Positions 1-21,803 of a DNA stretch of 21,803 bases are shown here, one piece after another. Source of the DNA: Verrucomicrobiota bacterium (lineage in GTDB: Bacteria; Verrucomicrobiota; Verrucomicrobiia; Limisphaerales; CANJSG01); NCBI GenBank assembly GCA_038209745.1, contig JBBQXJ010000080.1, forward strand, positions 1 through 21,803, read 5' to 3'. The notes below the pieces were generated by a model. It did no database searches. It was not told the DNA's origin and saw nothing but the letters and a program-made list of their open reading frames with translations. Positions within the stretch are counted from its first letter, which is position 1; the number at the start of each line of letters is the position of its first letter. The translations under genes and the position numbers were made by a program.

Positions 1-129
1 GCGGCACTGCGGGCTTGCCGCCGGCGGGGGAGGAGGATTGAGTCGCGGGTGTCATGAAGGGTCGGAGCAGATATGTTTTCATCAACCAACGCTTGGCCCC
101 GTCGGCCAGGTTCCTCAACCCTTCATGGC

Positions 130-205
130 ATCTAACCCGGCATAACGTCGTGGTTTGCAATCCCCGCGTCCCGTGGGCCGGGTCGCTGAGCTTGAGTCGC
201 TAGAC
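130..205 (+). mobile_element. Degenerate integron attC-like site
   Basis: ATCTAAC (130-136) fits R'' RYYYAAC. Inner arms ACCCGGC (135-141) and GCCGGGT (177-183) pair. The site ends GGTCGCTGAGCTTGAGTC-GCTAGAC, where GCTAGAC (199-205) is one mismatch from R' GTTRRRY. An ATG follows 4 bp later, as in a cassette. The left arm looks internally shortened. Confidence 0.65.
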
Positions 206-209
206 GACA

Positions 210-641
210 ATGCGTAAACGCCTGCTCATTCCTATTGTGGTGATCGTCGCATTGGCGGCATTGTTTTGGTATTGGCAGACCTATCTTACGTACGATGGGG
301 AGGTTTCGCGTTTTGAAAAGCGGATTCGTCGAGAGATTGATCCCGCAGCACTCCAAGTTTGGGCGACTAACCTTTTACACGCTTACTCGATTTCTAACGC
401 GACAGATACTTCCCTGCGCTCTTCGATGTTTCCTGCGGATATTCAGCAACTAAACCGCCGGTTGCTCTTTGGTTTTGTGATGCCAGATGCTTCTGAGGAG
501 CAGGCACACGTCCGCATTATTTGGGGCAGCGGAATGCGCGGACACTGGGGACTGCGAGTCGGCTCGACGAACTTTGTCGATTACGGTAGCGAGATGTGGC
601 AGCCGGGTGTTTACCTTTGGAAAGAGTATCGAAGACAATGA
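210..641 (+). CDS. Hypothetical protein with N-terminal membrane anchor; probable integron gene cassette ORF
   Basis: 143-aa ORF starting MRKRLLIPIVVIVALAALFWYW (hydrophobic segment). Visibly more AT-rich than neighbouring core genes and flanked by attC-like sequences. Confidence 0.7.
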   Translation: MRKRLLIPIVVIVALAALFWYWQTYLTYDGEVSRFEKRIRREIDPAALQVWATNLLHAYSISNATDTSLRSSMFPADIQQLNRRLLFGFVMPDASEEQAHVRIIWGSGMRGHWGLRVGSTNFVDYGSEMWQPGVYLWKEYRRQ

Positions 642-666
642 TGTCGTCTACCCATGCGCTGCAGCG
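642..666 (+). mobile_element. Truncated attC left arm closing the cassette
   Basis: TGTCGTCTACC-CATGCGCTGCAGCG begins immediately after the stop codon. TGTCGTCTA (642-650) is the exact reverse complement of TAGACGACA (201-209) at the cassette start, the R''/R' complementarity expected of a cassette. No right arm is visible. Confidence 0.6.
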
Positions 667-758
667 CCTATGAGGTTTGTCAAGGGGTGAAGCTGGGTCC
701 GACAGGTTTTCTTGGGCGGGGTATTACCGGCGCGAAGCGGAACGTGAGCAAGCTGACT

Positions 759-854
759 ATTCACCTCCTTGGGCAGGAACTCGCGGGCGAAGGGGGTCTT
801 GCCGGCACCGTTGCACCCGCCCATCAGGTAGATCGTGGGTGTCGGTGCCGGCAT
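759..854 (-). pseudogene. N-terminal fragment of a zeta-toxin-like/AAA_33-type P-loop protein
   Basis: MPAPTPTIYLMGGCNGAGKTPFAREFLPKEV has a Walker A motif (GCNGAGKT) in the context typical of this family. The resemblance stops after ~32 codons and the ORF is only 68 aa. Confidence 0.65.
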
Positions 855-866
855 GGAAAATGGGAG

Positions 867-891
867 TCCGCCTCGTCACCTCGGCGGCCAC
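867..891. repeat. Single REP-like arm downstream of argG
   Basis: The reverse complement GTGGCCGCCGAGGTGACGAGGCGGA matches GTAGCCGCCGACGTCAGGAGGCGGA inside uvrA (14172-14196) at 21/25 positions. Confidence 0.65.
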
Positions 892-896
892 GGGCT

Positions 897-2141
897 TCAG
901 CCCTTCAGATTGTCGGGGCCGTTGACGGTGCTGTTGACCCGGAGGCGCAGGCCGTTCAGGCGGATGAAGCCGGTGGCGTCGTTCTGGTTGTAGGCTTTGG
1001 TGGGGTCGGCTTCCATCGTCGCGATGTGCGGGTTGTAGAGGCTGACCTTGGACTTGCGGCCGGTGACGTAGATGCCGCCCTTGTAGAGCTTCACGCCGAC
1101 GGTGCCGCTGACGTTCTTCTGGCTTTCCTCGACGAGCGCCTGGAGGGCGAGCCGCTCGGGCGCATACCAGAAGCCGTTGTAGACGAGTTCGGCATACTTC
1201 GGGATGAGACCGTCGCGCAGGTGCATGACCTCGCGGTCCATGGTGAGGGACTCGATCTGGCGATGGGCGAAGACGAGGATGCTGCCGCCGGGGGTCTCGT
1301 AGACGCCGCGGCTCTTCATGCCGACGAAGCGGTTCTCCACCATGTCGACGCGGCCGACGCCGTGTTTGCCGCCGAGCTTGTTCAGGAACTTCATGACCTG
1401 GAGCGGGGTCATCTTCTTCCCGTTCACGGCCACGCAGTCGCCCTTCACGAATTCGAGTTCGACGTGTTCGGCCTTGTCCGGCGCGTCTTCGGGCAAGACG
1501 GACAGGGTGGTGAAGTAGTCGCGGTTCGTCTTCGGATCCATGGAGTCATACCACGGGTCTTCGAGGATGCCGGCCTCGTAGGAAATGTGCAGAAGGTTGC
1601 GGTCCATCGAATACGGCTTCTTGGCGCTGGCCTGGACGGGGATCTTCTTGGCGGCGCAGTAGTCGATCATCTCCTGGCGCCCGGGGAACTGGGCTCGGAA
1701 CCGGTCGTCGCGCCACGGGGCGATGATCTCCAGCTCGGGGGCGAGGGCGGCGGCGGTCAGCTCGAAGCGGACCTGGTCGTTGCCCTTGCCGGTGGCACCG
1801 TGGGCGATGGCGTGGGCCCCTTCGGCCTTGGCGATCTCGACCATTCGCTTGGCGATGAGCGGGCGGGCGATGGAGGTGCCGAGGAAGTATTGGCCCTCAT
1901 AGATCGCGCCGGCGCGGAGGATCGGGTAGATGAAGTCCTTGGCGAACTCCTCCTGGAGATCGTCGATGTAGATCTTCGACGCGCCGGTCTTCTTGGCCTT
2001 GGCGTTGAGGCCCTTGAGTTCGTCTTCCTGGCCGACATTGGCGCAGAAGCAGATCATCTCGGCATTGCCGTAGGTTTCCTTGATCCAGGAGAGCAGCACC
2101 GAGGTGTCGAGGCCGCCCGAGTAAGCGAGAACGATTTTCAT
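897..2141 (-). CDS. argG: Argininosuccinate synthase
   Basis: [35 protein letters not shown] and [17 protein letters not shown] signature motifs. 414 aa from the ATG at 2141; the longer ORF-track extension is spurious. Confidence 0.98.
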
Positions 2142-2257
2142 GGTCGGATAAAAAGCGGTGCAAAGTGAAGGGCAACGGGCCCCGGGTGGAAAGGGGATTC
2201 TCGGGGAAGGCGGCAGGGAGAGAGGTGGCCGCTGGACGGCCTCAAGCCTCGATCGCA

Positions 2258-3538
2258 CTACGGCCCATCGGCCTGGGTGCCGTCGAGGCGGCGTTGGCGG
2301 CGGATCTCGGGCCACACCGCCACGATGATCAGCAGGGTCACGATCGTGCCGATGCCGCCCGAAACGACCGAGAAGACCGGTCCGAAGAAGTGCGCGACCG
2401 TGCCGGACTCGAAACCGCCCATTTCGTTCGAGGTGCCGATGAAGAGGCTGTTCACGGCCGAGACCCGGCCGCGCATCGCGTCGGGCGTCATCAGTTGAAC
2501 CACCGTGCTGCGGACGACGACGCTGACGGCATCGGCCGCGCCGCAGACCACGAGCATGCCGAACGAAACCCAGAACCAGTGGGACAGACCGAAGCCGATC
2601 GTGGCCAACCCGAACACCACCACCGCCCAGAAGAGCGAATGGCCGGCCCGCTGCATCGGCGGCCGGTGGGCGATGATCGCCGAGGCCAGCACGGAGCCGA
2701 AGGGCAAGGCGGCTTGGAGCAGGCCCAGACCGTTCGGTCCCGCGTGCAGGATCTCGGCGGAAAACACCGGCAGGAGCGCCGTTGCCCCGCCCAAAAGCAC
2801 CGCGAACATGTCGAGCACCATCAGGCCCATGATGACCCGCGTTTGATGGACGAACCGGAATCCGGCCAGGTACCTCGCGAGGGAAGCCGGCTCCCGGGGC
2901 GGGGCGGCGAAGGTGCTGCGGACCTTCATGAACATGGCCGCGCAGACCAGTCCGGCGAAGGCGTCGATGACGTAGATCGTGGCCGGGTGATGGGTGAGCG
3001 CGATCAAGGCGCCGGCCGCGGCCGGTCCGAGCACGGAGGAGGTTTGGAACACGCCGGCGTTCCAGGTGAAGACCCTGGAGTATTGCTCTCGCGGCACCAG
3101 TTGCGGCAGCAGCGCCTGGCTGGCGGGTCGTACGAAGGTGCGGCCGATGCCGGCGACGGCCAGGCAGCCGTAGACCCAGCCGACCGGCGCCTGGACGAAC
3201 GACACCACGGCCAGTCCGAGGCTGGCGGCGGAGATGAGCAGTTCCATCGCGACCACGGTCTTCCGGCGGTTGAGCGTGTCCGCGACGTGTCCGGCCGGCA
3301 GCACCAGGGCGATAAGCGGGACCATCTGGGTCAGCCCGACCAGCCCGAGGGCGAACGCGGAGTGCGTCCGTTCGTAGAGTTCCCAGCCGACCGCGACGAT
3401 CAGCATCTGTTGCCCGATGACCGCGATGAAGCGCGCGAGCAGGAACAGCGAGACGTTGCGATCGCGGAGGAAGGCGTAGGGCGAGTCCATCGGGGAAGGA
3501 TTCCCCGGCGGTGGATCGGTCGGGGGGACGTTCTGCAT
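2258..3538 (-). CDS. MFS transporter (EntS/MFS_3-like)
   Basis: About 12 hydrophobic segments, motif A-like [11 protein letters not shown], and [20 protein letters not shown]. The start could instead be MDSPY at 3490. Confidence 0.9.
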
Positions 3539-3655
3539 CAGGGGCGGGAATTAAGCACCGGTGTCTCCGCGCTTCAATCCGGGGGTGGCTACAATCGCCG
3601 GTCGGGAGAGCAGATCCATCGTCGAGAAGGAATCGCGCGGTTCGCGGCGCCCATC

Positions 3656-4654
3656 CTACTGGATGTGTCCGCCGATCACTTTCACGCTGAGGTTGCTGAG
3701 CGCCAGGCTGTGGAGCACGCGGCTGTAGCCGGGATAAGCCACCGAATAATCGAAGCCCGTGCCCACGCCGGCGGCGCCGAAGCGGCCTTTCTTGTCGATC
3801 GCGATGAAGTTGATCGCAAGGTCGATTCCCTTTGGGTCTTGGCGCGCGGCGCGAAGAATGGTTTCGGCGCAGGCTTCCTCCGGGGTCGCGCCGCGGCGCA
3901 TGTATTCGACCACCAGGAACGAGGCGCAGTAGCGCATCACGTTTTCGCCGAGACCGGTCGCCCCGGCGGCCCCGACTTCGTTGTCCACGTAGAGGCCGCT
4001 GCCGATTATCGGAGAATCGCCCACGCGGCCGGGCATCTTGTAGGCGAGTCCGCTGGTGGAGCAGCCGCCGTAGAGATTGCCGTCGGGCATGAGCACGAGC
4101 ATCGCGAGGGTGTCGTGGCCTTTGTCGCCGGTTTGTTTGGCTTTCCATTCACGCCACGCGGCGAGGGAGGAGGGCGTGGTGAGATCCTTTTCGGGGAAAC
4201 CTTCCTTGAGGGCGAATTGTTTGGCGCCGGCTCCGACCAGCAGGACGTGGGGCGTCTTCTCCATCACGCGCCGGGCCACGGCGACGGGATGCTCGATGCC
4301 TTCGATCGCGGCCACGCCGCCGGCGTGATGGCCCGGACCCGCCATGATGCAGGCGTCCAGCTGCACGACTCCGTCCGCATTGGGCAGGCCGCCCGCACCG
4401 ACCGAACTGTTCGAAAGATCCGACTCGGCCACGCCGATGCCCTCGACCACCGCGTCCAGGCCGGAGCCGCCGGCCAGCGCGGTGGCGAGCGCTTTTTCGT
4501 TGGCGGGTTTACCGAAGGGCCAGGTCGAGATGATCAACGGTCGTTGCTCGGTCGATGCGCTCATGGATTTGGTGGGGCGGTGGGTCTGGCAGCCGGTACC
4601 AAGGGCGGTCAGCGCGAGGGAAGAGTGGGTGATGAACTGGCGGCGGGTGACCAT
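3656..4654 (-). CDS. N(4)-(beta-N-acetylglucosaminyl)-L-asparaginase family Ntn hydrolase, Tat-exported lipoprotein
   Basis: Tat motif TRRQFI, lipobox-like [30 protein letters not shown], autoproteolysis site [27 protein letters not shown] and ATGLGE. Confidence 0.92.
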
Positions 4655-4844
4655 GGAGCGATCAAAGGGTATCGCCGCCATCCATTACAGATCAAACTCG
4701 TCGGATCCGATCCGGCCCCGGGCTCCCTCGCCACTATCGGAAGCAGCGGCGCGGCAAGGACGAATTCCCCGCTTGCGGGCCCGGGCCCGCTGGAAATGAT
4801 GTCCCCCAAATCACGGTGGGTTTAGGCAAACTACGAATCGTTTC

Positions 4845-5930
4845 ATGAAAACATCTTTCCGACGTCTGGCTCTGGCTTCTTCGGTTGCGACCGTCCTCTT
4901 TGGATCCGTCCAGGCAGCGACCCTGAACCGGGTCGAGCAGTCCGACTTCGGAACGGCCCAGGACGGTTCCAAGGTTCAGTTGGTCACCCTGCGGAACGCC
5001 AAAGGCATGAGCGCCCAGATCATCTCCTACGGTGCGATCATCAAAGAGCTGCAGGCTCCCGACCGGCTCGGAAACATGACCAACGTCGTGCTCACGACCG
5101 CCAGCCTGGAGAAGTTCGAGCGGGGGTTCAACGGAGCCGCCGCCGTCATTGGCCGGGTGGTCAACCGGATCGCCGGCGCTCAGTTCGAGCTGGACGGAAC
5201 GACCTACAAGCTGGCTCCCAACTCGGGGAAGAACACGATCCACGGCGGACGAAAAGGCTTCGCCCAATCGGTCTGGACGGTCGAGGACGTTCCGAAGAAG
5301 GCAGGGGAGTCTTCGGTCAAACTCACCTACCTGAGCAAGGACGGCGAAGAGGGATTCCCCGGCAACTTGAAAACGTCCGTGACCTACTCGCTGACGGACA
5401 AGAACGAGTTCCGGATCGACTACGACGCGGAGACCGACAAGCCCACCATCGTGAATCTCACCAACCACGCCTATTGGAACCTCGCGGGCGGCGGGAGCTG
5501 CTTGGACGACGTCTTGATGATCCCGTCCGAGAGCTACACCCCGGCGGATGCCGACCTGATTCCCACGGGCGAGATCCTGCCGCTGAAAGGCACCCTGATG
5601 GACTTCAACCACCCGACCCGGATCGGTGATCGCATCGAACAGTTGAAGCCGAAGATGAACGGCTACGACCACAACTACATCCTGGGCCCGGACAAGACCC
5701 TGAAGCTGGCCGCCCGTCTGGTGGAGCCCAAGAGCGGACGGACCATGGTCGTGCGGACCACCCAGCCGGCCGTGCAGCTCTACACCGGAAACCATCTGGG
5801 CCACACGGCAGTTTGCCTGGAGACCCAGCACTATCCCGACTCCATCCACCACCCGAACTTCCCGTCCATCGTCATCCGTCCGGGAGAACCCCTGAAAGAG
5901 ACGGCCGTGTTCGCCTTTTCCGCGAAGTAG
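4845..5930 (+). CDS. galM: Aldose 1-epimerase (galactose mutarotase) with signal peptide
   Basis: IGRVVNRI, HGG, DGEEGFPGNL, VNLTNHAYWNL, GYDHNY, QLYTGN and CLETQHYPDS motifs; N-terminal signal peptide ending VQA. Confidence 0.93.
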   Translation: MKTSFRRLALASSVATVLFGSVQAATLNRVEQSDFGTAQDGSKVQLVTLRNAKGMSAQIISYGAIIKELQAPDRLGNMTNVVLTTASLEKFERGFNGAAAVIGRVVNRIAGAQFELDGTTYKLAPNSGKNTIHGGRKGFAQSVWTVEDVPKKAGESSVKLTYLSKDGEEGFPGNLKTSVTYSLTDKNEFRIDYDAETDKPTIVNLTNHAYWNLAGGGSCLDDVLMIPSESYTPADADLIPTGEILPLKGTLMDFNHPTRIGDRIEQLKPKMNGYDHNYILGPDKTLKLAARLVEPKSGRTMVVRTTQPAVQLYTGNHLGHTAVCLETQHYPDSIHHPNFPSIVIRPGEPLKETAVFAFSAK

Positions 5931-5984
5931 ATCGGTTTCGGCCCGGTTTTTGGACCGCTTTCAGAAGGCGGCTTTGCCTGAAGC

Positions 5985-6977
5985 CTATTCGTCCAGCAAA
6001 CGCTTCAGGGTCGGCTCCATCGCGTCGGCCCAGGCCTGGTAGCCCTTGGCCGTGGGATGGAGGTAGTCGCCCATCATCTCGTGGGTGATCGTGCCGTCGG
6101 GTTCGAGGAACGTGCCGCCGATGTCGAGGTAGGTGATCCCGTTCTGGCCGTCGAACTTCGCGATCAATCCGTTGACCTGGGCGACCTTGGCCCGGGTCTC
6201 ATCGGGCTTGGCACCGCGCGGGAAAATGCCGAGCAGGAGGATTCGCGTCCGGGGCGAACGGCGGTGGATCTCCTCGCAGAGGGCCGCCACTCCGGCGGCG
6301 ATTTCCTCGGGCGTGTTCAAGCCCATGTTGTTCGTCCCGATCATGACCACAACCACCTTGGGCGACACCTTGTCGAACTCACCGTGGGTCAATCGCCAGA
6401 GGACGTTCTCCGTGCGGTCCCAGCCGTAGCCGAGATTGACGACTGAGTGACCGGCGAAGAGACGGTCCCATTCGTTGGTGCCGGTGCGGCGGCCGCCGAC
6501 GGGATCGCCGCCCCAGAAATGGGTGATCGAATCGCCCAGCATCACGATCTCCGGCTGGCGTTCCTTCATCAGCGCGACGCAGGCCGCGTGGCGTTCCGCC
6601 CAATCATAGGTGCGCCAATCGCGGTTCTGGGTCAGCGGGACGAGGGTGGACGGTTTGCGCGGCGAAGAACCGGGCGCGAGCGCGGTCGAAGTGACGACGG
6701 CGCTCTGGTTGGTGGTGCCGGGCAAGAACGCGCGGGCGGCGAGCTTGTATCCGGGCGGCTGGTCCACCGGCGCCAGCCAAACACCGTCGCTTTGGGTCGG
6801 CGGCTGGCCATCGAGATTGTAGCGGATGACCGCGCCGGGCGTGGTCGAAGTGGCAGTGAGCAGGCCCTGGGCGTTTGGCTTGATGAACGGGGCTTCGACT
6901 TCTTGGCCGTGCGAGAGGATGCCGGTGCCCAACAAGATCAAGAGCGAGATCCGAGCGGTGAAAGAGGTGGATTTCAT
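5985..6977 (-). CDS. Secreted SGNH/GDSL hydrolase (PAF-acetylhydrolase-like) with N-terminal FN3-associated/CHB_HEX_C-like domain
   Basis: Blocks GDSIT, NLGYGWDRTENVLWRL, IGTNN and DYLHP. N-terminal TPGAVIRYNLDGQPPT motif and a signal peptide. Confidence 0.88.
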   Translation of the reverse strand: MKSTSFTARISLLILLGTGILSHGQEVEAPFIKPNAQGLLTATSTTPGAVIRYNLDGQPPTQSDGVWLAPVDQPPGYKLAARAFLPGTTNQSAVVTSTALAPGSSPRKPSTLVPLTQNRDWRTYDWAERHAACVALMKERQPEIVMLGDSITHFWGGDPVGGRRTGTNEWDRLFAGHSVVNLGYGWDRTENVLWRLTHGEFDKVSPKVVVVMIGTNNMGLNTPEEIAAGVAALCEEIHRRSPRTRILLLGIFPRGAKPDETRAKVAQVNGLIAKFDGQNGITYLDIGGTFLEPDGTITHEMMGDYLHPTAKGYQAWADAMEPTLKRLLDE

Positions 6978-7027
6978 GGGAGATCAATTTCTGGCAATCG
7001 AGCGTGCGGGTGAATCCATTGGATCAT

Positions 7028-7160
7028 TGGCCATCTGTCCTGCGGGCCAAAGGCCCAGCATCAATCCAGCCCGGGGCAACGCCGTGGGAACTCGGGTGGC
7101 AGATGGTTTCCAGCTCTGGGCTGGATTGAGGCCGCACCGTTGGTCCTTCGGATTTGGCCA
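7028..7160. repeat. Long imperfect palindromic intergenic element (REP-like)
   Basis: TCAATCCAGCCCGGGGC (7061-7077) and GCTCTGGGCTGGATTGA (7113-7129) are inverted at 15/17. Outer TGGCCA...GGGCCAAAGG and CCGTTGGTCC...TGGCCA are partly complementary. Confidence 0.6.
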
Positions 7161-7178
7161 GAGCAAACAACGGTTCGC

Positions 7179-8111
7179 TCAGTTGTTCTCCGCCAACCCT
7201 TCCTTGTGCCCGAGGTTCTTCACGGGTTGGAAGATTTCCAGCACTTCGGCCAGCAGCTCCTGGTCGAGCGGCTCGGCGGCCCACTTGGCCCAGTTGCGGA
7301 TGTTGTTCGGGTTGGCGCTGCCGCTGACGGTGGTGGCGATGTCGGGGTTCGCGAGGCTGAACTGGAGGGCGATCTTCGCGATGTCCACGCCCTTGGCCGC
7401 GCAATGCGCGGCGGCGGCGCGTGCGGCGGCTTTGACTTCCTCGGGTTCCTTGAGCCAGGCGGGCAGGGGCGCGTTCGTGAGGAGACGGGCGCTGAAGGGG
7501 CCGGCGTTCATCACGCCCACGCCCTTGGCCTTGAGGTAGGGGACGGTGTCCTCGGCGAAGCGGGTGTTCTGGAGCGTGTATTGGTTGTAGCTCAGCACGC
7601 AGTCCACGTCGGTCTGGTCGCAGATGAAGCGGAAGATCTTCTGCGGATAGCCGCTGAAGCCGATGAAGCGGACCTTGCCGGACTGTTGGATCTTCTTCAG
7701 CGCGGGGATCGTCTCGTCGACGATCTGCTGCATGGGCACGAACTCGACGTCGTGGCAGAGGACGATGTCGAGATGGTCGGTGCCGAGGCGGTGCAGGGAG
7801 ACATCGACGCTCTCGGCGACGCGCTTGGCGCTGAAGTCGAAGTGCGGGAGGTCGTAGCGGCCGAGCTTGGTGCAGAGGGTGTAGCTTTCGCGCGGGACGC
7901 CCTTCAGCGCGATGCCGAGCAAGACCTCGCTCATGCCGCGTCCGTAGAAGGGCGAGGTGTCGATGAAGTTCAAGCCGCAGTCGAGCGCGACGCGGACGCT
8001 CTCCAGCGCTTCGTCGAGCTTCACGCTGCGGAACTCGGCGCCGAGCGAGGATGCGCCGAAGCTGAGGATGGGGACCTGGAGACCGGTTTTTCCTAGGGGA
8101 CGGGTTTGCAT
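7179..8111 (-). CDS. Aldo/keto reductase (L-galactose/D-threo-aldose dehydrogenase-like)
   Basis: MQTRPLGKTGLQVPILSFGASSLG, NFIDTSPFYGRGMSE, TKLGRY, SLHRLGTDHLDIVLCHD and GKVRFIGFSGYP; 310 aa from the ATG at 8111. Confidence 0.92.
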   Translation of the reverse strand: MQTRPLGKTGLQVPILSFGASSLGAEFRSVKLDEALESVRVALDCGLNFIDTSPFYGRGMSEVLLGIALKGVPRESYTLCTKLGRYDLPHFDFSAKRVAESVDVSLHRLGTDHLDIVLCHDVEFVPMQQIVDETIPALKKIQQSGKVRFIGFSGYPQKIFRFICDQTDVDCVLSYNQYTLQNTRFAEDTVPYLKAKGVGVMNAGPFSARLLTNAPLPAWLKEPEEVKAAARAAAAHCAAKGVDIAKIALQFSLANPDIATTVSGSANPNNIRNWAKWAAEPLDQELLAEVLEIFQPVKNLGHKEGLAENN

Positions 8112-8167
8112 GTTTCGGGTGGGGAGACGTAAGCAAACCCGGGCCGGGTTGAACACTGTTTGTTGAC

Positions 8168-8328
8168 GGTAGGGCGGCGGCTCAGGCCGCGCCGCCGTTT
8201 GATCCTCTGACGACGGGACAGCATCTTCGGCAACTCCCAGTCGCTCTGAAGTCGCTTTGGAGTCGTCAGTGTTGCCCCGACGTAATCTGGCCCATCAAAG
8301 GCGGCGCAGCGGGAGCCGTCGCCCTACC
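8168..8328. repeat. Inverted-repeat element copy 1 (REPIN/MITE-like)
   Basis: GGTAGGGCGGCGGCTCAGGCCGCGCCGCCGTTTGAT (8168-8203) and ATCAAAGGCGGCGCAGCGGGAGCCGTCGCCCTACC (8294-8328) give 31 matches over ~35 bp. Inner motif GGCAACTCC...GGAGTCGTCAG. Confidence 0.8.
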
Positions 8329-8336
8329 TTTGTGGA

Positions 8337-11300
8337 CTACTTGGCGTCGGCGGGGAGGGCGGTTTGGCCGGGGCGGCCGAGGTAGTAGATCAGGTCGCGG
8401 ACTTCCTGGTCCTTCAACCCATCCAGCAGGCCTTCCGGCATCATCGAGTTCTCGCTCTGGGTGCGGGAGGCGATTTCGTTGCGGGGAATGGTGACGAGCT
8501 CGTTGGCGGTTTGGAGCAGGACGGATTGGTCGCCCATGATCTTCAGGATGCCGGTCAACATGCGGCCGTCCTTGGTCTCGATCTCGGTCACGCGATATTC
8601 GTTCGGAATGACGGCGTTCGGGTCGACGACGTTTTCCAGGAGGTAGTTCAGGTCGCCACGATTGGAGCCGGTGATGTCGGGGCCGACCTTGCCGCCGGTG
8701 TCGAAGAGCGTGTGGCACTGGACGCAGACTCGGTTGAAGACGACGCGGCCGGAGGAGGCGTTGCCGGGCGTGCTGCCGCCGGCGTAATAGATCCCGCGAT
8801 ACTTCTCGATCTGCGCTTTCTTGTCGGCGCTGACCTCGCGGAAGTGTCCGAAGGCGGTCTCCAGAGCCTTCTGGATCTTCGGATCCTTCATGGCCCGGAG
8901 CTGGCGCAGGACGTCGGCGGTCACATCGGATTTGGCGACCTTGCCGGCTTCGAGGGCGGCGAGCAGCGGACGGGCGAAGGCGGAACGGGAAACGAGCGTG
9001 TTGAGCGCGTCGCGTTTCTCGCCGCCGGAGAAGGTGCCGTAGGCGTCGAGAATGGCGGTCGGGGTCGCGTCGTCGTCATAGGCGGCGAGGGCGCGCAGGG
9101 CCGGTCCGCGCACGGCGGTGTCGGTCAGGAGCGGGCGCAGCAACCCGGGCAAGGCGGTGTCGCGGGTGCCGAGGAGGGAATCGAGCGCGGCGCGGCGCTG
9201 CTCCGCCGGAGCCGCCGCGTCCGTGAGCGTCGCCTGCAAGCTGGTGAGAGCGCGTTGGCTGCCGAAGGTCAGGGAGAGCGTCTGGACGAGGGTGCGGAGT
9301 TCGGCCTGGGCGGCGTTGCCCAGGGCGGTTTCGACCGCGTCCCAACCGGTGGGCATGGTCACGCTGCGCTGGCCTTGAAGTGCGGCGGCGAGGCCGCGGA
9401 GCATCTCGATCTGCTGTGGCACGCTGGTCTCGGCGGCGATGCTGCGGGCGATCAAGGCGCGGGTCTCGGCCGAACCGATGCTGGCGATGCGGCGGGTGGT
9501 GAAGTTCAGCAGGCGCGGAATCTTGGTCTCGGCGGCGAGCGCGAGCATGGATGCGGGCTGTTCGCCGACAAGGGGCTCCAGCGCGAACCAATACATCAGC
9601 GGCAGATTATGGTCGTCCGCGTCTTCACCGTGGGCGAGGAGGGCTTTCACGAGATCGGTCCTGAGATCGACCGACCGGATCCGCTGGACGGTGGAGGCGA
9701 TGAACCGGCGGACGACGGGGGACGGATCGTTGCGGGCCATTTCGAGAAGATCGTTCATGGGATCGGCCCCGGCGTCCTGCAAGGCCGCGACGATGCGCTC
9801 GGTAACTGCGGGATCTTCGAATCCCACCTGGATCGCCCAACCGCGCAGCCATTCATCGGGGCTGGTCGCGGCGGTGGAGACGGCGTCGGCGTCCAGGTTG
9901 CCGGTCACGTCCAGGGCCCAGAGAGCGCGCAGAGCGGCGGCCGGTTCGCCGTCCCTCAATTCGCTGCGGAGCGCTTCGATGGCGGCGAGGCTGAGCTTCT
10001 TCTGCGCGGCGCGTTCCTGCAGGAGCTGCCGCGCGTGACGGCTGAAGAACTCGTTGCGGGAACCGACAAGCTTGGCGAGTTCGAGATCGGACTTGGCGGC
10101 GAGGTCGGGCCGGGTCGTCTTCTGGTCGTGGTAGACGATCTTGTAGATGCGGCCGTTGCTGCGGTCGTGGCCGTCTTCCCGGGTGTTGTGGCACTGGTTC
10201 TTGTCATACCAGTCGATGGTGTAGACCGAGCCGTCCTGGTCGTAGGTCTGGTTCAACGTCTGGGACCAGGTGTCGTTGAAGTTGAGGAAGTCCTTGCCGT
10301 GCTTGCCGACGAAGCCGGAGCCGGTGGGGACGGGGATGTCCATGTTGAACCGCTGGCCATGGATGTTCCCCATGAAGATCTTCCCTCGGTATTCGGCGGG
10401 CCAGCTTTCGCCCTGGTAGACCATCACGCCGGCGTGGGCATGGCCACCACCGGCCGCGTCGCTGCGGGCATTGCCGGCGTGGGGGCCGCCGGCGCCGGCC
10501 CAGTGGACGTGGTCGCCGTGCTGCTTGATGTCCTCGTAGATATAGGGGTTGACCGGCTTGCCGTCGTCCTGGCGCATGCGGGCGTTTTCCTCCGGGCCGA
10601 CCGCGAAGTGCTGGCCGCCTTGGCGCTCGATGCGGGCGCCCTGGATCATGTGCCAGAAGTGGGGAATGACGCACATCTCCGCGAAGAGCTGGCCGTGTTC
10701 GTCGAAGTCGATGCCCCAGGGATTGCTGCCGCCTTCGGTGAAGGTCTCGAAGACGTGGCGGGTCGGGTGGTAGCGCCAGACGCCGGCGTCGGTCCATTGA
10801 CGGTTCTTGGCCGGAGTGCCGGGTTTGCCCGGATTGCTGGGACAGAAGACGCCGTGACAGCCGTAGAGCCAACCGTCGGGACCCCAGGTGAAGGTGTTCA
10901 ACGTCTCGTGCGTGTCCGCGTTGTAGTTCCAGCCGTCGAGCAGGATCTGCGGATCACCGGAGGGTTTGGGCGCGTCGCCGTCGGTGAAGGGGACGAACAT
11001 CAGGTAGGGCGCGGCCCCGATCCAGACGCCGCCGAAGCCGACCTGCAATCCGCTGACGAGATTGAGGTGCTCCATGAAGACGGTCTTCTTGTCGAACTTG
11101 TGGTCGCCGTTGGTGTCCTCCAGCACGAGGATGCGGTCGGCCCCGCCGAAGATGTCCTTCAGTTGTTCCGGTGTGGGCTTCTCGGATGGATTGACCGGCA
11201 CGGGCGGATTGCCGTGGCGCTTGGGATAGGTGATGCCCTCGGCCACCCAGATCCGGCCGCGATGATCGAGGCAGAAGGCGATGGGTTGGACGACATCGGG

Positions 11301-11468
11301 TTCGGCGGCGAAGACGTTCATCTTGAACCCGGGCGGCAAGGTGGCCTTGTCGCAGGCGTCCTGCGGCGACAATCCGGCAAAGGGGACGATGTCGGACGGT
11401 GGGGCGTCGGCGGCGTGGAGGGAACTGGCGAGGGCAACGGTGAGGAACAGCGGGAAAAGAAGTTTCAT
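8337..11468 (-). CDS. PVC-type heme-binding CxxCH protein (putative dehydrogenase propeller + HEAT-like repeats + cytochrome c)
   Basis: Signal peptide; LPPGFKMNVFAAEPDVVQPIAFCLDHRGRIWVAE; DTNGD; WGPDGWLYG; NPWGIDFD; Ala/Leu-rich helical repeats; CVQCH, VGPDIT, VDPNAVI and SMMPEGL with the axial Met. Confidence 0.92.
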   Translation of the reverse strand: MKLLFPLFLTVALASSLHAADAPPSDIVPFAGLSPQDACDKATLPPGFKMNVFAAEPDVVQPIAFCLDHRGRIWVAEGITYPKRHGNPPVPVNPSEKPTPEQLKDIFGGADRILVLEDTNGDHKFDKKTVFMEHLNLVSGLQVGFGGVWIGAAPYLMFVPFTDGDAPKPSGDPQILLDGWNYNADTHETLNTFTWGPDGWLYGCHGVFCPSNPGKPGTPAKNRQWTDAGVWRYHPTRHVFETFTEGGSNPWGIDFDEHGQLFAEMCVIPHFWHMIQGARIERQGGQHFAVGPEENARMRQDDGKPVNPYIYEDIKQHGDHVHWAGAGGPHAGNARSDAAGGGHAHAGVMVYQGESWPAEYRGKIFMGNIHGQRFNMDIPVPTGSGFVGKHGKDFLNFNDTWSQTLNQTYDQDGSVYTIDWYDKNQCHNTREDGHDRSNGRIYKIVYHDQKTTRPDLAAKSDLELAKLVGSRNEFFSRHARQLLQERAAQKKLSLAAIEALRSELRDGEPAAALRALWALDVTGNLDADAVSTAATSPDEWLRGWAIQVGFEDPAVTERIVAALQDAGADPMNDLLEMARNDPSPVVRRFIASTVQRIRSVDLRTDLVKALLAHGEDADDHNLPLMYWFALEPLVGEQPASMLALAAETKIPRLLNFTTRRIASIGSAETRALIARSIAAETSVPQQIEMLRGLAAALQGQRSVTMPTGWDAVETALGNAAQAELRTLVQTLSLTFGSQRALTSLQATLTDAAAPAEQRRAALDSLLGTRDTALPGLLRPLLTDTAVRGPALRALAAYDDDATPTAILDAYGTFSGGEKRDALNTLVSRSAFARPLLAALEAGKVAKSDVTADVLRQLRAMKDPKIQKALETAFGHFREVSADKKAQIEKYRGIYYAGGSTPGNASSGRVVFNRVCVQCHTLFDTGGKVGPDITGSNRGDLNYLLENVVDPNAVIPNEYRVTEIETKDGRMLTGILKIMGDQSVLLQTANELVTIPRNEIASRTQSENSMMPEGLLDGLKDQEVRDLIYYLGRPGQTALPADAK

Positions 11469-11498
11469 GATGAGCGACTCGAAGTGATCACGACGCCA

Positions 11499-11662
11499 GT
11501 TGACGGGAGGACGAACGTCGCCGGCACTGGCCGCGTCGCCGTTGTTCCTGCGTTTCGAAGGAACGGTTCAATGGCGACTCCGAACGGGTCCGGAGTCGCC
11601 AGAGACGCTGGGTTGATTGGAGAGGGCGCAACGACGGCCCGGCGGGAGCCTTCACCCTACCT
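11499..11662. repeat. Inverted-repeat element copy 2 (left arm degenerate)
   Basis: Right arm CGGCCCGGCGGGAGCCTTCACCCTACCT. Left end GTTGACGGGAGGACG...GGCCGCGTCGCCGTT resembles 8162 GTTGACGGTAGGGCG...GGCCGCGCCGCCGTT. Perfect 11-bp inner hairpin TGGCGACTCCG/CGGAGTCGCCA (11572-11601). Confidence 0.7.
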
Positions 11663-11681
11663 GTTGCCGGGTCGGACCGCA

Positions 11682-12983
11682 TCAATTCACCTTCTTCGGC
11701 TGCGCTTTCTGCCATTCGTCCTGCGACACGGTCTTGCGTTGCTGGAGATGGACGAAGACGCCGCGTTTGTTGCCCACGAGCACGTCGGGCAGGCCGTCTT
11801 TGTTGATGTCGCCGACGGTGACCTGGGTGCCGACTCCGGTGTCCTTGCTGATGAGATGGGGCACGAAGTCCACCGAATGGTTGGGCCCCCGCACCAGCTT
11901 GAACCAATAGAGCACGGGATCGGCGCCGGGATCCGCGTCACCATGGGAACCATGCGCCCAGAAGCGCTTGCCGGTGACGATGTCCTTCACGCCGTCGCCG
12001 TCCATGTCCACGACGTCCACCGCGTGGAGCTGGGAGAAGGCCACGCCGTAGGGGTTCTCGTTGGGCGACTTGTTCATGATGACGTGGGCCTTGAACTTGA
12101 TCGCGCCGTCTTCCCGGTATTGCTCATACCAGGCGAGGCCGTAGCCGTGGGCGGCGAGACTGGTGATCACGTCGTTCAGACCGTCGCCGTTCACGTCGTA
12201 GGCGAACATCTGGGAGCCGCCGGTGCCGAAGTTCTGGGCGTGGAATGTCCAGACGGGATCGCCGGCCAGCGAGGCGGGTTGTTCCCACCAGCCGTCTTTC
12301 TCGAGCAGGTCCATGCGGCCGTCGCCGTTGACGTCGCCCACTCCCATGCCGTGGGTGAAGCGCTGCCAGTCGCCCTTGGGGGTGATCGGGTGGAAGGTCC
12401 ACTTCGCCGCGGGATTCTTCCAATCGGGGCTGACGTAGCCGAAGTAGCCTCCGGAATTGCAGACGATCTCCGGTTTGCCGTCGCCGGTCAGATCGGTCCA
12501 GGTGGGGGATTCGTTGTCCACCACGTCGAAGACGATGTGGCGCTCCCAGTGCTTGTCCGCGCCGCCCTTGCCGGGATTCTCGAACCAGGAGGCGTCTTTG
12601 CCGGGGAACCCCAGCACGAGCACGTCGTCCCAGCCGTCGCCGTTGAAGTCGTGGGTGTAGCAGAAAAAGTTGTCCGAGTAGGTGTTCTCCTTGCCCAGCG
12701 CGCCTTCGAAGCCGGGAACCTTCACCTTGGTCATGGCGCCGAGGGCGAGTTCGAAGGTCGCGGCGGCGGGGTAGAACTCATGGCGGATCTTGAAGTCCGG
12801 CCCTTCCCACCAATACGGCCCGTAGACGATGTCGTTCACTCCGTCGTGGTTCAGGTCGCCGAAGGCCGCGCCCTCGGACCAGAACTGGTCGGTGAGCTGC
12901 TGGCGGGGAAATTCGAGCAAGACCGGATCGGCGGCGTGGCAGACGAAGGCGAGCAGGAGCGATCCTGTTAAAAGCTTGTTCAT
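11682..12983 (-). CDS. Secreted FG-GAP/VCBS repeat beta-propeller protein
   Basis: Signal peptide and seven DxNxDG-type Ca-binding blade motifs: DLNHDGVNDI, DFNGDGWDDV, DLTGDGKPEI, DVNGDGRMDL, DVNGDGLNDV, DMDGDGVKDI and DINKDGLPDV. Confidence 0.9.
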   Translation of the reverse strand: MNKLLTGSLLLAFVCHAADPVLLEFPRQQLTDQFWSEGAAFGDLNHDGVNDIVYGPYWWEGPDFKIRHEFYPAAATFELALGAMTKVKVPGFEGALGKENTYSDNFFCYTHDFNGDGWDDVLVLGFPGKDASWFENPGKGGADKHWERHIVFDVVDNESPTWTDLTGDGKPEIVCNSGGYFGYVSPDWKNPAAKWTFHPITPKGDWQRFTHGMGVGDVNGDGRMDLLEKDGWWEQPASLAGDPVWTFHAQNFGTGGSQMFAYDVNGDGLNDVITSLAAHGYGLAWYEQYREDGAIKFKAHVIMNKSPNENPYGVAFSQLHAVDVVDMDGDGVKDIVTGKRFWAHGSHGDADPGADPVLYWFKLVRGPNHSVDFVPHLISKDTGVGTQVTVGDINKDGLPDVLVGNKRGVFVHLQQRKTVSQDEWQKAQPKKVN

Positions 12984-13109
12984 GCGAGTGGTTGGTTTCA
13001 GGCCTGATTACGACGACGAAGGCCAAGAAGCAATTCACCACTGTCGACACCCCCGAAATAGGTCGAGACCGCGTTTGCCACTTTTCGCCGCCATGCTTAC
13101 CTCTGCGAC

Positions 13110-15914
13110 GTGATTTCCACGTTAGAGCCCAGCGCCCCCGACGACGCCATTTCCATCCATGGCGCCCGAGAGCACAACCTGAAGAACATCTCCCTGCGCA
13201 TCCCGCGCGGGCAGTTCGTCGTCATCACCGGGGTCAGCGGATCCGGCAAGAGCACCTTGGCCTTCGACCTGTTGTTCGCCGAGGGTCAGCGGCGGTTCCT
13301 CGACGCCATGAGCGCCTATGCCCGGCAGTTCGTGGAGCAGATGTCGCGGCCGGACGTGGATCTGATCACCGGCATTCCACCGACCGTCAGCATCGAGCAG
13401 CGGACCTCCCGTGGCGGCGGCAAGAGCACCGTGGCGACCGTGACGGAGATCTATCATTTCCTGAGGCTGATCTTTGCGAAGCTGGGCACGACCTATTGTC
13501 CGGACTGCCAATTGCCGGTGGAAGGGCGGACCCGTGACCAGGTGGGCGCGGGGTTGCTGGAAGAGGTGGAGTCCCGGGGCGATCTCCTGCTGCTGGCGCC
13601 GGTCGTCCGGGGGCGGAAGGGCTTTCATTCGGACGTGGCGGCTTGGGCGGCCAAGCACGGCTACGCGGAGGTCCGGGCCGATGGGAAGATCTGCCGCACG
13701 GACGAGCCGTTCCGGCTGGATCGTTTCAAGGAGCACGATGTGGAGATCGTCGTCGGAGTGCTGGAGGGCGCGAGGCGGGGCCGCAAGCCGGCTGCGGCGA
13801 AGGCTCCGAACAGTGCCGGCAAGGCCCCCCAGCAAGTGGTCGACGAAGGGTTGAAGATCGGGCAGGGGACGCTGCTGGCCTTGGATCGCAAGGGGAAGGC
13901 GACGGTGCATTCGACCGAGCGGACTTGTCCGAAGTGCGCCAAGGCCTATGCGCCGCTGGACCCGAAGAATTTCAGCTACAACTCCGCCGGCGGTTGGTGT
14001 CCGAAATGCCGGGGGTTTGGCGAGCTCTTCGAATTGCCGGACGTGGAGCGGGGTGCTCGTGCGGGCGCCATCGAGGAGTCTTGGTTCGGCTGGACCGAAG
14101 GAGAGCATGAGGAATGTCCGGAATGCCATGGGGCGCGGCTGAACCCGGTGGCGCGGGCGGTGCGGCTGAAGGTAGCCGCCGACGTCAGGAGGCGGAGTGC
14201 CCCGAAGCCGGATGTCTCCGGCGGCCTCCTCACGTCGTCGGCTGCTGGGCAGCCGACGATCGACTTCTTCGCCCAGTGTTCGGTGGACGAGGCCTTCGCG
14301 TGGTTTGAGCGCTGCACTTTGGCGGGTCGTGCGGCGGAGATCGCCCGCGACATTCTGCCGGAGATCCGGGAGCGGCTGAAGTTTCTCCGCGAAGTCGGAC
14401 TCGGCTACCTGCAGCTCGGCCGCAGCGTGACGACCTTGTCCGGCGGCGAGTCGCAGCGCATCCGTTTGGCGGCGCAGCTGGGCTCGAATCTCAGCGGCGT
14501 CCTCTACGTGCTGGACGAGCCCACGATCGGCCTGCATTCGCGCGACAACGAACAGCTCATCAAGGCGCTGACGATGCTGAAGAACCGGGGCAATTCCCTC
14601 TTCGTCGTCGAGCACGACGAAGAGACGATGATGGCCGCCGACTACGTGATCGATCTCGGTCCCGCCGCCGGGGTGAACGGCGGCGAAGTCGTGGCGGCGG
14701 GCACCTTGAAGCAGTTGCTGGCGAACAAGGGGTCGATCACGGGCAACAGCTTGAGGGAGGCGTCGAAGCGGACGTTTCCCAGTCGCGGGGAACGGCGCCC
14801 CGTAGACCGGGCCTCCCCTCCGGCACGGACCGCCAGGCCGAAGACGGCCGGGCAGGAGGTCCCGCCTACGCTGTCCCTGACGGGCGCGTCGGTGAACAAC
14901 CTCAAGGACGTGTCGGTGGAGATTCCGCTCAACCGCTTCGTGGTCGTCACCGGCGTGAGCGGTTCGGGCAAGAGCACCTTGATCAAGGAATGCCTGCTGC
15001 CCGCGCTGGAGGCCGCTTCCAGCAAAACCGGGAAGACAAAAAACAAGAAATCGTTCCGGGTCACGGGCCGGGAATTGATCCGCAACATCCATGAGGTCGA
15101 CCAGGCTCCGATTGGCCGGACGCCGCGCTCCACTCCCGCCACCTACGTCGGCTTCTTCAGCGATATCCGCGAACTGTTCGCCAAGGTGCCGGAGGCGCGG
15201 ATGCGCGGCTACACGGCGAGCCGGTTCTCGTTCAACAGCGCCGTGGGCCGTTGCCCGGTCTGTGAAGGCGCGGGACAGATCAAGCTGGAGATGAACTTCC
15301 TGCCGCCCGCCTTCGTTCGCTGCGAAGCCTGCGGCGGTGCGCGCTTCAATCGCGAGACGCTCGACGTGGAATATGCCGGCAAGAACATCGCGCAGGTGAT
15401 GGAGCTGAGCGTGGCCGAGGCCATCGGGTTCTTCTCCGTGTTCCAGCGGATCAAGCGGCCCCTGGAGGCGCTGCGCGACACCGGGCTCGACTATCTCAAG
15501 CTCGGCCAGACCAGCCCCACGCTCAGTGGCGGCGAAGCCCAGCGGATGAAGCTCGTCACGCATCTGCTCGGCGGGTTGAAGCCCGCACCGGACAAGCTGG
15601 GCGGCCGCAAGAGGGAGCTCGGCGATCTCTTCGTCCTCGAAGAGCCGACCATCGGGCTGCACATGTCGGACGTGCGCAAGCTGGTGGAGGTCCTCCAGCG
15701 GTTGGTCGACGCGGGCCATTCCGTCGTCGTCATCGAACACAACATGGACCTCGTCGCCGAAGCCGATTGGGTGATCGATCTCGGCCCGGAAGCCGGCGCG
15801 GCCGGCGGCGAACTGGTGGTGGTGGGAACGCCCGAAAAGGTGGCCGCCTGCAAGGCCTCGCACACCGGGCGGTTTCTCAGGAAGACCCTCGGTAGCTCTG
15901 GCGATTCGAGATAG
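13110..15914 (+). CDS. uvrA: Excinuclease ABC subunit UvrA variant (insertion domain apparently absent)
   Basis: [10 protein letters not shown], two GVSGSGKST Walker A motifs, [12 protein letters not shown] and [11 protein letters not shown] signatures, VLDEPT and VLEEPT Walker B motifs, CxxC zinc modules, [12 protein letters not shown]. The GTG start is uncertain. Confidence 0.93.
14172..14245. repeat. GTAG-type palindromic element inside the uvrA reading frame
   Basis: GTAGCCGCCGACGTCAGGAGGC (14172-14193) and GCCTCCTCACGTCGTCGGCTGC (14224-14245) are inverted at 19/22. Translated as [25 protein letters not shown]. Confidence 0.8.
14802..14869. repeat. Second GTAG...CTAC palindromic element inside the uvrA reading frame
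   Basis: GTAGACCGGGCCTCCCCTCCGGC (14802-14824) and GCCGGGCAGGAGGTCCCGCCTAC (14847-14869) are inverted at 17/23. Translated as [23 protein letters not shown]. Confidence 0.6.
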
Positions 15915-15930
15915 GCGGGCTGTGGCCGCT

Positions 15931-17304
15931 TCAAGGGATCAGCACCGCCCGAAAGATTCCTTGCGGAGAGTCCGGGACCGGAAAGATCGCCTGCGTCAAT
16001 GGATCGACCGTCGTGACCGGCGGGCCGACTGGCATCCAGTCGCTCGCTTCGATGGTTGGCTTGGACTGGATCTGGTAACTCCCGTGCGTGAATGAACGCC
16101 ACGCCAGAGTCACCTTGCCTCCGGCAATGGCGACGGACTCCATCGCCGGGGTCTGGGCCACGCGGTAGAGGGTTCCTCCGTTGAACGGGGACTCGTTCAT
16201 GACATCCGCCGTGGCCCCGTAGAGATAGCCGTCCGACGCCAGCATCATGCCCGTGATCGGACGCAGACCGTTCGTTCCGTCGAACCGCGTTACGATGGAA
16301 AGCACGCCGTCCAGGCTCAGTCTGAAGATGGACCCGTTGGTGTCATGGATATGATCGAAGCTACCCCAAGTCGTCCCGTAGAGCGCTCCGTCGCCGCCTC
16401 GGACCACTCCCGAGCTGGGGCCGGCGGCATCGGTCCCTTTGAAGGAATAGAGCGTTTGGAGGGCGCCGTCCTCTGAGAGGTGGAAGATGGTCCCAAAGCC
16501 CCCGACGCCTCCGATCGTGGTCGTGCTGACAAAGCCCCCGAAAGGATCACGCGACAAAGCCGTGGGACCGTTTCCATTCGTCCCCGTGAATCGCGCCAGC
16601 ACCGAAAAGAGCCCATTGGTCGTTGTTCGGAAGGCCGTGCCAGACCTCGTCGTGCCATACAGCGCACCGTCCGTTCCTTCCGTCAGTCCCACAGGCCAAG
16701 AACCATCCGGGCCGCCGAACGAATGCAGCTGGACCATCGCCCCGTTGGTTGAAATCTGGAACAAGGTGCCGCTCGCATCGCTGTTACTCCCAAAGAAGGT
16801 AACCCCATACATTGTTCCGTCGGCTCCGAACACAAGCGGCCCGAACGGGGTCGCGGAATTTGTGGCATTGAAACAGAAGAGCGTGTCCATCTGGCCGGTC
16901 AGACTGACGCGGAACACGGTGCCGGGCCCGGGGTTCAAGTTCGGTGGATCTCCCGAATAGCCGATCCCTCCCGCCTCCGTCACGCCATACAGGTTCCCGT
17001 CGGGACCCTGCACGAGCCCGCCGTCCGGCAAGAAGCCGTTCGTGCCGTCGAAGGTTGCGATCACCTCGACCCCGGTATCGGGACGGAACCGGAAGACGGT
17101 CCCGCAGTTGAAGGGTCCGCCGAAGAGGCTGGTGCCGTAGAACACCCCTGGTTCCACCTCCAGCAACCGGCAGCCCGGCAGACGCGGCTCGTTGGGGGAC
17201 GAGGGAAAGGTGTGCAGCAGTTGGAAGGCTCCGTCGGCCCGCCCTCGCGGAGCCGCCAGCACCAGCAGAACCGCCGCAATGAATTGGAAAAGTCCCCGCG
17301 TCAT
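15931..17304 (-). CDS. Secreted GloVer-type (choice-of-anchor) tandem-repeat protein with C-terminal Verrucomicrobia-type beta domain
   Basis: About 7 repeats of F.G.NG..P...L..G.DG.LYG.T..GG....GTVF; signal peptide from MTRGLFQF (17304); C-terminal TLAW.S...SYQIQ...W...IFR. Confidence 0.85.
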   Translation of the reverse strand: MTRGLFQFIAAVLLVLAAPRGRADGAFQLLHTFPSSPNEPRLPGCRLLEVEPGVFYGTSLFGGPFNCGTVFRFRPDTGVEVIATFDGTNGFLPDGGLVQGPDGNLYGVTEAGGIGYSGDPPNLNPGPGTVFRVSLTGQMDTLFCFNATNSATPFGPLVFGADGTMYGVTFFGSNSDASGTLFQISTNGAMVQLHSFGGPDGSWPVGLTEGTDGALYGTTRSGTAFRTTTNGLFSVLARFTGTNGNGPTALSRDPFGGFVSTTTIGGVGGFGTIFHLSEDGALQTLYSFKGTDAAGPSSGVVRGGDGALYGTTWGSFDHIHDTNGSIFRLSLDGVLSIVTRFDGTNGLRPITGMMLASDGYLYGATADVMNESPFNGGTLYRVAQTPAMESVAIAGGKVTLAWRSFTHGSYQIQSKPTIEASDWMPVGPPVTTVDPLTQAIFPVPDSPQGIFRAVLIP

Positions 17305-17485
17305 GAGGGGCGTATCGGCAGCATCGGCGGGCTGGTTTAGCCGGAAGGCCCGACACGGCGAATGCGGGGGACTCCTCCGGATCCGGCGTTGGGCCAAGCC
17401 GGCGATTGGGCGACCGGTTCAACGGGGGTTGCCCTGTCGACGGGTGCCGGGCATTTTCCTCTGCGACAACTGGATCCGCCGGGCC

Positions 17486-18067
17486 ATGACGACCGCCAAC
17501 AAGATCACCGTTCTCCGCATCCTGCTCATCCCGTTCTTCGTGACGGAGATGATCTACTACGCGCGCACGGGGGAAGAGCTGCATCGGCTGCTGGCCATCG
17601 TCAGCTTCGCCGTGGCGGCGATCAGCGACGGGATCGATGGCTACATCGCCCGGCGCTACAACCAGAAGAGCGAGCTGGGCGCGATCCTCGATCCGCTCGC
17701 GGACAAGCTTCTGCTGGTCTCCTCCATCGTCATCCTGAGCCTCGACAACAACGGCCGCCTTCCGCAGATCCCGTTCTGGGCCACGGCGGCCATCCTCAGC
17801 CGCGACATCCTCGTCACCATCGGTGTCGGCCTCGTGCACCACATCGTCGGCGACGTGAAGGTGCGGCCCCGGATCCTGGGCAAGCTGGGGACGGTCCTGC
17901 AGATGGTCATGGTCGTATGGGGCGTGCTGAAGTGGGACGAGATCTGGTTCGGACGTTGGTGCGCGGCGGCGGCGGTGGTCACGGTGGTGTCGGGGCTGCT
18001 CTACGTCTGGGACGGCATGAACCAGCTCGGCAAAAGCCCGAAGAGTTCGGCCACGACGGACCAGTAG
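17486..18067 (+). CDS. CDP-alcohol phosphatidyltransferase (PgsA/cardiolipin synthase-like)
   Basis: MTTANKITVLRILLIP and the signature DGIDGYIARRYNQKSELGAILDPLADK; several TM segments; 193 aa from the ATG at 17486. Confidence 0.93.
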   Translation: MTTANKITVLRILLIPFFVTEMIYYARTGEELHRLLAIVSFAVAAISDGIDGYIARRYNQKSELGAILDPLADKLLLVSSIVILSLDNNGRLPQIPFWATAAILSRDILVTIGVGLVHHIVGDVKVRPRILGKLGTVLQMVMVVWGVLKWDEIWFGRWCAAAAVVTVVSGLLYVWDGMNQLGKSPKSSATTDQ

Positions 18068-18119
18068 CATTCCCGGCAGTTGCGCGCGGCCCGGGGCTGC
18101 GTAGTTTTCGCCGCCATCT

Positions 18120-18614
18120 ATGCCGACCAAGACCACCAAACCCGCCCCGAAAGCCGCCAATCCTTTGGCCGAGGGAACCGTCGCCCCTGATTTCACCGCG
18201 CCGACCAATGGCGGCGGAACCGTTTCGCTTTCCGGACTGAAGGGGAAGCACGTCGTCCTCTTCTTCTACCCCAAGGACAACACGCCCGGCTGCACGAAGG
18301 AGGCCTGCTCGTTCCGCGATTCGTTCGCCGCGTTGAAGAAGAAGGGCGTCGTCGTGCTGGGAGTCAGCGTCGATTCCGTGAAGTCGCACGACAAGTTCGT
18401 GGAGAAGTTCGACCTGCCCTTCACCTTGGTCTCGGACGAGGACCACAAGATCGTCGAGGCCTACGGAGTCTGGGGCGAGAAGCTGTTCATGGGCCGACGT
18501 TTCATGGGCACGAACCGCATGACCTTCCTCATCGGACCGGACGGGAAGATCCGCAAGGTCTGGCCCAAGGTGAAACCGGAGGAACACGTCGCCGAAGTGC
18601 TGGCCGCTCTGTGA
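18120..18614 (+). CDS. bcp: Thioredoxin-dependent peroxiredoxin, BCP/PrxQ type
   Basis: [20 protein letters not shown] (peroxidatic and resolving Cys), [13 protein letters not shown] and YGVWGEK. Confidence 0.95.
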
Positions 18615-18618
18615 ACGT

Positions 18619-18668
18619 CCCTCTCCCCGTCGAATGGGAGAGAGTGCCCCGCAGGCCGGTTGGGGGCA
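18619..18668. repeat. Tandem hairpins, REP-like or terminator-like, after bcp
   Basis: CTCTCCC-cgtcgaat-GGGAGAG followed by TGCCCC-gcaggccggttg-GGGGCA. Confidence 0.45.
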
Positions 18669-18738
18669 TTGTTTCGCCCCTTGCACCCGGGGCAATGCGG
18701 TGCAGTTTGGTCACTCCGAGAAACAGACCCATTCAAAC

Positions 18739-19188
18739 ATGAACCTATCCACTCCCGACCTGACCCAGTTTCCGCCCCGCAGCCCCCGCGTCCGTCTCGG
18801 CGGCCTCGTGATCCTCGCCCGTTGCCTCGATAAATGCCGCGCCTCGCTTGCGGGCAAGCACGGTGAATACCACTACGCCTGTCCGATGGACATGCGGTTG
18901 CTCGAGTTCCTCGGGATCGATGCCGACAAGCTCAAGGCCGAAGTCGCCTCGGGCAAGGGCGACGGCGAAGTCGTCGAATGGATCATGGCCCACGCGAAGA
19001 CCAAGCGCACCGGCTCCGAGATCATCGACTGGTCCACCTGGCAGGAGAACGCGCCTCCCGGCAGCGTTGATTCCCGCGACTTTTTCCACACCCTGCACCA
19101 GCAGGCCGCGCCGAAGCGGACGGACATCTTCAACTGGTTCGACCTGCTCGACGTGGACGACTTCGCCAGCTTCGGGGGCAAGCCCTGA
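18739..19188 (+). CDS. DUF5069-like protein
   Basis: PDLTQFPPRSPRVRLGGLVILARCLDKCRASLAGKHGEYHYACPMD...FLGID and C-terminal WFDLLDVDD; 149 aa from the ATG at 18739. Confidence 0.85.
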   Translation: MNLSTPDLTQFPPRSPRVRLGGLVILARCLDKCRASLAGKHGEYHYACPMDMRLLEFLGIDADKLKAEVASGKGDGEVVEWIMAHAKTKRTGSEIIDWSTWQENAPPGSVDSRDFFHTLHQQAAPKRTDIFNWFDLLDVDDFASFGGKP

Positions 19189-19217
19189 GCCGTCGACACG
19201 GCGCACAGTTAAAGTTG

Positions 19218-19250
19218 GGGCGGACCGACCGGTCCGCCCTTCCTTGTTTT
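19218..19250 (+). terminator. Rho-independent terminator
   Basis: 9-bp stem GGGCGGACC/GGTCCGCCC, loop GACC, followed by TTCCTTGTTTT, about 30 bp after the DUF5069 stop and between convergent genes. Confidence 0.7.
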
Positions 19251-19349
19251 CATGGGCAGGGCGCCCGCGCCCCGCCGCCTCCCCGGAAAACAATACCGCC
19301 CATGCTCCATTGGGGAACATGGGCGGTTCGGCGCTTTGCCGGGCGCCCC

Positions 19350-19964
19350 TCAGGTCGCCATGTGCTGCACGGGATCGCTCCACGGGCTCGTGCCCCTGCT
19401 TCCGCCGATGGCCCGGACCTGGAGCTGATAGGTCGAGCCCGGCACCAGCCCCTCTACCTCCAGCCGGCGCGACTTGGTGCCGATGCTGCCGGACACCCAA
19501 CCGCCCGTGCCATTCATCTTGCGCACCTCGTAGGCCCGCGCGTTCTCCACCGGCGAGACCCTCAGCGCCAGCCGCGTCGTCTCGATGTTCTCGATCTGCA
19601 GGACCACCGGCGTATCCAGCGGCCCCGAGGGCGACCGGCCCGACACCGCGTCGAATCCGCTGGAGAGCAGCGTGGCCAGATCGTTCTTCATCGCCAGTTG
19701 CACGTAGTAGGCCTCCGTGCGCACCAGCGAATCCAGCTTCTGCCGCTCGATGTTCTTCTGCGCCGTCGCCGCCATGCCGCCGAGGGCGCTCATGGCCATG
19801 GCGTCGTCGAACTTCGTCAACTGCGCCTGGAGATCCGCCAGAGGCACGTCGGGGGCGGGAAACGCGGCATTGCCGGTGAGCCCGGCGATGATCCGGCCGG
19901 TGAATTCCGCCAAAGCCGAATCGGACCAATAGGCGAATCGGAGGGAGACACGATATTTTGTCAT
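19350..19964 (-). CDS. Protein with N-terminal helical domain and C-terminal fibronectin type III domain; no signal peptide
   Basis: 204 aa from MTKYRVSL. FN3 pattern P..L......L.V..V.NARAYEV...W......LEVEGLVPGSTYQLQVRAIG...SPWS. An A/C-rich leader lies upstream of the ATG. Confidence 0.85.
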   Translation of the reverse strand: MTKYRVSLRFAYWSDSALAEFTGRIIAGLTGNAAFPAPDVPLADLQAQLTKFDDAMAMSALGGMAATAQKNIERQKLDSLVRTEAYYVQLAMKNDLATLLSSGFDAVSGRSPSGPLDTPVVLQIENIETTRLALRVSPVENARAYEVRKMNGTGGWVSGSIGTKSRRLEVEGLVPGSTYQLQVRAIGGSRGTSPWSDPVQHMAT

Positions 19965-20059
19965 GGAATGATCTACTTGTGTTGATGTTTCAGTTTCAGG
20001 AGGCCTTTGGCACAACTCCCCGCGCTTGCGGGGCTAGAACCTCCTCTTCACCCCGGCCC

Positions 20060-20728
20060 TCAGCAGCACCGGTGCCAACGTCCTTTTTTTGGGCGGATCA
20101 GCCCCGGTCTTGGAACGCCTTTCCTGCAGCGCAACCCCCTGATTACAGGAGAAACCGTCGCCTCCATCTCCGCGCTGATCCCTTCCCAGCCCGCCAAACC
20201 ATGAAACCATTTCATGCCCATGAGCCGATCAATGAATTGTGGGCATCCAAAATTGCCGGGCAAACAATGCCGACCTACCCGGCAATGTCCGTCAGCCAGT
20301 CCTCCGCCGACCCGATCACAAAAACGCCAAACCAAACCAAGAAAGCGACGAACTGAACCAAGAAAACCATGGAAGAGATCACGAAAGTCGCTTACCAGAC
20401 CACGAAAACGACAAATGAGATCACAGAAACGACAAATGAGATCACAGAAATGGCAACTGAGATCACAGAAACGACAAATGAGATCACAGAAATGACAAAT
20501 GAGATCACAGAAATGACAAATGAGATCACATAAACGACATCTGAGATCACAGAAACGACAACTGAGATCACATAAATCTCGGAAGTAGTCTAAAAAACCT
20601 CGGACTTGATCAAAGAAACGCCGATCCAGACCTGGAAAATCCCATTCCCGATCAAAAACCCGGCAGAACCGACCCGGGAAAAGCCATCCCGGCCCCCGTT
20701 GCGGCAAACGGGAGTTCGCCGCAAACAT
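20060..20728 (-). CDS. Possible Cys-rich heptad-repeat protein encoded by the 21-bp array
   Basis: 222-aa frame open across the whole array, with heptads F-[CRLF]-[DG]-L-[IVSF]-[CR]-[RHG]. Several unit-to-unit changes are synonymous in this frame. No clear RBS, and the flanking parts look non-protein-like. Confidence 0.35.
   Translation of the reverse strand: MFAANSRLPQRGPGWLFPGRFCRVFDREWDFPGLDRRFFDQVRGFLDYFRDLCDLSCRFCDLRCRLCDLICHFCDLICHFCDLICRFCDLSCHFCDLICRFCDLICRFRGLVSDFRDLFHGFLGSVRRFLGLVWRFCDRVGGGLADGHCRVGRHCLPGNFGCPQFIDRLMGMKWFHGLAGWEGISAEMEATVSPVIRGLRCRKGVPRPGLIRPKKGRWHRCC
20312..20689. repeat. 21-bp-period tandem array (18 units, 8 near-identical core units)
   Basis: Core consensus GAGATCACAGAAA[C/T]GACAAAT at 20417, 20438, 20459, 20480, 20501, 20522, 20543 and 20564 (the last conserved only in its 5' part). 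Degenerate in-register units occur at 20312-20416 and 20585-20689, with no indels. Confidence 0.95.
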
Positions 20729-20744
20729 TTCGAAGGAGTGCCGG

Positions 20745-20896
20745 AGGTAAGGCGACGGCCCCCGCCGAGCCGCCTGGGGATGAACTCGCTTCTTGAATGC
20801 GACACGGGCAACTCCGAAACGCCCCGCCGTCGCCAGAGCCGCTGCCCCGTCGGCAGCGGATCCAACGGCGGCTCGGCGGGAGCCAGCACCTTACCT
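20745..20896. repeat. Inverted-repeat element copy 3
   Basis: AGGTAAGGCGACGGCCCCCGCCGAGCCGCC (20745-20774) and GGCGGCTCGGCGGGAGCCAGCACCTTACCT (20867-20896) are inverted at 26/30. Inner motif GGCAACTCCG...GTCGCCAGAG as in copies 1 and 2. Confidence 0.8.
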
Positions 20897-21047
20897 TTCC
20901 GGGACACCGCCCCCATCTCCTGCGGATGGGGTTTGCCGCTCCAGACGATGAACCGGCGACTCAACCGGCGAGGGTAGCCGGTTGAGGAATTTCGCGAAGC
21001 GAAAGCCCCCGCAGGGTGAGCCGGCAGGGAGCCGGCGAATCAATCAA

Positions 21048-21194
21048 GCCCAGATACGACTGCTCCGTGCGCAGCAACCCACGACGGAAGCGGATCACCT
21101 CCCGGCGCTGGTCCGCCAGTTTCAGTTTCGGGTTCGGCTCGATGCTCCCCAGCGGTTCACGTCTCGAAGACCAGGGTATCGCGGAACGCTCCAT
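21048..21194 (-). pseudogene. intI: Integron integrase N-terminal (SAM-like domain) fragment
   Basis: IEPNPKLKLADQRREVIRFRRGLLRTEQSYLG resembles the IntI N-terminal pattern P(K)LLDQVREx(I/L)RxxHYSxRTEQ(S/A)YxxW. The resemblance ends after ~49 codons. It is divergent from a GTTRRRY site plus ORF. Confidence 0.65.
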
Positions 21195-21289
21195 GCATGG
21201 CCAAACTCGCGGCTTGCCAATCGGACGCAACCCACTTAATCGTGGGAACCAATGGAGAAACCGGAAAACACGCGCACCCGTGCAAGGCC

Positions 21290-21325
21290 AAACTGAGTTT
21301 GGCCTTGCAACAATGTTAGGCGGCA
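21290..21325 (+). mobile_element. Putative attI recombination core site
   Basis: GTTAGGC at 21315-21321 (GTTRRRY), about 120 bp upstream of the divergent intI fragment and 12 bp before an ATG. Confidence 0.55.
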
Positions 21326-21333
21326 TTACGCGC

Positions 21334-21803
21334 ATGACCACACAGCCCAACAATCACAGCACAGAGATTCCGGTTCTCCCCGGACATCACCGCCGGACGA
21401 TGTGGCATTTCGTTCGCTGCTGGCTCGGCATGGTTGTGGGCATTGGCGTGTTCGGCCTTGGGCTTCATTGGCAGTCGGTCGCAGTGCAGGTCATTGGCGG
21501 AGTCGTAGCTTTCGCTGCGTTCCTTTGGATGTTCAGCACCATCGGTCGCGCCCAGTCGGAGCGCTGTCCATCCTGTTCGGCGGTGATGGCGCAGGGGTGG
21601 GACGACAAGCGGCAGAGTTCAAACGGTGTGTTCACCTGTCCGCAGTGCCAGAGTCGTTGGCGCCATCGGTGGCCGAAGAGGGGTAGGAAAGCAGGAGCGC
21701 ATGAGGGAGGAGAACGAGCCAGGAAGAGCGTTCCGCGCGTCGTGTTGAGCGGGGTCGCCGGGAGGTTGTTTTCTTGGGAAAACCCCGCGAACGCCCGTAT
21801 AAA
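21334..21803 (+). CDS. Two-TM membrane protein with CxxC...CxxC zinc ribbon; probable first integron cassette (no stop within window)
   Basis: Manual translation: MTTQPNNHSTEIPVLPGHHRRTMWHFVRCWLGMVVGIGVFGLGLHWQSVAVQVIGGVVAFAAFLWMFSTIGRAQSERCPSCSAVMAQGWDDKRQSSNGVFTCPQCQSRWRH... It is absent from the ORF track because it runs off the end. Sequence after ~21665 looks unrelated. Confidence 0.7.
   Translation, partial: MTTQPNNHSTEIPVLPGHHRRTMWHFVRCWLGMVVGIGVFGLGLHWQSVAVQVIGGVVAFAAFLWMFSTIGRAQSERCPSCSAVMAQGWDDKRQSSNGVFTCPQCQSRWRHRWPKRGRKAGAHEGGERARKSVPRVVLSGVAGRLFSWENPANARI

Follow-up and report, generated by a model that had tools for sequence, protein, structure and literature searches.

The bacterial enhancers described so far consist of two or three sites for an activator. 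In sigma-54 systems, such as the NtrC sites at glnAp2 and the three NorR sites at norV, these two to three sites are usually dyad-symmetric and carry a motif shared throughout the regulon. Iterons of plasmids and phages (P1, R6K and pPS10) are direct repeats of ~17–22 bp located beside the gene for the Rep initiator. Centromere-like arrays, including parC with ParR and the 7-bp heptads of the omega protein, are coated co-operatively by small adaptor proteins, and contingency promoters (7-bp repeats before hmw1A, TAAA before nadA) contain units of 1–8 bp that alter spacing or phase. Here we describe a tandem array with a period of 21 bp and the gene that it accompanies, both located in a 21,803-nucleotide stretch (the window) of chromosomal DNA from a Verrucomicrobiota-like MAG. 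The listings and abstract openings returned by a full-text literature search contain no description of such arrays.

TRF finds a single tandem array in the window, at positions 20406–20576, with a period of 21, 8.1 copies, 90% matches, 0 indels and a score of 272. When the eight core units are set in register, each agrees with the consensus at 18–21 of 21 positions, and decayed units can be followed in the same register on both sides of the core (Table 1). For both flanks the score is highest at offset 0, with the 20 alternative phase offsets scoring 4.2–9.4; the lag-21 self-identity of the flanks alone is 0.50 and 0.48, as compared with 0.23–0.39 across lags 18–24, and the summed flank matches number 121 versus 70.6 expected from composition. 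About 19 units are counted between positions 20301 and 20699, with no indels, in good agreement with a first-pass annotation of this DNA that had described 18 in-register units with decaying edges. Its placement of the array ~350 bp upstream of the gene also holds, with the first decayed unit 337 bp and the core 442 bp from the start codon. The same annotation had called the array A/C-rich on the plus strand. Enrichment in A is indeed present throughout, but enrichment in C is confined to the flanks (A 0.49, C 0.19, G 0.18 and T 0.13 in the core; A 0.38 and C 0.32 in the flanks). The GC content is 0.41–0.47 over the array and 0.60–0.69 in its surroundings.

Table 1. Coordinates of the features of the array–FN3 locus, numbered from the first letter of the window
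Feature	Positions	Strand	Basis or description
Terminator-like hairpin right after the FN3 gene	19295–19327	-	14-pair stem, then T-rich tail
Gene for 204-aa protein: N-terminal helical bundle (~residues 1–105) and one FN3 domain (~120–202)	19350–19964	-	ORF, Pfam, AlphaFold
Putative sigma-54-type promoter, -24 GG / -12 GC	20062–20077	-	Strict motif, 113 nt upstream of start codon
Unique 'leader' between promoter and array, with a sharp left border at 20142	20142–20300	.	Duplicated with the array elsewhere in the genome
Gene-side decayed units (n = 5), in core register	20301–20405	.	Mean 11.6/21 matches at offset 0
Array core: 8 homogenised 21-bp units	20406–20573	.	TRF and units set in register
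Far-side decayed units (n = 6), in core register	20574–20699	.	Mean 10.5/21 matches

The decay of the outer units is uneven along the unit. Among the 11 decayed units, positions 1, 2, 7, 10, 14, 15 and 17 are retained in 8–11 units, whereas positions 6, 9, 11, 12 and 21 are retained in 0–3. Units follow one another head-to-tail and free of spacers, unlike a CRISPR array, where unique spacers lie between the repeats. The 12-mers of the unit are nearly confined to the array and to a second copy of it described below, with three stray matches elsewhere in the genome (C74 and C111). A 35-nt hairpin past the array (20694–20728) was considered as a distal activator site and set aside, as its other copies lie away from strict promoter matches in a by-eye comparison. 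Contigs from four DNA runs break within the array, and none crosses it; no RNA run is listed as covering positions 19350–20750.

The gene downstream of the array encodes a protein whose sole Pfam match is fn3 (residues 120–200, 30.1 bits versus a cut-off of 25). In its AlphaFold (AF2) model (pLDDT 89.2) a helical N-domain is followed by a C-terminal FN3 domain, and the latter superimposes on the integrin beta4 FN3 fold with a Z-score of 13.3 and an rmsd of 1.6 over 88 aligned residues. Predicted alone, the N-domain (pLDDT 92.6) is a generic bundle; its best PDB matches, FAT/talin-like bundles at Z 8.8, do not rise above the tool's noise for helical proteins, a search of viral structures (BFVD) gave no match at E ≤ 0.001, and its ESM Atlas matches are unnamed clusters only, including stand-alone proteins in other phyla. 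Read by eye, the predicted protein has no apparent signal peptide. Neither it nor the array ORFs match any PADLOC or NCBIfam entry, and a PHROGs search returned FN3-type tail-fibre matches alone. An earlier suggestion that the FN3 protein binds the array finds no support here: the N-domain is generic in fold, and its net charge averages −2.0 over 30 homologues, which does not favor binding of the protein to its own array. The gene stands alone, because it is followed by a terminator-like hairpin and the next gene, DUF5069 (18634–19188, plus strand), is convergent with it.

The FN3 family is small and sparsely distributed. Among 5.8 billion proteins we find 58 homologues, mostly of 204 aa and all annotated 'hypothetical', with taxonomic labels of Limisphaerales, Verrucomicrobiales, Chthoniobacterales and similar. 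Only four of 301 sampled genomes of the phylum contain a member at E ≤ 1e-10, but copy number can be high, with three copies in this genome and nine in another. A metagenome scan with the FN3 protein yielded only four loci, none of them close. The Verrucomicrobiales-type loci encode an FN3 protein with a 37-aa N-terminal extension, which is translated, with mismatches distributed as 2, 11 and 4 over the three codon phases.

The array and the 204-aa helical and FN3 gene form a conserved unit. We applied a sliding autocorrelation to the 1 kb upstream of each homologous gene and scored a locus as positive when the best lag was 21, 42 or 63 at an identity of at least 0.55. In the first locus set, 25 of the 36 loci that have 300 nt or more of upstream sequence are positive; none of 38 downstream flanks is, and among 1000 1-kb segments drawn at random from this genome only six are. 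All eight loci of a more remote group are positive (seven same-genus, 30%-identical relatives in sister genomes and one metagenome locus), as are 8/9 loci from three further genomes, including all seven tested paralogues of one genome. The second locus set omits L057 (a duplicate of L012) as well as L047 and L052, which have less than 300 nt upstream. Pooled over all sets, upstream arrays are found at 41/53 homologous loci. The first-pass annotation had proposed that array and gene belong together and that periodicity should be sought in the flanks of homologues; that check is strongly positive upstream, and the comparison with the downstream and random controls bears the proposal out.

What is conserved at these loci is the arrangement and the period. 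The pairing of a 21-bp-period array with the FN3 family persists in relatives with as little as 30% protein identity and in different orders of the phylum, the array stays on one side of the FN3 gene at a similar distance, and higher-order array periods are multiples of 21 without exception. The unit sequence, by contrast, is unrelated from locus to locus, even among paralogues within a single genome (seven in one genome and three in this one). A blastn-short search for a shared leader motif found similarity confined to close relatives, a shared array word (tccgtc...) is present in 5–6 of 23 arrays, scarcely above shuffles, and the leader and array DNA was found in none of six same-genus draft genomes (78–93% complete). 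Across the homologous loci there is no conserved neighbor protein besides FN3, and neither a bEBP gene nor that of another regulator is linked to them. A plasmid or phage iteron origin was considered for this locus and rejected: the surrounding genes are DUF5069, AhpC/TSA (bcp), CDP-alcohol phosphatidyltransferase and UvrA-like, and the FN3 gene alone is conserved across loci.

Between the array and the gene lies a putative sigma-54-type promoter (Table 1), an observation that goes beyond the earlier annotation. The strict motif that we used (TGGCAY, 6 bases, TGCW) represents the −24 GG and −12 GC elements of sigma-54 promoters at their fixed spacing, and it occurs 18 times in the genome (4.58 Mb, both strands counted). 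Three sites sit 113–121 nt before the three FN3 paralogues; the others precede genes that include those for a flagellar rod protein, FliW and a pseudopilin-like protein. Across 39 homologous loci (215 kb), the motif is found 13 times in the forward orientation and never in reverse, and in 12 of the 38 loci that have 150 nt or more of upstream sequence it lies 80–121 nt before the FN3 gene. In the remote (30%-identical) subfamily, a variant block of GGCACG, 4 bases and then NGGCT or CCGCT is invariant at 7/7 loci, ~170–185 nt before the ATG. The genome contains rpoN (PF04552, 194 bits, on C83) and 12 full bEBP genes (PF00158, 207–254 bits).

The order of elements at the locus is array, 224–329 bp, −24/−12 promoter, ~85 nt of leader, FN3 gene and terminator, and in other promoter-bearing loci the array ends 30–341 bp upstream of the −24 element. 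The array thus occupies the position of a bEBP enhancer, upstream of −24 and within looping distance. Two other properties of such enhancers were looked for across the loci and in this genome and were not found: a linked activator (there is no conserved neighbor) and reuse of the motif throughout a regulon (the 12-mers are nearly confined to the two array copies). The sigma-54 motif was not recognized in the Verrucomicrobiales-type loci, nor in any of nine loci of the three further genomes. Since arrays are also present where no motif can be recognized, the gene is accompanied more consistently by the array than by the recognizable promoter motif.

The leader and array also exist apart from the gene. 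A second copy of positions 20142–20576, itself an observation beyond the first-pass annotation, is located at G000:C37:139–488 with 95% identity over 350 bp; neither an FN3 gene nor the promoter lies alongside it. This C37 copy retains the gene-side decayed units and lacks the far-side ones, which are found in a related strain. The array of the C26 paralogue likewise has a gene-less twin on C45, and no strict promoter motif adjoins any of the gene-less arrays (C37, C45 and C91). The junction with other context at position 20142 recurs as a loose end in contigs of two other samples, and the related strain joins the far flank of this window to near context of the C37 type. Unit number differs among copies, with 8 units here, 5 in C37 and 12 in the related strain, where the difference is seen as a 28-residue gap equal to four units. 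Loci L018 and L019 differ by a 209-nt indel within the array. A binding platform or a length-variable regulator, both suggested in the first-pass annotation, are plausible candidate roles for the array, and its unit number does vary.

The arrays do not in general show dyad symmetry, RNA structure or A-tract phasing. A perfect inverted repeat within the unit is significant in 5/25 arrays, and the best stem in this window is 3 bp (P = 0.47); a tolerant dyad test, applied to the best period-21 TRF row per locus (a few rows being downstream of the gene), is significant in one of 30 units. The dyad symmetry expected of bEBP sites, which are bound by a dimeric helix-turn-helix, is therefore not general, and it is not significant in the unit of this window. 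Folding of the RNA relative to shuffled units gives a mean z of −0.85 over 25 arrays and −0.37 here, with four of the 25 below −2 (z of −5.6, −4.3, −2.6 and −2.4). A search of Rfam 15 found nothing above chance, the best matches scoring 19.9–23.1 bits against cut-offs of 44–80. For the phasing of AA/TT steps at 10.5 bp, 4/25 arrays have P ≤ 0.05; the median P is 0.30, and this window gives P = 0.62. A CsrB-like sponge RNA, suggested by ACGGA-like words in several arrays, was also considered and rejected: the unit in this window has no GGA, and folding is not general.

We put forward, tentatively and as somewhat short of an even prospect, a model in which the array, itself non-coding, serves the sigma-54-type promoter of the FN3 gene as an upstream regulatory element that is helically phased and variable in length. 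One unit per two helical turns would place the same feature of each unit on one face of the DNA, where an oligomerizing protein could coat the array co-operatively, or the DNA might adopt a coherent bend. Candidates for the coating protein are a nucleoid protein and the AAA+ activator without which no sigma-54 promoter can be activated. The coated or bent array would then set activation of the downstream promoter, and gain or loss of whole units would alter dose or distance with helical phase unchanged. Support for a regulatory array comes from its association with the gene family, the promoter motif together with rpoN and the bEBP genes, the evidence against coding, the position-specific retention in decayed units, the retention of the period while the unit sequence is replaced, and the differences in unit number between copies and strains. 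Counting against it are the arrays that lack a recognized motif, the gene-less and promoter-less copies, the lack of general dyads and the lack of a linked regulator gene. As the 12-mers are essentially absent elsewhere in the genome, the unit is not a regulon-wide site, and unit sequences that are private to each copy are hard to square with an ordinary activator site of that kind. Because the units of paralogues within a genome are unrelated, each paralogue would need its own sequence-specific trans activator.

The array is most likely non-coding DNA, and we consider it improbable that it encodes the heptad repeats of a small protein. As such a gene, the most eligible would be the 222-aa ORF at 20060–20728 on the minus strand (heptad F-C-D-L-I-C-R), a plus-strand frame being a lesser one. 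The minus-strand frame is open across all 19 units, it is called as an ORF in the related strain with exactly four extra heptads, and retention in the 11 decayed units at its codon positions 1, 2 and 3 (41, 48 and 32 of 77) follows the order expected for coding DNA. In addition, this genome has another family of 21-bp arrays, C54/C127, that looks coding in an A-P-V-K-A-N-N frame: in the printed units, judged by eye, its common variants fall at three third-codon positions and the changes in its conserved tail are solely synonymous. However, the plus strand of the array is T-poor (0.11–0.13), so that few stops are expected on the minus strand from composition alone. The 10 substitutions within the array are confined to five unit positions, and a manual reading of the codons makes each of them non-synonymous in all open frames; the 10 differences that separate the array from the C37 copy favor no frame, and the C37 copy has two stop codons in the frame of the 222-aa ORF. 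Mismatches between L018 and L019 are distributed over the three phases as 16, 12 and 10 and as 8, 5 and 7 in the array flanks, versus 11, 44 and 11 in the coding sequence. In related loci the repeat is read in two different frames within a single ORF, the 3′ end of the 222-aa ORF overlaps the promoter, its only homologue among 5.8 billion proteins is from a near-identical strain, and the array ORFs have no Pfam, NCBIfam, PHROG or PADLOC match at family cut-off. A coiled-coil partner gene, the alternative raised in the first-pass annotation, thus fits poorly with the missing synonymous bias, the broken frame in C37 and the lack of codon periodicity in the orthologous flanks. More improbable still is an array that is transcribed and acts as RNA, whether as a repeat-bearing leader of the FN3 mRNA or as a divergent non-coding RNA with many binding sites for one protein. 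The array of L014 ends 55 nt before the start codon and must lie in or under the transcript start region, and the four well-folding arrays fold far better than shuffled units, but the fold z averages −0.85 over the 25 arrays and is −0.37 here, Rfam offers no match above chance, and the promoter at this locus sits between array and gene and is directed away from the array.

A selfish or neutral satellite, kept by slippage and recombination and merely travelling with the gene, would account for the gene-less copies, the exchange of flanks between copies in the related strain and the homogenized cores with decaying edges. We regard this as very unlikely, given that side and approximate distance of the array relative to one gene family are maintained down to 30% identity and across orders, that the decay of old units is position-specific and that bacterial genomes tend to shed useless DNA. 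Less remote, but still unlikely in our view, is that the array is sequence-independent architectural DNA in which the 21-bp period alone matters, providing a coherent bend, wrapping by a nucleoid protein, or a loop or phase-keeping spacer, so that a sequence-specific binder would be unnecessary. Conservation of the period among unrelated units, even between paralogues, is consistent with this idea, as are the absence of general dyads, the near-restriction of the 12-mers to two copies and the occurrence of higher-order periods only in multiples of 21. Sigma-54 activation requires DNA looping, and intrinsic bends can substitute for IHF, which also speaks for it. Against it, AA/TT phasing is only mildly enriched across the arrays and insignificant here, the period could be conserved through simple inheritance because new units copy old ones, and position-specific retention in the decayed units is more suggestive of contact with a specific partner. 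It is possible, although we consider it doubtful, that each FN3 copy has a private array whose function derives from the period and the tandem state instead of from any regulon-shared motif, either as a sequence-independent architectural enhancer or through being read by a partner that co-evolves with each array in cis, following the logic of iteron and Rep but in the control of a chromosomal gene.

Whichever of these applies, one gene family is associated throughout the phylum with a long satellite-like array, with its period kept, its sequence turned over and its unit number changing. This recurring pairing with differing repeat sequence suggests that the array is an upstream control element of a type not yet described. 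Should the tentatively favored regulatory array indeed control the sigma-54 promoter, it would represent a new way of building and tuning a bacterial enhancer, and would offer a natural system in which repeat number and helical phase could be related to promoter output. If instead the private-array reading is correct, by either mechanism, the array would be an undescribed kind of bacterial cis-regulatory element. The array may also mark an uncharacterized family, with a helical bundle and FN3 domain and up to nine copies per genome, as tightly and individually regulated.

Comparison with the systems introduced above places the array closest to several of them in part. Like the sites of a sigma-54 UAS, which precede a −24/−12 promoter by tens to hundreds of bp, the array is located upstream of a sigma-54-type promoter, and its phased units are comparable to the several UAS sites on one helical face that aid oligomerization of the AAA+ activator. 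Unlike a UAS, it consists of 8–19 tandem direct repeats that are mostly dyad-free and private to each gene copy. With iterons it shares tandem repeats spaced by about two helical turns, a location beside one gene and a sequence that differs between families. The setting here is chromosomal, however, with no Rep, DnaA-box or partition gene nearby, and the adjoining protein is a helical bundle with FN3, on average acidic in its N-domain, rather than the winged helix of an iteron Rep.

The resemblance to centromere-like arrays lies in the phased short repeats upstream of the gene; in those systems the repeats lie upstream of the operon that they regulate. They differ in their linked genes: neither a motor gene (ParM, ParA or TubZ) nor one for a ribbon-helix-helix or HTH protein was found linked to the loci studied here. 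As in contingency promoters, upstream repeat number varies between strains and could tune expression, but in the present case the 21-bp unit preserves helical phase.

A period of 21 bp is the commonest TRF period in the genome to which the window belongs (57 rows), and period 7 is the fifth commonest (23 rows). At least 12 contigs carry short tandem arrays with a 7-bp period, many in number and all built from a related unit (e.g. C17:52192–52239 and C35:5865–5916).

A second family of 21-bp arrays, named here after its C54 member (see table), looks protein-coding from its sequence. These arrays read as A-P-V-K-A-N-N heptads followed by a conserved hydrophobic tail, and their common variants fall at third codon positions. 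The predicted product gives a weak match to an alanine-zipper lipoprotein, which at 25.7 bits falls below the cut-off of 43 bits. An ORF that begins 35 bp past the C44 array of this type encodes a putative tyrosine recombinase, named from inspection of its sequence.

Coordinates of arrays, dispersed elements, ORFs and gene fragments in the genome of the window (C-numbers are its contigs)
Feature	Location	Remark
Second 21-bp array family	C54:32157-32561, C127:174-550, C14:69946-70094, C44:139-189 (L068, L069)	all at contig ends
Putative recombinase ORF	C44:224-1084	
Further 21-bp array	C91:16789-17068	13 units, gene-less
ORF near C91 array	C91:17546-18448	
Short FN3-family fragment	C139:3520-3708	partial match to FN3-family profile, E 4e-09
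Short FN3-family fragment	C97:15677-15865	partial match to FN3-family profile, E 4e-09
Short FN3-family fragment	C44:27794-28042	partial match to FN3-family profile, E 8e-07
Short tandem repeats, C26	C26:25601-25658	
Hairpin-forming motif	window 20694-20728	~35 nt
Dispersed element	window 20745-20896	~150 bp

The gene-less array on C91 lies ~480 bp from an ORF whose end looks like an RHS-repeat core. The three short FN3-family fragments may be remnants of lost copies of the gene.

Among the collected FN3 loci, the Verrucomicrobiales-type ones (L015–L019, L029, L030, L035 and L048) encode an FN3 protein with a conserved N-terminal extension of ~37 aa, which is rich in W-D-G, L-R-W-D and L-T-W and has the substitution pattern of coding sequence. 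The 30%-identical subfamily (L054–L056, L060–L062 and L064) has a conserved leader of ~160 nt running from the promoter block to the ATG, and the stem-like segments within it might constitute a regulatory 5′ UTR. Short tandem repeats of 7 bp (also 10 or 16 bp) occur 12–190 nt 3′ of the FN3 homologue at L014, L017, L060 and L064, and ~560 nt 3′ of the gene for the C26 paralogue.

Two recurring elements lie at or just past the far edge of the array in the window. The hairpin-forming motif has further copies of 87–93% identity on at least seven other contigs (C5, C50, C16, C98, C64, C11 and C71), and its 15-nt centre, read from the printed sequence, is also present past the C26 array. The longer element, immediately past the array, has inverted arms of 37 nt that are 81% complementary. 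Because dozens of copies, 68–85% identical, are found on other contigs of the genome, this element is a REP/MITE-like dispersed repeat.
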